From Acutalibacteraceae bacterium (GTDB taxonomy: Bacteria > Bacillota > Clostridia > Oscillospirales > Acutalibacteraceae): DNA of 51,491 nucleotides. The position numbers and the translations under genes were made by a program. Numbering within the stretch: the stretch's first letter is position 1; each line of letters begins with the position of its first letter. The stretch spans positions 1 through 51,491 of the forward strand of contig JAZRQN010000013.1 of assembly GCA_045649855.1 (NCBI GenBank). The letters run 5' to 3'. The notes under the pieces were generated by a model. It saw only the letters and a list, made by a program, of their open reading frames with translations. It had not been told where the DNA came from and did no database searches. This document shows, piece after piece, positions 1 through 51,491 of this stretch.

Positions 1-95
1 TGATGTGACGGCCAAATTCTTTTATTTTTTATTACCTTTCCTTAAACTTGTATTCAGGCGAAAGCCAAAATACAAACCAAAAGGATGGTAGAATA

Positions 96-746
96 ATGAA
101 AAGAATTAGAAAAAACTTTATAGCTTCGATGTGTTTGCTTGCGGCGTTTGTACTGTGGACGGTGGCAATTTGCTTTGTCGGTGTGCGAGCGATTGGGCCG
201 GAGGGTTCATCGGTAGGGTTTGCCGGCATCAACGGTTTTGTCCATAATCTGACGGGTGTGCATTTCAGCCTATACAACATAACGGATTGGCTCGGACTTG
301 TGCCGATCTTCGTGTGTATGGGATTCGGTATACTTGGGCTTACGCAGTGGATAAAACGAAAAAGCATATGCAAGGTGGATTATGACATTCTTGTCTTGGG
401 TGGATTTTATATTATTACGTTTGCCGCTTATTTGTTTTTCGAGAATGTGGTAATTAATTACAGACCTGTGCTGATAAACGGATATTTGGAAGCGTCTTAT
501 CCGTCTTCAACAACCTTGCTTGTATTGTGCGTTATGCCAACGGCTGTTATGCAATTTAATAGTCGCATAAGGAATAAATTGCTCCGTAACATCGTTGTAG
601 TTGCACTCGTTGCGTTTATTGCTTTTATGGTAATTGGCAGGCTGCTTTCCGGCGTGCATTGGCTCACGGATATTGTTGGCGGGGCGTTGCTGAGTACAGG
701 GTTTGTGCAGATGTATTATGCTGTTGTTAATTTGGAAGTTAGGTGA
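96..746 (+). CDS. PAP2-family membrane phosphatase
   Basis: Part of ORF 48..746. Polytopic membrane protein with YPSST and GRLLSGVHWLTD, which fits the PAP2 R-x5-H-x3-D motif. Start moved to ATG 96 (MKRIRKNF), just downstream of AAGGATGG. Confidence 0.7.
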   Translation: MKRIRKNFIASMCLLAAFVLWTVAICFVGVRAIGPEGSSVGFAGINGFVHNLTGVHFSLYNITDWLGLVPIFVCMGFGILGLTQWIKRKSICKVDYDILVLGGFYIITFAAYLFFENVVINYRPVLINGYLEASYPSSTTLLVLCVMPTAVMQFNSRIRNKLLRNIVVVALVAFIAFMVIGRLLSGVHWLTDIVGGALLSTGFVQMYYAVVNLEVR

Positions 747-844
747 ATTTCAATTTATCGGGCGATTGATTCTACCTATGTGCTTGCTTTTCGATGAAAC
801 TTTGCAACCGCTCGCAACCCGTATCTAAAATTGCGTTATAATTT

Positions 845-883
845 AAAAGCAGAGGGTGTCCCTTGAGACACCCTCTGCTTTTC
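845..883. terminator. Bidirectional rho-independent terminator between convergent genes
   Basis: AAAAGCAGAGGGTGTC-CCTT-GACACCCTCTGCTTTT, a perfect GC-rich stem flanked by an A-run and a T-run. Confidence 0.75.
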
Positions 884-973
884 GTTACAAGTATATGACT
901 TGAAGCTCAAAAAACTTTATTTTTTCATAAGAGTTGCGCACAATTGCTTTATGGAAGCAGGCGAGGGATATGT

Positions 974-1504
974 TCACTCTAACTCCGTTACCAATTCTTC
1001 AAGTGCTTTTCGCTTTTTATTGCGCAGAGTATCGTCTGCGGTTGCGTATCCGATGGTGATGACCAGTCGTACAGGGAATTCCAGATGACAGATTTTGCGG
1101 ATTTTGTCATCATCAAACCAACCGAGAATACAAGTGCCGAGCCCTTGGGCAGCGGCTTCAGCCGTGATGTATGCGGCGGCGATGCCGATGTCGATAGAGC
1201 GGTAATCGTTTCCTTTGACTTTCGCACCGAACGCCGCGGTTTTGACGTACGGTTCTTCCGAGATGACTAACATAATCGGCGCATCGGCTGCAAATTTGTT
1301 CATACCCATACTCATGGTGGCTTTTGCAACCGCTTTGGCGGTATCGCCTTTGCAGACGGTGAAATGATACGGCTGACCGTTGCAAGCGGACGGGGACAAC
1401 CTTGCCGCGTCTAAAATCGCTTGTATCTTTTCGGGCTCTACCGCACGTGTCGCATCGTATTTGCGACAGGATTGACGGTTGGTGGCAATATCAAAAAAAT
1501 TCAT
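974..1504 (-). CDS. Nitroreductase family protein
   Basis: 176 aa. The N-terminus RQSCRKYD...ILDAARLSPSACNGQPYHF is typical of the NAD(P)H-flavin nitroreductase fold. Confidence 0.8.
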   Translation of the reverse strand: MNFFDIATNRQSCRKYDATRAVEPEKIQAILDAARLSPSACNGQPYHFTVCKGDTAKAVAKATMSMGMNKFAADAPIMLVISEEPYVKTAAFGAKVKGNDYRSIDIGIAAAYITAEAAAQGLGTCILGWFDDDKIRKICHLEFPVRLVITIGYATADDTLRNKKRKALEELVTELE

Positions 1505-1520
1505 GATAACCTCCGTTGAA

Positions 1521-2474
1521 TCAGGTGTTGGACATACCGCACAAATCGCAGAATTCAGCGAGGGTGGATATATATAGTTCGCTGTCCACCAGATAACTCA
1601 ACCCGTGTCCTGCGCCGGGTACGGTGAGCAACCGCTTGGGTGCGGTGCAAAGTTGGTGATTTCGTATACTCATTTCGCACGGAACGAAGTCATCGGTATC
1701 GCCGTGTACAAACAACACAGGGATTTTACATTTGGCGACCGCTTCGTCTGCGGCTGTTTCATGCAGGTTAAATTTGCCGTACAACCGCGCGCCTAAGCGG
1801 ACGAACGGATATAAAAGGCGCGGCGGCAATTTGATGTCGCGGATCACTTTTGAAATGATATCGCGCGCGGAAGTGTAACCGCAGTCCGCCAGAACACCGA
1901 CCACGTTGTCGGGCAAGGGTTTGGCAGCAGCCATCAGTACCGTGGATGCCCCCATGGAAATGCCGGTCAACATAATTTTGGTGTCTTTTCCGAAACGATT
2001 TACCAGATAATCAACCCAAGAAAGGCAATCGCGACTTTCGTGGATACCGAATGTGATGACGTTGCCTTCGCTGTCGCCGCAAGCACGTTGATCAATAATG
2101 AGTGCGTTGTGTCCCAATACAAAACAACGTTGCACACCGCCACACAGATCGCGTTCTGCCAATCCGCGGTAACCGTGCATCATCAATTCGATTGGACCTC
2201 CCGGTTGACATTCGTAATACTTACCGTACAGTTTCAAACCGTCAAAAGAAGTGATACAAATCTCGTCGTGGGGGAGAGCGCGAACCTCTTTCATCCAACC
2301 GATCATTTGATCGCGATAAGGCTCATACACCTTTCCGGGCGGCAAAGGATTTTCTTCTCGCGGTTTGCGCTGCTTTGGTGTTACGTAAAACGTCATGCGA
2401 AAGCAGATATAAGCAGTTATCAATACGATAATTGCTACTGCCAAGCAGATTGCAAGTATCCATACCATTACCAT
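1521..2474 (-). CDS. Membrane-anchored alpha/beta hydrolase
   Basis: Part of ORF 1521..2588. N-terminal TM helix (VWILAICLAVAIIVLITAYICF), nucleophile elbow GISMGAS, and C-terminal VHGDTDDFV / GAGHG. Start trimmed to the MVMVW Met; the exact start is uncertain. Confidence 0.7.
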   Translation of the reverse strand: MVMVWILAICLAVAIIVLITAYICFRMTFYVTPKQRKPREENPLPPGKVYEPYRDQMIGWMKEVRALPHDEICITSFDGLKLYGKYYECQPGGPIELMMHGYRGLAERDLCGGVQRCFVLGHNALIIDQRACGDSEGNVITFGIHESRDCLSWVDYLVNRFGKDTKIMLTGISMGASTVLMAAAKPLPDNVVGVLADCGYTSARDIISKVIRDIKLPPRLLYPFVRLGARLYGKFNLHETAADEAVAKCKIPVLFVHGDTDDFVPCEMSIRNHQLCTAPKRLLTVPGAGHGLSYLVDSELYISTLAEFCDLCGMSNT

Positions 2475-2622
2475 ATACTCGTCTCCGTTTGTGAAAATAC
2501 TGTACAATACAGTATACCATTTTATGTATTGGATTTCAATGCCTGTCGACTGGAAAACAAATTTTCTTGCTTTTTTTGCGTAAATCATATAAAATTATAT
2601 AGTTGAGAAAGGGGACTAGCTT

Positions 2623-3876
2623 ATGGACGTGAATTATAAAAATCAAAAACGTTATACTACCGCGAAATATCCCATCCGCCAGCCGCTCTTTATCGTTGGG
2701 CTGATTTGGTTGTTATCCAAAATATGTTTAATCGGCAAAAAATATAAAATTGAAAAAATCAATATGGAAGGTCTTAAACCGCCGTATATGATGCTGAGTA
2801 ATCACATGTACTTCATCGACTTTGAATTGGCGGCAATGGCGACTTTCCCGCATCGCGTCAACAACGTGGTCAGCATCGACGGATACTATCGCCGCCCGTG
2901 GCTGATGGAGTTGATCGGTGCGATTTGTACGCGTAAATATACGCGCGATCTGCACTTGGTAAAATCCATTAACCGTGTGTTGAAACGCGGAGATATTCTG
3001 TCTATGTATCCTGAAGCACGGTATTCTCCGTGCGGTATTACGTCTTATATGCCCGATTCGATCGGTAAACTGATCAAGCATAACGGCGTGCCGGTGGTTA
3101 CGGTGGTGCATCACGGTAACTATCTGCATTCGCCGTTCTGGAACTTCCGCAAAAAACGGAAAGTGCCGCTGTATACCACTGTTACGCAGACGTTGACCGC
3201 AGAACAGATCAAAACGATGTCGGTGGACGAAATCAACGAGACGGTGCAGGCTGCGTTGCAGTATGACGATTATCGCTATCAGAAAGAAAACAATATTTTG
3301 ATTACCGAACCGTTCCGCGCGGAAGGCTTGCATAAGGTGCTGTACCAGTGTCCGCATTGTTTGACTGAATCCGAAATGGATTCTAAAGGTACGGAGATTT
3401 TCTGTAAAGCCTGCGGAAAACGTTGGAATTTGAACGAAGACGGCACCCTGTCCGCACTGGAAGGGGAGACTGAGTTTTCGCACGTTCCCGATTGGTTTAA
3501 ATGGGAACGTGAACAGGTGCGTTTGCAGATTGAAAATGGGGAATATTCTTTCTGCGATGATGTGGATGTGTATTCTTTGCCGCGTTGTTGGCGCTTTGAA
3601 CATCTGGGAAAAGCCAAACTGATGCACGATGCCAAAAACGGCTTTACTTTGAAGGGCGAATATAACGGTCAGCCGTATCAGATTCGCCGCTTGCCCCAAG
3701 AGAATAACAGTTTGCATATTGAATATGATTATTGTTATATCAAACCGTATGACTGCGTGGATATCTCGACCGAAAGAGACTCTTTCTATTGTTATCCGAC
3801 GCAGCAAAACGTTGTTACCAAACTGGCGTTTGCGACGGAATTGATATACTTGAACAGTTTGAGATCCAAGAAGTGA
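2623..3876 (+). CDS. Lysophospholipid/glycerol-phosphate acyltransferase-like protein with C-terminal Cys4 ribbon
   Basis: 417 aa. HX4D acyltransferase motif NHMYFID, YPEARYS block, and CPHC...CKAC zinc-ribbon-like motif in the C-terminal half. Confidence 0.6.
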   Translation: MDVNYKNQKRYTTAKYPIRQPLFIVGLIWLLSKICLIGKKYKIEKINMEGLKPPYMMLSNHMYFIDFELAAMATFPHRVNNVVSIDGYYRRPWLMELIGAICTRKYTRDLHLVKSINRVLKRGDILSMYPEARYSPCGITSYMPDSIGKLIKHNGVPVVTVVHHGNYLHSPFWNFRKKRKVPLYTTVTQTLTAEQIKTMSVDEINETVQAALQYDDYRYQKENNILITEPFRAEGLHKVLYQCPHCLTESEMDSKGTEIFCKACGKRWNLNEDGTLSALEGETEFSHVPDWFKWEREQVRLQIENGEYSFCDDVDVYSLPRCWRFEHLGKAKLMHDAKNGFTLKGEYNGQPYQIRRLPQENNSLHIEYDYCYIKPYDCVDISTERDSFYCYPTQQNVVTKLAFATELIYLNSLRSKK

Positions 3877-3886
3877 TTGGTGAAGT

Positions 3887-5134
3887 ATGAGGAAAAGAAC
3901 GGTTGAAATGTTGCGTGTGATACAACGATATGGCGCGACGTTTGCAAAGTGGCTCGTGTTGAGCGTGTTGCTTGGCGGCGTTTGCGGTGTTGTGGGTGCA
4001 GGGTTTGTGAAATGTGTTTCTATGGCAACACATTTGCGCGAACAGCACACGTGGCTGCTGTTTTGCTTGCCGATTTTCGGTGTGCTGTCGGTTGCGTTAT
4101 ATAAACTCTGTCGCGTGTCAGGCGTGGGAACGAGTGATGTGTTTGATACCGTTCGCACCGAACGAAAACTTTCATTTTGGTTAGCGCCTGCAGTCTTTGT
4201 CAGCTCTGTGTTGTCCCATTTGGGCGGTGCTTCTGTCGGAAAAGAGGGCGCGGCTTTGCAGTTGGGCGGCAGTCTGTCCTCTTTGATGAGCAGATGCTTT
4301 CATTTTTGTGAAAATACACGGCATATCCTGACGGTTTGCGGTATGGGCGCTTTGTTCTCGGCGGCGTTCGGTACGCCTATCGGCGCTTGTTTGTTTGCTT
4401 TGGAAGTCGTATATGTAGGCCGTGTGTTTATAGGATCGATTTTTCCATGTGTGCTGTCCTCGGTTACGGCATATATGGTATCGGTGGCACTGGGAACAGA
4501 TCCTGAACGTTTTCCGTTGCCTGCTATGTCCGCTGTTTCGGTATCGAGTTTGTGGCGTGTAGCTTTGATCGCAGTGGTCGGCGCATTTATCAGTATGCTG
4601 TTTTGCAATCTTTTGCATCTTGCCGAAGGTCGATTGAAACAATGGCTGCCAAATGATTATTTACGCGTGGCGATTGGCGGCCTTGCGATTGTTGGATTCA
4701 CCTTGCTTGTGCGCACGAATATTTATAACGGTGCAGGCGTGGATGTGATCTACGATGTTTTTGTGAACGGTACGGTACGCCACGAGGCGTTTGCGTTGAA
4801 AATTTTGTTTACCGTTTTGGCTGTTGCGGTTGGATTTAAAGGCGGAGAAATCGTGCCGACCTTTTTTATCGGCGCGACACTGGGTGCATCTGTGGCGGCA
4901 TTGATTGGTTTGGATCCTGCGTTCGGCGCGGCTGTGGGTATGGCAGCGCTGTTTTGCGGTGTTACCAACTGTCCGTTGGCAACTTTAGTGTTGTCTGTGG
5001 AACTGTTTGGCGGACAATGCCTGCCGTACATTGCGGTGGCTGTGGTGATTGCGTTTTTGCTGTCGGGTCATTACAGCTTGTATTCCACGCAGCGATTGTT
5101 GCACGAAAAGGTGGACATTTGTGTAGAAGAATGA
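3887..5134 (+). CDS. ClC-family anion channel/antiporter, short form without CBS domains
   Basis: 415 aa polytopic protein. It has the GKEGAALQLGG gating-Glu motif (canonical GREGP), GVGTS in place of GSGIP, and GGEIVPTFFIGATLG in place of GxFxP. Confidence 0.8.
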   Translation: MRKRTVEMLRVIQRYGATFAKWLVLSVLLGGVCGVVGAGFVKCVSMATHLREQHTWLLFCLPIFGVLSVALYKLCRVSGVGTSDVFDTVRTERKLSFWLAPAVFVSSVLSHLGGASVGKEGAALQLGGSLSSLMSRCFHFCENTRHILTVCGMGALFSAAFGTPIGACLFALEVVYVGRVFIGSIFPCVLSSVTAYMVSVALGTDPERFPLPAMSAVSVSSLWRVALIAVVGAFISMLFCNLLHLAEGRLKQWLPNDYLRVAIGGLAIVGFTLLVRTNIYNGAGVDVIYDVFVNGTVRHEAFALKILFTVLAVAVGFKGGEIVPTFFIGATLGASVAALIGLDPAFGAAVGMAALFCGVTNCPLATLVLSVELFGGQCLPYIAVAVVIAFLLSGHYSLYSTQRLLHEKVDICVEE

Positions 5135-5161
5135 CGAAATATCTCCTTTTTTAAGAAGCTA

Positions 5162-5190
5162 TTGAAAAAGCGTTTTAAGTGTGGTATATT
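5162..5190 (+). promoter_or_regulatory. Putative sigma-A promoter for the capD-like gene
   Basis: TTGAAA, 17-nt spacer, TATATT, with a TGg extended -10. Confidence 0.4.
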
Positions 5191-5228
5191 TATCTGTACA
5201 CGATTATAAACACAACGATTGGGGAAGC

Positions 5229-7088
5229 ATGATGAACAGTAACTTTTCAACCATTATGAAAAGACTCAGCAAAACCGTCATGTTGATGCTTTTGGACGCA
5301 TCGGGCGTGGCGCTGGCGTTTTTTGCCGCTTTGTTGGTGCGGTTTGAATTGGATATCAGAGAGATCCCCGCGGCGTATATACAGGGGTATTTTGGCTTTA
5401 TTGGCTATTGGATCGCCGCTTCGCTGGTGGTTTTTGCGCTGTTCCGTTTGTACGCTACGTTGCTCAGCTATGCCGGGTTTGGTGATCTGGTACGTATAGG
5501 ATTGGCGCATATCGTGCTGATTCCCGGATTCTTGTTCGTGCTGGATATGCCGCGCTCGTTCTTTGTGATGGGGTGGCTGTTCAGTTTCGGTTTTGTTGTG
5601 ATGGTCCGTTTTGGTTGGAGGATGTTGCTCAGTATATCCAATTTCTTTCACAAACAGGCGCGCAACTCTCCCGAACATGATCGCGTGATGATTGTCGGTG
5701 GCGGTGCGGCAGGCCATATGCTGATTCGTGAATATGCGGCAAGCGACCGCTTGAAAGGCAAAATCGTTTGCGTGATCGATGACGATGCCAGCAAAAAGTG
5801 GTGTCGTTTGGAAAGTGTTCCGGTGGTGGGCAATCGTTATGATATTCCTGCTGCGGCACGGCGTTATAAAGTAAATAAAATCATCTTTGCGATTCCGAGC
5901 TGTAACGGTACGGCGCGTAAAGAGATTCTTGATTTATGTTCTCAAACGGGTTGCAAGGTGGAAAAGGTTCCCGGTTTGTATCAACTCGCCAACGGACAAG
6001 CTATTGGCAATCTGCACAAGGTAGAGCCCATCGACCTGTTGGGTCGTGATCCCGTCCAGGTGAATCTGGATGAGATCTACGGATATATTGCAGATAAAGT
6101 TGTGATGGTTACGGGTGGCGGCGGTTCGATCGGCAGCGAATTGTGCCGTCAGATCGCACGCAGTTCCCCGAAACTGCTCATTGTGTTTGATATTTATGAG
6201 AATAACGCGTATGACATCCAAATGGAGCTCAAACGTGATTATCCCACGCTGAATTTGCTGGTGCTCATCGGTTCGGTGCGCAATACCAAACGTTTGGATA
6301 CCGTGCTTGGTAAATATCGTCCGGATATCGTGTTCCATGCGGCGGCACATAAACACGTGCCGTTGATGGAAGACAGCCCTGCAGAAGCGATCAAGAATAA
6401 CGTGTTCGGCACGTATAAATTGGCAAAAGCCGCGGTCAAACACGGCGTGAAAAAGTTCGTGTTGATTTCTACTGATAAAGCGGTTAACCCGACCAATATT
6501 ATGGGCGCGTCCAAGCGTTTGTGCGAAATGGTCGTGCAGATGATGAACCGTGAAGCGACAAACACCGAGTTTGTGGCGGTGCGTTTTGGTAATGTGCTGG
6601 GCAGTAACGGCAGTGTGATTCCGTTGTTTGAAAAACAGATCGCCGAAGGCGGTCCCGTAACGGTAACCCATCCCGACATCATTCGGTATTTTATGACTAT
6701 TCCTGAAGCAGTATCGCTGGTATTGCAGGCAGGATACTATGCCAAAGGCGGCGAGATTTACGTGCTGGATATGGGTCAGCCCGTGAAAATTGCGGATATG
6801 GCGCGTAACCTGATTCGTTTTTCGGGTTATGAACCGGATGTGGATATTCAGATTGTGTACACGGGTCTGCGCCCGGGGGAAAAACTGTATGAAGAACTGC
6901 TGATGGCAGAAGAGGGCATGCAGGAAACCGAAAACAAACTGATCCACATCGGCAAACCGATCGAAATGGACGATGAACTGTTCAAACAGCAGTTGGAAAA
7001 ACTGGAAGCGGCGTATAAAGCCGAGGCAGATAATATCAAAGACGTCGTGGCGGAAATTGTACCTACATACAAACGCACCGATGGATAA
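5229..7088 (+). CDS. Membrane-bound nucleotide-sugar 4,6-dehydratase (CapD/PglF/WbpM family polysaccharide biosynthesis protein)
   Basis: Part of ORF 5181..7088. Four N-terminal TM helices, two Rossmann motifs (IVGGGAAGHML and VTGGGGSIGSELCRQ), and a GASKRLCE Y/K-type catalytic region. Start set at ATG 5229 after GGGGAAG. Confidence 0.85.
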   Translation: MMNSNFSTIMKRLSKTVMLMLLDASGVALAFFAALLVRFELDIREIPAAYIQGYFGFIGYWIAASLVVFALFRLYATLLSYAGFGDLVRIGLAHIVLIPGFLFVLDMPRSFFVMGWLFSFGFVVMVRFGWRMLLSISNFFHKQARNSPEHDRVMIVGGGAAGHMLIREYAASDRLKGKIVCVIDDDASKKWCRLESVPVVGNRYDIPAAARRYKVNKIIFAIPSCNGTARKEILDLCSQTGCKVEKVPGLYQLANGQAIGNLHKVEPIDLLGRDPVQVNLDEIYGYIADKVVMVTGGGGSIGSELCRQIARSSPKLLIVFDIYENNAYDIQMELKRDYPTLNLLVLIGSVRNTKRLDTVLGKYRPDIVFHAAAHKHVPLMEDSPAEAIKNNVFGTYKLAKAAVKHGVKKFVLISTDKAVNPTNIMGASKRLCEMVVQMMNREATNTEFVAVRFGNVLGSNGSVIPLFEKQIAEGGPVTVTHPDIIRYFMTIPEAVSLVLQAGYYAKGGEIYVLDMGQPVKIADMARNLIRFSGYEPDVDIQIVYTGLRPGEKLYEELLMAEEGMQETENKLIHIGKPIEMDDELFKQQLEKLEAAYKAEADNIKDVVAEIVPTYKRTDG

Positions 7089-7105
7089 TGTTGAATAATC
7101 GAAAG

Positions 7106-7137
7106 AAAAGCAGATGCTAAAAAGCATCTGCTTTTTT
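7106..7137 (+). terminator. Rho-independent terminator
   Basis: AAAAGCAGATGCT-AAAA-AGCATCTGCTTTTTT. Confidence 0.8.
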
Positions 7138-7138
7138 A

Positions 7139-7167
7139 TTTACTTATCAGATGTTTTGTGGTATACT
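7139..7167 (+). promoter_or_regulatory. Putative sigma-A promoter of uvrBA
   Basis: TTTACT, 17-nt spacer, TATACT, with a TGg extended -10, about 35 nt upstream of the uvrB GTG. Confidence 0.4.
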
Positions 7168-7201
7168 GTATTTGTCGAGATTTATGCTGTGAGGTGAGAA
7201 C

Positions 7202-9163
7202 GTGCCGGAGAAGTTTATTTTGCATAGTGAATATCAGCCGACGGGCGATCAGCCGCAAGCGATCGATAAGCTTGTCGAAGGCATCAACAGGGGAGACAAA
7301 GAGCAAACCTTGCTCGGTGTTACCGGTTCGGGCAAAACGTTCACGATGGCGAACGTGATTGCACAGGTGAACAAACCCACCCTCGTTCTCGCTCATAATA
7401 AGACCCTTGCCGCGCAGTTGTGCTCCGAATTCAAAGAGTTTTTCCCCGAAAACGCGGTGGAATATTTTGTTTCCTATTACGATTACTATCAACCCGAGGC
7501 ATATATCGCTACCACCGACACATATATCGAAAAAGATTCTGCCATCAATGAGAATATCGATAAATTGCGCCATTCAGCAACGTTGGCGCTTGCAGAGAGA
7601 CGAGATGTTATTGTGGTCGCGAGCGTATCCTGCATTTACAGTTTGGGTGCGCCTGAAGATTACCGCAATATGACCATTTCTCTGCGCCCCGGTATGCAAA
7701 AAGATCGAGATGAGTTGCTGGCGCAACTGGTCGAAATCCAGTACGAGCGTAACGACGTCAACTTCGTACGTAATAAATTCCGCGTGCGCGGCGACGTGGT
7801 GGAAATTTTTCCTGCAAGCGAAGACGATACCGCTATCCGCGTGGAGTTTTTCGGTGATGAGATCGAGCGTATCAGCGAGATTAATCCTTTGACCGGAGAG
7901 AGAAAAGCGGATCTGCACCATGCGTGGATCTATTCTGCGTCCCATTACATCGTGCCGCCCGAGAAAATGGCGGCGGCTGTGGAAGTGTTGGAAGCAGAAC
8001 TCGCCGAGCGTGTGGAATACTTCAAGCGTGAAGGCAAATTGCTGGAAGCGGAGCGCATCTTACAGCGCACCCGTTACGATATTGAGATGTTGCAAGAAAT
8101 CGGGATGTGCAAGGGGATTGAAAACTATTCCCGCGTACTGGCAGGGCGCGCGCCGGGGTCTACGCCGTACACGCTGCTTGACCATTTCCCTGAAGACTTC
8201 TTATTGATCGTGGACGAGTCGCACGTAACACTGCCGCAGGTGCGCGGTATGCACGGCGGTGATCATGCGCGAAAGACCTCGCTGATTGATTACGGTTTCC
8301 GTTTGCCGAGCGCTTACGATAACCGCCCTCTCAATTTTGATGAGTTTTACAGCCACGTACATCAAGCGGTGTTCGTTTCTGCGACGCCGGGTGATTTCGA
8401 AAAAGATAAGAGTGCACAGATCGTAGAGCAGATCATCCGTCCGACGGGTCTTACCGATCCTGAAGTAACGGTTAAGCCTGTAGAGGGACAGATCGATGAT
8501 CTGATGGAAGAAATTCGGTTGCGTACCGAACGCCAAGAACGTGTGTTGGTTACCACCCTCACCAAGAAGATGGCGGAAGATTTGACCCACTTCTTGGAAG
8601 AAAACGGCGTTAAAGTGCGGTATATGCATCACGATATCGACACTATGGAGCGCATGGAAATTATCCGCGATCTGCGCTTGGGTAAGTTTGACGTGTTGGT
8701 CGGCATTAACCTGCTGCGTGAAGGATTGGATATTCCGGAAGTATCTTTGGTGGCGATTTTGGATGCGGACAAAGAAGGTTTCTTGCGTTCCGAAACGTCG
8801 CTCGTACAGACGATCGGTCGTGCGGCGCGTAACGCCGGCGGTCAGGTCATTATGTATGCGGATGCGGTTACGCCATCGATGGAAAATGCTATTCGCGAAA
8901 CCAATCGCCGCAGAGAAATCCAGATGCAATACAACGCAGAGCACGGTATCACACCGCGTACCATTGTCAAAGAGGTGCGCGAACTCATTGATATTCGTAC
9001 TCATAAAGATACGCCCGATGATTTCAAAAATCTCAGCCGTGCCGAACGGACGCGTATGATTGAACAGTTGAAGAAAGAAATGAAAAACGCGGCCAAGTTG
9101 TTGGAATTCGAACACGCCGCATACCTGCGCGACCGCATTGCACAGTTGGAAAACGGCAAATAA
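7202..9163 (+). CDS. uvrB: Excinuclease ABC subunit B
   Basis: 653 aa. [17 protein letters not shown], Walker [17 protein letters not shown], and the C-terminal UVR domain ([17 protein letters not shown]). Confidence 0.97.
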
Positions 9164-9177
9164 AAGGAAGGTAAACA

Positions 9178-11997
9178 ATGGCAGAAACGGATATTCGCAT
9201 CAAAGGTGCCAGAGAACACAACTTAAAAAACATCAGTCTGCGTATTCCGCGTGACAAGTTGATTGTCTTTACAGGGCTTTCCGGTTCGGGTAAGTCCTCT
9301 TTGGCTTTCGATACGTTGTATGCCGAGGGCCAAAGACGATATATGGAGAGTCTGTCCTCCTATGCCAGACAGTTTTTGGGGATGATGGAAAAACCTGATG
9401 TGGATTCCATTGACGGATTATCGCCTGCTATCTCCATTGATCAGAAAACGACTTCGAAAAACCCGCGCTCGACTGTCGGTACCGTTACCGAGATTTACGA
9501 CTATCTGCGTCTGTTATACGCGCGCATCGGCGTGCCGCATTGTCCTGTTTGCGGCGAGGAAATCAGACAACAAACGTTGGATGAAATCGTGGATCGCATT
9601 CTGGAATTGCCCGAGGGAACTAAAATGCAGATTTTAGCGCCCATTGTTCGCGGTCGTAAAGGCGAATATGCTAAAGAATTTGAATCTGCCCGAAAATCCG
9701 GTTATGTCCGTGCGCGTGTAGACGGAGAAATGGTGGATTTGGCGGACGAGATCAAACTGGATAAGCAGAAAAAGCATACCATCGAAATCGTGGTTGATCG
9801 CCTGGTAGTGCGTGCGGATATTCGCGGTCGATTGGCGGACTCGGTGGAAACTGCCACCGAGTTGGCACACGGTCTGTTGACTGTGGATGTGATCGGTGGG
9901 GAAGAACTGAAATTTTCCCAAAACTACGCCTGTCCCGAACACGGCATCAGCATTGAGGAATTGACGCCGCGTATGTTCTCTTTTAACAATCCTTTCGGCG
10001 CTTGCCCCACCTGCACGGGCTTGGGTATGCAGTACCGCGTTGACCCTGAATTGGTGGTGCCCGATCGCACCCTTTCCATCAATGAGGGTGCTGTACACGG
10101 CGGTGGTTGGTCCGCAAAAGACGGTACCATTGCCGAAATGTATTTTAAAGGTCTTGCCGAGCATTACGGCTTTTCGTTGGATACGCCGTTTGGCGAACTG
10201 CCGCAGCACATCCAACAAATCGTTTTCTACGGAAATGATAGAGAACGATTCAAGGTCGTGCGATTCGGCGAATACGGACACGGCGAGTATATGGCGCAGT
10301 TTGAAGGCGTTGTGAACAATTTGGAACGCCGCTATACGCAAACGACCAGCGAATGGTCCAAGCGTGAACTGGAACAGTATATGCGCGAAGTGCCCTGTCC
10401 TGATTGCCGTGGACAGCGCCTGAAAGCCGAAAGTTTAGCAGTAACAGTCGGCGGTCTTAATATCGTGCAACTCACGGATTTGTCGGTGAGCGAAGCACTG
10501 GAGTTTATAGAAAATCTGCAACTTTCCAACCGTGAGCAGTTGATTGCGGGTAGGGTGCTCAAAGAGGTCAAAGAGCGCCTCGGATTTTTGCAGAGTGTTG
10601 GTTTGGAATATTTGACCTTGTCGCGTCGCGCGGGCACTCTGTCGGGCGGTGAGAGTCAGCGCATTCTTTTGGCGACCCAGATCGGTTCGTATCTGATGGG
10701 CGTTCTGTATATCTTGGATGAACCCAGCATTGGTCTGCATCAGCGTGATAACGATAAACTGTTGGATACGTTGTGCCGTTTGCGCGATCTTGGCAATACA
10801 CTCATTGTGGTTGAACACGATGAGGACACCATGCGTGCCGCCGACTGGATCGTCGATATCGGTCCCGGCGCAGGTGTGCACGGTGGAGAGGTGGTATACA
10901 GTGGTCCTGCGGCGGATGTCGTGAATTGTGAAGCATCCGTAACGGGACAGTATCTGAGCGGTAAAAAACGAATTCTCGTTCCCGAAAAACGTCGGTCGGG
11001 TAACGGACAGTTGATCACGGTGCACGGCGCTGCGGAAAACAATTTGCAAAACGTAACCGTTTCGTTCAAGCAAGGTGCTTTTAACGTGGTTACGGGTGTT
11101 TCCGGTTCGGGTAAATCCTCGCTGGTCAACGAGATTTTGTATAAACATTTGGCGGCGGAACTCAACCGCGCATCCACCCGTCCCGGAAAATTTGATCGCA
11201 TAGAGGGATTAGAACACCTGGATAAGGTGATCAATATCGACCAAGCGCCTATCGGGCGTACGCCGCGATCCAATCCTGCGACCTACACAGGCGTGTTCAA
11301 TGATATTCGCGATTTGTTTGCCACCACGGCCGACGCGAAAATGCGTGGTTATGCACCGGGACGTTTCTCTTTTAACGTGAAGGGCGGCCGCTGTGAAGCG
11401 TGTCAGGGCGATGGCATCCTGAAGATCGAAATGCATTTCTTGCCTGACGTGTACGTGCCGTGTGAAGTATGTAAAGGAAAACGGTACAACCGTGAAACGT
11501 TGGAAGTGCTGTACAAGGGTAAAAACATCAGCGATGTGCTGAATATGACGGTCGAAGAAGGCGTGGAATTCTTCGCCAATCAACCGCGCATTGCACGAAA
11601 ACTGAAAACGTTGCAAGACGTGGGGCTTGGCTATATTCAGATTGGTCAGCCTGCCACCACGTTGTCGGGCGGCGAAGCCCAGCGCGTGAAATTGGCAACC
11701 GAACTTTCAAAACGTTCCACCGGCAAAACGGTGTATATTCTGGATGAACCTACCACGGGGCTGCACACTGCTGATGTGCATCAGTTGCTTGGCGTTTTGC
11801 AGAAGTTGGTGGATGGCGGTAACACGGTGATTGTCATTGAACACAATCTGGATGTTATCAAATCGGCGGATTACGTTGTTGATCTCGGCCCTGAAGGCGG
11901 TAACCGCGGCGGCACTGTGTTGGTAACGGGAACGCCCGAAGAGGTGGCGGCTTGTCCTGCATCTTACACGGGCGCGTATCTGAAAAAGGTGCTTTAA
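9178..11997 (+). CDS. uvrA: Excinuclease ABC subunit A
   Basis: 939 aa. Two ABC modules ([14 protein letters not shown] and [13 protein letters not shown]), LSGGE signatures and zinc-finger Cys clusters. Starts 14 nt after uvrB. Confidence 0.97.
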
Positions 11998-12081
11998 CTA
12001 TATTATTTACAATTCAGTCATACACTCGGTGTCAAAAACCAGTATGATAGAAGTAACGTGTACACAGAAAGGCGGTAGAGT

Positions 12082-13654
<1,573 letters not shown>

Positions 13655-13660
13655 TATGTA

Positions 13661-13689
13661 AAAAACCTGTGATTTTCGCAGGTTTTTTA
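13661..13689 (+). terminator. Rho-independent terminator (weak stem)
   Basis: AAAAACCTG-TGATTTTCG-CAGGTTTTTT. Confidence 0.5.
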
Positions 13690-13712
13690 GCATTTCTAGG
13701 AGGAGAAACGAT

Positions 13713-14249
13713 ATGAAACTCAGCGGAAAAATAGCGTTCGCAGGAGTGATTTGTTGTCTGTCGGTGGTGTGTATGTTGCTCACCATTGTGCCGACAATGG
13801 AAATCGGTCTGCCGGCGTTGGCAGGATGTTTTTTGGTGTTGCCCACTATTGAACTTGGCAAACGCTATGGTTTTTTGTGCTATGGTGCAACTGCTTTTTT
13901 AGCGTTGCTGTTAGCGCCGTCCGTGGAAGCAAAAGTGCTGTTTGTTTTGTTCTTTGGTTACTATCCGGTTTTAAAAGCGTGGATCGAAAGTTTGCGATCT
14001 GCCGTTTTGCAGTGGGGTGCGAAGTTGCTGTTGTTTAACGCAACCATTTGTGCCTCCTATTGGTTGTTGATAAAAGTGCTTGCGGCTGTTCCACTCGATG
14101 ATGTTACTGTTTTCGGTGTGTATTTGCCCGTTGTTTTGTTATTGCTTGGAAATGTTGTGTTTGTGGTGTATGATATAGCACTGACGCGTGTCATCTCCAT
14201 GTACCTGCGTTTGGGGCAAGCGCGCTTGCGAAAAATGTTCCGTTTTTAA
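13713..14249 (+). CDS. Hypothetical polytopic membrane protein
   Basis: 178 aa, five or six hydrophobic helices, GGAGGAG SD 8 nt upstream. No motif recognised. Confidence 0.6.
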   Translation: MKLSGKIAFAGVICCLSVVCMLLTIVPTMEIGLPALAGCFLVLPTIELGKRYGFLCYGATAFLALLLAPSVEAKVLFVLFFGYYPVLKAWIESLRSAVLQWGAKLLLFNATICASYWLLIKVLAAVPLDDVTVFGVYLPVVLLLLGNVVFVVYDIALTRVISMYLRLGQARLRKMFRF

Positions 14250-14271
14250 TTTTGCAAGTTTTGCTAATTCA

Positions 14272-14300
14272 CTTGCATTTCTGATGTTAATACGCTATAA
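14272..14300 (+). promoter_or_regulatory. Putative sigma-A promoter
   Basis: TTGCAT, 17-nt spacer, TATAAT. Confidence 0.5.
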
Positions 14301-14345
14301 TTCTGGTATTATATGAATTTTACGAAATGGAGGTCTGTTCGCGCC

Positions 14346-15221
14346 ATGGATAACAATTTGATTGCTTTGATGAACGAACAGGCAAAGCATTTTTCCAAAG
14401 GACAAAAGAAAATCGCGCAGTTTATTACCGATCACTACGACGAAGCGGCGTTTATGACCGCTTTAAAGTTGGGAAATGCGGTTGGAGTCAGTGAATCTAC
14501 CGTTGTACGCTTTGCGGCGGAATTGGGGTTTGCCGGATATCCGCAACTGCAAAAAGCGATGCAAGGGCTGATTCGGAGTCGACTGACAACGTTGCAACGC
14601 ATTGAGGTCAGTCGTAATCGTCTGCGCGACGACGAAGTGTTAGATGACGTGATGTCGTACGATATGCGCAACATCCGTGAGACGTTGGAAGAAATGCCGC
14701 GTGATGTTTTTTACGATGCAGTGGATACCATCACCAAGGCGCGGCGCGTATATATTTTCGGTGCAGGCAGTTGTCGTGCGATTGCATCGTTTGTAGCTTA
14801 TTATCTCAAATTGTTCTTGCCGAACGTACAGTTGATCACAGTGAGCAGTCAGTCAGAGATATTTGAGGAAATGATTAGTATTTCGGATGAAGATGCGATT
14901 ATCGGAATCAGTTTTCCGCGTTATTCCAGTCGCGCGGTGCGCACGTTGCATTATGCGGCTTCCAAACAAGCAAATGTCATCGCTGTTACGGATTCTCCGG
15001 CGTCGCCGATTGCAAAATTCGCCTCTCATTTATTGTTGGCGCACAGCGATATGGCTTCTGTGGTGGACTCTTTGGCAGCGCCGCTCAGCTTGATGAATGC
15101 GCTGATTGTTGCGGTGTCGTTGAAACAGCTGGATAGCCGCCGTCAGGTTCTGACCGAGTTGGAAGAGTTGTGGAACAGTTATGAGGTCTATCAACCGACC
15201 GACGAGGCAGGGAAGGAATAA
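14346..15221 (+). CDS. MurR/RpiR-family transcriptional regulator (HTH + SIS domain)
   Basis: Part of ORF 14313..15221. An N-terminal HTH_6-like region (GQKKIAQFITDHYDEAAFMTALKLGNAVGVSESTVVRFA) and a SIS domain (RVYIFGAGSCRAIASF). Start chosen at ATG 14346 after GGAGG. Confidence 0.85.
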   Translation: MDNNLIALMNEQAKHFSKGQKKIAQFITDHYDEAAFMTALKLGNAVGVSESTVVRFAAELGFAGYPQLQKAMQGLIRSRLTTLQRIEVSRNRLRDDEVLDDVMSYDMRNIRETLEEMPRDVFYDAVDTITKARRVYIFGAGSCRAIASFVAYYLKLFLPNVQLITVSSQSEIFEEMISISDEDAIIGISFPRYSSRAVRTLHYAASKQANVIAVTDSPASPIAKFASHLLLAHSDMASVVDSLAAPLSLMNALIVAVSLKQLDSRRQVLTELEELWNSYEVYQPTDEAGKE

Positions 15222-15225
15222 GCGT

Positions 15226-16449
15226 ATGCGTGTTTTGGTAGTCGGCGGCGGCGCTGCCGGTTTAATAGCCGCAGGCGAAGCGGCGGCACGTGGATATGAT
15301 GTGTTGGTTATTGAGCGCAATCCGCGCCCTGCCCGCAAGGTGATGATTACGGGAAAAGGACGTTGCAATCTGACCAACAACTGCACGTTGGATGAGTTGA
15401 TTGCCAACGTGCCCACCAATCCACGTTTTTTGTACAGCGCTTTTTCTGCTTTTACACCTCAAGATATGATGGCGCTGATTGAAGAGATGGGTGTGCCTCT
15501 CAAGACCGAACGCGGAAACCGCGTATTCCCGGTGTCGGATAGAGCAGTGGATATCGTGGATGCGCTTGTCCGCTATGCTAAGAAGAACGGTTGCAAATTT
15601 ATGCAAGGTACCGTTAAACATATCACGGTTTCGGACGGCGTTTGCACAGGTGTTGTTTTAGAAGATGGTACTGCTTTGGATGCGTACGCTGTTATTGTTG
15701 CAACGGGAGGCTGCTCTTATCCGCAGACGGGTTCTGACGGAAGCGGTTACGCGTTGGCGCAAGAGGTCGGACATACTATCGTGCAACCCAAGCCGTCTTT
15801 GGTGCCGCTGGAATCGAGTGATACGTATTGCGGCGAGATGCAAGGGCTATCACCTCGTAATTGTGCGTTGACGGTGGAAGATACCGCGAAAAATAAAGTG
15901 GTATTTTCTGATTTTGGTGAGATGTTGTTTACGCATTTCGGCATATCCGGTCCGATGGTACTCAGTGCCAGCGCACATCTGCGTAATATGCAAGCAGGAA
16001 GATATGTGGCGTATCTGGATTGGAAACCTGCTTTGAACTTTGAACAGTTGGATGCGCGTTTGTTGCGCGATTTGAGTGAATATCGTAACCACGATTTCTC
16101 CAATGCGCTTTGCAAACTGTTGCCGCAAAAAGCTGTTCCCGTGTTTTTGAAGTTGTCAGGAATAGAGGGCAGCCGAAAATGTCATTCCATCACAAGAGAG
16201 GAACGACAGCGTTTTGGCGAATTGCTCAAACGATTCCCGATTCATATTAAAGGCTTCCGTCCCATTTCAGAAGCGATCATAACCTCGGGCGGCGTTTCGG
16301 TAAAAGAAATCGTATCTTCTACCATGCAATCGAAATTGGCAGAAGGGTTGTATTTTGCCGGTGAAGTGTTGGATGTAGATGCCTATACCGGTGGTTTTAA
16401 TTTACAAATTGCTTTTTCAACCGGCTATATTGCCGGTAATCACGTTTAA
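15226..16449 (+). CDS. HI0933/BaiN-like FAD-dependent oxidoreductase
   Basis: Part of ORF 15181..16449. MRVLVVGGGAAGLIAAGEAA dinucleotide fold, KVMITGKGRCNLTN, and C-terminal GLYFAGEVLDVDAYTGGFNLQIAFSTG. Confidence 0.85.
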   Translation: MRVLVVGGGAAGLIAAGEAAARGYDVLVIERNPRPARKVMITGKGRCNLTNNCTLDELIANVPTNPRFLYSAFSAFTPQDMMALIEEMGVPLKTERGNRVFPVSDRAVDIVDALVRYAKKNGCKFMQGTVKHITVSDGVCTGVVLEDGTALDAYAVIVATGGCSYPQTGSDGSGYALAQEVGHTIVQPKPSLVPLESSDTYCGEMQGLSPRNCALTVEDTAKNKVVFSDFGEMLFTHFGISGPMVLSASAHLRNMQAGRYVAYLDWKPALNFEQLDARLLRDLSEYRNHDFSNALCKLLPQKAVPVFLKLSGIEGSRKCHSITREERQRFGELLKRFPIHIKGFRPISEAIITSGGVSVKEIVSSTMQSKLAEGLYFAGEVLDVDAYTGGFNLQIAFSTGYIAGNHV

Positions 16450-16463
16450 AAAGGAGAATACTT

Positions 16464-17150
16464 ATGAAAACTGTTGCCATTGCTATTGACGGACCTGCCG
16501 GTGCAGGAAAGAGCACCATCGCTCGCGCGTTAGCCAAAGAGATGGAGTACATTTATGTAGATACGGGCGCGCTGTACCGCGCGGTCGGATACTATATGTT
16601 GGAAAAAGGCGTAGAGCCGAATGATGCGGATGCTGTCATTCCGCTGTTGGAAGGTTTGGACGTATCCTTGCGCTTTGTAGACGGTGAACAGCAGGTGATG
16701 CTCAACGGTGAAAATGTCAGCGGTATGATCCGTACGCCTGCGGTATCTATGGCGGCTTCTGCGGTTTCCGCCATTCCTACCGTGCGTCAGTTCTTGTTTG
16801 ATCTTCAACAGAATATGGCAAAGACCAACAACGTCATTATGGACGGCAGAGATATTGGTACGGTTGTGTTGCCGTGGGCGCAGGTGAAGATCTTCTTGAC
16901 CGCATCTCCCGAAGCGCGTGCGAAACGTCGCTATGTCGAATTGATTGAAAAAGGCGAGCAGGTCAATTTTGATGACGTGCTGGCGGATATGAAAAAGAGA
17001 GACTATGACGACTCTCATCGTGCCATTGCGCCGCTGAAACCTGCCGACGATGCGGTTATCGCGGACACCAGCGATATCACGTTGGAAGAATCAATCGCAT
17101 TGCTCAAATCCATTGCGAAGGAAAGATTGTCATGTCAGAACATCCTTTAA
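16464..17150 (+). CDS. cmk: Cytidylate kinase
   Basis: IAIDGPAGAGKSTIARALA P-loop, DTGALYRA and MDGRDIGTVV. Confidence 0.95.
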   Translation: MKTVAIAIDGPAGAGKSTIARALAKEMEYIYVDTGALYRAVGYYMLEKGVEPNDADAVIPLLEGLDVSLRFVDGEQQVMLNGENVSGMIRTPAVSMAASAVSAIPTVRQFLFDLQQNMAKTNNVIMDGRDIGTVVLPWAQVKIFLTASPEARAKRRYVELIEKGEQVNFDDVLADMKKRDYDDSHRAIAPLKPADDAVIADTSDITLEESIALLKSIAKERLSCQNIL

Positions 17151-17767
17151 AGCGCATTTTGTTAACCATTTTCCGTCCGATTGTCAAACTGATATTTCCG
17201 TATCGTGTGATTGGTCTGGAAAATTTGCCTGATGAGAATGATGGCGGTAGATATATCATTTGCTGTAACCATCTTTCGGTTGTGGACCCTGTGTTTTTAC
17301 TGATGGGGCAGAAGCGTCCGATCTATTTTATGGCAAAAGCGGAACTGTTTCAAAAGCGGTTTGTTGCTTGGTTGCTCGGCACGGTGATGGGTGCGTTTCC
17401 CGTGGATCGCGGAAAAGGGGATATGAGTGCTATCAATCACGCGTTTGAACTGGTGAACAACGGTAAATTTCTTGGTATTTTTCCGCAAGGCACTTGTCGC
17501 AGACAACGCGAACTGGGACAGGCGAAGTCCGGCGCTGCTTTGATCGCTTGTCGTACGCAAGCGACGGTTATTCCGGCCTGTCTGGTAACCAAGGATTACC
17601 ACGTGCGCGCATTTCGTCGTGTAACGTTGGTGTTCGGAAAACCGATTACGCCGGAAGAAATGCGGCTGGTGGATGAAGAACATCCGAAACTGCGCCACGC
17701 ATCCCGTACCATCATGGAGCGTATGGATGCGTTGATTGAAGAGCAGGAACAAGCAAACCGAAAGTGA
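17132..17767 (+). CDS. plsC: 1-acyl-sn-glycerol-3-phosphate acyltransferase
   Basis: 211 aa. HX4D motif CNHLSVVDP and FPQGT block. Overlaps the cmk end by 19 nt. Confidence 0.85.
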   Translation: MSEHPLKRILLTIFRPIVKLIFPYRVIGLENLPDENDGGRYIICCNHLSVVDPVFLLMGQKRPIYFMAKAELFQKRFVAWLLGTVMGAFPVDRGKGDMSAINHAFELVNNGKFLGIFPQGTCRRQRELGQAKSGAALIACRTQATVIPACLVTKDYHVRAFRRVTLVFGKPITPEEMRLVDEEHPKLRHASRTIMERMDALIEEQEQANRK

Positions 17768-17774
17768 GGCAGTT

Positions 17775-19808
17775 ATGCAGGTGAAACTTGCGAAATCCGC
17801 CGGTTTTTGTTTCGGTGTGAACAAGGCGGTCAGTGCTGTATACGATTTGCTGGATAAGGGTGAAAAGGTCGCAACGCTCGGTCCGATCATCCATAATCCG
17901 CAGTTGGTGGAAGCACTGAAAGAGCGTGGCGTGATTATTGTTGATCACCCAAATGAAGTTCCAAGCGATACCGTTTTGGTCATTCGCTCTCACGGTGTAC
18001 CCAAAAGTGTGTATGATGCAGTAGCGGAAAGCGGTGTGCGTATGCACGATGCTACCTGCCCGTTTGTAGGGAAGATTCATCGGATTGTTGCCGAAAAATC
18101 TTTGGCAGGATATCGCGTGTTTATCGCGGGCAATGCGGGTCATCCGGAAGTGATGGGTATCTGCGGACATTGTGAAGGCGAGTATACGGTGTTTTCTACA
18201 CCGGAAGAATTGGAGAAAATACTCGAAAATCGGCACAATTTGCCCGACGAGTCGGTTATCATGGTCGCGCAAACCACGTATAACACAATTTATTGGAAAA
18301 AGTGTGCGAAAATATTAAAAAAACACTATACAAATCCGTTGATTTTTGATACAATATGCAATGCGACTGCCGAAAGGCAGAACGAGGCCATTGCATTATC
18401 ACAGGAATGTGATAAAATGGTGATCGTCGGTGGACGTCAAAGTTCCAACACCACCAAGTTGCACGACGTTTGCGCCGTATGCTGTCCCACGATTTTAGTG
18501 GAGACGGCGGCGGAGTTGGACGCCAAGCAGTTTGAGGGTGTGCGGTGTGTAGGACTGACCGCAGGAGCCTCGACACCTGCCGATATTATAAAGGAGGTAC
18601 AAACCATCATGTCCGAAATGAAAAACCTGGAAACCAAAGACCTGGCAGCGGAGGCTGTCGAAACCGTCAACGAGACTGCATTTGAGGAAATGACTTCTGA
18701 AGAGTACGAGAAAGCTATCGACGCTACTTTCCAGAATCCTACTGATGATAAAGTGCGCGGCCTGGTTGTCAGCATTGCTCCCAACGAGGTGCAAGTAGAG
18801 GTCATCGGCCGCAAACAGACCGGTTACATCCCTGCGGAAGAACTTTCCGCCGATCCTAATGCAAATCCCGCCGATGTTGTGAAAGTCGGTGATGAGCTCG
18901 AACTGCTCATCATGCGTACCAACGATCAGGAAGGCACCATTATGCTTTCTAAAAAACGCGTGGATTCTCTCAAAGGCTGGAACACTGTTGTGGAAGCTGA
19001 AGCTTCCGGCGAAATTCTCGAAGGCACCATCACCGAAGTTATCAAAGGTGGCGTGCTGGTCGTTACTAACGGCGTTCGCGTGTTCGTGCCTGCTTCTCAT
19101 GCGTCCTTGACTCGCATGGAAGATCTGACTCCTCTCAAGGGTCAGACTGCTCGCTTCAAGATCATTGAAGTGAACACCGCTCGTCGTCGTGCGGTTGCTT
19201 CCATCCGTCTGGTGGCTCGTGAAGAGCGCAAAGAGCAGGAAGCCGCTGTGTGGAACACTCTCGAAGTGGGCCAGCAGTACACCGGTACTGTGAAATCTCT
19301 GACCTCTTACGGTGCGTTCGTGGATCTCGGTGGTGTGGACGGTATGATCCACATTTCCGAACTGTCCTGGAGTCGCATTAAGCATCCTTCCGAGGTTGTG
19401 AACGTTGGCGACACCGTCAATGTGTACATCCGCGATCTGGACACCGAAAAGAAAAAGATTTCTCTGGGCTACCGCAAAGCGGAAGACAATCCGTGGGAGA
19501 TCTTCAAAGCGAACTACAACGTGGACGACGTTGTGGACGCGAAGATTGTCGGCATGACTGCGTTTGGTGCGTTTGCACAGATTATCCCCGGCATCGACGG
19601 TCTCATCCACATTTCTCAGATTGCGGATCGCCGCATCGAGAAACCGCAGGATGAACTGAAGGTTGGCCAGGAAGTCAAAGCAAAGATTACCAACGTTGAC
19701 TATGACAGCAAACGTATCAGCCTGTCCATCCGCGCTCTGATCGAGCCGGCTGCTGAAGAGGTTGCTCCCGAAGCTGTTGCTGAAGAGGCTGAAGAGGCCG
19801 CTGAATAA
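17775..19808 (+). CDS. ispH: Bifunctional 4-hydroxy-3-methylbut-2-enyl diphosphate reductase / ribosomal protein S1
   Basis: Part of ORF 17736..19808. N-terminal IspH ([25 protein letters not shown] Cys ligands) followed by four S1 repeats (e.g. [27 protein letters not shown]). Confidence 0.9.
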
Positions 19809-19822
19809 GTAAGCGTTTGATG

Positions 19823-19858
19823 AAACCGCAGTAACGCAGTTGCGTTGCTGCGGTTTTT
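19823..19858 (+). terminator. Rho-independent terminator
   Basis: AAACCGCAGTAACGCA / TGCGTTGCTGCGGTTTTT, a stem of about 15 bp followed by a T-run. Confidence 0.8.
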
Positions 19859-19923
19859 CTTTGCTTTTACGGCACGGAGACAAGCGGGATGGAATAGTAT
19901 GCCAACAAAGGGGTGGTTTTACG

Positions 19924-20265
19924 ATGTCTGTAAATGTTGCTTTTTGTGTCTTGTTGCTTTTTGCGCTGTATGGAATAGCAGGTCTTTTGAGACGGTTGAC
20001 AATACTGATATTGCGCCCGGAAAAACCGCCGCGCACATTTTCGCTCGCATATTTAAACCACGATACACAAAACGTTGAACAGATCATTCGCTATTTCCGC
20101 ACGAAAGCGGAGCGTGAAGATGTACTGTTTTTGATTGATAACGGTGTTTCGGAAGCGGAAAAAACGATATTGGAAAAAATGTGTGCCGAACAATCGGATG
20201 TTCGGTTTATTACGGCAGAAAATTTTGTCGAAGAGAATTGCATTCGTACAGGAAATGCAGTATAA
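19924..20265 (+). CDS. Hypothetical small membrane-anchored protein
   Basis: Part of ORF 19840..20265. Start set at ATG 19924 after AAAGGGGTGG. One N-terminal TM helix; no recognisable motif. Confidence 0.4.
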   Translation: MSVNVAFCVLLLFALYGIAGLLRRLTILILRPEKPPRTFSLAYLNHDTQNVEQIIRYFRTKAEREDVLFLIDNGVSEAEKTILEKMCAEQSDVRFITAENFVEENCIRTGNAV

Positions 20266-20300
20266 TTATATCAATATGTAATACAAGAGGAGGGGATTGC

Positions 20301-22517
20301 GTGGACGAGAAAACCGAACAGTTGAACGGCGTAGTAGAACGCGTCGTGTTCCGCAATCCCGATACCTGCTGGACCGTATTGGATGTGATCTCCGAAGATG
20401 AGTTGTTGGAAAAGGTGGTTGGCGCTTTTGCGGATATTCACGTCGGTGAACAACTGTTTATGAACGGTGAGTGGGTGGAACATCCGCAGTTTGGCCGACA
20501 GTTTCGTATGGATAGCTATACCTCGCATTTGCCGACCGATGTGATGGCGATTTTGCGATACTTGTCGTCGGGCGCCGTGCGTGGCATCGGTCCGTCTACC
20601 GCTGCAAAAGTCATTGATAAATTTGGCGAGGATACGTTACGTATTCTGGAAGAAGAACCGATTCGATTGGCGGAAGTGCGCGGTATTACCCGGGAAAAAG
20701 CAAAAAAACTCGGCGAGGAATTTCATGCACAGAGTGGTTTGCGCGAGTTGATGCTCACCTTTTCTGCGTATGGTTTAACACAAGCGGAAGCGGTTCGCTG
20801 TTGGAAACGCTACGGTGTTTCGGCTGTGGAACGTATCAAAGCGAACCCGTATATTTTGTGCAACGACGGGTTATCCATTCCGTTTGAACGTGCTGACCGT
20901 ATGGCGACCACGATGTACGGCTTTGAGAACACGCCTAACCGCATCGAGGCAGGCTTGTTATATGTTTTGCGCCATAATCTTGGCAATGGACATACCTGCT
21001 TACCGCAGGATAAATTGATTACAGCGGCGGCAGGTGTGCTGGAAGCGGACGCGGATATGGTGGAACGTGTTTTGATGGATATGTTGACCAGACGCGTGGT
21101 GATGTGCGAGTGGATTTTAGGGCGTGAATTTGTGTTTCTTGCCAAGTATTATACCGCTGAACGCTATATTGCCGCTCGTATCCAAGAAATGATCGGTACG
21201 GACGTTACCGTTTCAGCGGATATACAGGCTTTGGTGGATTGTATCGAGGTGAAACAGCGCATTTGCTATGAACAGCAACAGCGTGCCGCTTTATTGGCGG
21301 CTGTAAGCAACCGCTTGATGGTGTTGACAGGTCGCCCCGGTACAGGTAAGACCACTACCGTTAACGGTATGATTGCCTTGTTGGAAGCGTGCGGAGAGGA
21401 TGTCGTGCTGGCTGCACCTACAGGCAGAGCAGCGAAACGTATGACCGAGTTGACGGGATATGAAGCAAAAACGCTGCATCGTTTGTTGGAAGTGCAATGG
21501 GGCGAGGACGATCAACCGTATTTCGCCAGAGATGAAAAGAACCCCTTAGATGCCGACACGGTGATCGTGGACGAATTATCTATGGTAGACACCTTGTTAT
21601 TTGAACAACTGTTGCGTGCAATGCCTGAACGGGGCAGACTGATTATGGTGGGCGATGCCGATCAGTTGCCTTCAGTGGGCGCGGGCAATGTGTTGCAGAG
21701 TTTGATTGATTCTAAAGCAGTGCCGATTGTGTGTTTGACTGAAATTTTCAGACAATCCTTGGAAAGCCATATCATTTCTGCGGCGCACGCCGTATTGGCA
21801 GGCGAAACGCCGAATATACATGATAAAGACGGCGATTTCTTTTTCTTGAAACGATCTTCTTTTCGTTCGGTTGAGGAAACGGTGCTGGATCTTTGTAATC
21901 GCCGTATCCCCGAAACATACGGCGTGTCCTGCTGGAATGGTATGCAGGTGTTGTGTCCGGGCAGACGAAGTGAGCTGGGTACGATGGAACTGAATGTGAA
22001 ACTGCAAGAATTGCTGAATCCTGCACAAAAAGGTAAGGATGAAGTTAAATGCGGTAATATGGTGTTCCGCGTCGGTGATAAGGTGATGCACAACCAGAAC
22101 AATTATGATATCACCTGGACCAAAGATAATGGTGAAGTGGGCACGGGCGTGTTCAACGGAGATATCGGTGTTCTGGAGAAGGTGGACAAGCGAAACGAAA
22201 CGGTATCGGTGCGATACGACAACCGTGTGGCGCTGTACACCAAAGAGGATTTGAAGTGTTTGGAGCTTGCTTATGCAATCACCGTGCACAAAAGTCAAGG
22301 CAGTGAGTTTGACGTGGTGATTTTAACCATGTTCCGACATCAAAAACAGTTGTGCTACCGCAATCTGCTCTATACCGCCATTACGCGCGCAAAGAAAATG
22401 CTGATTATGGTGGGGGATGAACCAACATTGTCTATGATGGTGGAAAACGACCGTAAAACCCTGCGGTACAGCGGTTTAAAACATTTTTTAACAAAAGAAG
22501 GTATTGGGATTGAATAA
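20301..22517 (+). CDS. recD2: RecD2-type SF1 ATP-dependent DNA helicase
   Basis: Part of ORF 20181..22517. Start set at GTG 20301 after GAGGAGGGG. Walker A LTGRPGTGKTT, DELSMVD, GDADQLPSVGAGN, and C-terminal AITVHKSQGSEF. Confidence 0.9.
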   Translation: MDEKTEQLNGVVERVVFRNPDTCWTVLDVISEDELLEKVVGAFADIHVGEQLFMNGEWVEHPQFGRQFRMDSYTSHLPTDVMAILRYLSSGAVRGIGPSTAAKVIDKFGEDTLRILEEEPIRLAEVRGITREKAKKLGEEFHAQSGLRELMLTFSAYGLTQAEAVRCWKRYGVSAVERIKANPYILCNDGLSIPFERADRMATTMYGFENTPNRIEAGLLYVLRHNLGNGHTCLPQDKLITAAAGVLEADADMVERVLMDMLTRRVVMCEWILGREFVFLAKYYTAERYIAARIQEMIGTDVTVSADIQALVDCIEVKQRICYEQQQRAALLAAVSNRLMVLTGRPGTGKTTTVNGMIALLEACGEDVVLAAPTGRAAKRMTELTGYEAKTLHRLLEVQWGEDDQPYFARDEKNPLDADTVIVDELSMVDTLLFEQLLRAMPERGRLIMVGDADQLPSVGAGNVLQSLIDSKAVPIVCLTEIFRQSLESHIISAAHAVLAGETPNIHDKDGDFFFLKRSSFRSVEETVLDLCNRRIPETYGVSCWNGMQVLCPGRRSELGTMELNVKLQELLNPAQKGKDEVKCGNMVFRVGDKVMHNQNNYDITWTKDNGEVGTGVFNGDIGVLEKVDKRNETVSVRYDNRVALYTKEDLKCLELAYAITVHKSQGSEFDVVILTMFRHQKQLCYRNLLYTAITRAKKMLIMVGDEPTLSMMVENDRKTLRYSGLKHFLTKEGIGIE

Positions 22518-23292
22518 GGCGGTACGGCGTGTAAAAGATTTGTTCTTTCCACCTCGTTGTGTGCTTTGTGATGAAGTGATTGCCAGAGAACGGTTTCCGA
22601 TATGTCCGCATTGTCAAAAACAAGGCGTGGCGCGGATCGAAGAACCGGTGTGCAGTCGTTGCGGCAGGCAGAAAAATGATTGTGTTTGCAAGAAGAATAC
22701 GCTGTTGACCGATGGTGTTGTTGGTGTGTTTTACTATGATGATGAATTGGTCGAAAAAGGTATAAAGCGCTTTAAAAAGACAGAAGATATCGACCGTATC
22801 GAATATTTTGCCGAACAACTGATGGAACGTGCATATTTGCTGATGGCGGATAAGCAGATTGACCTCATTACAACCGTTCCGCTGTATAAAAGCGATTTGG
22901 CAAAGCGCGGCTTTGACCAGATGAGACCGGTTGCTAAATGGTTATCCAAATCGTTGCATACACCTTATGTTCAAGTTTTACGTAAGATTTTTCCGACGTT
23001 GCCGCAAAAGGGGTTGTCCGCAGATCGCAGATCGGGAAATCTGCTTGGTGTATTTGAAGTATGCTCGAAAATCTCGCTGAAAGGTAAGAATATCTTATTG
23101 CTGGACGATGTGGTTACAACCGGTGCCACTACTAACGAATGCGCTAAAATGCTCAAAATTTACGGTGCGGCGAAAGTGTATGTTCTGACACTTGCCGTAT
23201 CCAGATTGGATAAAGATGATGACAAAGACGCGGTCGATCCGATCGCAGAATTAAAGGGAAAATTGGCTGAAAAGGCAGGAAACTTTACATGA
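22504..23292 (+). CDS. comF: ComF-family phosphoribosyltransferase-like protein
   Basis: Cys4 finger (CVLCDE...CPHCQ, CSRCG) and PRTase motif ILLLDDVVTTGATTNE. Apparent TTG start overlapping the recD2 stop; the start is uncertain. Confidence 0.75.
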   Translation: MGLNKAVRRVKDLFFPPRCVLCDEVIARERFPICPHCQKQGVARIEEPVCSRCGRQKNDCVCKKNTLLTDGVVGVFYYDDELVEKGIKRFKKTEDIDRIEYFAEQLMERAYLLMADKQIDLITTVPLYKSDLAKRGFDQMRPVAKWLSKSLHTPYVQVLRKIFPTLPQKGLSADRRSGNLLGVFEVCSKISLKGKNILLLDDVVTTGATTNECAKMLKIYGAAKVYVLTLAVSRLDKDDDKDAVDPIAELKGKLAEKAGNFT

Positions 23293-24329
23293 ATGTAAAA
23301 GACTTCGGAATCGATCTGGGCACCGCTCGGGTGGTAATATACGCATCCGAGAAAGGCGTTGTGCTGGACGAACCGGCTGTGATGGCTGTGGATACCGAAA
23401 GCGGTAAAATGATCGCGTGCGGCGAAGAAGCATACGAAATGATAGGTCGTGCGCCTGATTCTATTACGGTGATCAGACCGCTTGCCAAAGGCGTGATTGC
23501 GGATTTTGATTACGCGTGTATGATGTTGCGCTATTTTGTGCAAAAAGTGTGTGCGTATAAAGTGATCAAACCGCGCGTGGCTGTCAGCGTCCCTGCGTCT
23601 GTTACCACAGTAGAGCAACGCTCGTTTGTGCAAGCTGTGTATGCGGCAGGTGCCAGACAGGTTATGTTGTTGGAAGAATCGATGGCGGCGGCTGTCGGCG
23701 CAGGATTGGACGTTGAAGCTCCCAGAGGCAGTATGGTAGTAGATATCGGTGCAGGTACGACCGACGTGGCGGTGATGTCCCTCAAAGGCTTGGCATCGTC
23801 TTGCTCGGAACGTATCGGTGGTGATGCTTTTGATGAAGCGATTATGCGATATGTACGGCAAAAACACCGTTTGGTGATTGGCGAGCGTACTGCTGCGGAC
23901 GTCAAAATTGCCGTTGGTAAGGCGATCGAGGAGGTTGAGGAGTTGTCGATAGAGGCACGTGGCAGGGATGCTGTAAGCGGTCTGCCGCGTGTACAAACGG
24001 TAACCTCGTCTGAAGTGCTGGAAGCGGTGAAAGAACCGCTGTCCCAGATTATCGAAACTGTTCAGCGCGTGTTGGAGAACACGCCTCCGGAGTTGTCCGC
24101 GGACATTTACGACAGCGGCATTATGCTGACGGGCGGTATGGCGCAGATGCGTGGTATGCCTACTTTGCTTTCTCGCGCGACGGGAATCCGTTGTTTTGTG
24201 GCGGACGAGCCTCGGTATTGCGTGGCGCGCGGCGCGGCGAATGCGCTTAAATATATCCATCTGTTGCATTCGGGTGTGTATGATATCGGCGATTTTTTAT
24301 ATCAAAATTCCGAAACGTTAACAAATTGA
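23289..24329 (+). CDS. mreB: Rod-shape-determining actin homologue MreB/Mbl
   Basis: 346 aa. FGIDLGTA, VVDIGAGTTDVAV and GIMLTGGMAQMRG. ATGA overlap with comF. Confidence 0.9.
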   Translation: MNVKDFGIDLGTARVVIYASEKGVVLDEPAVMAVDTESGKMIACGEEAYEMIGRAPDSITVIRPLAKGVIADFDYACMMLRYFVQKVCAYKVIKPRVAVSVPASVTTVEQRSFVQAVYAAGARQVMLLEESMAAAVGAGLDVEAPRGSMVVDIGAGTTDVAVMSLKGLASSCSERIGGDAFDEAIMRYVRQKHRLVIGERTAADVKIAVGKAIEEVEELSIEARGRDAVSGLPRVQTVTSSEVLEAVKEPLSQIIETVQRVLENTPPELSADIYDSGIMLTGGMAQMRGMPTLLSRATGIRCFVADEPRYCVARGAANALKYIHLLHSGVYDIGDFLYQNSETLTN

Positions 24330-24331
24330 AA

Positions 24332-24374
24332 CAATCCACTCAGCAGAGCATTCCGCTGAGTGGATTGCTTTTTT
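24332..24374 (+). terminator. Rho-independent terminator
   Basis: CAATCCACTCAGC-(10-nt loop)-GCTGAGTGGATTG followed by CTTTTTT. Confidence 0.85.
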
Positions 24375-24441
24375 GTTTGATGAAATTACCATGCTGAAAC
24401 CTTTCGTTTTGGTCAACAATAAAACGAAAAGAGGTGCAGAT

Positions 24442-25674
24442 ATGCGTAAAAGTATTCAGGCGATTACAGCGTTGATTGGTTTGTCGCTTTGCTTTATATG
24501 GAGTTTGATTATTTATTACGATTATAATATGCCAATGCAGTTCAGCGTTACGCAGGGAAAAGAATTGGTGTTGGACGGCATTGTACAGGTTTGCGATTTG
24601 GATGTGTTTTCTGCAAAACAGGTGGTGGCAGGATCGGAAAACACGGTGCAACGCGCATCTTTACGCGTGTTTGGTGTGTTTCCTGTGAAAGAGATCAGCG
24701 TAAAAACGGTGGAGCAGCCCGTTGTGGTGGTGGCAGGAACGCCGTTTGGTATCAAGATGTATACGGACGGTGTGCTGGTGGTTGGGCTTTCGGACGTGGA
24801 AACTGCATCCGGCCCGTGCAATCCTGCACGGATAGCTGGGTTGAAAATAGGGGACGTTGTGTTAGCAGTTAATGGTCAAGGTGTCAGCACAAATGCGGCT
24901 TTACGAGAAATGATCGAGCAATCAGCAGGCGAACAACTGGAATTGCGGATTCGACGGGACAATCTGATTTTTACGGTCAAGTTTCGCGCAGTGCTGTCCG
25001 CGACCGAGAAGCGGTATCGTTCCGGCTTTTGGGTGAGGGATAGTTCTGCAGGAATCGGTACGCTGACGTTCTACGATCCGCAGACACGTGTGTTTGGCGG
25101 TCTTGGGCATGCGGTTTGTGATGTTGACACCAATGAAAGATTACCGATTTCAACCGGAGAGATCGTAAGTGCGGAGATCTATGAAGTGGAAAAAGGAACT
25201 GCGGGCGCGGCAGGTAGTCTTGGCGGTGCGGTGAGTGATGAGTTGATTGGGATGCTTTCAATCAATGCAGAAACGGGAATATATGGTACGCTGACAAAAT
25301 TACCGCACAGCGGCTTTTTAACAATGCCGATAGCACTTAAGCAACAGGTGAAAGAAGGGTATGCACAGGTATATACGACCGTGGAAGGTACGCAACCGCA
25401 ATATTATGATATCAAAATTGAGCAAATTCGGTATCGGGACGCTTCTCCGACCAAGAATATGATTATCCGTATTACCGATCCGGATTTGTTACAACAAACG
25501 GGCGGTATCGTGCAGGGGATGAGCGGTTCACCCATCATCCAGGATGGTAAACTGGTCGGTGCAATTACCCATGTTTTGGTAAATGACCCGACAAAAGGGT
25601 ATGCAATCTTCGCAGAGAATATGCTCGAAACCGCTCAAAGTGTGGCAGATGAAAAATTAAAGGAAGCATCGTAA
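24442..25674 (+). CDS. spoIVB: Stage IV sporulation protein B, SpoIVB (S55 serine peptidase with PDZ domain)
   Basis: Part of ORF 24373..25674. Start set at ATG 24442 after AGAGGTG. Signal-anchor helix, PDZ (GLKIGDVVLAVNG), His region GGLGHAV and catalytic Ser GMSGSPII. Confidence 0.92.
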   Translation: MRKSIQAITALIGLSLCFIWSLIIYYDYNMPMQFSVTQGKELVLDGIVQVCDLDVFSAKQVVAGSENTVQRASLRVFGVFPVKEISVKTVEQPVVVVAGTPFGIKMYTDGVLVVGLSDVETASGPCNPARIAGLKIGDVVLAVNGQGVSTNAALREMIEQSAGEQLELRIRRDNLIFTVKFRAVLSATEKRYRSGFWVRDSSAGIGTLTFYDPQTRVFGGLGHAVCDVDTNERLPISTGEIVSAEIYEVEKGTAGAAGSLGGAVSDELIGMLSINAETGIYGTLTKLPHSGFLTMPIALKQQVKEGYAQVYTTVEGTQPQYYDIKIEQIRYRDASPTKNMIIRITDPDLLQQTGGIVQGMSGSPIIQDGKLVGAITHVLVNDPTKGYAIFAENMLETAQSVADEKLKEAS

Positions 25675-25685
25675 AATTAAATATT

Positions 25686-25714
25686 GTAGGGGACGATGCC
25701 CACATCGTCCCGAA
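25686..25714 (+). repeat. REP-like element copy 1 (GTAG + 9-bp hairpin)
   Basis: GTAG-GGGACGATG-CCCA-CATCGTCCC-GAA. The 29 nt are identical to the reverse complement of 26048-26076. Confidence 0.8.
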
Positions 25715-25716
25715 TA

Positions 25717-25750
25717 ACAAAAAACCAAGGGTTAATCACCTTGGGTTTTG
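25717..25750. terminator. Bidirectional terminator shared by spoIVB (+) and the RAYT-like gene (-)
   Basis: AAAAACCAAGG-GTTAATCA-CCTTGGGTTTT, with an A-run and a T-run on each side. The TAA stop of the minus-strand gene (25732-25734) lies in the loop. Confidence 0.6.
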
Positions 25751-26190
25751 TGTGTTAATATCCATTTTTTAGGGTTGTTTTCGATATATTCAAAAATTTC
25801 ATTGTAATCTTTTTGATTGCGAATTATATGGTCGTAATATGAGCGTTGAAAAATCGGGTTGCCTATTTCCTTTGTTGTTAATGTTTTAATTGAACGAACA
25901 ATATTTGAAATCCTGTTTGTAGGGGTCGATGCCCGCATCGACCCGTTTTCAATTTGCATAATCATATGTATATGGTCGGGCATTATGACATATTTTTTAA
26001 TTTCAGAAACATTACGGATATATTTTTCAACGATTGTTCCGTATTTTTTCGGGACGATGTGGGCATCGTCCCCTACGATATCACATAATATTCGTTTTCT
26101 ATCTTTAACACATATCGTAATAAAATATGCGCCCTTTTTTGAATAATCAAAATTTTCTAATCTATTATGTTTTCTATAGGGTAAATCCAT
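25732..26190 (-). CDS. REP-associated tyrosine transposase-like protein (RAYT / IS200-type Y1 HUH transposase homologue)
   Basis: Part of ORF 25732..26268. Start set at MDLPYRKHNRL (ATG 26190). HUH motif PDHIHMIM and catalytic-Tyr region FQRSYYDHIIRNQKDYNEIFEYIENNPKKW. Confidence 0.8.
   Translation of the reverse strand: MDLPYRKHNRLENFDYSKKGAYFITICVKDRKRILCDIVGDDAHIVPKKYGTIVEKYIRNVSEIKKYVIMPDHIHMIMQIENGSMRASTPTNRISNIVRSIKTLTTKEIGNPIFQRSYYDHIIRNQKDYNEIFEYIENNPKKWILTHKTQGD
25919..25944 (+). repeat. REP-like element copy 2, inside the RAYT-like CDS
   Basis: GTAG-GGGTCGATG-CCCG-CATCGACCC. Compared with copy 1 the stem carries a compensatory A>T / T>A pair. Translated antisense as GSMRASTPT. Confidence 0.8.
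26048..26076 (-). repeat. REP-like element copy 3, inside the RAYT-like CDS, inverted relative to copies 1 and 2
   Basis: Exact reverse complement of 25686-25714. Translated in the sense direction as VGDDAHIVP. Confidence 0.85.
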
Positions 26191-26206
26191 TTTTATCACC
26201 GAAAAT

Positions 26207-26234
26207 ATTATACCATAAATTAAAAATATTGCAA
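26207..26234 (-). promoter_or_regulatory. Putative sigma-A promoter of the RAYT-like gene
   Basis: On the minus strand: TTGCAA, 16-nt spacer, TATAAT, with a TGg extended -10. The -10 lies only about 17 nt from the ATG, so the leader would be very short. Confidence 0.4.
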
Positions 26235-26257
26235 TTCGTGAAAAACTGTGATAAACT
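26229..26257 (+). promoter_or_regulatory. Putative divergent sigma-A promoter sharing the palindromic -35 TTGCAA
   Basis: TTGCAA, 17-nt spacer, TAAACT, with a TGa extended -10. The predicted start near 26264 coincides with the first base of the long inverted repeat. Confidence 0.4.
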
Positions 26258-26263
26258 AATAGT

Positions 26264-26485
26264 GCCAAACTAACTGAATATTGTGTGAAATTGGGTGTAT
26301 TTTCTTTTTATGGGATAATTACGCTTTTTTTGCGTATCCTATGAATCGTTATGAATTTGATAAAAATGCAAATTCCAACGATTTGTAGGTGGGTACGCCC
26401 CATTTCACACTCGGTTAGTTTGGCGACTATCGGAGTTTGCGTTTTTTGTGCGGTTACTTCGGTAGCCGCACTTTTTTATTTTTAG
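26264..26485 (+). ncRNA. Candidate structured RNA or cis-regulatory leader (unclassified)
   Basis: Closing stem 26264-26274/26414-26424 (11 bp) plus 26283-26291/26402-26410 (9 bp). Two internal hairpins (about 26312-26339 and 26344-26383). Terminator GTGCGGTTAC-TTCG-GTAGCCGCAC followed by TTTTTT at 26448-26477. No known family recognised. Confidence 0.25.
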
Positions 26486-26520
26486 GAACAAAAAGTATTT
26501 AATTGAAGTGAGGTGATTCG

Positions 26521-26877
26521 GTGGAAACAATTTTATCAATTATCGCGTTAGTTATTTCTTTGATTTCGGGTGGTTTTACTTTTTATACTTTTTGGTGGAC
26601 AAATCGACGAGATAGAAGACAAGCAACTCTTGAAGCATATAACCGATTACAAACCGAAGTTTTTGACAACCTTAATTCTTACACTCCTACTGAAATACGG
26701 GATATTTGTACCGATGTAAAATCACCCGAATATAAAACCATCAGTGGCTATGTTGCGAGAATAGAACATTTTTGTGAACACAGGGGACGGTTCTCTGTGT
26801 TAAAACCCGCAACACCCGCCCTGAATTTCAGGGTGGGTGTTTCTCTAATATGTAGAAACTTGTTGGTCCTATATTGA
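26521..26877 (+). pseudogene. Hypothetical ORF, probably a 5' gene fragment
   Basis: GTG start after GAGGTG. An N-terminal TM helix and about 85 plausible residues. From about 26775 onward the reading frame runs through two hairpin/terminator-like sequences (26781-26803 and 26811-26843) and gives low-complexity text. Confidence 0.35.
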
Positions 26878-26885
26878 CATACTCG

Positions 26886-27040
26886 TGAGCGGTTCACCCA
26901 TCATCCAGGATAGTAAACTGGTTGGCGCTGTTACGCATGTTCTGGTCAATGATCCGACCAAAGGGTACGCTATATTCGCAGAGAATATGTACGAGACAGC
27001 GCAAAGTGTAACAGGAGAAAACTTGAAAGTAGCATCATAA
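26886..27040 (+). pseudogene. Orphan 3' fragment of spoIVB (last 51 codons incl. stop)
   Basis: Collinear with 25520-25674 without indels. Encodes (V)[50 protein letters not shown]. No start or SD, and an in-frame stop lies at 26846-26848. Confidence 0.85.
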
Positions 27041-27042
27041 AC

Positions 27043-27071
27043 AAAAGCATCCCGATGACGGGATGCTTTTT
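27043..27071 (+). terminator. Rho-independent terminator directly after the orphan spoIVB end
   Basis: AAAAGCATCCCG-ATGA-CGGGATGCTTTTT. Confidence 0.85.
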
Positions 27072-27135
27072 CCTTGTAATTTATTGTGAGAAGTGTTACA
27101 CTGACAATAACATAATGCAGTATACGAGGTACGGT

Positions 27136-28005
27136 ATGAAAGTTTTATCATTCGGAGAGATTTTGTGGGACGTCTATCCCGATAAAAAATGCTTGGGCGG
27201 TGCATCGCTCAACTTTGGCGCGCATCTTGCAAAACATGGTGAAGACGTGTATATGTTGTCTGCTTTGGGACGAGATTCGCTCGGCGAAGAAGCTGTTATG
27301 CAGTTGAAAGCGTGGGGGATGAAAGATACTTACGTTACAATTTTGGATGCTAAAGAGACCGGGAAATGTTTGGTAACGCTGGATGAACAGTCGATTCCGT
27401 CCTATAATTTGCTGTCGGATGTGGCGTATGATTATATCTGCTGCGATACCGTGTCGGATGTGTTTGATGTGTTGTATTTCGGCACGTTGGCACTGCGGAG
27501 TGCGTATAATTACAACTCGCTGAATGCTTTTCTCGCTTCTCATCAGTTTGAGAATGTTTTTGTGGATGTCAATATCAGAGCGCCGTTTTACTCCGCGGAA
27601 ACGGTAACTTTTGCGGCGAATCACGCTACCATTATAAAAGTGAGTCTGGAAGAGTTGCCTGTTGTTTGTGATCTACTGAACATTGATCGGACGGTAGATT
27701 ATCAAGCGTTTGCCGAAATGCTCGCGGATCGGTTTGCCGGTTTGAAACTGGTGATCATCACGTTGGGCAAAGACGGCGCGTATGCGTATTCCTGCACGGC
27801 TGAAAAAGGTTATTTTGGCGCATCGCAGAAGGTGGAAGTGGTATCCACGGTCGGCGCAGGCGATAGCTTTTCTGCGGCGTTTTTGCACAAATATATGCAA
27901 GGGAAAGATATACAATCTTGTTTGGAATACGCCAACAAAGTGGCATGCAAGGTGGTATCCGAAATGGATGCGGTTCCCGAATATGCCCTTGAGGAGTTTA
28001 TTTAA
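27136..28005 (+). CDS. PfkB-family carbohydrate kinase (fructokinase-like)
   Basis: Part of ORF 27055..28005. Start set at ATG 27136 after GAGGT. FGEILWDVYP...GGASLNFGAH N-terminus and C-terminal STVGAGDSFSAAF. Confidence 0.85.
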   Translation: MKVLSFGEILWDVYPDKKCLGGASLNFGAHLAKHGEDVYMLSALGRDSLGEEAVMQLKAWGMKDTYVTILDAKETGKCLVTLDEQSIPSYNLLSDVAYDYICCDTVSDVFDVLYFGTLALRSAYNYNSLNAFLASHQFENVFVDVNIRAPFYSAETVTFAANHATIIKVSLEELPVVCDLLNIDRTVDYQAFAEMLADRFAGLKLVIITLGKDGAYAYSCTAEKGYFGASQKVEVVSTVGAGDSFSAAFLHKYMQGKDIQSCLEYANKVACKVVSEMDAVPEYALEEFI

Positions 28006-28136
28006 TATACAATATACAGTAAAAGTCTTCCAATCGTAATCGGGGTGCTTTTGTCATCTTTGCTGATATTTTCACTGTCTTTTTCTGTCCTTGAATAGCC
28101 GAAAAATAAATTTTTTAAAAATCTTTTGGTAAACTA

Positions 28137-28165
28137 TTGCAATAATTGGTAAATTATGGTAATAT
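28137..28165 (+). promoter_or_regulatory. Putative sigma-A promoter of spo0A
   Basis: TTGCAA, 17-nt spacer, TAATAT, with a TGg extended -10. TGACAAA, one mismatch from the TGNCGAA 0A box, overlaps its 3' edge (28165-28171). Confidence 0.4.
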
Positions 28166-28201
28166 GACAAAGCCGGCAAATTTAACAAGGAGATTCTGAT
28201 A

Positions 28202-28975
28202 ATGGAGAAGCAAGTGAAAGTGTTGTTAGTGGACAACAGCGAGCATTTTGGCGTTCCGTGTGCAAAGATTATGCGCGAAAACGGTGTAGAAGTGGAGGTC
28301 ATTGAAAAGGACGGTAAAAAAGCGGTGGATGTGATATGCAGTATGCACCCGGACGTGGTGATGCTGGATTTCTTTTTGCCGCGTTTGGATGCGATTGGTG
28401 TGATCAAAAACACGTATGCCAAATCGTTGGCAAATATGCCGCAGTTTATGGTGATGTCGGGGTTTGACAACCCGAATTTAGAACGCGAAGCGATTTTGGG
28501 CGGTGCGGATTACTTTATCTTGAAACCGTTTGATGCCGCGGAAATGGCGCATCGGATTCGCACGTTGTGCAGTAAGGTGATTCGCGCAGATATGAAAAAC
28601 GAGCGCGCGGTGGCGGAAAATAACAGTCTGGAAATCCGTGTAACCGAGATCATTCATCAGATCGGCGTACCTGCACATATCAAAGGATATCAATATCTGC
28701 GCGATGCGATTTTGATGGCGATTGACGATGATGATATCATTAACGCAGTAACCAAACGGCTGTATCCTGCAGTTGCGAAAAAGCACGGTACTACCTCGTC
28801 AAGAGTGGAACGCGCTATCCGCCACGCGATTGAAGTTGCGTGGGACAGGGGAGACGTGGACGTTCTCAATTCCTATTTCGGATATACCATCCATACAGGG
28901 CGTGGCAAACCGACCAACAGCGAATTTATTGCGATGATTGCGGATAAATTCCGCTTACAACTGAAAATTTCGTAA
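28202..28975 (+). CDS. spo0A: Sporulation master regulator Spo0A
   Basis: Receiver domain (VLLVDN...[16 protein letters not shown]...YFILKPF) plus the Spo0A-specific C-terminal domain ([52 protein letters not shown]). Confidence 0.95.
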
Positions 28976-29032
28976 ATGGGGATGCATTTCGTTCAAAAGT
29001 ATGGTATGATACCTTTGAAATGAGGGAAGTGT

Positions 29033-29515
29033 ATGAAAAATACTGAAATTGAACGGAAGTTTTTAATTGATCGATTCCCCGACGAGTTACCTTTGCTGGA
29101 ACAGGCGACTGTGTGGCAGGGGTATATTTCAGCCGAACCTGTGGTGCGTATCCGTAAAAAGGAAACGGAAAGCGGCATTTCGTATCGCCTTTGTTTTAAA
29201 AGCAAGGGTACACTTGTGCGCAAAGAGGTGGAAATGGATATCACCGCCGAGAAATATGAAGCGCTCGCCGAAATGTTGCTGATACCGCCTGTGCGAAAGG
29301 ATTTCAAAGTATATGCACTGGCCGACGGCAGACGCTTGGAGTGCAGTTTGGTGGACAAGGACAGCGATGCTGCTTTTTATTATGCCGAGGTGGAATTTTC
29401 GTCGGTTGAAGAGGCGAATGCGTTTGCGCCTCCCGTCTTTTTAGGTGAAGAAAAAACCGAAGATCCTGCTTTCACCATGAGCAATTACTGGAAAATGAAA
29501 CAACAACTGATTTGA
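29033..29515 (+). CDS. CYTH-domain protein (triphosphate tunnel metalloenzyme)
   Basis: N-terminal EIERKFLI (ExExK) motif; 160 aa. Confidence 0.85.
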   Translation: MKNTEIERKFLIDRFPDELPLLEQATVWQGYISAEPVVRIRKKETESGISYRLCFKSKGTLVRKEVEMDITAEKYEALAEMLLIPPVRKDFKVYALADGRRLECSLVDKDSDAAFYYAEVEFSSVEEANAFAPPVFLGEEKTEDPAFTMSNYWKMKQQLI

Positions 29516-29539
29516 TATATGAAAACCGAAATGTAGATT

Positions 29540-29571
29540 ACGCAGTATCTGTAACGGATACTGCGTTTTTT
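29540..29571 (+). terminator. Rho-independent terminator
   Basis: ACGCAGTATC-TGTAACG-GATACTGCGTTTTTT. Confidence 0.8.
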
Positions 29572-29611
29572 CATAGACAAAATTCAGGGTTCGTGGTATA
29601 CTCATTTTGAG

Positions 29612-30064
29612 GTGAATGCTATGGATCATGTACAAAAAGCGGAACGATTATTTTTGGAAGGATTCAATTGTGCGCAAGCGGTCGCGGGTGCGTTTTGTGA
29701 TGAAATGGGCTTGCCTGAAGATGCGGTGATGAGACTGTCAAGTTCTTTTGGCGGTGGAATGGGCAGAATGCGCGAAGTGTGTGGTGCTTGCAGCGGCATG
29801 TTTATGGTTGCAGGTATGTTGTATGGTTACAATACGCCCGAAACGGGTGATATTAAAGCTGAACACTACGCAGAAATCCGCAAGCTTGCAGATGCGTTCC
29901 GCGAGCAAAACGGGTCGATTATATGCCGTGAGATTTTGGGCCCGAAAGCACAGGTAGGCGGTTTACCCGAACAGAGGACCGCGGAATATTACAAAGATCG
30001 TCCGTGCTTGTGGTGCGTACATAGCGCGGCGGCGATTTTAGAACAGTATATATCAAACAAATAG
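29612..30064 (+). CDS. C_GCAxxG_C_C family protein
   Basis: FNCAQAVAGAF (C-GCAxxG-like), CGACSG and C-terminal CxxC; 150 aa. Confidence 0.8.
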   Translation: MNAMDHVQKAERLFLEGFNCAQAVAGAFCDEMGLPEDAVMRLSSSFGGGMGRMREVCGACSGMFMVAGMLYGYNTPETGDIKAEHYAEIRKLADAFREQNGSIICREILGPKAQVGGLPEQRTAEYYKDRPCLWCVHSAAAILEQYISNK

Positions 30065-30129
30065 GTGGATTGACAGTCCATTGACGGTTTGTCGTTGAGT
30101 ATCGTACAATAGCGGCAGAGGTGATCGAT

Positions 30130-31140
30130 ATGACCGATAAAAAGACGTTTGGTTCTTTTATCAAAACCAAACGAACCGAGAAAAACTATTCACAAAAAGA
30201 CTTGGCGGAAATGCTGTTTGTTACCGAGGGCGCTGTCAGTAAATGGGAACGAGGGATATCCTATCCTGACATTACTTTGATTACGGATATTTGCCGTGTT
30301 CTTGATATTAGCGAACATGAATTGATCACTGCCTCTGACGATGCAGAGAACAGGAGATTGAAAAGTGAAGCACGGCAGTTTCGTGTGATTCGTGGCGCGT
30401 GGTTTTGGATTCCGACGATATCTTATGCGGTAGCACTCTTGACTTGTTTTGTTTGTAATCTTGCCGTAAACCACACGTTATCCTGGTTTTTTATCGTGTT
30501 GGCGGCGCTGGTTTGCGCTTATACGTTTGTGCCCAACATCACGTGCTTTTTTGAATCCAAGAAATTGCTGGCTTTTTCTGTTTCGAGTTACGCGTCCATT
30601 TGTTTGCTGCTTTTCACCTGTGCGGTATATACGGGTGGTTTATCTTGGTTCTTAACGGCGTGTATCGGTACTTTGATTGGATATGATTTGTTGTTTTTAC
30701 CTATACTTTTATCCAAAACCAAGGTATCGCGCTGGAAGTTTGTGATTGCATTTACCGTTACTTGCGCACTGACAATATTGCTTTTGCTGAATATCAATAT
30801 TTGGCATCCCTTTATGCTCACTTCGGCTATACTCGTTACCGGTTATGCATTTATCCCTGTGGTGTTGTGCACGGTTATCTGCGCAATGCGTTTTGATGCG
30901 TTTCTGAAATCGGGCGTTTGTGTTGTTCTCTGCTCGGTCCCACTGTATTTTACGGAGTATATTGTGGACGTGTTGTTTAATACAAATGATAGTGCTTATC
31001 AAGTGAATTTTCGTGATTGGACACATTTTTTCGAAGGAAATATTCAACTGATTTGTTTGGCGTTTGCGTTGCTTGTGGGGACGGTTTTTACCGTTTTGGG
31101 CGTTCTCAGAATTTGTAAAACACATAAATGTTCTGGTTAA
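30130..31140 (+). CDS. XRE-family HTH protein fused to a polytopic membrane domain
   Basis: Part of ORF 30121..31140. FGSFIKTKRTEKNYSQKDLAEMLFVTEGAVSKWERG is a Cro/C1 HTH, followed by about seven hydrophobic helices. Confidence 0.8.
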   Translation: MTDKKTFGSFIKTKRTEKNYSQKDLAEMLFVTEGAVSKWERGISYPDITLITDICRVLDISEHELITASDDAENRRLKSEARQFRVIRGAWFWIPTISYAVALLTCFVCNLAVNHTLSWFFIVLAALVCAYTFVPNITCFFESKKLLAFSVSSYASICLLLFTCAVYTGGLSWFLTACIGTLIGYDLLFLPILLSKTKVSRWKFVIAFTVTCALTILLLLNINIWHPFMLTSAILVTGYAFIPVVLCTVICAMRFDAFLKSGVCVVLCSVPLYFTEYIVDVLFNTNDSAYQVNFRDWTHFFEGNIQLICLAFALLVGTVFTVLGVLRICKTHKCSG

Positions 31141-31199
31141 AGGACATACATAAACCGATGTATGCGGTAATATACTGCATGCAAAGGGGTTGATACGGT

Positions 31200-31670
31200 A
31201 TGAAAATTAACTGGAAAACACTGCTGCTTTGTATAATCATTCCGCTGGCAGTGGGCGGTTTATCCGCGCTGATTTCTATGGGTGGCATGCAAGCGTATGC
31301 TGAATTTGAGCAACCGCCGCTTGCACCGCCCGGATGGCTGTTTCCGATTGTGTGGACGATTCTTTACGTACTGATGGGGATAGCATCTTATTTGCTGGTA
31401 ACATCCAAAGCGTCAACGCGCCATATCGGCAGTGCGCTCAAGACGTATGCACTGCAACTGTTTTTCAACTTCTGTTGGAGCATCATTTTCTTCAATTTTC
31501 AGTTGTATTGGGTAGCGTTAGCGTGGTTGGTCGTACTGTGGTTGCTGATTGTTTTGTGTATCGTGCGGTTTTATCGCGTTTCCGAAACGGCGGCATTTTT
31601 GATGATTCCGTATCTTCTTTGGGTTACCTTTGCCGCATATCTCAACGCGGGAGTAGCCGCTTTGAATTGA
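31200..31670 (+). CDS. tspO: TspO/MBR tryptophan-rich sensory protein
   Basis: 156 aa, five TM helices, PPGWLFPIVWTILYVLMG and WSIIFF motifs. Confidence 0.9.
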   Translation: MKINWKTLLLCIIIPLAVGGLSALISMGGMQAYAEFEQPPLAPPGWLFPIVWTILYVLMGIASYLLVTSKASTRHIGSALKTYALQLFFNFCWSIIFFNFQLYWVALAWLVVLWLLIVLCIVRFYRVSETAAFLMIPYLLWVTFAAYLNAGVAALN

Positions 31671-31677
31671 AAATAAA

Positions 31678-31717
31678 AACGAAACAGAGATACCTGATTG
31701 GGTATCTCTGTTTCGTT
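31678..31717. terminator. Bidirectional terminator (T1) after tspO and after tRNA-end repeat unit 1
   Basis: AACGAAACAGAGATACC-TGATTG-GGTATCTCTGTTTCGTT, a 17-bp perfect stem. Confidence 0.8.
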
Positions 31718-31980
31718 GGTGCGAGCAATGGGATATTGAAGTGGAATTTCGGGCACTGTGTCCGTTTGCCGAGCGAACAAAAAAAGAGACACCCTTTTGG
31801 GTGTCTCTTTTTGTTGGTGCGAGGAATGGGATATTGAACCGGTTTTGCGTTATAAAACGTGCTATCAATGTGCGTTCGCACGCAAAACCTTGGAAATTCC
31901 GCTTTGTGGAATTTCGGGTACTGCGTCAATTTACTGTATAAATCAAAGAAAGATAGGCGTAAAGCCTATCTTTCTTTGAT
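31717..31980 (-). repeat. Two extra copies of the tRNA-Leu 3' end (T-loop to CCA), each followed on the minus strand by its own terminator hairpin
   Basis: TGGTGCGAG(C/G)AATGGGATATTGAA at 31717-31740 and 31815-31838, compared with TGGTGCGAGGAATGGGACTTGAA at the true tRNA end (31981-32003). Hairpins T2 (31781-31812) and T3 (31941-31980). A second repeat, GTGGAATTTCGGG(C/T)ACTG(T/C)GTC, lies at 31741-31762 and 31906-31927. Confidence 0.75.
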
Positions 31981-32064
31981 TGGTGCGAGGAATGGGACTT
32001 GAACCCACACGTCAACGACACACGCACCTCAAACGTGCCTGTCTGCCAGTTCCAGCATCCTCGC
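31981..32064 (-). tRNA. tRNA-Leu (anticodon GAG), class II with long variable arm, CCA encoded
   Basis: Minus-strand sequence GCGAGGA-TG-CTGGAACTGGCAGACAG-G-CACGT-TTGAGGT-GCGTG-TGTCGTTGACGTG-TGGGTTCAAGTCCCA-TTCCTCGC-ACCA. Folded by hand: a 7-bp acceptor stem, the T-loop GGTTCAAGTCC, and the anticodon loop TT-GAG-GT. Confidence 0.9.
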
Positions 32065-32091
32065 ATATATCGTCCGTTTCGGACCTTGCAT

Positions 32092-32120
32092 ATTATAGCA
32101 CCGCTTTCTTCTAATGTCAA
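32092..32120 (-). promoter_or_regulatory. Consensus sigma-A promoter for tRNA-Leu
   Basis: On the minus strand: TTGACA, 17-nt spacer, TATAAT. The -10 ends about 27 nt upstream of tRNA position 1. Confidence 0.7.
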
Positions 32121-32212
32121 CGATTTTTTTGAGAAAAATCAATCTTTTGCTTTTATTTTTTGGGGTGATATGGTAAAATACTATTATTGATGCATCGAGA
32201 GGAGAAAACGCT

Positions 32213-34795
32213 ATGCATTTGTTGGTCGTAGACGGTAACAGTATTGCCAATCGCGCGTTTTACGGTATTCGTTTGTTGTCCACGAAAGACGGTGTGTATA
32301 CCAATGCCATCGTCGGTTTTTTGAATATTTTGCAAAAGGTGAAAGAGACGAGCGGCGCCGATCATATTGCTGTTGCGTTTGACGTGCATGCGCCGACCTT
32401 CCGACATAAGCAGTATGAGGCGTATAAGGCGGGCAGAAAAGGAATGCCTGAAGAGTTGCGCCAGCAAATGCCTGTGTTGAAACAAGTGTTATCGCTGATG
32501 GGATATACCATCGTCGAAAAAGAAGGGTACGAAGCAGATGATATTCTCGGTACACTTTCTCGTGCGGCGATGGAGCAAGGAATCTCCTGCAGTATCGTAA
32601 CGGGCGATCGCGACGCTTTGCAGCTGGTAACCGACGAGGTAACCGTGCTGTTACCTTCCACAAAATCAGGGCACACCGAAACACAGGTGTTTACGCCGTC
32701 TGCGATTATGGAAAAATACGGGATGCCGCCGCGTCGTCTGATCGATCTGAAAGCGCTGATGGGGGATAGCAGTGATAATATCCCCGGCGTGCCCGGCGTT
32801 GGTGAGAAAACGGCGACCGATTTGATGCACACCTATACTTCCCTTGATGATCTGTATGACAGTCTGGATACTGCTGATATGCGCGATTCTTTGCGCAAGA
32901 AGTTGCTGGATGGCAAAGACTCTGCATATCTCAGCTATCAACTCGGTACCATTTGTTTGGATGCGCCGATCGACAGAGAAATTTCACATTATTGTGTACA
33001 GCCGATGCAGAAAAATGAATTGGCCGCTCTGCTGACCGAACTGGAACTGTTTAAATGGATCGAACGTCTGGAACTGCACGGAACGCAGTTATCTTTTGAA
33101 GATGCTGCACCGATGGAGATGCAAATGGAAATACCGCTTGAAGATGACTGTGCTTTGTCTGATGTGGTGTCGTGGGTGGACAAGCATCATCGTCTCGATT
33201 TCTTGTACGAACTTGAAAACGGTGCTGTGAATACGCTGTATGTTTCGTTTGAAAATCGCGTGGCGAGGTTGGCTGTTAACGATCGATTGCTGTCGATTTT
33301 GACAGATGATTCGGTTTTGAAAAGGACACATAATGTTAAACCGCTCTTTTCTGCTTTGCTCAATCTCGGAAAAACGCCCGTCGGTTTTTCAATGGATACT
33401 ATGTTAGCGGCGTATTTGCTGGATCCTTTGGCGTCTACTTATGGTTTGCCGCGCTTGGCACAAGAATATAATGCTGTAAATGCTGTTATACCGATGGATA
33501 TACCTGTAGAGCAACAAATCGGTTTCTTTTCTGCGGTCGCTGATAAACTGGAGACTGAAATTGAAAAGACAGGTCAAACCACGTTGCTCAACGATGTAGA
33601 GCTGCCGCTCGCCGAAGTGCTGGCTTCTATGGAGAATATCGGTTTTGAAGTGGATGCACCTCACATTCAGTTATACGGTGAGCAACTGGAAAAACGTATC
33701 GCAAGTTTGGAAACGGCTATCTACGAGGCGGTTGGATACACATTCAATCTCAATTCTCCCAAGCAACTGGCAGTGGCGTTATTTGAGGATTTGGGGTTAC
33801 CTGCCAAAAAGAAAACCAAAAGCGGATATTCGACCAATGCGGAAGTTTTGGAAGAATTGAAAGATGCGCATCCTGCAGTGAGTATGTTGCTGGAATACCG
33901 CACATACGCCAAACTCAAAAGCACCTACTGTGATGGTTTGCTGAAAGTAATTGCGGCAGACGGGCGCATTCATTCCTCCTTCAACCAGGCGGAAACGCGC
34001 ACCGGCCGTATTTCCTCTACCGAACCGAATTTACAGAATATCCCTGTGCGCCAGGAGGCCGGCAGAGAACTGCGTCGTTTCTTCCGCGCGGCTGATGGGA
34101 TGATGCTTTGTGATGCCGACTATTCGCAGATCGAATTGCGTGTTTTGGCATCTATGGCCGGGGACACTACTATGATTGAAGCGTTTAACACGGGCGCGGA
34201 TATCCACACCACCACGGCTTCGCAGGTGTTTGATATTCCTGCGGAGATGGTTAGTTCCGAAATGCGTTCTCGTGCTAAAGCGGTCAATTTCGGCATCGTA
34301 TACGGCATCGGTGCGCACTCGCTGTCCAAGGATATTGGTGTTTCGTTCCGTGAGGCGAAGGCGTATATTGATAGTTATTTCGAGAACTTCTCCGCGGTCG
34401 GCGGTTTTATGGATCGGTTGATCGGTCATGCCAAAGAGGTGGGATACGCCGAAACGCTGCTCGGCAGAAGACGTCCGTTGCCCGAATTGCGTGCAGGGAA
34501 CGCAATGACACGTGCGTTTGGTGAGCGAGTAGCGCGTAATATGCCCATCCAAGGCACGGCAGCAGATATTATCAAGATTGCAATGGTGCGTGTTTACAAT
34601 CGCTTGAAAGCGGAAAATATGCAAGCGCGTCTGATTTTGCAGGTGCACGATGAACTGATCGTGGAAGCGCCCGAGACAGAAGCGGAAAAAGCGGCTGCCA
34701 TTTTGAAAGAAGAAATGGAAAACGCCGTGCAAATGGCGGTCAAATTGACAGTCGATGTGCATATCGGCAAAGCCTGGTACGATGCAAAACAATAA
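32213..34795 (+). CDS. polA: DNA polymerase I
   Basis: 860 aa. 5'-nuclease domain (LLVVDGNSIANRAFY, GDSSDNIPGVPGVGEKTA), and polymerase motifs DYSQIELRVLA, RRRAKAVNFGIVYG-like and QVHDELIVE. Confidence 0.97.
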   Translation: MHLLVVDGNSIANRAFYGIRLLSTKDGVYTNAIVGFLNILQKVKETSGADHIAVAFDVHAPTFRHKQYEAYKAGRKGMPEELRQQMPVLKQVLSLMGYTIVEKEGYEADDILGTLSRAAMEQGISCSIVTGDRDALQLVTDEVTVLLPSTKSGHTETQVFTPSAIMEKYGMPPRRLIDLKALMGDSSDNIPGVPGVGEKTATDLMHTYTSLDDLYDSLDTADMRDSLRKKLLDGKDSAYLSYQLGTICLDAPIDREISHYCVQPMQKNELAALLTELELFKWIERLELHGTQLSFEDAAPMEMQMEIPLEDDCALSDVVSWVDKHHRLDFLYELENGAVNTLYVSFENRVARLAVNDRLLSILTDDSVLKRTHNVKPLFSALLNLGKTPVGFSMDTMLAAYLLDPLASTYGLPRLAQEYNAVNAVIPMDIPVEQQIGFFSAVADKLETEIEKTGQTTLLNDVELPLAEVLASMENIGFEVDAPHIQLYGEQLEKRIASLETAIYEAVGYTFNLNSPKQLAVALFEDLGLPAKKKTKSGYSTNAEVLEELKDAHPAVSMLLEYRTYAKLKSTYCDGLLKVIAADGRIHSSFNQAETRTGRISSTEPNLQNIPVRQEAGRELRRFFRAADGMMLCDADYSQIELRVLASMAGDTTMIEAFNTGADIHTTTASQVFDIPAEMVSSEMRSRAKAVNFGIVYGIGAHSLSKDIGVSFREAKAYIDSYFENFSAVGGFMDRLIGHAKEVGYAETLLGRRRPLPELRAGNAMTRAFGERVARNMPIQGTAADIIKIAMVRVYNRLKAENMQARLILQVHDELIVEAPETEAEKAAAILKEEMENAVQMAVKLTVDVHIGKAWYDAKQ

Positions 34796-34796
34796 T

Positions 34797-34831
34797 AAAA
34801 ACCGCCCTGCAACAACAGTTGCAGGGCGGTT
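34797..34831. terminator. Bidirectional terminator between polA and pyrR
   Basis: AAAAACCGCCCTGCAAC-AACA-GTTGCAGGGCGGTT. Confidence 0.85.
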
Positions 34832-34840
34832 ATATTGTTA

Positions 34841-35380
34841 TCAGTGTTCGGTTTGCCAAATCTCTACACGGGAACAGCCGTCCATATCGGGAGTTTGCAC
34901 CATAATGCGCTCGCTGTGCGAGGTGGGGACGTTTTTGCCGACGTAATCAGCACGGAACGGCAATTCACGGTGGCCACGATCCACTAAAATGGCAAGTTGA
35001 ATGGCACGAGGACGACCGTGCGCAAAGATGGCATCAATCGCCGCGCGCACTGTGCGGCCGGTGTACAACACATCATCAACCAGCACAATGGTTTTATCGG
35101 TAACGTCAAACGGCAGGGCGGCAGAATCCAGTACAGGTGCCGAAGTGGGCGGCAGGTCATCGCGATAAAAATGGATGTCCAATTCGCCGCAGGGGAGAGC
35201 CGTACCCTCGATTTTTTCGATGTTTGCGCAGATTTGTTGCGCAAGCGGCAAGCCGCGGCGCTTGATACCGACCAAATACAGGTTGTCGATACCTTTGTTT
35301 TTCTCGATGATTTCGTGTGCGATACGCATCAAAGCACGCCGCACGTCAGCTTCATCCATCAGCAAAGATTTCTTTTGCAC
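34841..35380 (-). CDS. pyrR: Bifunctional pyr mRNA-binding attenuation protein / uracil phosphoribosyltransferase PyrR
   Basis: Part of ORF 34841..35437. [24 protein letters not shown] and the PRPP motif [17 protein letters not shown]. Start set at GTG 35380 after AAAGGGGA; Met 35359 is an alternative. Confidence 0.88.
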
Positions 35381-35482
35381 ACAAGCATCCCCTTTACGGA
35401 AACTGTTTGATAGAATGAGTATATCACACGAGCTCACAAAAGTAAAGTAAAAGCGGACGAGTTCTCCCGCCCGCTTTTTAAA

Positions 35483-36091
35483 TTATTTACCGCAACCTTT
35501 GTCAAAAGACGGATTGCACATATAATAGTTTTTGGTGTTGAGGCGATCGGTTGTGATTTCCAGCGCTTCGCCGAATCTCTGATAGTGATTCAACTCTCTT
35601 TGACGGAGAAAACGCAACGGATCCAGCACGTCCGGGTCATCAATGAGACGGATGAGGTTGTCGTAGGTGGTGCGAGCCTTCTGTTCTGCCGCCAAATCTT
35701 CGTGTAAATCTGTAATGGGATCTCCCTTTACACCGATATACGACGCTGTCCACGGCACACCCGAGGCGGCGATGGGGTAAACGCCGGTGGTGTGATCCAC
35801 AAAGTAGGTGTCGAAACCTTTTGCCTTGATTTCCGCTTCGCTCAGATTGCGGGTGAGCTGGTATACCATAGCGCTCACCATTTCCATGTGAGCAAGTTCT
35901 TCGGTGCCGATATCGGTTAAAAGCCCTTTCACTTCAGCGTAAGGCATACTATATCGCTGACTGAGATACCGCATGGAAGCACCAAGTTCGCCGTCGGGAC
36001 CGCCAAACTGAGAAATCAAAACCTGTGCGATTTTGGGGTTGGGGGTTGCGATTTTTACGGGGTATTGCAGTTTTTTCTCATATTGCCACAT
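35483..36091 (-). CDS. cotJC: Spore coat protein CotJC (manganese catalase-family ferritin-like fold)
   Basis: MWQYEKKLQYPVKI...GGPDGELGASMRYLSQRY...EELAHMEMV. Confidence 0.9.
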   Translation of the reverse strand: MWQYEKKLQYPVKIATPNPKIAQVLISQFGGPDGELGASMRYLSQRYSMPYAEVKGLLTDIGTEELAHMEMVSAMVYQLTRNLSEAEIKAKGFDTYFVDHTTGVYPIAASGVPWTASYIGVKGDPITDLHEDLAAEQKARTTYDNLIRLIDDPDVLDPLRFLRQRELNHYQRFGEALEITTDRLNTKNYYMCNPSFDKGCGK

Positions 36092-36096
36092 CTCTC

Positions 36097-36357
36097 TTAC
36101 GCCTCCTTACAATAATCCCAGGGCCACGGATCTTGTATCCATGTAAAGGCATCTCCCTGTACATCGTTGACGGTGTTGATATACGGACCAAAAATCGCTT
36201 CATACTCTGCAACGAGTTGACAGCGCTTTTCGTTGTACATTTTGAAGAGGGTGAGTGCTTCGCGATCGTTCGGATGCGTGTCGAGATAGAGGTTCATTTC
36301 TACAATGGCAAAGTCATACGCTTTGATGCGATGCATCATAGCTGCACGATTATCCAT
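36097..36357 (-). CDS. cotJB: Spore coat protein CotJB
   Basis: 86 aa. IKAYDFAIVEMNLYLDTHPND...PWPWD, immediately upstream of cotJC. Confidence 0.85.
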   Translation of the reverse strand: MDNRAAMMHRIKAYDFAIVEMNLYLDTHPNDREALTLFKMYNEKRCQLVAEYEAIFGPYINTVNDVQGDAFTWIQDPWPWDYCKEA

Positions 36358-36613
36358 GGCGACACCCTCCTTTGAACGGTTTGTAGATTTCGGGGAACAG
36401 GGTGCCGTTGTGAAGTGCTTGTTCCGGCTCGTAGACGGCTTGTAATACTTGTACGGGAACGTATGCCATTACGGGTAAATAAGCATCTTCACGCGGACAG
36501 TTGCACGCGTTGTTGGCTTGATTATTCACAAAAATGCTCCTTTCGTGATGTTTGGGAATGTTGTCCACTAACATGGTATGTTTTCTGCTTGAAAAGGTGC
36601 GTTTATCTTGCAA
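36350..36613 (-). CDS. cotJA: Spore coat-associated protein CotJA
   Basis: C-terminal MAYVPVQVLQAVYEPEQALHNGTLFPEIYKPFKG matches the CotJA signature. Overlaps cotJB by 8 nt. The true start may be the internal Met at 36574. Confidence 0.65.
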   Translation of the reverse strand: MQDKRTFSSRKHTMLVDNIPKHHERSIFVNNQANNACNCPREDAYLPVMAYVPVQVLQAVYEPEQALHNGTLFPEIYKPFKGGCRHG

Positions 36614-36651
36614 ATTATTTCAAAGAGTGCTATGATGGCTGCAGGAGCGTG

Positions 36652-37068
36652 ATGGATTTGCGTATTTTAGCTGTTGATTTAGGACTGGTGCGTACGGGAA
36701 TCGCCGTTTGCGACAAAGGGGAGATCTTGTCCTCACCGTTGTGTACCATTCAAGAGGGTAACCCTGAAAAAGTGCCTCAAAAAGTGGCGGACGTGGTAGC
36801 TAACGAGCAAGCGGAAATGATTGTTGTCGGTCATCCGAAAAATATGGATGGTTCCAGAGGTGAAAGTGCGAAACGAGCAGAGAACTTTGCCGAGAAATTG
36901 CGCGAGCTCACAGGATTACCTGTAGAATTGTGGGATGAACGTATGACCACTATGAGTGCTATCGGGTTTCTCAATGAAACAGACGTGCGAGGAAAAAGGC
37001 GAAAAGAGGTGATTGATGCGGTTTCTGCATCGATCATTTTGCAGAATTTTCTGGATGCCCGAAAATAA
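36652..37068 (+). CDS. ruvX: Holliday-junction resolvase-like / pre-16S rRNA nuclease RuvX (YqgF)
   Basis: Part of ORF 36415..37068. Start set at ATG 36652 after AGGAG. ILAVDLGLVRTGIAVCD and IVVGHPKNMDGS. Confidence 0.9.
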   Translation: MDLRILAVDLGLVRTGIAVCDKGEILSSPLCTIQEGNPEKVPQKVADVVANEQAEMIVVGHPKNMDGSRGESAKRAENFAEKLRELTGLPVELWDERMTTMSAIGFLNETDVRGKRRKEVIDAVSASIILQNFLDARK

Positions 37069-37073
37069 AGATG

Positions 37074-37111
37074 AGACGGATGGAAAATTATTATTTTCAT
37101 CCGTCTTTTTT
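37074..37111 (+). terminator. Rho-independent terminator after ruvX
   Basis: AGACGGATGGAAAA-TTATTA-TTTTCATCCGTCTTTTTT. Confidence 0.8.
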
Positions 37112-37112
37112 A

Positions 37113-37141
37113 TTGACAATATAAATATAAATTAGTATAAT
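37113..37141 (+). promoter_or_regulatory. Perfect-consensus sigma-A promoter at the head of the polysaccharide operon
   Basis: TTGACA, 17-nt AT-only spacer, TATAAT, 31 nt upstream of the first ATG. Confidence 0.7.
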
Positions 37142-37172
37142 ATCAATATGTGTTTTGAAGAGGTGAGAAAGT

Positions 37173-37811
37173 ATGTACAAATCATTTTTGAAACGATTGT
37201 TTGATATTATAATTTCCGTGACGGGAATTATGGTTTTGTTGCCGCTTTTTCTGATTGTTGCCATTGTCGTGAAACTGGAAAGTGAAGGTCCTGTTTTATT
37301 CAAGCAACAGCGCATCGGAAAAGGTGGCAAAGTTTTTGATATTTACAAATTTCGTTCCATGTGTGTTGGTGCGGAAAAGACCGGAAGTGGCGTGTATTCC
37401 GAAAGTGGTGATCCTCGTGTAACGAAGGTCGGGCGCGTTCTTCGTGCGACGAGTTTGGACGAGTTACCGCAGTTGTTTAATATTTTACTCGGACATATGA
37501 GCTTGATCGGCCCTCGTCCGCCTCTTACATATCATCCTTGGCCGTATGAAGAATACACCGATGAACAGAAAAGAATGTTTGAAATGCGCCCCGGTATTAC
37601 CGGTTGGGCACAAATCAACGGCAGAAAAGCGGTGGAATGGAATCACCGCATTGAGTTGAACGTTTGGTATATTGATCATGTGTCTTTTGGGCTGGATGTT
37701 CGCATTTTCTTTATGACGATTTTTAAAGTGTTCAGCAATGCCGACAACGTGAACGCCGGCGCAACCGTTACTGCGCAACAAGAGGAAGCTGTTTCCACGA
37801 CCGAATCTTAA
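37173..37811 (+). CDS. Small monotopic phosphoglycosyltransferase (bacterial sugar transferase, PglC/WbaP-C-terminal type), priming enzyme
   Basis: 212 aa. [20 protein letters not shown] re-entrant helix, [36 protein letters not shown] and [11 protein letters not shown]. Confidence 0.9.
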
Positions 37812-37834
37812 TCTGCTTTTGAGAGGTTAACGTT

Positions 37835-38680
37835 ATGCCGTTAAAACTGATGTACATCACAAATAAACCGCATATTGCTTCTATCGTAACCGCAGCCGGT
37901 GTAGATCGGATCTTTATTGATCTTGAGAGTTACGGGAAAGCCGCCAGACAAGGTGGCATGGACACCGTACAATCGAAACATACGGTTGCGGATATTAAAG
38001 CGGTACGCGCGGCGTTAGCAGATGCCGAAATCTTGGTGCGATGCAATCCGGTGCACGATGCAGCAGAAGGATACTGTGCGACCGAAGATGAGATTGATGC
38101 GATTATTGCGGCGGGCGCTGATGTCATAATGCTGCCGTATTTCAAAACCGCTGATGAGGTTTCGCGTTTTCTGCGTGCGGTAAATGGTCGTATTCGGACA
38201 ATGTTATTGTTTGAAACACCTGAATCGGTGGAAAATGTGCAAGAAATTTTAGCTCTCCGCGGTATTGATGAAGTGTTTATAGGACTCAACGATTTAAGCC
38301 TCGGTTATGGTATGAATTTTATGTTCCGGTTAGTTGCTGACGGCACAGTAGAACGACTTTGCAACATTTTCAAAACCAATGGTTTGCCGTACGGTTTTGG
38401 TGGCATTGCTGCTTTGGGTAAAGGTATGCTTCCCGCGGAGCGCGTGATTGCGGAACATTATCGTATGGGTTCTACTTGTGCTATTCTGTCTCGCAGTTTT
38501 TGCAATACGGACATCATTACAGATGTTAATGAAATTGAAACGATTTTCAATGACGGCCTTGGCGCTATTCGCGCTTATGAAGCAGAGTGTGAAAAAAGTG
38601 ATTTTCCGTTTGAAGAGAATCGTGCGGCGCTTGTATGCGCCGTGGATGAGATTTGCAAGGTAATCAAGGAGAAGGCGTGA
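37835..38680 (+). CDS. HpcH/HpaI aldolase / citrate-lyase-beta family protein
   Basis: 281 aa. The ML..ETPESVENVQEILALRGIDEVFIGLNDLSLGYG block resembles the class II pyruvate-aldolase / PEP-utilising TIM-barrel signature. Confidence 0.65.
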   Translation: MPLKLMYITNKPHIASIVTAAGVDRIFIDLESYGKAARQGGMDTVQSKHTVADIKAVRAALADAEILVRCNPVHDAAEGYCATEDEIDAIIAAGADVIMLPYFKTADEVSRFLRAVNGRIRTMLLFETPESVENVQEILALRGIDEVFIGLNDLSLGYGMNFMFRLVADGTVERLCNIFKTNGLPYGFGGIAALGKGMLPAERVIAEHYRMGSTCAILSRSFCNTDIITDVNEIETIFNDGLGAIRAYEAECEKSDFPFEENRAALVCAVDEICKVIKEKA

Positions 38681-39597
38681 TGAAACTCTTATTGACGGGT
38701 GCCGCTACGTATACAGAGTCTCAATTAGCTTCATTGCGTAGCATGGGTCACGAAATTTTGTACGTGCAAGATGAGCGTGTGCCGCTTAAAGAGCAGGGGA
38801 TAGACCCGACAGATATCGAAGCTGCTGTTTGTAACGGTTTGTTTTTGTATAACGATCTGTCGGAATTTGCAAAATTACGTTATGTGCAACTGACCAGTGC
38901 TGGGTTTGATCGCGTGCCTTTGGAATCCATGTTGGAGAAAGGTATCACAGTGCACAATGCCAGAGGCGTTTACAGTGCACCGATGGCGGAGTTTGCGATC
39001 AGTGGTGTTTTGCAGTTGTACAAACAAAGTTTCACTTTCCTGAAAAACCAGTACGCGCATTGTTGGGAAAAAGTGCGGGATTTGAAGGAGTTGTGTGGTA
39101 AAACGGTTGGCATTGTTGGTTGCGGCAGCGTGGGACAGGCGTGTGCAAAACGTTTCAGTGCGTTTGATTGTCGTGTTCTCGGCGTAGACGTAGTGGCGAT
39201 GGATGCGCCGTTTTTCGACAAGGTGTATTTGTTGGAAGAGTTGAACGCAGTGCTTTCTCAGAGCGATGTCGTTGTACTGACATTGCCGCTTACGAACGAG
39301 ACGCGAGACTTGTTTGATCAGAAACGTTTCGATGCTTGCAAGACGGGTACAGTTTTTGTCAATATTGCACGAGGTGCTGTGGTTGTACAACGAGATCTGG
39401 TAACAGCTTTACTGGAAGGTCGTTTGGGCGGTGCAGTTTTGGATGTGTTTGAAACAGAACCTTTGGAGGCGGACAGTCCTCTTTGGGATATGAAAAACGT
39501 GATCTTGACGCCGCACAACAGCTTTGTGAGCGAAGGTAATAATGAGCGGCTGTTTAATGTAATCAAAGAGAATTTAGAGCGCGAAGGTGCAGTATGA
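38680..39597 (+). CDS. D-isomer-specific 2-hydroxyacid dehydrogenase family protein
   Basis: Part of ORF 38653..39597. Start set at ATG 38680, overlapping the upstream TGA. NAD fold GIVGCGSVGQACAKRF, NIARG, and TPHNS catalytic His. Confidence 0.85.
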   Translation: MKLLLTGAATYTESQLASLRSMGHEILYVQDERVPLKEQGIDPTDIEAAVCNGLFLYNDLSEFAKLRYVQLTSAGFDRVPLESMLEKGITVHNARGVYSAPMAEFAISGVLQLYKQSFTFLKNQYAHCWEKVRDLKELCGKTVGIVGCGSVGQACAKRFSAFDCRVLGVDVVAMDAPFFDKVYLLEELNAVLSQSDVVVLTLPLTNETRDLFDQKRFDACKTGTVFVNIARGAVVVQRDLVTALLEGRLGGAVLDVFETEPLEADSPLWDMKNVILTPHNSFVSEGNNERLFNVIKENLEREGAV

Positions 39598-40703
39598 AAA
39601 TTGTTGTAATTTCACCTAAAAACAGAACAGTGTACAATTTTCGCGGCGAATTGATCCGCAGTTTAATCGCACAGGGACACGAGGTGATCGTTACCGGTCC
39701 GGATGGCGAAAACGTTGACAAAATCGAGGAACTTGGTGCGAGATTTGTAGAAATCCCAATGCGCAAAAACGGCTTGAATCCGTTTGCGGATATCCGATAT
39801 TCGAGTGCTTTGTATAAACTGTTCAAAGCGGAAAAGCCGGATGTTACATTCGGCTATACGGTGAAACCGGTTATTTACGGCGCGATTGCTGCTAAAAGGG
39901 CAAAAGTAAAACACAAAGTTTCGATGGTAACGGGACTTGGATATGTGTTTACTGCGGAGACCAAAAAAGCTAAACTGTTGCGTGTGATCGTTTCTACATT
40001 GTATCGCATTGGTTTTAAATGTGCTGATGTCGTCGTTTTCCAAAACGGGGATGACCGCCGTCAGTTGACTGATTTGCGGTTGCTCAAAGATGAGAAATGC
40101 GAAAGCATCAACGGATCGGGTGTAGATATGCGCCACTTCGCGGTCGCAGATTTTCCGGAAACTATCACATTTTTCATGCTCTCCCGTTTGCTGAAAAGCA
40201 AGGGCGTTGCAGAGTATCTGGCTGCTTGTGAAAAGGTGAAGAAATTGTATCCGCAAGTACGGTTTACTTTGCTTGGTAAATACGAGTACGAAATGCAGGA
40301 CGCTGTTGATAAAGAGTATGTTGAGCGATTGATACAAGACAGCGTTATCGAGCGATATGAAGAGACGCACGATGTGCGACCGTATTATGCAGAATGTAGT
40401 GTGTATGTGTTGCCCTCTTATCGTGAAGGAACGCCTCGAACGGTGTTGGAGGCTATGGCGATGGGGCGTCCGATCATTACAACAGATGCACCCGGATGCC
40501 GTGAAACGGTGGTTGATGGCAACAATGGCTTCTTGGTACCGGTAAAAGATGCGGATGCGCTGGCGGAAGCAATGATACGGTTTATTGAAACACCGGAATT
40601 GATTGTTTCGATGGGCAAAAACAGTGTTGAATATTGCAAAGAAAAATTTGATGTCGAAAAAGTAAATCAGAATATGCGTAAATATTTGAGCGTGGAGGAA
40701 TGA
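39594..40703 (+). CDS. GT4-family (GT-B) glycosyltransferase
   Basis: 369 aa. C-terminal PSYREGTPRTVLEAMAMGRPIITTD (E-x7-E). ATGA overlap with the upstream gene. Confidence 0.85.
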   Translation: MKIVVISPKNRTVYNFRGELIRSLIAQGHEVIVTGPDGENVDKIEELGARFVEIPMRKNGLNPFADIRYSSALYKLFKAEKPDVTFGYTVKPVIYGAIAAKRAKVKHKVSMVTGLGYVFTAETKKAKLLRVIVSTLYRIGFKCADVVVFQNGDDRRQLTDLRLLKDEKCESINGSGVDMRHFAVADFPETITFFMLSRLLKSKGVAEYLAACEKVKKLYPQVRFTLLGKYEYEMQDAVDKEYVERLIQDSVIERYEETHDVRPYYAECSVYVLPSYREGTPRTVLEAMAMGRPIITTDAPGCRETVVDGNNGFLVPVKDADALAEAMIRFIETPELIVSMGKNSVEYCKEKFDVEKVNQNMRKYLSVEE

Positions 40704-42028
40704 TGGATATGTCGCTGTATGAGAAAATCGTAAATGGTGAAGAAAAAATCTCGCTGGTTGGCCTCGGTTATGTCGGTATGCCGATTGCTGTAGCTTTTGC
40801 GAAAAAGGTGAAAGTGGTTGGCTTTGATTTGAATGCTAAAAAAATCGAACTGTACAAATCCGGTATCGATCCGACTAACGAGGTTGGCGATGAGGCCATC
40901 AAACAGACCTCTGTGGAGTTCACTGCGGATGAAACCAACCTGCGTGAAGCAAAATTTCACATCGGTGCCGTGCCGACTCCCGTCAATGACGACCATACCC
41001 CTGATTTGACCCCTGTAGAAGGCGCGTCCGCTATTGTTGGCCGCAATCTGACGAAAGGTTCTGTCGTGGTGTTTGAATCCACCGTATACCCCGGTGTAAC
41101 TGAGGATGTTTGTGTGCCGATTCTTGAAAAAGAATCCGGTCTCAAATGCGGTGTGGATTTCAAAGTCGGTTATTCTCCCGAACGCATTAATCCCGGTGAT
41201 AAAGTGCATCGTTTGGAAACAATCGTCAAAATCGTTTCCGGTATGGATGAAGAAACCCTTGATTGTGTCGCTAAAGTGTATGAACTGGTGGTCGAAGCCG
41301 GCGTTCACAGAGCGGAAAGCATTAAAGTTGCTGAAGCTGCAAAGGTAATCGAAAACAGCCAGCGTGATATCAATATCGCGTTTATGAACGAACTGTCCAT
41401 CATCTTCAATAAGATGGGCATTGATACCCAGTCGGTTTTAAAAGCTGCAGGCACGAAATGGAACTTCCTCAAATTCTTCCCCGGCCTCGTGGGCGGTCAT
41501 TGCATCGGCGTCGATCCTTATTATCTGACCTACAAAGCAGAACAGCTTGGCTACCACAGCCAAATTATTCTGTCGGGTCGCCGTATCAATGATGATATGG
41601 GCAAATATGTTGCAGAAAGCGTGGTTAAGAACCTCATCAAAGCGGATGTGGCTATCAAATCTGCCAAAGTCGCTATCCTCGGTTTCACTTTCAAAGAAAA
41701 TTGTCCAGATACCCGCAATACCAAGATTGTGGATATTTACAACGAACTGAAAGAATACGGCATCACCGCAACGGTGGCGGATCCTGCAGCGGATGCAGCG
41801 GAAGCCAAACAGTTGTACGGTATGGAATTCGTGGATATGGCTACCATCAAGGATTGTGATGCCGTAATCTTGGCTGTAGCTCACGAAGAGTTTAAAACTC
41901 TGACCAAAGCGGATTTTGATAAGATGTTTAAAGTAGGGGATAACAGCAAGAAAGTTCTTGCTGATATCAAGGGACTTTTTGACCGCAAAGAATATGAAGC
42001 GGCAGGGTATAACTATTGGAGACTATAA
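40700..42028 (+). CDS. UDP-N-acetylhexosamine 6-dehydrogenase (TviB/WbpO/CapL-like nucleotide-sugar dehydrogenase)
   Basis: 442 aa. ISLVGLGYVGMPIAVAFA NAD fold and catalytic Cys GLVGGHCIGVDPYYL. ATGA overlap with the upstream gene. Substrate inferred from pairing with the TviC/WbpP-like epimerase. Confidence 0.8.
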   Translation: MMDMSLYEKIVNGEEKISLVGLGYVGMPIAVAFAKKVKVVGFDLNAKKIELYKSGIDPTNEVGDEAIKQTSVEFTADETNLREAKFHIGAVPTPVNDDHTPDLTPVEGASAIVGRNLTKGSVVVFESTVYPGVTEDVCVPILEKESGLKCGVDFKVGYSPERINPGDKVHRLETIVKIVSGMDEETLDCVAKVYELVVEAGVHRAESIKVAEAAKVIENSQRDINIAFMNELSIIFNKMGIDTQSVLKAAGTKWNFLKFFPGLVGGHCIGVDPYYLTYKAEQLGYHSQIILSGRRINDDMGKYVAESVVKNLIKADVAIKSAKVAILGFTFKENCPDTRNTKIVDIYNELKEYGITATVADPAADAAEAKQLYGMEFVDMATIKDCDAVILAVAHEEFKTLTKADFDKMFKVGDNSKKVLADIKGLFDRKEYEAAGYNYWRL

Positions 42029-42046
42029 GCGAGGAGGGAATAATAT

Positions 42047-43621
42047 ATGTTGAAAGAGCAACTTGACCAAAAAGTTGGATTTAGGAATTTTTTGTATAGA
42101 AGAGGATATCTGATTACAACGAAAAACAGTCTTAGCATAGAAGAATATCCTTTTTATGGAAATTGGACAATGCAGACAATCAACGATAAATTCTTTTTGT
42201 ACGCCCATAAGGAGCAGTATACATATATTCGCTGTACAGGAGGTATAACCGCTGTTTTGATAGGTCATGCCTATAACCCGTTTACAATGGAGATTAGTGA
42301 GAATGAGATTTTGGATGAGTGTATAAAGGCGTACACGAACAGTGAAAGTGCTTTTTTTGACAAAATAAGCGAACTTACTGGGATACATTTAGTTGCAATT
42401 TTCGACAATGAAAAAGCGGTGTTTGTGCAGGATTGTACGGGTATGCAAATGTGTTGCTACGGAAAGTGTAATGAAAACATCTATATAACATCAAACTCTA
42501 CAATAATCGAAGATGTAGATGTCCCTCAAAAGAATCATTTTGCTATCGACTTGTTAAACAGTAAATCCTATAGGCGTGGCAGTAAATATTTGCCGGGTGA
42601 TATTACTATTTATGAGGGCGTTTTTAGATTGGGGCCCAACCTATGTCTCAAATATCAGAATAATGAATTTCAAATTGAAAGATTTTACCCAGTAGAACCA
42701 CACAAGGAACTCAACGAAACACAAAATGATGCTATTAATAGAATCGCACATTTGATAAGAATCAATGTGAGTTTGTGTGCAAAAAAATGGAAGAAACCTG
42801 CAATTTCTTTGTCAGGTGGTACTGATAGCCGAACAACTTTTGCTAGTGCAATTGATAATTATGATAAATTTTATTATTACAGTTTTGAAAGCAAACCGCA
42901 AGAAACAAGAGATGCTGAAGCCGCGCACAACATTTGTACAGGGTTAGGTTTGGAACACACCATTTACAAGATAACTGATAATAATTCTGACTGCGAAGAT
43001 TTTGAACTGTTTAAACAAATTGTCGTGCGCAATTGTTCGAATATCAGCATTCCGCGAGATAATGAAATAAGAAAATATTATTTTCTGAGTAATTTGGATG
43101 ATTTTGAGGTTGAACTTAAATCGTGGGCGTCTGAAATAGGAAGAGCAAGTTGGGAAAAGCGCTATGGATTCAGACTTCCGGATAAACTTACGGCAAGACA
43201 TCTAAGTATTTTTCAAACAAGGTTTTTTGGTGAGCCATCCTTGTTATTACAAAGCGATAAGGCATATAAAGAATTTATGAAAAAATCTTTGTTTGTCCAC
43301 CCGATGTATAACTACGAAGATAGTGATATGTTCTTTTGGGAATATAGAGACGGTGCGAAAGGTTCTATTGTTACAACCGGTCAAAACATCTTTAATTTCC
43401 AGGTTACGATGCCTATGAACAACCGTAAAATCATTGATATGTTTTTGTGGTATCCACATGATTTCAGAAAGTCTAATGGCGTACACAAGGGGGTTATTAG
43501 CGTCAACAACCCCTCCTTGATTAATGTCGGTAACAGTGTGCACAATGGCTATTCTAATGTTAAACGCGTGCTTTTAGAACGAGTTTATTATTATTACAGA
43601 ACATTGTTTTATAAAGGTTAA
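42047..43621 (+). CDS. PP-loop ATP-pyrophosphatase protein, asparagine-synthetase-B-like C-domain; no N-terminal Cys glutaminase nucleophile
   Basis: 524 aa. ISLSGGTDSRT is an SGGxDS PP-loop. AT-rich codon usage unlike the flanking genes. Confidence 0.5.
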   Translation: MLKEQLDQKVGFRNFLYRRGYLITTKNSLSIEEYPFYGNWTMQTINDKFFLYAHKEQYTYIRCTGGITAVLIGHAYNPFTMEISENEILDECIKAYTNSESAFFDKISELTGIHLVAIFDNEKAVFVQDCTGMQMCCYGKCNENIYITSNSTIIEDVDVPQKNHFAIDLLNSKSYRRGSKYLPGDITIYEGVFRLGPNLCLKYQNNEFQIERFYPVEPHKELNETQNDAINRIAHLIRINVSLCAKKWKKPAISLSGGTDSRTTFASAIDNYDKFYYYSFESKPQETRDAEAAHNICTGLGLEHTIYKITDNNSDCEDFELFKQIVVRNCSNISIPRDNEIRKYYFLSNLDDFEVELKSWASEIGRASWEKRYGFRLPDKLTARHLSIFQTRFFGEPSLLLQSDKAYKEFMKKSLFVHPMYNYEDSDMFFWEYRDGAKGSIVTTGQNIFNFQVTMPMNNRKIIDMFLWYPHDFRKSNGVHKGVISVNNPSLINVGNSVHNGYSNVKRVLLERVYYYYRTLFYKG

Positions 43622-43656
43622 ATATTAACGAATGCCATGAATGGGGTGTATAGATT

Positions 43657-44631
43657 GTGGGTTACAAACATTTAAAATTTCCCGAAAACAGTGTGTTTTT
43701 GGTAACGGGTGCCGCCGGCTTTATCGGCTCTAACCTGTGTGAAGCGATTCTCGATATGGGGTATACCGTCCGTGCTTTGGATGACTTGTCCACCGGCAAG
43801 CAAGCAAATGTAGATATGTTTGCCAACAATCCGAATTACACCTTCATAAAGGGTGATATCAAAGATCTTGATACCTGTATGAAGGCGTGCGAGGGTGTTG
43901 ATTACGTTCTCAATCAGGCTGCGTGGGGCAGTGTGCCGCGCTCAATTGAAATGCCGTTGTTCTATTGCAGAAACAATATAGAGGGCACGCTCAATATGCT
44001 GGAGGCCGCTCGCCAAATGGGTGTCAAGAAGTTTGTGTACGCTTCCAGTTCCTCGGTGTACGGCGATGAACCCAATTTGCCCAAAACAGAGGGAAGAGAG
44101 GGCAATTTGCTTTCTCCCTATGCACTGACTAAGCGCTGTGATGAAGAATGGGCGAAACTGTATACCAAGCTGTACGGCTTGGATACCTACGGTATGCGGT
44201 ATTTTAACGTGTTTGGCCGCAGACAGGATCCCGATGGCGCGTATGCGGCAGTGATCCCGAAATTCTTGAAACAGTTGATGAACGGTGAGACCCCCACCAT
44301 CAACGGCGACGGCAAACAAAGCCGCGATTTCACCTATGTGGATAACGTGATCGAAGCGAATTTTAGAGCTTGTCTCGCGCCGAGCGAGGCGGCAGGCGAA
44401 GCGTTTAATATTGCGTACGGCGGTAGAGAATATCTGATCGATATTTACTACGGTCTTACCAAGGCACTGAACGTGGATATTGAACCGCATTTCGGCCCCG
44501 ACCGTAAAGGCGATATTAAGCATTCTAACGCGGACATTTCCAAAGCTCGTCGTTTGCTTGGATATGACCCCGATTATAGTTTTAAAGACGGCATTAAGCT
44601 TGCCATTGAGTGGTATAAGGAGAATTTGTAA
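43657..44631 (+). CDS. NAD-dependent UDP-N-acetylhexosamine(uronate) 4-epimerase (TviC/WbpP/CapI-like SDR)
   Basis: 324 aa with a GTG start. LVTGAAGFIGSNL, SSSSVYG, SPYALTK (YxxxK) and RYFNVFGRRQDP. Confidence 0.85.
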   Translation: MGYKHLKFPENSVFLVTGAAGFIGSNLCEAILDMGYTVRALDDLSTGKQANVDMFANNPNYTFIKGDIKDLDTCMKACEGVDYVLNQAAWGSVPRSIEMPLFYCRNNIEGTLNMLEAARQMGVKKFVYASSSSVYGDEPNLPKTEGREGNLLSPYALTKRCDEEWAKLYTKLYGLDTYGMRYFNVFGRRQDPDGAYAAVIPKFLKQLMNGETPTINGDGKQSRDFTYVDNVIEANFRACLAPSEAAGEAFNIAYGGREYLIDIYYGLTKALNVDIEPHFGPDRKGDIKHSNADISKARRLLGYDPDYSFKDGIKLAIEWYKENL

Positions 44632-45531
44632 GTGATGATAAATCTGAAAAAGATTCTTAATCGAAGCACTCGAGGAAAAATAATGTATTCGCTAAAGTGG
44701 CTCCCGGACAAGCCATATTTGCAACTTTTTTATTGGGCTACAACAGGTAGACGTATTAACTTCAAACACCCAAAGGGATTCAACGAAAAGTTGCAATGGT
44801 TAAAAATCAACGATCGTCATCTTGAGTATTCTAAATTGGTCGATAAATTTGCTGTTCGTGAGCATATTACAGAAGTTTTGGGAGAAGAATACCTTTTTCC
44901 ACTTTTAGGACATTGGCGTTCTTTTGAGGATATTGATTTTAAAGCTCTTCCCAATCAATTTGTTCTTAAATGCAATCACGATTCAGGTAGTACCAGAGTG
45001 ATTAAAAACAAGACATCTCTTACGCAAGCGGATTTTAACGAAATGAGATCGTTTTATACGAAAAAACTTAAAAGAGACTTTTTTAATGCCGGTCGCGAAT
45101 ACCCGTACAAAGGAATTGAACCGTGTATTATTGTTGAGCAATTTATGGTTAATGAAAGCAACCCTGAAAGCAGTATTGAGGATTATAAGTTTTATTGCTT
45201 TGGCGGTGAACCGAAAGCCGTTTTGATTGTTACCGATCGCAATGTGGATTGTCGATTTGATTTCTTTGATATGGAGTTCAACCATTTGGACATCCAAAAA
45301 CAGCATCCTAACGCGGATAAGCCAATCAAGAAACCGAAGTGTTTCGATGAAATGAAGGTCATTGCGCGCAAGTTGGCGGCTGAAAAAAAGATGGTTCGTA
45401 TTGATTTGTATGAGCTTAATGGTACGATTTATTTTGGAGAATACACTTTTTTCCCGGGCGGCGGTTTCGACTTGTTAAAGCCGGAAAAATGGGAAAAGCA
45501 ATTTGGTGAGTGGATAGATTTAAATAAATGA
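44632..45531 (+). CDS. TupA-like ATP-grasp amidoligase family protein
   Basis: 299 aa. FNEKLQWLKIND...LKCNHDSGS...EDYKFYCFGGEPK...RIDLYELNGTIYFGEYTFFPGGG matches my recollection of the ATPgrasp_TupA family. Starts directly after the upstream TAA. Confidence 0.7.
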   Translation: MMINLKKILNRSTRGKIMYSLKWLPDKPYLQLFYWATTGRRINFKHPKGFNEKLQWLKINDRHLEYSKLVDKFAVREHITEVLGEEYLFPLLGHWRSFEDIDFKALPNQFVLKCNHDSGSTRVIKNKTSLTQADFNEMRSFYTKKLKRDFFNAGREYPYKGIEPCIIVEQFMVNESNPESSIEDYKFYCFGGEPKAVLIVTDRNVDCRFDFFDMEFNHLDIQKQHPNADKPIKKPKCFDEMKVIARKLAAEKKMVRIDLYELNGTIYFGEYTFFPGGGFDLLKPEKWEKQFGEWIDLNK

Positions 45532-45544
45532 TGGAGTTGTTGGT

Positions 45545-46501
45545 ATGAGTAGCACATTTTTGCCGAAAGTTTCTATAGTTATACCGGTATATAATGGTTC
45601 AAATTATGTTGGAGAAGCTATTGACAGTGCATTGGCACAAACATATACCAATTTTGAGGTAATTGTTGTAAATGATGGTTCTACCGATAATGGGAAGACC
45701 GAAGAAATAGCTTTGTCCTACGGCGATAAGATCCGCTATTTCAAGAAAGAAAACGGCGGTGTTTCTTCAGCTCTCAACTTTGGCATCTCCATGATGACGG
45801 GTGAGTATTTTTCTTGGTTATCACATGACGATAAGTATGAGCCGTATAAGTTGGAACATCTGGTCGCAGCTTTGTCGAAAATCGAAGACAGAAAAAAAGT
45901 TATTGCTATCAGTGGCGTATATTTTATCGATTTCAATTCTAAAAAAATCAAAGATGGTAACAGCCATTTGATTCAGTCAAAGATATATTCGGGTCGCGAA
46001 ATGTTGGACTTTTCGCTTGAGTACGGTGTTTTGAATGGTTGCGCAATGCTTATACCCAAAACAGCGTTTGACGAATGTGGCGGTTTTGATGAAGAGTTGC
46101 GGTATAACCAAGACGGTTTGAAATGGAATCAGATGTTTTTTGCAGAATATTCTTTGCTGGCCGACACCCAAAACAAGGATGTGATGCACAGGTTGCATGC
46201 TATGCAGGACTCCAAAAGACGCAGGGATCTATTGCTCAGCGATTCTGTTAAAAACAGCAAGATCATCGCTCCGTACTTCATTGCAATTAGCACAAAGAAA
46301 AACAACTATTTTAAACGCTACACTCAGAGATGGGCAAGATTATATTGTAACGAGGCGGTTAAAGAATGTATCCACCTAGGTAGAGAGGCAAAGATATTTT
46401 CTTTTTTGGATGTTTTGGAACTTGAGGGTTGTTTGCTTTTGGGTATGGGTAGGAATATATTAAAAAAGGCATATCATAAACTTGTGTTCCGCATAAAATA
46501 A
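45545..46501 (+). CDS. GT2-family (GT-A) glycosyltransferase
   Basis: VSIVIPVYNGSNYVGEAIDSALAQTY..EVIVVNDGSTD and a downstream SHDDK (DxD-type) motif. Confidence 0.9.
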   Translation: MSSTFLPKVSIVIPVYNGSNYVGEAIDSALAQTYTNFEVIVVNDGSTDNGKTEEIALSYGDKIRYFKKENGGVSSALNFGISMMTGEYFSWLSHDDKYEPYKLEHLVAALSKIEDRKKVIAISGVYFIDFNSKKIKDGNSHLIQSKIYSGREMLDFSLEYGVLNGCAMLIPKTAFDECGGFDEELRYNQDGLKWNQMFFAEYSLLADTQNKDVMHRLHAMQDSKRRRDLLLSDSVKNSKIIAPYFIAISTKKNNYFKRYTQRWARLYCNEAVKECIHLGREAKIFSFLDVLELEGCLLLGMGRNILKKAYHKLVFRIK

Positions 46502-46520
46502 TTCTGTTGCAGGTGGGCAT

Positions 46521-47624
46521 ATGATTTGGTATTTAGGCAATATACTGATTTTGACGCTGATACAGCTCTTTTTCGTGAACGGAGACAGTGTGAAAAATCT
46601 ACGCTCCGATTGGCTTGGGCTAGAGCGCAAAAACTTCGGAAGAAAGCTAATTTGTATTGTGGGCACTCTCAATTGGATTCTTCTATCCGGTTTGAGAGGA
46701 TTAACTGTAGGTGCTGACACCGCCGGTTACAAAGTTAGTTTTTTGAGTACTCAAAACCAAGCCTGGGGATCTGTTTTTGATGATCTTACAGCGAAATTTA
46801 TTCATGGCGAGGACATAAAAGATCCCGGCTATGATGTATTCATGAAAATCTGTCAAATTTTCACGAATGATTTTCAAGTTTATTTAGTTATCGTAGCAAT
46901 ACTTTTCTTCGTGCTGATGGGGATTGCTGTGTATAAATATTCCAATAATCCTTATCAAAGTTTTTTATTGTTTTCTACTCTGTTTTATTCTTTCTTCGCT
47001 ATTACCGGCGTACGTCAGACGATCGCTACTGCTATCGTTGTATTTGGTGGCATTAAATTTATAAAAGAACGAAAACCGCTTCCGTTTTTGCTGTTATTCG
47101 TAGTTGCAGTACCGATCCATATGTCTGCGATTTGTTTCTTACCGTTTTATTTTATCGCTCGCATCAAAATCAACAAAGGCACTTTGTTAACATACTGGGT
47201 TGCGATTGCGTTATCTTTTATTTTTAGGACACAGTTTATGAATTTCTTAGGTGAACTGGTTGGATATGATGATTATAGTATGAACGAAGGTGCGACAGCT
47301 GGAACTTTTATGATCTTGCTGCTTTTGGTTGCGCTTGTTACAACACTGTTCTATAAATTTGTTGCAGATAATGATGATCCGATGGTTACAATGTCAATCA
47401 ACGCTTTGTTTATAGCTTGTATCTTCTCTTCGTTTTTGCTGATTAACCAAAATACAATGCGCGTTGTTCAGTACTATTCGCTGTTTTTGATGTTCCTGTT
47501 GCCGGAATTGAAGAACATCTTCAAAAATCAGTTTTCGGTTTATTGCTACCGCATTGCTTATGTGGGGCTGTTAGTCTTTTTGTTGGTGCGGCAGGCACCG
47601 GTATATAAATTCTTTTGGATGTAA
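46521..47624 (+). CDS. EpsG/Wzy-type polysaccharide polymerase (polytopic membrane protein)
   Basis: 367 aa, about ten or eleven TM helices, with the position and architecture typical of EpsG-family O-antigen/EPS polymerases. Confidence 0.65.
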   Translation: MIWYLGNILILTLIQLFFVNGDSVKNLRSDWLGLERKNFGRKLICIVGTLNWILLSGLRGLTVGADTAGYKVSFLSTQNQAWGSVFDDLTAKFIHGEDIKDPGYDVFMKICQIFTNDFQVYLVIVAILFFVLMGIAVYKYSNNPYQSFLLFSTLFYSFFAITGVRQTIATAIVVFGGIKFIKERKPLPFLLLFVVAVPIHMSAICFLPFYFIARIKINKGTLLTYWVAIALSFIFRTQFMNFLGELVGYDDYSMNEGATAGTFMILLLLVALVTTLFYKFVADNDDPMVTMSINALFIACIFSSFLLINQNTMRVVQYYSLFLMFLLPELKNIFKNQFSVYCYRIAYVGLLVFLLVRQAPVYKFFWM

Positions 47625-47639
47625 AATATAACGGAAAGG

Positions 47640-48836
47640 ATGTGCCGCGTGAAGGTTTTACAGATTAATTGTGTGTATAAAAAAGGCAGCACAGGCAAAA
47701 TAGTGTTAGATCTTCATAACAGTCTGTTGTCAGGTGGTCACGAATCCATTGTATTATACGGTCGAGGCAAGCGTATTCGAGAAGAAAATGTATACAAAGT
47801 CTCCACTGAATTGGAAGGGAGAATACATTCAGTGTTATCGAAAGCGTTTGGTGTGGATTTTGGATTTTCGCCGATTGCGACCGCTAATTCTATTCGAATC
47901 ATAAAAAAAGAAAAACCGGACGTTGTGCACCTGCATTGTTTGAACGGTCATTTCGTGAACGTATATCGTTTGGTGAAATTCTTAAAGAAAAACAAAATTA
48001 AGACCGTTTTAACTTTACACGCAGAAATTATGCACACCGCAGGTTGCGAGCACGCAATGGATTGTGAGAAATGGATGAGCGAATGCTGCGATTGCTGGAA
48101 AATCAAAGGTTTTATATCAAAATATTTTCGTGATGATGCAAGACACTGCTATCGCTTGATGAAAAAAGCGTTTGCCGGTTTCGAAAATTTGACGGTTGTT
48201 GGCGTTTCGCATTGGATCACCGAGCGAGCGAAACAATCTCCGATTTTCAAAGATGCCAAATTTGCAACTGTACATAATGGAATCAATACCGATGTGTTTC
48301 AGCCCAGAGAATATACGGAACTGAAAAGGAAATTAGGTATCGATGATGAACGGAAAATCATTCTGCATGTAACACCCAATTTCAATCACGCTATCAAAGG
48401 TGGCAAATATGTGCTTGAGTTAGCCAAAATGATGCCTGAATATCAATTCATTATAGTTGGTTTTAACGGTGATAAAAATTTGCTTCCACCTAACATTATG
48501 CCGATTGCGCATACGCAAGATCAAATCGAATTGGCGCAGTACTACTCTATGGCGGATTGCTGTGTGATAACCAGCTTGCGGGAAACTTTCTCTATGGTTT
48601 GTGTCGAGGCGAACGCTTGCGGTAGTCCAATGGTTGCTTTTCATGTTGGTGGTATCCCTGAAGCTATATCAAAAGATATGGGAGAGACAGTACAGCCTTT
48701 TGATATTGAGTTGTTGAAAAAAGCAGCGAAAAAATGGTCTGATACGCAAATTACGGATAGCACAACGCAAACTGTCATCGATAAGAATAGTAAAAACGTA
48801 ATGTTTTGCAAACATCTTTGTGTTTATCAAGCTTAA
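47640..48836 (+). CDS. GT4-family glycosyltransferase
   Basis: 398 aa. VLQINCVYKKGSTGKIV N-terminus and SLRETFSMVCVEANACGSPMVAFHVGGIPE (E-x7-E-like). Confidence 0.8.
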   Translation: MCRVKVLQINCVYKKGSTGKIVLDLHNSLLSGGHESIVLYGRGKRIREENVYKVSTELEGRIHSVLSKAFGVDFGFSPIATANSIRIIKKEKPDVVHLHCLNGHFVNVYRLVKFLKKNKIKTVLTLHAEIMHTAGCEHAMDCEKWMSECCDCWKIKGFISKYFRDDARHCYRLMKKAFAGFENLTVVGVSHWITERAKQSPIFKDAKFATVHNGINTDVFQPREYTELKRKLGIDDERKIILHVTPNFNHAIKGGKYVLELAKMMPEYQFIIVGFNGDKNLLPPNIMPIAHTQDQIELAQYYSMADCCVITSLRETFSMVCVEANACGSPMVAFHVGGIPEAISKDMGETVQPFDIELLKKAAKKWSDTQITDSTTQTVIDKNSKNVMFCKHLCVYQA

Positions 48837-48863
48837 TACAAAATAAAAAAGGGGGGAGATGCG

Positions 48864-50039
48864 ATGTCGTCAAAAAAAGATTCTCGAGTTGTCCATTATT
48901 TATCTTTTTATCATGACGAAAACGAAGTTAATGGTCGAAAGAAAGAGATTGCTGCTCAGCAGAAAGTGCGCTATATCGGTAGTTGCATTTTGAAAAGTGG
49001 TGCAAAACTGAAAATTGTTTCAACAGCTGTTTTGGATGCTTCAGCTAGATTGTTTATGCCTCAAAAAAATGTCACTGTATCAGATGAGGAACAACATATT
49101 TATATCTCCGCCGTGCATCCGAAAACAAAACTTTCTGGTTTGTATATGAAGCTGGCCGTTACTTCGTACTTGCTTTTTCACGTCAAAAGAAACGACTGCG
49201 TTATCGCTTATCACAGTCCCTCGTATATTTGGCCTTTACGTATATTTAAATTCTTCAAGAAAAATCGTTTAGTGCTTGAATTTAACGATTTGTATCATCT
49301 GTTGTACACCGATACAAAAAAATCGCACACTATTCAAAATAAAGAACAAAGACTACTCAATCTTCCTGATGGTTTTATCTTGGCCTCTCCGTTCATGCGT
49401 GAATTGATCGGCGATAAAAAGAGTATAGTAAATTATGGTAGTTACTCTGTTTTTGAGGAGGACGGAAACACGAGGGAAATGTGTCAGGAACATCTGATTA
49501 TCTATACGGGGATTATAGAAACATTACGAAAAGGTGCTTTTACCGTGGCGGAAAGTGCCGCATATCTGCCAAAAGGATATACTATTCAGATTGCTGGTTT
49601 CGGCGCTGAAGTGGATATTATTAAATTAAAAAATTTATGCGATACGGTCAATCGAAACATTGGACGAAAAGCGGTTGAATATATTGGCTGTTTAAACCAT
49701 AGCGAACTTTCTAAGTTAATGCAAAAAGCATGTCTTGCCATAAATGCACATACCTACGCAGAAAACGAAATTTGGAAATCAAAGTATTCCTTTCCCTCTA
49801 AAATTCCGCTTAATATGGCGAACGGATTGTTTGTGGTAACCTATCCCTATGAAATTATAACAACTTCTCCCATGAAAGATGCTTGTATTTTTTTTGAGGA
49901 GCTCACAGGAAAGAGTATGGCCAACGCAATCGTCAGGGGAGTGGAAATGACACGGAACTCTTCTGTAAATCCAAAAACGATTATCCGAAAAATGGATGAA
50001 GAGTTTTTGGTTCAAATAGCCAATCTAATCGATAGTTGA
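48864..50039 (+). CDS. Hypothetical protein, possibly a divergent GT-B glycosyltransferase
   Basis: 391 aa, SD GGGGGGAG upstream. Only a weak C-terminal resemblance (SFPSKIPLNMANGLFVV) to GT-B donor-binding loops. Confidence 0.4.
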   Translation: MSSKKDSRVVHYLSFYHDENEVNGRKKEIAAQQKVRYIGSCILKSGAKLKIVSTAVLDASARLFMPQKNVTVSDEEQHIYISAVHPKTKLSGLYMKLAVTSYLLFHVKRNDCVIAYHSPSYIWPLRIFKFFKKNRLVLEFNDLYHLLYTDTKKSHTIQNKEQRLLNLPDGFILASPFMRELIGDKKSIVNYGSYSVFEEDGNTREMCQEHLIIYTGIIETLRKGAFTVAESAAYLPKGYTIQIAGFGAEVDIIKLKNLCDTVNRNIGRKAVEYIGCLNHSELSKLMQKACLAINAHTYAENEIWKSKYSFPSKIPLNMANGLFVVTYPYEIITTSPMKDACIFFEELTGKSMANAIVRGVEMTRNSSVNPKTIIRKMDEEFLVQIANLIDS

Positions 50040-50064
50040 TGGTTTACAAGTAAAGGATACAGTA

Positions 50065-51491
50065 ATGAACAATAATAAAAAAGTTACTCGCAATCTAACA
50101 AGTTCCATAATTGGGCAGATAATAGCCATTACCGTTGGTCTTCTTATTCCGCGGCTTTTTATTGTGGGATACGGTTCTGCGGTGAATGGTCTCATTAGCT
50201 CTATAAACCAAATATTGGTGTATTTAGGATTGTTTGAAGCCGGCGTAGGTGCCACAACCCTTGTAGCATTATATAAGCCGATTGCAACACAGGAAAAAGA
50301 CAGTATCAACTCTATACTGTCTGCAACTAATCAATATTATAAAAGAACAGGTACACTCTATTTTGTGTTTTTGGTTTTATTGAGCGTACTTTTTCCGTTC
50401 TTAGCAAAAGAAAACCTCAATTATAGTTCGGTTTTTTTAATTGTATTTTTTAGTGGAATATGTAATGTGATCAGTTTTTATTTCCAAGGAAAATACAGAC
50501 TGCTTTTGCAAGCAGAAGGTAAAAATTACATAATAACCAACTTAACCAGTGTCACAACCTTGCTAGTTGGTGTTATGAAAATCATCTTGCTTTCGCTCAA
50601 GATTAACGTGGTTCTGATTATTGCATCAACCACAATAATACATTTAATACCTTTTGCTTATATAATGTTTTATATCAGAAAAAGATATTCTTGGATCAAT
50701 CTAAAAGTTCAACCCGACACAAAAGCGTTGGACCAGCGAAATTTTGTTTTACTTCATCAGGTTTCAGATTTAATTTTTTACAATACAGACATATTAATAC
50801 TGACACTTTTCTGCGATTTCAAAGTGGTCAGCGTATATTCGCTCTATAAACTTATATTCGGTCATCTGGAAAGTATCATTTCCGTTGTTTCTCGTTCTTT
50901 TACTTTTTTACTTGGGCAAACCTACCAGACTAATATAGAAAAGTATAAAAAAAATATCGATGTATACGAATCTCTTTATACAGGTTTGTCATCTGCCGTT
51001 CTAACCGTTGCACTATATTTGACACTTCCTTTTTTGAAGTTATATACAGTTGGTGTAGTGGATATCAATTATGTGGATTATTTGTTAGCAGTTCTATTTA
51101 CCGCTGCATCATTTTTTACCGCTGTTCGCAATCCAATGATGATAACGATCAATTTTGCTGGTCATTTTAAAAAAACAACATGGCAGACGTTGCTGGAAGC
51201 GATTATTAATTTGTTAGTTTCCTTGGTCGGTGTGTATTTCTTGGGAATATATGGTGTGCTACTTGGAACAGTTGTTGCATTGATCTATCGCACGAATTTT
51301 GTTGTTTTGTATTCTAACATAAAGTTAATGCACAGATCGCCTTTAAAAACATATTTTATTCATTTTGTAAATTTAATTTTGCTGGTTGCTTTGCAATTTC
51401 TTTTCTCGTTCATATTTACGGAAATTAACACTTATCTAAAATTTTTATTGTATCGTACGGTGATGATTTTCATATCTTTAGTAGTATTCTT
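50065..51491 (+). CDS. Wzx-type oligosaccharide flippase (MOP/polysaccharide biosynthesis protein family), 3'-truncated by the window edge
   Basis: Absent from the supplied ORF track. My translation from ATG 50065 (MNNNKKVTRNLTSSIIGQIIAITVGLLIPRLF...) stays open to position 51491. Many TM helices; very AT-rich. Confidence 0.75.
   Translation, partial: MNNNKKVTRNLTSSIIGQIIAITVGLLIPRLFIVGYGSAVNGLISSINQILVYLGLFEAGVGATTLVALYKPIATQEKDSINSILSATNQYYKRTGTLYFVFLVLLSVLFPFLAKENLNYSSVFLIVFFSGICNVISFYFQGKYRLLLQAEGKNYIITNLTSVTTLLVGVMKIILLSLKINVVLIIASTTIIHLIPFAYIMFYIRKRYSWINLKVQPDTKALDQRNFVLLHQVSDLIFYNTDILILTLFCDFKVVSVYSLYKLIFGHLESIISVVSRSFTFLLGQTYQTNIEKYKKNIDVYESLYTGLSSAVLTVALYLTLPFLKLYTVGVVDINYVDYLLAVLFTAASFFTAVRNPMMITINFAGHFKKTTWQTLLEAIINLLVSLVGVYFLGIYGVLLGTVVALIYRTNFVVLYSNIKLMHRSPLKTYFIHFVNLILLVALQFLFSFIFTEINTYLKFLLYRTVMIFISLVVF

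Follow-up and report, generated by a model that had tools for sequence, protein, structure and literature searches.

In staphylococci, SCCmec and other SCC elements insert into the 3′ end of rlmH (orfX) by means of Ccr large serine recombinases, and the gene is not destroyed; composite arrays and ccr-less pseudo-SCC elements accumulate at this site, bounded by repeated attachment sequences. For e14, the integrase is a tyrosine integrase of the lambdoid kind, with a shared core. CIMEs were defined for the tyrosine-integrase ICEs of streptococci. In the case of skin/sigK, SPbeta/spsM and gin/gerE, mother-cell genes are split, and excision in the terminally differentiated mother cell is needed. 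The forespore is the compartment in which Bacillus subtilis expresses spoIVB, and the forespore chromosome is the germ line. As described in PMC13626634 (which cites Hill et al. 1989), the icd gene of Escherichia coli stays intact on insertion of e14 or phage 21, which carry an alternative 3′ end; the displaced end is the icdC pseudogene, and the two ends differ in mostly conservative ways (PMC13626634).

The locus described here lies in a window of 51,491 nt, which is the whole stretch of DNA that was analysed. As at icd, the insertion is in the 3′ part of a gene of essential function: the host 5′ part and an apparently element-borne 3′ end form the live spoIVB, and the old end is orphaned at the far junction, followed by the host flank. 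Different from e14, the spoIVB elements are linked to large serine recombinases (LSRs) and share only a dinucleotide by necessity, and their site is a multi-occupancy hotspot where tandem units occur alongside many recombinase-less cassettes. With SCC, no more than the last few codons of the target are restored, whereas the spoIVB elements supply ~50 codons including the catalytic Ser; the LSRs linked to spoIVB are only distantly Ccr-like (NCBIfam CcrB/CcrC scores of 70–75 bits, compared to cutoffs of 900). Like a CIME, the window insert lacks genes for recombination and transfer yet has kept its attL- and attR-type junctions, internal deletion is evident, and the site also contains tandem units. 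The serine-recombinase elements already known from sporulation genes split mother-cell genes; in contrast, spoIVB is not split (24442–25674 is a complete, consensus-like ORF) and receives a replacement end, as expected for a forespore gene. Replacement without excision is presumably necessary because spoIVB is expressed from the germ-line chromosome of the forespore, as in B. subtilis; a forespore gene is not repairable by developmental excision, and the spoIVB family appears to solve the problem by replacement. The initial annotation likened the layout to islands in tRNA or tmRNA genes. The replacement of a gene end holds, but e14/icd and SCCmec/rlmH are closer precedents, and no tRNA or tmRNA gene was found near the insertion site. 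Related kinds are known from these two cases, and a literature search on spoIVB with serine recombinase, integration site, prophage or attB found no relevant paper and no description of spoIVB as the target of such end-replacing elements.

We estimate a probability of about 0.85 that 25520–26885 is the scar of a site-specific integrative element, from a spoIVB-targeting family in Acutalibacteraceae and Oscillospiraceae. The target would be the spoIVB sequence coding for GGIVQG-M-SGSP; large serine recombinases would recombine it at the TG within the Met codon that immediately precedes the catalytic-Ser codon. On its left, the element would bring its own copy of the last ~50 spoIVB codons, and on its right a 25-nt recombinase half-site, TGTTGGTCCTATATTGACACACTCG. 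The predicted product order is the host body with the live element-borne end, cargo, half-site, the orphaned host end with its terminator and the host downstream genes, and spoIVB would be functional without excision. The window copy has decayed and contains no recombinase; it retains both junctions, a RAYT/REP passenger and the structured left-end module of the family, while its DUF4760 cargo gene is reduced to the first 85 codons and at least two further genes have been lost. The features are as follows.

24442–25519, plus strand: probable host-encoded 5′ part of spoIVB, residues 1–359 and the first base of the Met360 codon (Pfam Peptidase_S55, PDZ)
Final ~25 nt of 24442–25519, plus strand: putative B arm of the attachment site, GGCGGTATCGTGCAGGGGA
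25520–25521, plus strand: left copy of the putative crossover dinucleotide TG, in the ATG of Met360, directly before the catalytic-Ser codon
25522–25674, plus strand: live, probable replacement end (copy A), residues 361–410 and stop, including the catalytic Ser of GMSGSP
25686–25711, plus strand: REP-like hairpin 1, starting 12 nt past the live stop codon
25725–25744: bidirectional terminator after REP-like hairpin 1
25732–26190, minus strand: RAYT-like Y1/HUH transposase gene (Pfam Y1_Tnp, E = 7e-6; NCBIfam REP_Tyr_transpos, E = 3e-21)
25919–25944 and 26051–26076: two REP-like hairpins inside the RAYT coding sequence
26229–26257, plus strand: putative promoter read from the sequence, TTGCAA, 17 nt, TAAACT, and a TG ahead of the second hexamer
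26264–26476, plus strand: conserved structured module, with a long hairpin (26264–26424), a small hairpin and a terminator (26448–26476)
26521–26877, plus strand: truncated DUF4760 gene (ORF118), 94% identity over 72% of the query
26861–26885, plus strand: right-end motif TGTTGGTCCTATATTGACATACTCG (equal to TGTTGGTCCTATATTGACACACTCG), proposed P arm of attR, 25 nt, directly before the orphan TG
26886–26887, plus strand: right copy of the putative crossover dinucleotide TG
26888–27040, plus strand: probable displaced orphan end (copy B), untranslated
27043–27070, plus strand: intrinsic terminator of the displaced end, with a perfect 12-bp stem and a T run after it

The ORF at 24442–25674 encodes SpoIVB in full (Peptidase_S55, E = 4.9e-82, and a PDZ domain), and an mreB-like gene is located upstream, the same position as in L003, L004, L005 and L054. 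Copy A is consensus-like at every conserved position, and the live chimeric SpoIVB is probably active. From a few nucleotides past the stop, copy A runs on into DNA to which the left end of the L042 element is homologous; copy A would be element-borne, though conversion by copy B may have altered part of it. The indel-free recurrence of the last 51 codons, pointed out before, was borne out: 25520–25674 and 26886–27040 form a gapless alignment with an offset of 1,366 bp and 128 of 155 nt identical, including the initial 26 nt.

Orphan spoIVB ends are present in 14 of 80 related (species-level) spoIVB loci and in ~20 metagenome contigs. In the 14 loci all are on the same strand, and the homology of all orphans starts at the same TG, that of the Met codon preceding the catalytic Ser. 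The 25-nt motif precedes each of them. Among 32 distinct attR junctions, all 32 break at TG and conservation stops exactly 25 nt upstream; the chance expectation of the motif in the window is 0.01. The 26-nt identity in the window is not a required core; the identical runs are 2 to 34 nt long in other loci, and the crossover would map to the TG dinucleotide. Inspection by eye of the 25-nt arm against the beginnings of the ends showed no convincing dyad symmetry. The occurrence of one junction and one 25-nt element end in many species upholds the earlier claim of element integration in the spoIVB 3′ end with a substitute end, and the family provides a well-documented natural case of a mobile element made harmless by bringing a spare end of its target gene.

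L081 and L082, on two contigs, share a single element: 6,586 nt are 100% identical up to the TG, after which the spoIVB end is mismatched at 23 of 71 nt. Three tandem LSR genes (Resolvase + Recombinase + Zn_ribbon_recom) are situated ~90 nt upstream of the motif in this element, and L102 has an independent LSR trio (52–60% identical) in the same position relative to the motif. L093 contains a complete 7.6-kb unit, with a single LSR gene after the live end and the motif and orphan at the far side. The integrase of the related elements thus appears to be one or three large serine recombinases. For the window we infer that the insertion was itself catalysed by an LSR with TG as the crossover, and that the cassette derives from an LSR-bearing ancestor. 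In larger related elements, LSR genes adjoin the motif or the replacement end. As none of ~15 short inserts examined contains an LSR, their LSR-driven mobility rests on the shared ends. The conserved 25-nt arm and the target sequence are now defined for an LSR family of gut Clostridia, whose members are candidate genome-engineering tools.

The ancestral layout (spoIVB, 115–330 bp, spo0A) is found at 29 loci on 28 distinct contigs. The supplied end, carrying the catalytic Ser of the protease that triggers the sigma-K sporulation checkpoint, is placed directly upstream of spo0A. In L001, L019, L026 and L029 the orphan precedes spo0A; in L054 it precedes pfkB, and the window has the same order. 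Because the orphans keep the downstream host flank, they are probably the displaced older ends, and the live ends would have arrived with the elements. L038 (empty) and L026 (occupied) have spoIVB bodies that are 88% identical, and the empty site consists of the spoIVB body, an end of the orphan type and the flank found after the L026 orphan. The empty-site layout that had been predicted is seen in this pair of relatives, but no same-species empty site was present in the collections searched; these collections held no same-species genome, the best SpoIVB relative is 74% identical, and an exact-protein look-up of the window SpoIVB gave no match.

The L026 live end is a mosaic. Its first 114 nt are 95.6% identical to the L038 end, after which it switches to element sequence shared with L019; the distal end and the module of the L019 and L026 live ends are near-identical, though the hosts are only 68% identical. 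Since the L026 live end is host-like over its first ~115 nt, homologous exchange has acted, and the left boundary of the element DNA appears to be blurred by exchange inside the repeated end, either homologous or by gene conversion. Homologous exchange may also be the arrival route in some lineages. For the window, it would mean that the LSR event took place in another lineage and that the integrated, recombinase-less cassette was acquired after transformation, transduction or conjugation, with the left crossover in spoIVB or its end and the right one in the orphan or the downstream flank. This differs from site-specific insertion only in how the window copy arrived, and we regard it as possible but rather unlikely. 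It would account for the mosaic live ends, for the lack of an LSR gene in all of the short inserts, and for the 26-nt identical start of copies A and B, which are mutually nearest among ~100 ends (84%, compared to no more than 79% to any other). However, the spoIVB bodies of hosts that share cassette ends are only 62–70% identical, a low value for RecA-mediated exchange; every right junction falls precisely at TG beside an intact 25-nt arm; and the mosaics are accounted for equally well by gene conversion between the two direct repeats once the element has integrated. Site-specific insertion is the preferred route for the window copy.

Copies A and B differ at 27 nt, 19 of them at third codon positions; 25 codons differ, 18 synonymously and 7 nonsynonymously. 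By the Nei-Gojobori method, dS is 0.94 and dN is 0.077, giving a dN/dS of 0.08, and omega = 1 was rejected for this pair (P = 2e-7). An omega of 0.55, expected with one copy neutral and the other constrained, was likewise rejected (P = 2e-4). A pattern of purifying selection between live and orphan ends is also present in 13 of 15 other orphan/live pairs, the exceptions being L027 and L024. The synonymous third-position excess noticed by the initial annotation was therefore kept after proper codon analysis. Its further claim, that the two ends come from different lineages, is weakened by their mutual nearness, which fits a closely related donor or partial conversion; the tree-like comparison that placed both ends was uninformative about the donor.

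The substitution pattern also bears on a local duplication, tandem or segmental, of the 3′ end of spoIVB, with unrelated DNA later inserted between the copies and the distal one decaying. The two window ends being closest relatives, and an unusual G-to-S change in copy B at an invariant position, would suit such a history. However, at a dS of ~0.9 the dN/dS rejects a copy that was neutral throughout the divergence, dozens of unrelated contexts show this junction with the conserved 25-nt foreign motif abutting it, one identical element is found joined to two distinct ends (L081/L082), and from the L038/L026 comparison the motif is not native flanking sequence at the empty site. Local duplication is very improbable and, on these sequence comparisons, effectively refuted, in agreement with the earlier statement that the repeat is not a decaying local duplication.

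The DNA between the copies has a GC content of 0.36, compared to 0.45–0.55 in the flanks, and the Y1/HUH homologue, REP-like hairpins and gene fragment reported in it were all found. The RAYT ORF scores 75.8 bits with REP_Tyr_transpos (cutoff 80) and 26.5 bits with Y1_Tnp (cutoff 23). Only three copies of the REP-like hairpin exist in the 51-kb window, all within or beside the RAYT gene, and no cognate hairpins are dispersed elsewhere in it. In other loci, REP-like hairpins are found inside spoIVB ends. A RAYT block of the same layout is present in L042, but no orphan lies within 6 kb, and with the unrelated cargo of other loci the block appears to be a passenger of its element lineage and not the agent. 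That the Y1/HUH transposase inserted the block and made the duplication is scarcely credible: the RAYT-like gene and three hairpins in the block (one 12 nt after the live stop) and the hairpins within other spoIVB ends would fit, but Y1 transposition (IS200/IS605 family) is known to make no target duplication, 13 of 14 other orphan-bearing loci checked lack a RAYT and carry unrelated cargo, the L042 block has no orphan within 6 kb, and the conserved right end differs from a REP.

Next to the RAYT gene, a plus-strand promoter probably lies at 26229–26257; it is conserved in alignment A1 and scores 8/12, under the scan threshold. Its TTGCAA hexamer is common to the divergent RAYT promoter, which was found by the scan on the minus strand. 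The structured module is 86–88% identical (blastn) to sequence just past the live spoIVB stop in L004, L019, L026, L032, L035 and L022, and ~82% identical in L071. Owing to its stability (MFE −89.9 kcal/mol, z = −10.6) and compensatory changes in 11 pairs, it is RNA-like, and it appears to be the conserved left-end module of one spoIVB-inserted cassette family. An Rfam scan of 24000–28500 gave sub-threshold hits only and matched no family; BLAST of the module against phage and plasmid collections gave a 55-nt terminator-like match or none, and an exact 25-mer of it was absent from the viral contigs searched. A small toxin ORF within the module was considered and rejected, as the reading frames differ among loci in alignment A1.

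The DUF4760 fragment corresponds to the first ~85 codons of a ~150-aa protein. Its homology ends at ~26775, which probably marks an internal deletion breakpoint. The intact cassette in L105 carries DUF4760, ORF166 and ORF440, the last two of which are missing from the window; PADLOC recognised no known defence system in this cargo. Searching the 51-kb window by tblastn with LSR queries gave no homologue, so the remark that no integrase is left is correct for the window, and the 1,366-bp insert is probably a deletion derivative without recombinase.

Tandem units at the spoIVB site are found in L047, L028, L093, L082, L098, L100 and L104, and the site can be flagged as an accessory-gene hotspot in poorly known gut spore-formers. 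A more speculative reading, which we hold to be doubtful, is that the spoIVB–spo0A junction of Acutalibacteraceae is an integron-like capture platform served in trans by LSRs, with the window insert as one cassette, possibly still mobilizable. Recombinase-less cassettes would have a spare spoIVB catalytic end on the left, often with a conserved promoter and a structured-RNA leader, and the 25-nt half-site on the right; LSRs on larger elements would excise and insert them, piling up cargo operons of one orientation between two genes that are key to sporulation, and the active-site-bearing SpoIVB end would be swapped repeatedly. The likeness to integrons goes no further than the stacking of recombinase-less cassettes in one orientation at a single site: a tyrosine recombinase was not found, and the cassette boundaries are spoIVB ends and the LSR half-site.

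Downstream of the insert, the order is copy B, terminator, pfkB and spo0A. Since pfkB is cassette cargo in L085/L086 and lies within a cassette in L096, copy B may be the end of an earlier cassette and not the primordial host end; a degenerate motif or spoIVB end between pfkB and spo0A was looked for, and none was found. At one position where 80 of 80 live ends have Gly, copy B has Ser. The clean terminator reported after the orphan is present at 27043–27070. The orphan was also said to have no start or Shine-Dalgarno (SD) sequence and an in-frame stop upstream. No SD is present and an in-frame TAA lies 13 codons upstream (26846–26848), but a GTG is formed at the junction (26885), from which the ORF finder called a 51-aa ORF. 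Short spoIVB-like ORFs 3′ of spoIVB should accordingly be annotated with caution, as they are probably displaced ends.

In the window, spoIVB is complete at 24442–25674 (Peptidase_S55, E = 4.9e-82, plus a PDZ domain). Its last 51 codons (live end A, 25520–25674) recur at 26886–27040 as orphan B. With a probability of about 0.85, the DNA between the two copies is the scar of an integrative element of the large serine recombinase (LSR) family, which targeted the active-site Met-Ser codons of SpoIVB and brought a replacement end with it. The initial annotation was confirmed in every factual element. As it described, the ~1.2 kb between the copies is AT-rich (GC 0.36, vs 0.45–0.55 outside) and contains a Y1 transposase homologue, REP-like hairpins and a gene fragment; orphan B has no Shine-Dalgarno sequence, is preceded by an in-frame TAA 13 codons upstream and is followed by a clean terminator (27043–27070) with a perfect 12-bp stem. 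The features are listed below; TG is the dinucleotide within the Met codon (ATG) before the catalytic Ser codon of GMSGSP, and RAYT denotes a REP-associated transposase.

Features of the insert in the window
25520–25521: TG, left copy
25522–25674: live end A
25686–25711: REP-like hairpin just outside the RAYT gene, with a bidirectional terminator next
25732–26190, minus strand: RAYT-like Y1 transposase gene with two REP-like hairpins inside the coding sequence
26229–26257, plus strand: promoter-like site before the structured module
26264–26476, plus strand: structured module, ~213 nt
26521–26877: truncated DUF4760 gene
between the DUF4760 fragment and the 25-nt arm in the listed order: subterminal region with an extra hairpin
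26861–26885: 25-nt arm
after the 25-nt arm: TG, orphan B and terminator, in that order

The DUF4760 fragment corresponds to the first ~85 codons; its relatives are ~150 aa in length. On the 3.2-kb contig L105 the cargo is intact, and the order is spoIVB end, REPs, divergent HTH gene, leader with terminator, DUF4760, ORF166, ORF440, motif (the 25-nt arm) and orphan start. Compared to L105, the window has lost ORF166 and ORF440, the two genes after DUF4760, along with the 3' portion of DUF4760 itself. No LSR homologue was found within the 51-kb window, in agreement with the earlier remark that no integrase is left. The window insert, a deletion derivative without a recombinase, retains both junction types.

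The window's species was absent from the collections searched, and the best SpoIVB relatives (74% identical) came from Acutalibacteraceae MAGs. Extra copies of the last ~50 spoIVB codons are present in 14 of 80 species-level loci, with one to three copies each, located 0.5–5 kb downstream and all on the same strand. At the protein level, all extra ends begin at the Met of GMSGSP; the nucleotide homology of the orphans always starts at the TG of its ATG codon, and every orphan is preceded by the foreign sequence TGTTGGTCCTATATTGACACACTCG. Scanning viral and metagenome contigs for the motif added 24 contigs, nearly all with a spoIVB end after it. The 32 distinct junctions are almost completely conserved over exactly 25 nt upstream of TG and not at all beyond; on the spoIVB side, synonymous sites change freely, the catalytic Ser codon (AGC vs TCN) among them. 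TG is thus placed as the probable crossover. In the window, the motif occupies 26861–26885, where the chance expectation is 0.01. The 26-nt identity between A and B was rejected as a required core, because in other loci the identical runs are anywhere between 2 and 34 nt long.

In 29 loci (28 distinct contigs), spo0A lies 115–330 bp after spoIVB. In L001, L019, L026 and L029, it is the orphan, not the live spoIVB, that stands 250–580 bp upstream of spo0A; in L054 pfkB follows the orphan, matching the window. The empty-site comparison proposed in the initial annotation was run in a neighbouring lineage, using the empty locus L038 and the occupied locus L026, whose spoIVB bodies are 88% identical. 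The end and downstream flank of L038 carry on into the orphan and flank of L026, and the live end of L026 departs from L038 near codon 38 and enters element DNA. This element DNA (distal end, hairpin, promoter and structured module) is almost identical in L019, and the spoIVB bodies of L019 and L026 are only 68% identical. Taken together, these comparisons indicated that the orphans are displaced resident ends and that the elements carry along the live ends, or at least the distal parts of those ends, which supports the earlier proposal of an element inside the spoIVB 3' end that brings a substitute. In the window, a PfkB-family kinase gene (pfkB, 27136–28005) lies between orphan B and spo0A. 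Elsewhere pfkB is cassette cargo directly before the motif (L085/L086) or lies inside a cassette, with an end on one side and the structured module on the other (L096); therefore, the window pfkB may have been left behind by an earlier cassette, and orphan B would then be the end of that cassette and not the primordial host end. No further motif or end was found between pfkB and spo0A. Empty sites occur mostly in more distant relatives, and the nearer relatives of the window seem almost always occupied. In about 22 of the 80 loci (for example L025, L032, L033, L045, L049, L052, L055 and L056), spo0A and orphans are both missing from the 2–6 kb downstream of spoIVB; these loci probably hold larger insertions.

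Three independent types of element show linkage of LSR genes to the element ends. Viral contigs L081 and L082 carry a tandem run of three genes (557, 567 and 538 aa), each identified as an LSR by its Resolvase, Recombinase and Zn_ribbon_recom domains, and the motif follows this run after ~90 nt. The two contigs carry the same element, 6,586 nt being identical up to TG and followed by 23 mismatches in 71 nt of spoIVB end, which is the expected product of site-specific insertion beside two different resident ends. L102 contains an independent LSR trio, 52–60% identical and positioned in the same way; upstream of it are a RecD2-like helicase, DUF3854, an actin-like segregation protein, an HTH protein and a small sigma factor, genes that point to an integrative plasmid-like or conjugative element rather than a phage. 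One contig, L093, contains a complete unit of 7.6 kb, in which the spoIVB body and live end are followed, ~100 nt past the stop, by a single LSR gene (576 aa); a two-component system, further cargo, the motif, an orphan end and the start of another LSR-led unit come next. Judging from sequence, catalysis would be by the LSR, and the chimeric SpoIVB protease is presumably active. A forespore-expressed gene could not be rescued by developmental excision, so a replacement end would have to be supplied. This rationale rests partly on the expression of spoIVB in the forespore of B. subtilis. Its other basis is the reliance of known intervening elements on the mother cell (PMC5595907). The middle LSR of the L082 trio (3169–4872) has a DUF4368 domain, which a large LSR survey associated with multi-targeting, transposon-like LSRs (PMC10083194); this may bear on the excision or insertion mode of these elements.

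The right boundary is always sharp, whereas the left one is blurred: in L026, the live end is host-like over its proximal ~115 nt. Other end pairs cover the whole span between near homogenisation (L035) and saturated divergence (L072, L069 and L028). Gene conversion or homologous exchange must therefore act between the direct repeats, and excision by homologous crossover would hand the element a hybrid end from its previous host. The closeness of A and B and their identical 26-nt start fit such exchange; they are mutual nearest neighbours among ~100 ends (84% vs at most 79%). The window copy may have arrived through LSR action in this genome or, rather less probably, through homologous import of an already integrated cassette.

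Tandem arrays of up to four spoIVB ends, with units of 0.8–3.5 kb between the ends, were observed in L047 (orphans at 5560, 6490 and 7572), L028, L082, L093, L098, L100 and L104, a sign that insertion or accretion has happened at this one site more than once. The cargo is diverse (lipoproteins, large surface proteins, a two-component system, DUF4760 operons), and PADLOC recognised nothing in it. It is nearly always co-directional with spoIVB (L019, L026, L027, L029, L035, L072, L093, L105 and others), and a divergent HTH or AraC regulator is often located at the left end of the insert. On a less likely reading, the region between spoIVB and spo0A would be an integron-like platform whose cassettes are serviced in trans. 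With their conserved ends, common orientation and lack of a recombinase, the cassettes are similar to CIMEs; they also have a superficial likeness to integron cassettes, but show no integron feature. SCC elements, which are LSR-driven and include tandem arrays and recombinase-less pseudo-elements, follow the same logic at the rlmH 3' end; different from SCC, the spoIVB elements replace ~50 codons, including the catalytic residue. Prophage e14, which sits in icd and has the icdC pseudogene beside it, is a parallel in its logic (PMC13626634). The recombinase class of e14 is different. Unlike with skin, SPbeta and gin, the gene is not split. A full-text literature search found no paper linking spoIVB to serine recombinases or integration, and spoIVB is absent from the main text of the large LSR survey. 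The spoIVB case is clean and widespread, with a notable target; the principle is already established, and the window copy is a remnant.

The claims of a 51-codon repeat without indels and of a synonymous third-position bias both held on codon alignment. A and B are identical at 128 of 155 nt, without interruption over the initial 26 nt; 19 of the 27 differences fall at third codon positions, and the codon differences are 18 synonymous and 7 nonsynonymous. The Nei-Gojobori estimates are dS 0.94 and dN 0.077 (dN/dS 0.08). Neutrality is rejected (P = 2e-7), and so is a dN/dS of ~0.55 (P = 2e-4), the expectation with one copy drifting neutrally throughout. Local duplication of the spoIVB end is effectively excluded. 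Orphan B has Ser at a position that is Gly in 80 of 80 live ends (G369S), a first sign of decay.

L042 (1508–2160) repeats the RAYT/REP-hairpin layout, and it has the end, REP, RAYT and first module part in common with the window (77% over 877 nt); the RAYT block is thus an old passenger of this element lineage. A RAYT-mediated event as the source of the insert is, like local duplication, effectively excluded. The structured module consists of a long hairpin, a small hairpin and a terminator (MFE −89.9 kcal/mol, z = −10.6), with compensatory changes in 11 pairs. It is 86–88% identical to the insert left ends of L004, L019, L026, L032, L035 and L022, and ~82% to that of L071, these being spoIVB-inserted cassettes of seven other species. 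It matched no Rfam family and contains no conserved ORF; lying directly 5' of cargo genes, it may serve as a terminating leader or be a stable sRNA. The RAYT-like coding sequence houses two copies of its own REP-like hairpin in opposite orientations (25919–25944 and 26051–26076), and no copies beyond these and the outer one were found in the 51-kb window. REP-like hairpin sequences also occur in frame within the variable C-terminal stretch of SpoIVB ends, in the live ends of L005, L006, L051, L054 and L042 and the orphans of L054 and L072, where they translate as ..GQGLAPA.. or ..G[DE]G.STS[HR]LK...

Follow-up and report, generated by a model that had tools for sequence, protein, structure and literature searches.

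RAYT enzymes and REP sequences are the classic example of a domesticated transposase that coexists with a population of short repeats. In IS200/IS605 elements, the sub-terminal left-end and right-end hairpins are located outside tnpA and on the same strand. The canonical REPtron is that of E. coli RayT/TnpAREP (Ton-Hoang 2012, PMC3333891; Messing 2012, PMC3479197; structure 4ER8), where a C-terminal extension of the enzyme binds GTAG and the active site (Messing 2012, PMC3479197). Canonical RAYT genes are described as always having two inverted flanking REPs, and a REP inside the ORF is not reported (Nunvar 2010, PMC2817692). The published analyses of REPINs and RAYT groups cover extragenic flanks only (PMC3116915, PMC5581495). 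Among the RAYT groups, group 1 is found in Clostridia and shows few repeated 16-mers in its flanks (Bertels et al. 2017, PMC5581495). The group 3 REP of S. maltophilia, which is bound and cleaved by its RAYT, is a 23 nt unit in which GTAG precedes a perfect stem of 8 bp with a 3-nt loop (PMC8266576).

We analyzed a contig of 51,491 nt from an Acutalibacteraceae bacterium, referred to as the window, in which a predicted RAYT gene carries two inverted REP copies in its own reading frame. The features of the locus are as follows:

25686..25712, plus strand: extragenic REP copy, beyond the stops of RAYT (by 20 nt) and spoIVB (by 11 nt)
25725..25744: terminator-like hairpin, bidirectional, which overlaps the RAYT stop where spoIVB and RAYT converge
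25732..26190, minus strand: RAYT/TnpAREP-like gene, 152 codons from ATG
25786-25788, minus strand: presumed catalytic tyrosine Y135, aligned to the catalytic Y115 of 4ER8
25919..25945, plus strand: intragenic REP copy 2 (seg2), a GTAG-hairpin on the non-coding strand, GTAGGGGTCGATGCCCGCATCGACCCG
25945..26050, minus strand: spacer between the intragenic REPs, 106 nt, encoding helix 49-59, strand 64-69 and the HUH strand 73-80
25966-25974, minus strand: HUH motif, H73-I74-H75
26050..26076, minus strand: intragenic REP copy 1 (seg1), a GTAG-hairpin on the coding strand, 27-nt unit GTAGGGGACGATGCCCACATCGTCCCG
26207..26234, minus strand: promoter-like site ahead of the RAYT start, made up of TTGCAA, 16 nt and a TG-extended TATAAT

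A sequence-only reading of this stretch had proposed that the gene is RAYT-like, and profile, structure and fold matches agree on this. The protein matches Pfam Y1_Tnp (PF01797) with 26.5 bits against a cut-off of 23 (E 7.4e-6). With NCBIfam REP_Tyr_transpos (NF047646) it scores 75.8 bits (E 3e-21), just under the 80-bit equivalog cut-off, and with the NCBIfam IS200 model 26.6 bits, far under the cut-off of 55. The best solved-structure match in a PDB profile search was 4ER8, TnpAREP bound to REP (E 2.3e-8). The same structure was the top Foldseek match of an AlphaFold2 model (E 2.5e-8, TM 0.56), followed by the IS608 and ISDra2 TnpA structures. The model had a pLDDT of 91.9 when built with 89 diverse representatives and of 56 with 32 close homologues. 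H73, H75 and Y135 are invariant in the homologue alignments A1 and A5. The search with this protein gave 4386 homologues, and two close ones are named “REP element-mobilizing transposase RayT” by a JGI source; the exact protein was not on record in an exact-protein lookup. By sequence and predicted fold, the gene is a RAYT, that is, a TnpAREP-like HUH/Tyr single-strand DNA enzyme. A second copy of the gene is not found within the 51 kb window.

The alignment to 4ER8 stops at query residue 145, which corresponds to residue 125 of the 165-residue chain and leaves 7 query residues. The E. coli-type C-terminal extension (about 25 aa, E161) is thus missing from the 152-aa protein, which is shorter than E. 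coli TnpAREP and without its autoinhibitory tail. As this extension helps to hold GTAG in the E. coli enzyme, the mode of recognition may be a different one here. The promoter-like site matches the consensus at 10 of 12 positions in a consensus scan and is a putative element only. No Rfam family reached its gathering score in the window, and a permissive E-value gave only chance-level matches to long hairpins.

The outer copy of the hairpin, GTAGGGGACGATGCCCACATCGTCCC, is the 26-mer at 25686-25711 on the plus strand. Its exact reverse complement is found at 26051-26076, the two being identical over 29 nt and to 95% over 37 nt. The third copy, GTAGGGGTCGATGCCCGCATCGACCC at 25919-25944 on the plus strand, has three mismatches to the 26-mer, of which two form a compensated A>T/T>A stem pair and one is a loop base. 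These three matches with at most three mismatches compare to 0.00 expected from 100 shuffles of the window. In the complete unit of 27 nt, the 5′ GTAG is followed by a perfect stem of 9 bp with a loop of 4 nt, and a G closes the unit. Folding each copy as ssDNA gives this stem and loop, with energies of -9.3 to -10.7 kcal/mol (z -3.6 to -5.0). The hairpins have a GC content of 65–69% against 27% in the remaining RAYT CDS, and a generic scan of the 51 kb window detected no further elements with GTAG and a GC-rich hairpin.

The two intragenic copies are separated by 106 nt and have opposite orientations. Seg1 is translated in sense as VGDDAHIVP (residues 39-47) and seg2 is read antisense as GSMRASTPT (residues 83-91). 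Most of this had been described in the sequence-only reading. The copy positions and the 29-nt identity, the REP architecture with a palindrome behind a 5′ GTAG, the two peptides in a 152-codon ORF and the placing of one copy before the HUH motif and the other just after it are all reproduced by our sequence comparison and ORF translation. So is the compensatory stem change in the third copy, to which the loop-base difference has to be added. The suggestion that the copies sit in tolerant surface loops does not hold for seg1, whose peptide makes up the turn and the second strand of a beta-hairpin that AlphaFold2 models with confidence. The seg2 peptide is found in the loop joining the HUH strand to the next helix (pLDDT 67), where it adds 7 residues compared with 4ER8.

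We compared 81 homologous genes from 80 genome loci of Oscillospirales and related Clostridia. A GTAG-hairpin at seg1 together with its reverse complement at seg2 was found in 72 of the 81, and the embedded hairpins have 43 distinct cores. Nine genes are without one or both internal copies, which indicates that the pair is not indispensable. The sites and the orientation are constant and retention is ∼90%, though the proteins have diverged to 35–40% identity, and the spacer is 106–108 nt of coding sequence including the HUH motif. Isolates with the pair include Ruminococcus flavefaciens YL228 and SAb67 and Monoglobus pectinilyticus. Of the 150 best cluster representatives, 44 showed reverse-complement compatibility at the protein level, in runs of at least 8 residues, as did none of 150 shuffled sequences. 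Many of the homologous loci also have a REP copy at the position of the outer copy, likewise antisense. Extra in-frame tandem copies are present at these same two sites in loci L005, L007, L027, L050, and L069, and some MAG contigs have two paralogues that each carry their own REP type (L011, L052, and L053).

On a protein tree with both segments masked, each REP type is a single clade. Both peptide segments vary by lineage exactly as the translation of the hairpin and of its reverse complement, as the sequence-only reading had asked of homologues. The embedded REP type co-diverges with the enzyme; RAYT and REP type are co-inherited and co-diverge in the RAYT groups as well (PMC5581495). Taken together, we conclude that the embedded pair is a conserved clade trait and not a peculiarity of one gene, and that a clade of predicted Clostridia RAYTs (Oscillospirales, Monoglobales) carries its putative cognate REP in frame at two fixed places. 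The RAYT-REP system itself is known; what is new is the inverted pair inside the ORF across a clade. In the RAYT/REP literature searched, no description of an embedded REP pair was found.

The likeness to the E. coli REPtron extends to the fold, the HUH and Tyr residues, the 5′ GTAG followed by a palindrome, the REP copy beside the gene and the inverted REP doublets elsewhere. In contrast to E. coli, the inverted pair is inside the ORF and translated, flanking copies are optional, and the stem is perfect whereas E. coli TnpAREP requires a bulge. The E. coli control, the annotated rayT on NZ_CP104632.1, has no REP inside its ORF. A Y1 HUH enzyme and ssDNA hairpins with a 5′ guide tetranucleotide are shared with IS200/IS605 (IS608 and ISDra2 TnpA), but here the hairpins lie inside the gene and on opposite strands, so the organization is not that of IS200/IS605. 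As in REPINs (PMC3116915), the unit consists of two inverted REPs and a spacer; unlike in REPINs, the spacer of the intragenic pair is essential coding sequence with the HUH motif. The hairpins inside genes fall into two main classes, and one of them, with an 8-bp stem, a 3-nt loop and 23 nt, has the same anatomy as the group 3 REPs of S. maltophilia and Marinomonas. Group 3 REPs are described only as extragenic and high-copy (Corneloup 2021, PMC8266576), whereas these are intragenic. Rickettsia palindromic elements and intragenic GTAG/CGTC REPs (PMC3733652) are also in frame, translated and presumably at tolerant sites. However, they are scattered over unrelated genes, while here the host gene is that of the cognate enzyme, the sites and orientation are fixed clade-wide and the constraint is at the nucleotide level. 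RAYT genes are not named among the genes carrying such insertions (Di Nocera 2013, PMC3733652).

The pattern of substitutions points to selection on the nucleotide hairpin and GTAG, with the encoded peptides as passengers. Synonymous codon identity reaches 95% in seg1 and 83% in seg2, compared to 53% in the remainder of the gene. Pairing holds in all 180 stem cells, double changes occur in 7 of the 9 stem pairs, and covariation scores 0.81 as opposed to 0.19 for shuffles. GTAG is invariant or almost so in alignments A3 and A4. When seg1 is compared to seg2 within single genes, 11 compensated double changes are seen against 7 single-sided ones. The argument from a compensatory change, made in the sequence-only reading for one copy, therefore generalizes to the clade. 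The same element is also read in two frames at seg1 and in three at seg2, e.g., RGELCSP vs. VGANCVRP and ..VPY or ..PLQ vs. ..PT.

These data bear on three other explanations. It is very improbable that VGDDAHIVP and GSMRASTPT matter as peptides and that the DNA palindromy is a by-product. VGDDAHIVP is almost invariant among the closest 31 homologues and seg1 is confidently modelled as a beta-hairpin, but the peptides are wholly different between lineages and yet always a word and its reverse complement. The residues covary (S/T, T/S, A/P) as stem compensation predicts, and the frozen synonymous sites together with the translation of the same DNA in other frames rule out conservation at the peptide level. 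Regulation by RNA structure deserves more weight but is still unlikely. Here the mRNA structure, either as local hairpins or as a long seg1:seg2 duplex hiding the HUH-coding part, would limit translation or stability of a possibly harmful nuclease independently of RAYT recognition. Structure often throttles transposase mRNAs, IS200 being the established example. Seg1 and seg2 are perfectly complementary in 21 of 50 genes, and in the RNA minimum free energy structure of 25900-26095 (minus strand) seg1 pairs with seg2 (-58.5 kcal/mol, z -5.1). However, a mere RNA hairpin needs neither the invariant GTAG outside the stem nor identity to the extragenic REP, and enzyme and hairpin type diverge together. 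Where seg1 and seg2 differ, compensation takes place inside each hairpin, so it is the local hairpin that is kept while seg1:seg2 complementarity is broken, and we rejected long-range pairing as the main constraint. Hardly credible, finally, is an invertible switch, in which RAYT flips the 158-nt inter-REP segment to give a second isoform without HUH. The reverse complement of GTAG..CTAC in the window is stop-free in the correct frame, VGVDARIDPFSICIIICIWSG...GTMWASSPT, but just 4 of 56 homologues have this frame open, where codon-order shuffles predict 1.9. The isoform was rejected on this ground.

The sequence-only reading had reasoned that a REP should be multi-copy, and on metagenome contigs this is the case. 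The exact 26-mer is found on more than 120 contigs, mostly far from any RAYT; a RAYT is encoded in only 3 of 120 fetched loci, and the copies number 185 in 660 kb. Many of these copies form inverted doublets with GTAG outward, the orientation that the intragenic pair also has, and their start-to-start spacing peaks at ∼79 and ∼53 nt. One family of 105-nt extragenic doublets has a common conserved spacer, unrelated to that of the intragenic pair. Both of the two extragenic doublet loci checked by hand lie between ORFs. In a comparison for ORF avoidance, the stop-free span around extragenic REPs had a median of 151 vs. 327 codons, which is ambiguous. The extragenic REP consensus is tcGTAGGGGACGATGCCCACATCGTCCCG, and no fixed CT cleavage dinucleotide was found in the REP flanks. 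Thus, the three 26-mers in the window are copies of a genuine REP. It is scarce in the window, with one extragenic copy in 51 kb, and distant copies are also sparse in the homologous genome loci, at about 16 in 1.15 Mb. A link to phages is not seen, as 2.9 million viral contigs gave only 5 relatives and 8 exact REP matches.

Instead of the canonical inverted REPs on both sides, the window RAYT has a 3′ REP only. In the clade, 42 of 75 genes have no GTAG-hairpin within 300 nt and 4 of 75 have one on both sides; the canonical flanking pair is mostly absent. Flanking REPs were found for all 6 testable genes without the internal pair compared to 25 of 69 with it (p = 0.004), an association that rests on 6 genes, two of them near-identical, and was computed with the inverted-repeat classification, as the generic hairpin detector overlooks interrupted stems. 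The outgroup RAYTs (Leptolinea, Spirosoma, Fulvitalea, E. coli), which include Chloroflexota and Bacteroidota, have repeats in the flanks only. No partial copies of the flanking palindromes were found inside the Leptolinea, Spirosoma, and Fulvitalea RAYT genes. The outgroup peptide RVSTPS resembles RASTPT, but there is no corresponding match at the DNA level. An internal location of the REPs would explain the scarce flanking 16-mers of group 1 RAYTs, and so perhaps the apparent dearth of flanking repeats in some Clostridia RAYT groups.

We lean, with modest confidence, toward the joint reading that the RAYT gene embeds its cognate REP pair, selected as DNA, and that the two copies are cis-linked recognition sites of the enzyme in place of flanking REPs. 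When the gene becomes single-stranded in replication or transcription, each strand would present one GTAG-hairpin that RAYT could bind. Enzyme and substrate specificity would then be one indivisible heritable unit, and a transferred gene would bring its own REP. The enzyme, or the hairpins themselves, would probably throttle RAYT expression too.

A serious alternative, although we hold it to be improbable, is passive colonization. Selfish REPs would have inserted once at two tolerant sites of an ancestral RAYT gene and would have stayed REP-like only through repeated overwriting from the REP population, by RAYT-mediated strand exchange, gene conversion or re-insertion beside an existing REP, with no benefit to the enzyme or the host. 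In-frame intragenic REPs are known in unrelated genes (Di Nocera 2013, PMC3733652). The tandem in-frame extras and the change of frame between lineages resemble repeated insertion or replacement, the pair is lost in 9 of 81 genes, and REP-mediated damage is seen in a deletion variant without HUH. Set against this are the fixed sites and orientation with ∼90% retention at 35–40% protein identity, and the tendency of genes without the pair toward flanking REPs. Within one gene the two copies can carry different compensated changes, which speaks for evolution in place under structural constraint and not for overwriting. Conversion tracts limited to a 27-nt repeat within unique flanks are mechanistically unlikely, given the minimal homology for recombination.

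A further step from the joint reading, which we offer only tentatively and consider doubtful, would have the intragenic pair serve both as heritable master copy (seed) for the REP/REPIN population and as an obligatory cis-site of the enzyme. If so, an enzyme acting on single-strand DNA would share ∼460 bp with its substrate, extragenic REPs could be re-founded from the gene after loss or horizontal transfer, and the enzyme could sense or limit itself via its own gene. Each RAYT of the clade would spell its own site, giving thousands of natural enzyme-site pairs with which to decipher the hairpin-recognition code of HUH/Y1 enzymes.

The matching of enzyme and repeat over long times appears in this clade to be written into the gene itself. 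The cognate REP of each such RAYT could then be read from the gene alone, and would be visible in protein databases as two peptides, one encodable by a DNA word and the other by its reverse complement. This would amount to a large body of natural data on RAYT specificity. The embedded pair is also an instance of layered selection, where DNA structure overrides codon and even amino-acid choice within a coding gene. As a practical matter, the inverted copies produce fold-back assembly chimeras and deletion variants. One such variant, P0194, is without HUH, and REP-mediated damage is visible in it.

Three copies of a REP-like GTAG hairpin were found in and beside the gene for a REP-associated tyrosine transposase-like protein (RAYT). 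No match to the 26-mer is expected by chance in the window.

25686-25711, plus strand: outer, extragenic copy, 26-mer GTAGGGGACGATGCCCACATCGTCCC
25732-26190, minus strand: RAYT ORF of 152 codons, HUH motif at residues 73-75
25919-25944: internal copy seg2, GTAG on the non-coding strand, three mismatches to the 26-mer, translated as GSMRASTPT (residues 83-91)
26051-26076: internal copy seg1, GTAG on the coding strand, exact reverse complement of the outer copy, translated as VGDDAHIVP (residues 39-47)

The outer copy matches seg1 without a difference over 29 nt and at 95% identity over 37 nt. Three positions set the third copy apart, two of which form a compensated A-T to T-A stem pair while one is a loop base. 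All features described in the sequence-only reading, i.e., three copies, a compensated stem pair and two in-frame internal copies around HUH, are present. Folded as single-stranded DNA, every copy forms a hairpin with 9 bp in the stem and 4 nt in the loop (-9.3 to -10.7 kcal/mol, z -3.6 to -5.0). The GC content is 65-69% in the hairpins, 27% in the remaining RAYT coding sequence and 45% in the whole window. A generic scan of the 51 kb revealed no GTAG followed by a GC-rich hairpin beyond these three. The scan also caught a palindrome at 44423-44451 (AAATATCGATCAGATATTT) with GTAG flanks on both strands, which is AT-rich and unrelated to the REP.

The protein matches Pfam Y1_Tnp above threshold. 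It scores 75.8 bits with the NCBIfam model REP_Tyr_transpos, slightly below the cut-off of 80, and only 26.6 bits with the IS200 model. Among solved structures, a profile of close homologues matched E. coli TnpAREP (4ER8) best, with Y135 aligned to the catalytic Y115. An AlphaFold2 model built from 89 diverse representatives was confident (pLDDT 91.9), and its best fold match was again 4ER8, followed by the ISDra2 and IS608 TnpA structures. The enzyme is related to RAYT/TnpAREP and predicted to work alike. E. coli TnpAREP is longer and has an autoinhibitory C-terminal tail that the window protein lacks. In the model, a beta-hairpin follows strand 1 (residues 36-47, pLDDT about 96), and seg1 supplies its turn and second strand. 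Seg2 forms the lowest-confidence loop (pLDDT 67), between the HUH strand and a long helix equivalent to alpha-C, the helix that sits in the minor groove of the REP hairpin in 4ER8 (Messing 2012, PMC3479197).

Homologues of the protein are numerous: a search of one database at E <=1e-3 gave 4386, and a second database gave 17,832 cluster representatives. We sampled 80 genome loci at 34-86% identity from Oscillospiraceae, Acutalibacteraceae, Ruminococcus, Faecousia and other Clostridia. The peptides at the two sites are wholly different between lineages, and they always pair as translations of a DNA word and its reverse complement:

Peptide pairs at seg1 and seg2 in homologues
VGDDAHIVP with GTMWASSPT
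VGTGVPDCP with GQSRTPVPT
VGGGALDAP with GTSRAPSPT
VGNAALGVP with GTPRAAFPT
VGADIIRP with GRMISAPT
VGATIGRP with GRPMVAPT

In the DNA, an inverted pair of 19-34 nt occupies the two sites in 72 of 81 genes; 68 of these internal pairs start with GTAGG and there are 43 distinct cores. The pair is also present in the cultured isolates R. flavefaciens YL228 and SAb67 and in Monoglobus pectinilyticus, and is therefore not an artefact of metagenome-assembled genomes. Judged from the protein sequences alone, a single DNA word and its reverse complement could encode the two segments, over runs of 8 residues or more, in 44 of the 150 top-ranking cluster representatives; among 150 shuffled sequences this was true of none. 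The count of 44 is a lower bound, as this test requires perfect complementarity. The segments are thus lineage-specific and track the hairpin word and its reverse complement, which supports the earlier interpretation of presumed substrate hairpins embedded in the coding sequence and widens its scope from a single gene to a clade. In M. pectinilyticus (NZ_OY725736.1 153818-157273, locus L205), the RAYT gene with its internal pair lies between two CDSs both annotated as site-specific DNA-methyltransferase, as if inserted into a methyltransferase gene. Its annotated CDS begins downstream of seg1, and the annotation therefore probably truncates the gene.

Among 16 loci with the hairpin type of the window, conserved amino acids are encoded by identical codons in 95% of cases in seg1, 83% in seg2 and 53% in the rest of the gene. 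In 20 distinct 26-mers every stem cell is paired, with double changes in 7 of 9 pairs. Covariation scores 0.81, compared with 0.19 for shuffles, in a set chosen as hairpins that covers 125 of 153 GTAG sites at both positions, the remainder having interrupted stems. The covarying residues in the proteins (S..T, T..S, A..P in GxM.ASxPT) match the prediction from stem compensation. Seg1 and seg2 are identical within 21 of 50 genes; in the remaining genes they differ by 11 compensated double, 7 single-sided and 22 loop changes. The preserved structure is the local hairpin and not a pairing of seg1 with seg2. Seg1 is read in two frames, as VG... in 65 genes and as xRGELCSP in 9, the latter encoded by the same word as VGANCVRP elsewhere, and seg2 is read in three. 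Selection acts on the DNA hairpin, not on the peptide.

On a neighbour-joining protein tree with both segments masked, each REP type forms one clade, and on contigs with two paralogues (L011, L052, L053) the REP type differs between them. Canonical RAYT genes have been described as always lying between two inverted REPs (PMC2817692). Here, a GTAG hairpin within 300 nt of the gene was absent in 42 of 75 cases, on one side only in 29 and on both sides in 4. Where found, it is usually antisense and 24-85 nt beyond the stop codon; the outer copy of the window, 20 nt beyond the stop, is likewise antisense. Flanking REPs accompany 6 of 6 testable genes without an internal pair vs. 25 of 69 with one (Fisher p = 0.004; a small sample, with one near-identical pair among the six). 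In Leptolinea (Chloroflexota, 36% identity) GTAG-REPs lie on either side of the gene and none within, Spirosoma and Fulvitalea (Bacteroidota) have long GTAGAGAC... palindromes outside the gene only, and no GC-rich hairpin was found within E. coli rayT. As the outgroup repeats lie solely outside the gene, the internal pair is a derived state of a Clostridia clade. Taken together, we conclude that the cognate REP is carried twice within the gene, on opposite strands and at fixed sites, that it is constrained at the nucleotide level and co-diverges with the enzyme, and that flanking copies are largely dispensable.

The 26-mer was expected to be multi-copy, and this was borne out in metagenomes. 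At least 120 contigs contain the exact sequence; they come from termite gut, human gut and bioreactors. In 660 kb of fetched loci there are 185 copies with up to 4 mismatches. A RAYT homologue is encoded at 3 of the 120 matching loci listed. Many copies form inverted doublets with the GTAGs facing outward and start-to-start distances peaking at about 79 and about 53 nt, including one 105-nt family with a conserved spacer. This is the signature of a REPIN-like population. Doublets were intergenic in both loci inspected (n=2). The 155 distinct extragenic copies give the consensus tcGTAGGGGACGATGCCCACATCGTCCCG, which is 27 nt or 9 codons long. For the window's own genome, the 51 kb show a single extragenic copy, and distant copies are scarce elsewhere, at about 16 across 1.15 Mb of homologous genome loci. 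The 105-nt doublet was seen in metagenome loci L084, L102, L111, L117, L133, L136, L148, L151, L158, L161, L175, L186 and L193, with a 53-nt spacer (...GGGCACCAACGAATTCGCCGAAAATTTTCG...TGCC) in both orientations. The REPs within one such doublet often differ at the same compensated stem position (A-T vs. T-A or G-C), which also separates the two intragenic copies of the window.

Binding by TnpAREP enzymes is specific to the GTAG strand of a REP that is folded in single-stranded DNA; the complementary form is not bound (PMC3479197, PMC8266576). With moderate confidence we infer that the embedded REPs serve as cis-linked recognition sites of the enzyme. One copy per strand would expose a bindable site whichever strand turns single-stranded, and embedding would make enzyme and site inseparable in deletion or transfer. 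It may also throttle expression, by enzyme binding or by the hairpins themselves.

The main rival is that REPs passively colonised two tolerant sites and were homogenised later. The in-frame tandem copies in L005, L007, L027, L050 and L069, the frame changes and the occasional losses of the internal pair favour such a history, but fixed sites and orientation, roughly 90% retention across deep divergence and compensated changes arisen in place make it less likely. That the elements act in regulation as RNA only is more improbable still, as this leaves unexplained both the invariant GTAG and the identity with the extragenic REP. Peptide-level selection was rejected because of the codon identity in the segments (95%/83% vs. 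53%) and the frame changes, and an invertible-isoform switch was also rejected.

In-frame translated palindromic repeats are known from Rickettsia. GTAG/CGTC REPs occur as scattered in-frame insertions in repair genes (PMC3733652). The embedded element has the same anatomy as GTAG REPs, and one embedded hairpin class equals the S. maltophilia group 3 REP (8-bp stem, 3-nt loop, 23 nt in total; PMC8266576). A full-text search of the open-access RAYT/REP literature, including Nunvar 2010, Ton-Hoang 2012, Messing 2012, Di Nocera 2013, Bertels 2017, Quentin 2018 and Corneloup 2021, retrieved no description of REPs inside RAYT genes, which is absence of evidence rather than proof of novelty. We regard this variant of the RAYT-REP system as new and the kind of system as known. 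Group 1 RAYTs are reported to occur in Clostridia and to have few repeated flanking 16-mers (Bertels et al., 2017), which REPs within the gene would explain. The layout provides a direct sequence read-out of enzyme-site pairs and opens the question of RAYT-REP matching to experiment.

Extra REP copies occur in L005 (10001-10525), L007 (10001-10570), L027, L050, L053 and L069 and in proteins P0104 and P0105. Several of these homologues have in-frame tandem copies at the same two sites, with up to three in a row (L050, VGTDAHIGP..VGIDAHIDP..VGTDAHIGP), and others have a further REP copy close to the C-terminus. These genes are longer with the frame intact, resembling a BIME-like expansion within the gene. 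Protein P0194 lacks residues ~44-88, HUH included, and its junction looks like recombination of seg1 with a third, direct REP copy. In P0129 and P0133 the tails after seg2 are reverse-complement translations of their own N-terminal regions, most likely because the inverted REPs led to fold-back chimeras during assembly.

The RAYT gene of the window lies between two copies of the last ~52 codons of spoIVB (peptidase S55), at 25520-25675 and 26886-27041. One ends the intact gene and the other is free-standing 1366 nt downstream; they are 83% identical with mostly synonymous differences. The left edge of the duplicate is sharp (TGAGCGG...), the right edge is the stop codon, and a native-looking terminator follows the downstream copy. 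In L027 (8720-8830 and 10630-10740) the architecture is the same, with a RAYT only 43% identical and another REP type, and in L001 (10499-10633 and 14176-15348) the copies enclose three unrelated genes, with the RAYT outside. The fragment begins at about residue 383 in all three genomes. The pattern resembles a hotspot hit repeatedly by insertions or, alternatively, an integration site of the replacement-3'-end kind whose cargo varies. spoIVB has 47% GC vs. 27% in the RAYT coding sequence outside the hairpins, which together with the duplication suggests acquisition of the RAYT segment from a donor of lower GC.

The segment between the spoIVB ends of the window comprises the REP, the RAYT gene, a long hairpin element and ORF118. 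The element (26255-26485, plus strand) contains a hairpin of about 165 nt with imperfect pairing (arms 26264-26299 and 26394-26424) and, after it, a strong intrinsic terminator (26448-26480); as RNA it folds at -94 kcal/mol (z -11). It matches no Rfam family; its 3' part is 85% identical to L039 9629-9698, about 300 nt upstream of the RAYT there. Possible identities are a small RNA and a MITE-like element. ORF118 (26521-26877, plus strand) has an N-terminal hydrophobic segment and an unconvincing family match (weak DUF4064). Its 3' part crosses a 12-bp GC-rich hairpin at 26813-26839 (CACCCGCCCTGAATTTCAGGGTGGGTG) and stops at the boundary of the duplicated spoIVB fragment; the ORF was probably truncated or fused through the insertion event.

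Follow-up and report, generated by a model that had tools for sequence, protein, structure and literature searches.

The window, that is, the whole stretch of 51,491 nucleotides analysed here, contains from position 37173 onwards a polysaccharide locus with all genes on the plus strand. Its first gene encodes a short (212 aa) polyprenyl-phosphate sugar-phosphate transferase (37173–37811; PF02397, E 3e-68) and is followed by genes for an HpcH/HpaI-like TIM-barrel protein resembling class II pyruvate aldolases (37835–38680; PF03328, 56.7 bits) and a D-isomer-specific 2-hydroxyacid dehydrogenase (2HADH; 38653–39597; PF02826, E 2e-53). Alignment of the HpcH-like protein to HpaI revealed that the E of its FETPES segment and the D of its GLNDLS segment, at the positions of the metal ligands of HpaI, are kept. 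The VanH, GhrB and PGDH models match the 2HADH weakly and below threshold. A GT4 glycosyltransferase (39594–40703; PF00534, E 2e-32) with weak similarity to TuaC and TviE comes next. Four genes follow in the order given by an earlier sequence-only reading: a TviB-like UDP-N-acetylglucosamine 6-dehydrogenase of 442 aa (40700–42028), an AsnB-related PP-loop protein of 524 aa (P0001; 42047–43621), a TviC-like UDP-GlcNAcA 4-epimerase of 324 aa (43657–44631; PF01370, E 8e-62) and a TupA-like ATP-grasp ligase of 299 aa, a candidate GalNAcA amidoligase (44632–45531). Downstream of the latter lies an AT-rich variable part (45545–51489; GC 0.33–0.40) in which Pfam models detect a GT2, an EpsG-type polymerase, two GT4-like genes and a multi-pass membrane protein; this last ORF shows 13 hydrophobic segments and extends past the window edge. 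A PglF/CapD-like dehydratase gene is found at positions 5181–7088 of the window.

The TviB-like dehydrogenase possesses all three UDPG_MGDP_dh domains and scores well above the TIGR03026 cut-off (381.7 vs 189.8 bits). The best equivalog models, TviB (NF011729, 475 bits, cut-off 592) for the dehydrogenase and TviC (NF011728, 299.6 bits, cut-off 760) for the epimerase, match below their cut-offs. The TviB-like protein is 82–93% identical to its orthologs from other genera and the TviC-like protein 83–97% to its own. Both genes have a base composition (GC 0.457 and 0.482) close to the mean of the first 37 kb of the window (0.474), whereas the AsnB-like gene (0.355) and the TupA-like gene (0.373) are AT-rich. 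In the window and some 20 further loci, which fall into three separate clades of a fast IQ-TREE phylogeny with SH-aLRT support, the AsnB-like gene is flanked by TviB and TviC. In all three clades it is only 33–41% identical where the flanking TviB and TviC are 82–93% identical. Together with the GC mosaic, this agrees with the previous suggestion of a module assembled from parts. Divergent alleles inside near-identical flanks are an example of antigenic diversity generated by cassette swapping.

The assignment of the last of the four proteins as a TupA-like ATP-grasp enzyme was confirmed by PF14305 (ATPgrasp_TupA), which matches at full length with E 8.8e-57. The score of 192.8 bits compares with a cut-off of 25, and residues 52–295 of the protein correspond to profile positions 1–240 of 241. 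Besides the GTG at 44632, an ATG at 44635 is available; with the ribosome-binding site AAGGAG 7–10 nt upstream, it may be the actual start.

The 524-aa protein carries the PP-loop S254-L-S-G-G-T-D-S261, in which S254, G257, G258, D260 and S261 are invariant across 78 family sequences, as are 30 positions overall. Since the sequence begins with MLKEQ (MLKEQLDQK), there is no Cys at position 2, and the reported lack of the glutaminase nucleophile thus holds. In structural alignments residue 19 of the predicted model lies opposite residue 1 of AsnB, PurF and GlmS; the expected place of Cys1 is occupied by Arg19 and Gly20, both conserved in the family, behind a family-specific N-terminal extension of 18 residues. 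The AF2 model (pLDDT 90.7) also accounts for the N-terminal segment of about 230 residues, for which structure prediction had been proposed: it is predicted to form a Cys-less Ntn-type glutaminase-like domain comparable to those of beta-lactam synthetase (beta-LS) and the carbapenam synthetase CarA, and it is strongly conserved in the family, including the motifs GHAYNP and QDC.

The protein stays below the cut-offs of the asparagine synthetase sequence models. PF00733 (Asn_synthase) matches residues 240–311 only, with 17.9 bits where 21 are needed, TIGR01536 reaches 34.8 bits against 267, and TIGR03108, the WbpS model (eps_aminotran_1), does not appear among the NCBIfam matches of the protein. 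A sequence search of the PDB with the protein gave no match; with the family profile it reached QueC PP-loops and, as the sole AsnB-type chain, marginally CarA (E 0.25). Only clusters labelled "asparagine synthase-related/hypothetical" were found in the ESM Atlas. The predicted two-domain AsnB fold (Z 20–22) agrees with the earlier AsnB-type assignment, while the profile match that the earlier reading had demanded as a check falls short: the kinship with AsnB rests on the predicted fold and not on sequence models. The best structural match is CarA (Z 22.4, 407 residues aligned, rmsd 3.9), followed by beta-LS (Z 21.2), TsnB9 (Z 21.1) and E. coli AsnB (1ct9, Z 20.3 over 375 residues).

With two Cys-less cyclising enzymes as top structural matches (Z 21–22), an intramolecular amide (lactam) formation or the ligation of an amine other than ammonia has to be considered, and the strong conservation of the N-terminal domain would be in line with ligand binding. 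However, CarA, beta-LS, TsnB9 and AsnB all score within about two Z units of one another, so that the fold cannot discriminate between their chemistries, and minimal cassettes such as L025 encode no amine-bearing substrate. A related variant, in which a cell-wall precursor is modified instead of a polysaccharide, could draw on a single family member located directly after a Mur ligase. We regard this group of explanations as improbable.

The AsnB-like family (about 530 aa) comprises 852 homologs in a 90%-identity collection and 396 clusters at 50% identity (E≤1e-30), with members in Bacillota, Bacteroidota, Lentisphaerota and Thermodesulfobacteriota. No other carriers were found in a 400-genome sample of the phylum. 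Because the family is sparse, loci were scanned across the whole collection, which yielded 80 loci, 46 of them with full flanks; the comparison covers related genomes, many of them metagenome-assembled and incomplete. A literature search for a characterised family member, for this gene combination and for Cys-less AsnB-like enzymes in polysaccharide loci gave nothing relevant. One of the longer fused relatives (660–1027 aa) is joined to a GT28 C-terminal domain; otherwise a Pfam scan of these proteins was uninformative.

Among the 80 loci, the most constant neighbour is 2HADH (63 loci, usually directly upstream), followed by orthologs of the priming transferase (55 loci, 54–76% identity) and the HpcH-like gene (51 loci). 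TviB and TviC are found in 34 and 37 of the 80, respectively. Orthologs of the GT4 enzyme encoded at 39594–40703 occur mostly in company of TviB/TviC in the same set, and it is probably the GalNAcA transferase. Of the 46 loci with full flanks, 41 have the module of aldolase-like enzyme and 2HADH (the acid module) nearby and only 24 have TviB/TviC; 19 loci contain the acid module only, 22 both modules, two the uronate genes only and three neither. In the five genomes of the last two classes an HpcH ortholog with 51–56% identity is encoded elsewhere, and such an ortholog exists in every genome with an AsnB-like gene that was tested. Similarly, in 398 genomes of the class all five strong AsnB-like carriers, which belong to five different families, fall within the 21 HpcH carriers (5% baseline; hypergeometric p ~2.5e-7). 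The generic HpcH_HpaI Pfam model does not discriminate here, since it matches long ORFs in HpcH-less carriers as well as in 9 of 14 control genomes. The AsnB-like family hence follows a separate hydroxy-acid gene set and not the uronic-acid genes.

The ATP-grasp gene behaves differently. Of the 24 full-flank loci with uronate genes, 12 include a TupA-like gene, compared with none of the 22 full-flank loci that lack uronate genes. Orthologs with at least 64% identity to the TupA-like protein are located directly downstream of TviC in all 14 cases (12 loci as well as L120 and L121). Of the two ligases, it is the ATP-grasp enzyme alone whose occurrence is tied to the uronic-acid genes. This does not extend to TupA-like proteins in general: among homologs with at most 49% identity, 18 of 20 have no TviB-like gene within 9 kb, and "uronate ligase" is thus not a family-wide description.

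These counts speak against the sequence-only reading in one central aspect, namely that both ligases act on the uronate of the single dehydrogenase. In its present form this explanation has the AsnB-like enzyme convert UDP-GalNAcA or polymer-bound GalNAcA into GalNAcAN via an adenylate, in the manner of WbpS/WbqG but with free ammonia, while TupA serves a second uronate or competes for the same one. AsnB-type synthetase domains are able to use NH3 directly, which would permit such a reaction. The gene order TviB, AsnB-like gene, TviC, seen in three independent clades, the presence of TviB/TviC in half of the loci and the precedent of AsnB-type uronamide synthesis by WbpS/WbqG (PMC7468200) are also in its favour. 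On the other hand, TviB/TviC are missing within 10 kb in 19 of the 46 full-flank loci, those with the acid module only. Any nucleotide-sugar 6-dehydrogenase of PF03721 is absent from two of the five carriers in the 398-genome sample (G441 and G531, 97–98% complete) and from two of five further carrier genomes (L019 and L042). The missing TIGR03108 match and the low TIGR01536 score likewise argue against a WbpS-like role. Finally, the clade rich in copies embedded between TviB and TviC differs from the clade rich in acid-module-only copies by only 14 fixed differences, few for two different contexts, and at these sites the clade of the window mostly matches the latter. Overall, we consider amidation of the uronate by the AsnB-like enzyme rather unlikely.

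Sequential modification, the second option raised previously, would begin with an ATP-grasp ligase that joins an amino acid or hydroxy acid to a carboxylate; the AsnB-like enzyme would follow by amidating the terminal carboxylate exposed in this way. Many loci do have a TupA-like, ATPgrasp_ST or Ddl-like gene beside the AsnB-like gene. In seven loci a D-Ala-D-Ala-ligase-like gene takes the place of a separate HpcH gene, so that the aldolase cannot be an obligatory component, and the combination of a Ddl-like ligase and 2HADH is reminiscent of the VanA/VanH logic. In the variant loci, a gene for a protein of 608 aa lies next to CapD; an aldolase fusion was considered for it and rejected, as it encodes GlmS. 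With an ATP-grasp gene of any of these kinds in only 20 of the 46 full-flank loci, such a step is no general prerequisite, and we hold out little prospect for a sequential mechanism.

Instead, we favour, with roughly even confidence, an explanation in which two chemically different carboxylate-activating ligases address two different carboxylates of one polysaccharide, TupA modifying GalNAcA and the AsnB-like enzyme the acid of the starter module. TviB and TviC would supply UDP-GalNAcA, and the C6 carboxylate of GalNAcA would be converted by the TupA-like enzyme via an acyl-phosphate into an amide. The locus contains no amine-making gene, and the amine would be drawn from general metabolism. 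The 524-aa protein is expected to adenylate its carboxylate at the PP-loop site and to form the amide without hydrolysis of glutamine, most likely with free ammonium as nitrogen donor. Its substrate would probably not be a uronate; it would be the acid of the starter module formed by the head of the operon, i.e. the short priming transferase, the HpcH-like pyruvate-aldolase-type enzyme and the D-2-hydroxyacid dehydrogenase. This acid may be free or already linked to a sugar when it is activated. Since three full-flank loci contain neither module and one copy directly follows a Mur ligase, the family may use more than one substrate.

As a more far-reaching and tentative proposal, which we judge possible but somewhat doubtful, the 524-aa protein would found a new class of glutaminase-dead amide synthetases of the AsnB fold that tailor glycans. 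The starter module would place a hydroxy acid or a side chain derived from pyruvate on the first sugar, and the 524-aa protein would cap its carboxyl group with free NH3, resulting in a shewanellose-like structure. The usual annotation of the family as "asparagine synthase" is almost certainly wrong.

If the more far-reaching proposal is true, the polysaccharide contains two distinct amides formed by two mechanisms, through an adenylate and through an acyl-phosphate. Surface polysaccharides of gut Clostridia are chemically almost uncharted. The changed substrate assignment also alters the choice of experiment, as the uronate would no longer be the first candidate. With Ruminococcus sp. JE7B6 (locus L025) a cultured and fully sequenced carrier devoid of TviB exists, and a new kind of sugar decoration could come to light from its minimal cassette.

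Several known systems can be compared. Beta-lactam synthetase (1m1z/1jgt) and CarA (1q15) share with the 524-aa protein the AsnB fold, as predicted here, with a Cys-less glutaminase-like N-domain and an adenylating PP-loop C-domain. Identity to them is about 12%, and the AsnB-like family has its 18-residue N-terminal extension and its own set of invariant residues. These enzymes cyclise small amino-acid-derived antibiotic substrates, whereas the family described here occurs in surface-polysaccharide operons.

A further group are the AsnB-type enzymes WbpS, WbqG and PGN_1234, which keep the catalytic Cys and use glutamine. WbpS/WbqG-type enzymes serve the formation of uronamides in P. aeruginosa O6, E. 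coli O121 and P. gingivalis; they are encoded in glycan loci next to the TviB/TviC-type WbpO/WbpP and convert a sugar carboxylate into the carboxamide (PMC7468200). In contrast, the 524-aa protein has no such Cys and no TIGR03108 match, and its family is often found without a uronate-forming gene. For the ATP-grasp enzyme, the C-terminal TupA-like domain of Cj1438 offers a parallel, which amidates GlcA at its C6 carboxylate in the Campylobacter jejuni capsule (PMC11800379). Cj1438C, HS19.11 and the teichuronopeptide TupA of Bacillus halodurans belong to the same PF14305 fold family, and the TupA gene of the window directly follows the uronate-making genes. It encodes a stand-alone protein of 299 aa with no GT2 fusion; GalNAcA would take the place of GlcA as the uronate, and unlike in Campylobacter, supply genes for serinol- or ethanolamine-phosphate are lacking in the locus.

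For the starter module, the closest chemical likeness is shewanellose, of which we know no biosynthetic genes. This sugar from Shewanella putrefaciens A6, 2-acetamido-2,6-dideoxy-4-C-(3'-carboxamide-2',2'-dihydroxypropyl)-D-galactose, has a structure equal to that of a 4-keto-6-deoxy-HexNAc to which pyruvate has been added in an aldol reaction, the carboxyl group being capped as a primary amide (PMC4052302). The cassette described here differs by an additional 2-hydroxyacid dehydrogenase, and many cassettes have no dehydratase nearby. By analogy, chemistry of the shewanellose type could result from the combined action of a PglF-like dehydratase, an HpcH-like aldolase and an amide synthetase.

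An ORF check of the window confirmed the four genes named in the sequence-only reading as closely packed on the + strand. These are a TviB-like dehydrogenase (40700-42028), the 524-aa AsnB-like PP-loop protein P0001 (42047-43621), a TviC-like epimerase (43657-44631) and a TupA-like ATP-grasp protein (44632-45531). They belong to a larger operon that begins at 37173 and extends past the window end, in the order short priming transferase (37173-37811), HpcH/HpaI-like protein, D-2-hydroxyacid dehydrogenase (2HADH), GT4, TviB-like, P0001, TviC-like, TupA-like, GT2, EpsG polymerase, two GT4-like genes and a multi-pass membrane protein. The dehydrogenase contains all three UDP-glucose/GDP-mannose dehydrogenase domains with TviB as top match, and the epimerase matches TviC best; as both scores are below the equivalog cut-offs, TviB-like and TviC-like is the right naming level. 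The 299-aa protein is unambiguously a TupA-like ATP-grasp (PF14305, E 8.8e-57, full length). The last ORF (50065-51489, + strand, 475 aa, GC 0.33) also extends past the window end, exhibits about 13 hydrophobic segments without a Pfam match and, judged from these features, probably encodes a flippase or other polytopic membrane protein of the locus.

The proposed AsnB-like nature of P0001 is borne out by the predicted structure but not by the family models. With Pfam Asn_synthase the score of 17.9 bits misses the cut-off of 21 and concerns residues 240-311 only; TIGR01536 reached 34.8 (cut-off 267), a QueC model 25 bits on the PP-loop, a WbpS-type model did not match, and PDB sequence searches with P0001 and its family found only PP-loops. 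The PP-loop itself (S254-LSGGTDS261) and the missing Cys2 (the N-terminus reads MLKEQ) are as described. A confident AlphaFold model (pLDDT 90.7, pTM 0.92), built from 26 of 852 homologs of about 530 aa each, exhibits in VIA-align a complete two-domain AsnB fold, closest to carbapenam synthetase (Z 22.4), followed by beta-lactam synthetase (21.2), TsnB9 (21.1), E. coli AsnB (20.3) and human ASNS (17.6). Residues 19-215 resemble the Ntn glutaminase domains of PurF, GlmS and EgtC (Z 7-8). Residue 1 of these enzymes aligns with residue 19 of the model, so that the nucleophile position, after an 18-residue extension, is held by a conserved Arg19/Gly20. The 230 N-terminal residues regarded as extra are thus predicted to be a glutaminase-like domain minus its nucleophile, similar to beta-lactam synthetase and CarA. 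By its conservation pattern this domain is not a decayed one: GHAYNP, QDC and other motifs are kept across 78 sequences 31-74% identical to P0001, a set with 30 invariant and 27 near-invariant positions. Among distant relatives, P0231 (1027 aa) includes a fused GT28 (MurG-like) C-terminal domain, and other fused proteins of 660-950 aa carry extensions without Pfam match.

The substrate was approached through the genomic company of the family. Each of 80 loci with P0001 relatives (one per species, mostly metagenome-assembled genomes of gut Clostridia, with Enterococcus, Jeotgalibacillus, Mariniphaga, Desulfobacteraceae and Lentisphaerota also taken in) was searched for the operon proteins of the window. 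The AsnB-like gene is accompanied by 2HADH in 63, the priming transferase in 55 and the HpcH-like gene in 51 loci, compared to 51 for GT4, 37 for TviC, 34 for TviB and 19 for TupA; the most frequent layout is a contiguous transferase, HpcH-like, 2HADH, AsnB-like and GT4. With at least 8 kb on each side (46 loci), the acid module of transferase, HpcH-like protein and 2HADH occurs alone in 19 cases, together with the uronate module in 22, the uronate module alone in 2 and neither in 3. Ruminococcus sp. JE7B6, whose genome is complete, provides the minimal case: after the block of transferase, HpcH-like, 2HADH and AsnB-like genes come only glycosyltransferases and a polymerase, and the sole nucleotide-sugar dehydrogenase is located 1.3 Mb away. 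All five genomes without a nearby acid module encode an HpcH ortholog elsewhere (51-56% identity).

The association was also tested at genome level, in 398 other genomes sampled evenly from the class. The AsnB-like family is rare, with five strong carriers from five different families, and all five are among the 21 genomes with HpcH orthologs (hypergeometric probability ~2.5e-7, the genomes not being fully independent); in two carriers the two genes are 26 kb from each other or sit on separate contigs. A PF03721 dehydrogenase is present in only three of the five. None was found in the carriers G441 (97% complete) and G531 (98% complete), nor in the genomes of the loci L019 and L042, so the family as a whole cannot depend on uronic acid. 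Of the sequence-only reading, the mosaic module and the presence of two mechanisms of amide formation in a single locus stand, whereas a tie of the AsnB-like enzyme to the uronate is not supported by these neighbours and by the genomes lacking PF03721. A link with the hydroxy-acid starter module is the more probable one. That P0001 amidates the uronate in this particular locus, as its place between TviB and TviC would suggest, appears rather unlikely, and a sequential modification by both ligases is considerably less likely still.

For the TupA-like protein the neighbours favour the uronate. Orthologs with at least 64% identity lie directly 3' of TviC in 12 of 12 loci and in two further genomes, and a TupA-like gene of any identity occurs in 12/24 uronate loci versus 0/22 others of the 46 full-flank loci (hypergeometric probability ~7e-5). 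In C. jejuni Cj1438, amide formation at the C6 carboxylate of glucuronate has been shown for the TupA-like C-terminal domain (PMC11800379). Generalization requires caution, since 18 of 20 distant TupA-like genes in the class (18 at 38-49% identity) lack a TviB-like gene within 9 kb. On another contig of the genome that contains the window (C137:16317-17045, - strand), a 452-aa open frame includes a second, distant TupA-like ATP-grasp (32% identity, E 1.5e-22). Two ligases acting on two different carboxylates is given about an even chance.

In a quick tree, the AsnB-like genes flanked by TviB and TviC fall into three separate clades, namely the small clade of the window, a large one (L045-L066) and L077 on a deep branch. 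Compared to the window, TviB and TviC of these loci are 82-93% identical and the AsnB-like gene 33-41%; towards L054, L057, L060 and L063-L066, across gut Clostridia genera, the flanks reach 90-97% around an intervening gene of ~40%. The flanking genes look like conserved recombination anchors. GC contents of 0.355 (P0001) and 0.373 (TupA) compared to 0.457 (TviB), 0.482 (TviC) and a mean of 0.474 in the housekeeping part of the window match the reported mosaic, and the divergent gene in conserved flanks together with the GC dip indicates cassette replacement, in support of a module assembled from parts. Only 14 positions differ consistently between the clade rich in TviB/TviC-embedded genes and that rich in acid-module-only loci; the clade of the window sides with the latter at most of them, and its sister L012 lacks TviB/TviC nearby. 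These residues weakly suggest that the active site of P0001 was not retooled. Within the clade of the window, L010 exhibits another pairing of the two ligase types, with an inserted ATPgrasp_ST-type ligase separating the AsnB-like gene from TviC (L010:11800-12900).

In one Acutalibacteraceae genome from a deep-branching clade (L088:8508-11587, the same gene as in L055), the AsnB-like gene lies directly 3' of a three-domain Mur ligase, in surroundings without polysaccharide genes. This hints at a peptidoglycan-precursor substrate in that clade, and more than one substrate is possible for the family. For P0001, lactam formation, the use of another amine or a role in the cell wall is improbable.

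Regarding the product of the acid module, the HpcH-like protein (37835-38680) retains the E and D aligned to HpaI positions, which we take to be metal ligands, and the 2HADH (38653-39597) is generic by family models. Seven loci lack HpcH (L015, L020, L027, L040, L053, L074, L080; e.g. L080:7211-11533). There the cassette consists of priming transferase, 2HADH, a D-Ala-D-Ala-ligase-like ATP-grasp in place of HpcH (72-100% identical among the seven) and the AsnB-like gene, with a CapD-type dehydratase and glmS upstream in divergent transcription. In the window, a membrane-type PglF/CapD/EpsC-like UDP-GlcNAc 4,6-dehydratase (5181-7088, + strand, 635 aa; CoA_binding_3 and Polysacc_synt_2, E 1e-123) is an orphan flanked by a ClC channel gene and uvrB/uvrA. 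It lies at a distance of 30 kb from the polysaccharide locus, has no neighbouring aminotransferase or reductase as partner, and could provide the starter module with a 4-keto sugar. By analogy, a pyruvate branch on such a sugar, as in shewanellose, would fit this dehydratase and the tight linkage of the priming transferase to the module; shewanellose has a carboxamide at the end of its side chain (PMC4052302). The 2HADH and Ddl-like ligase of the variant loci resemble VanH/VanA, a pairing which hints at a free D-2-hydroxy acid.
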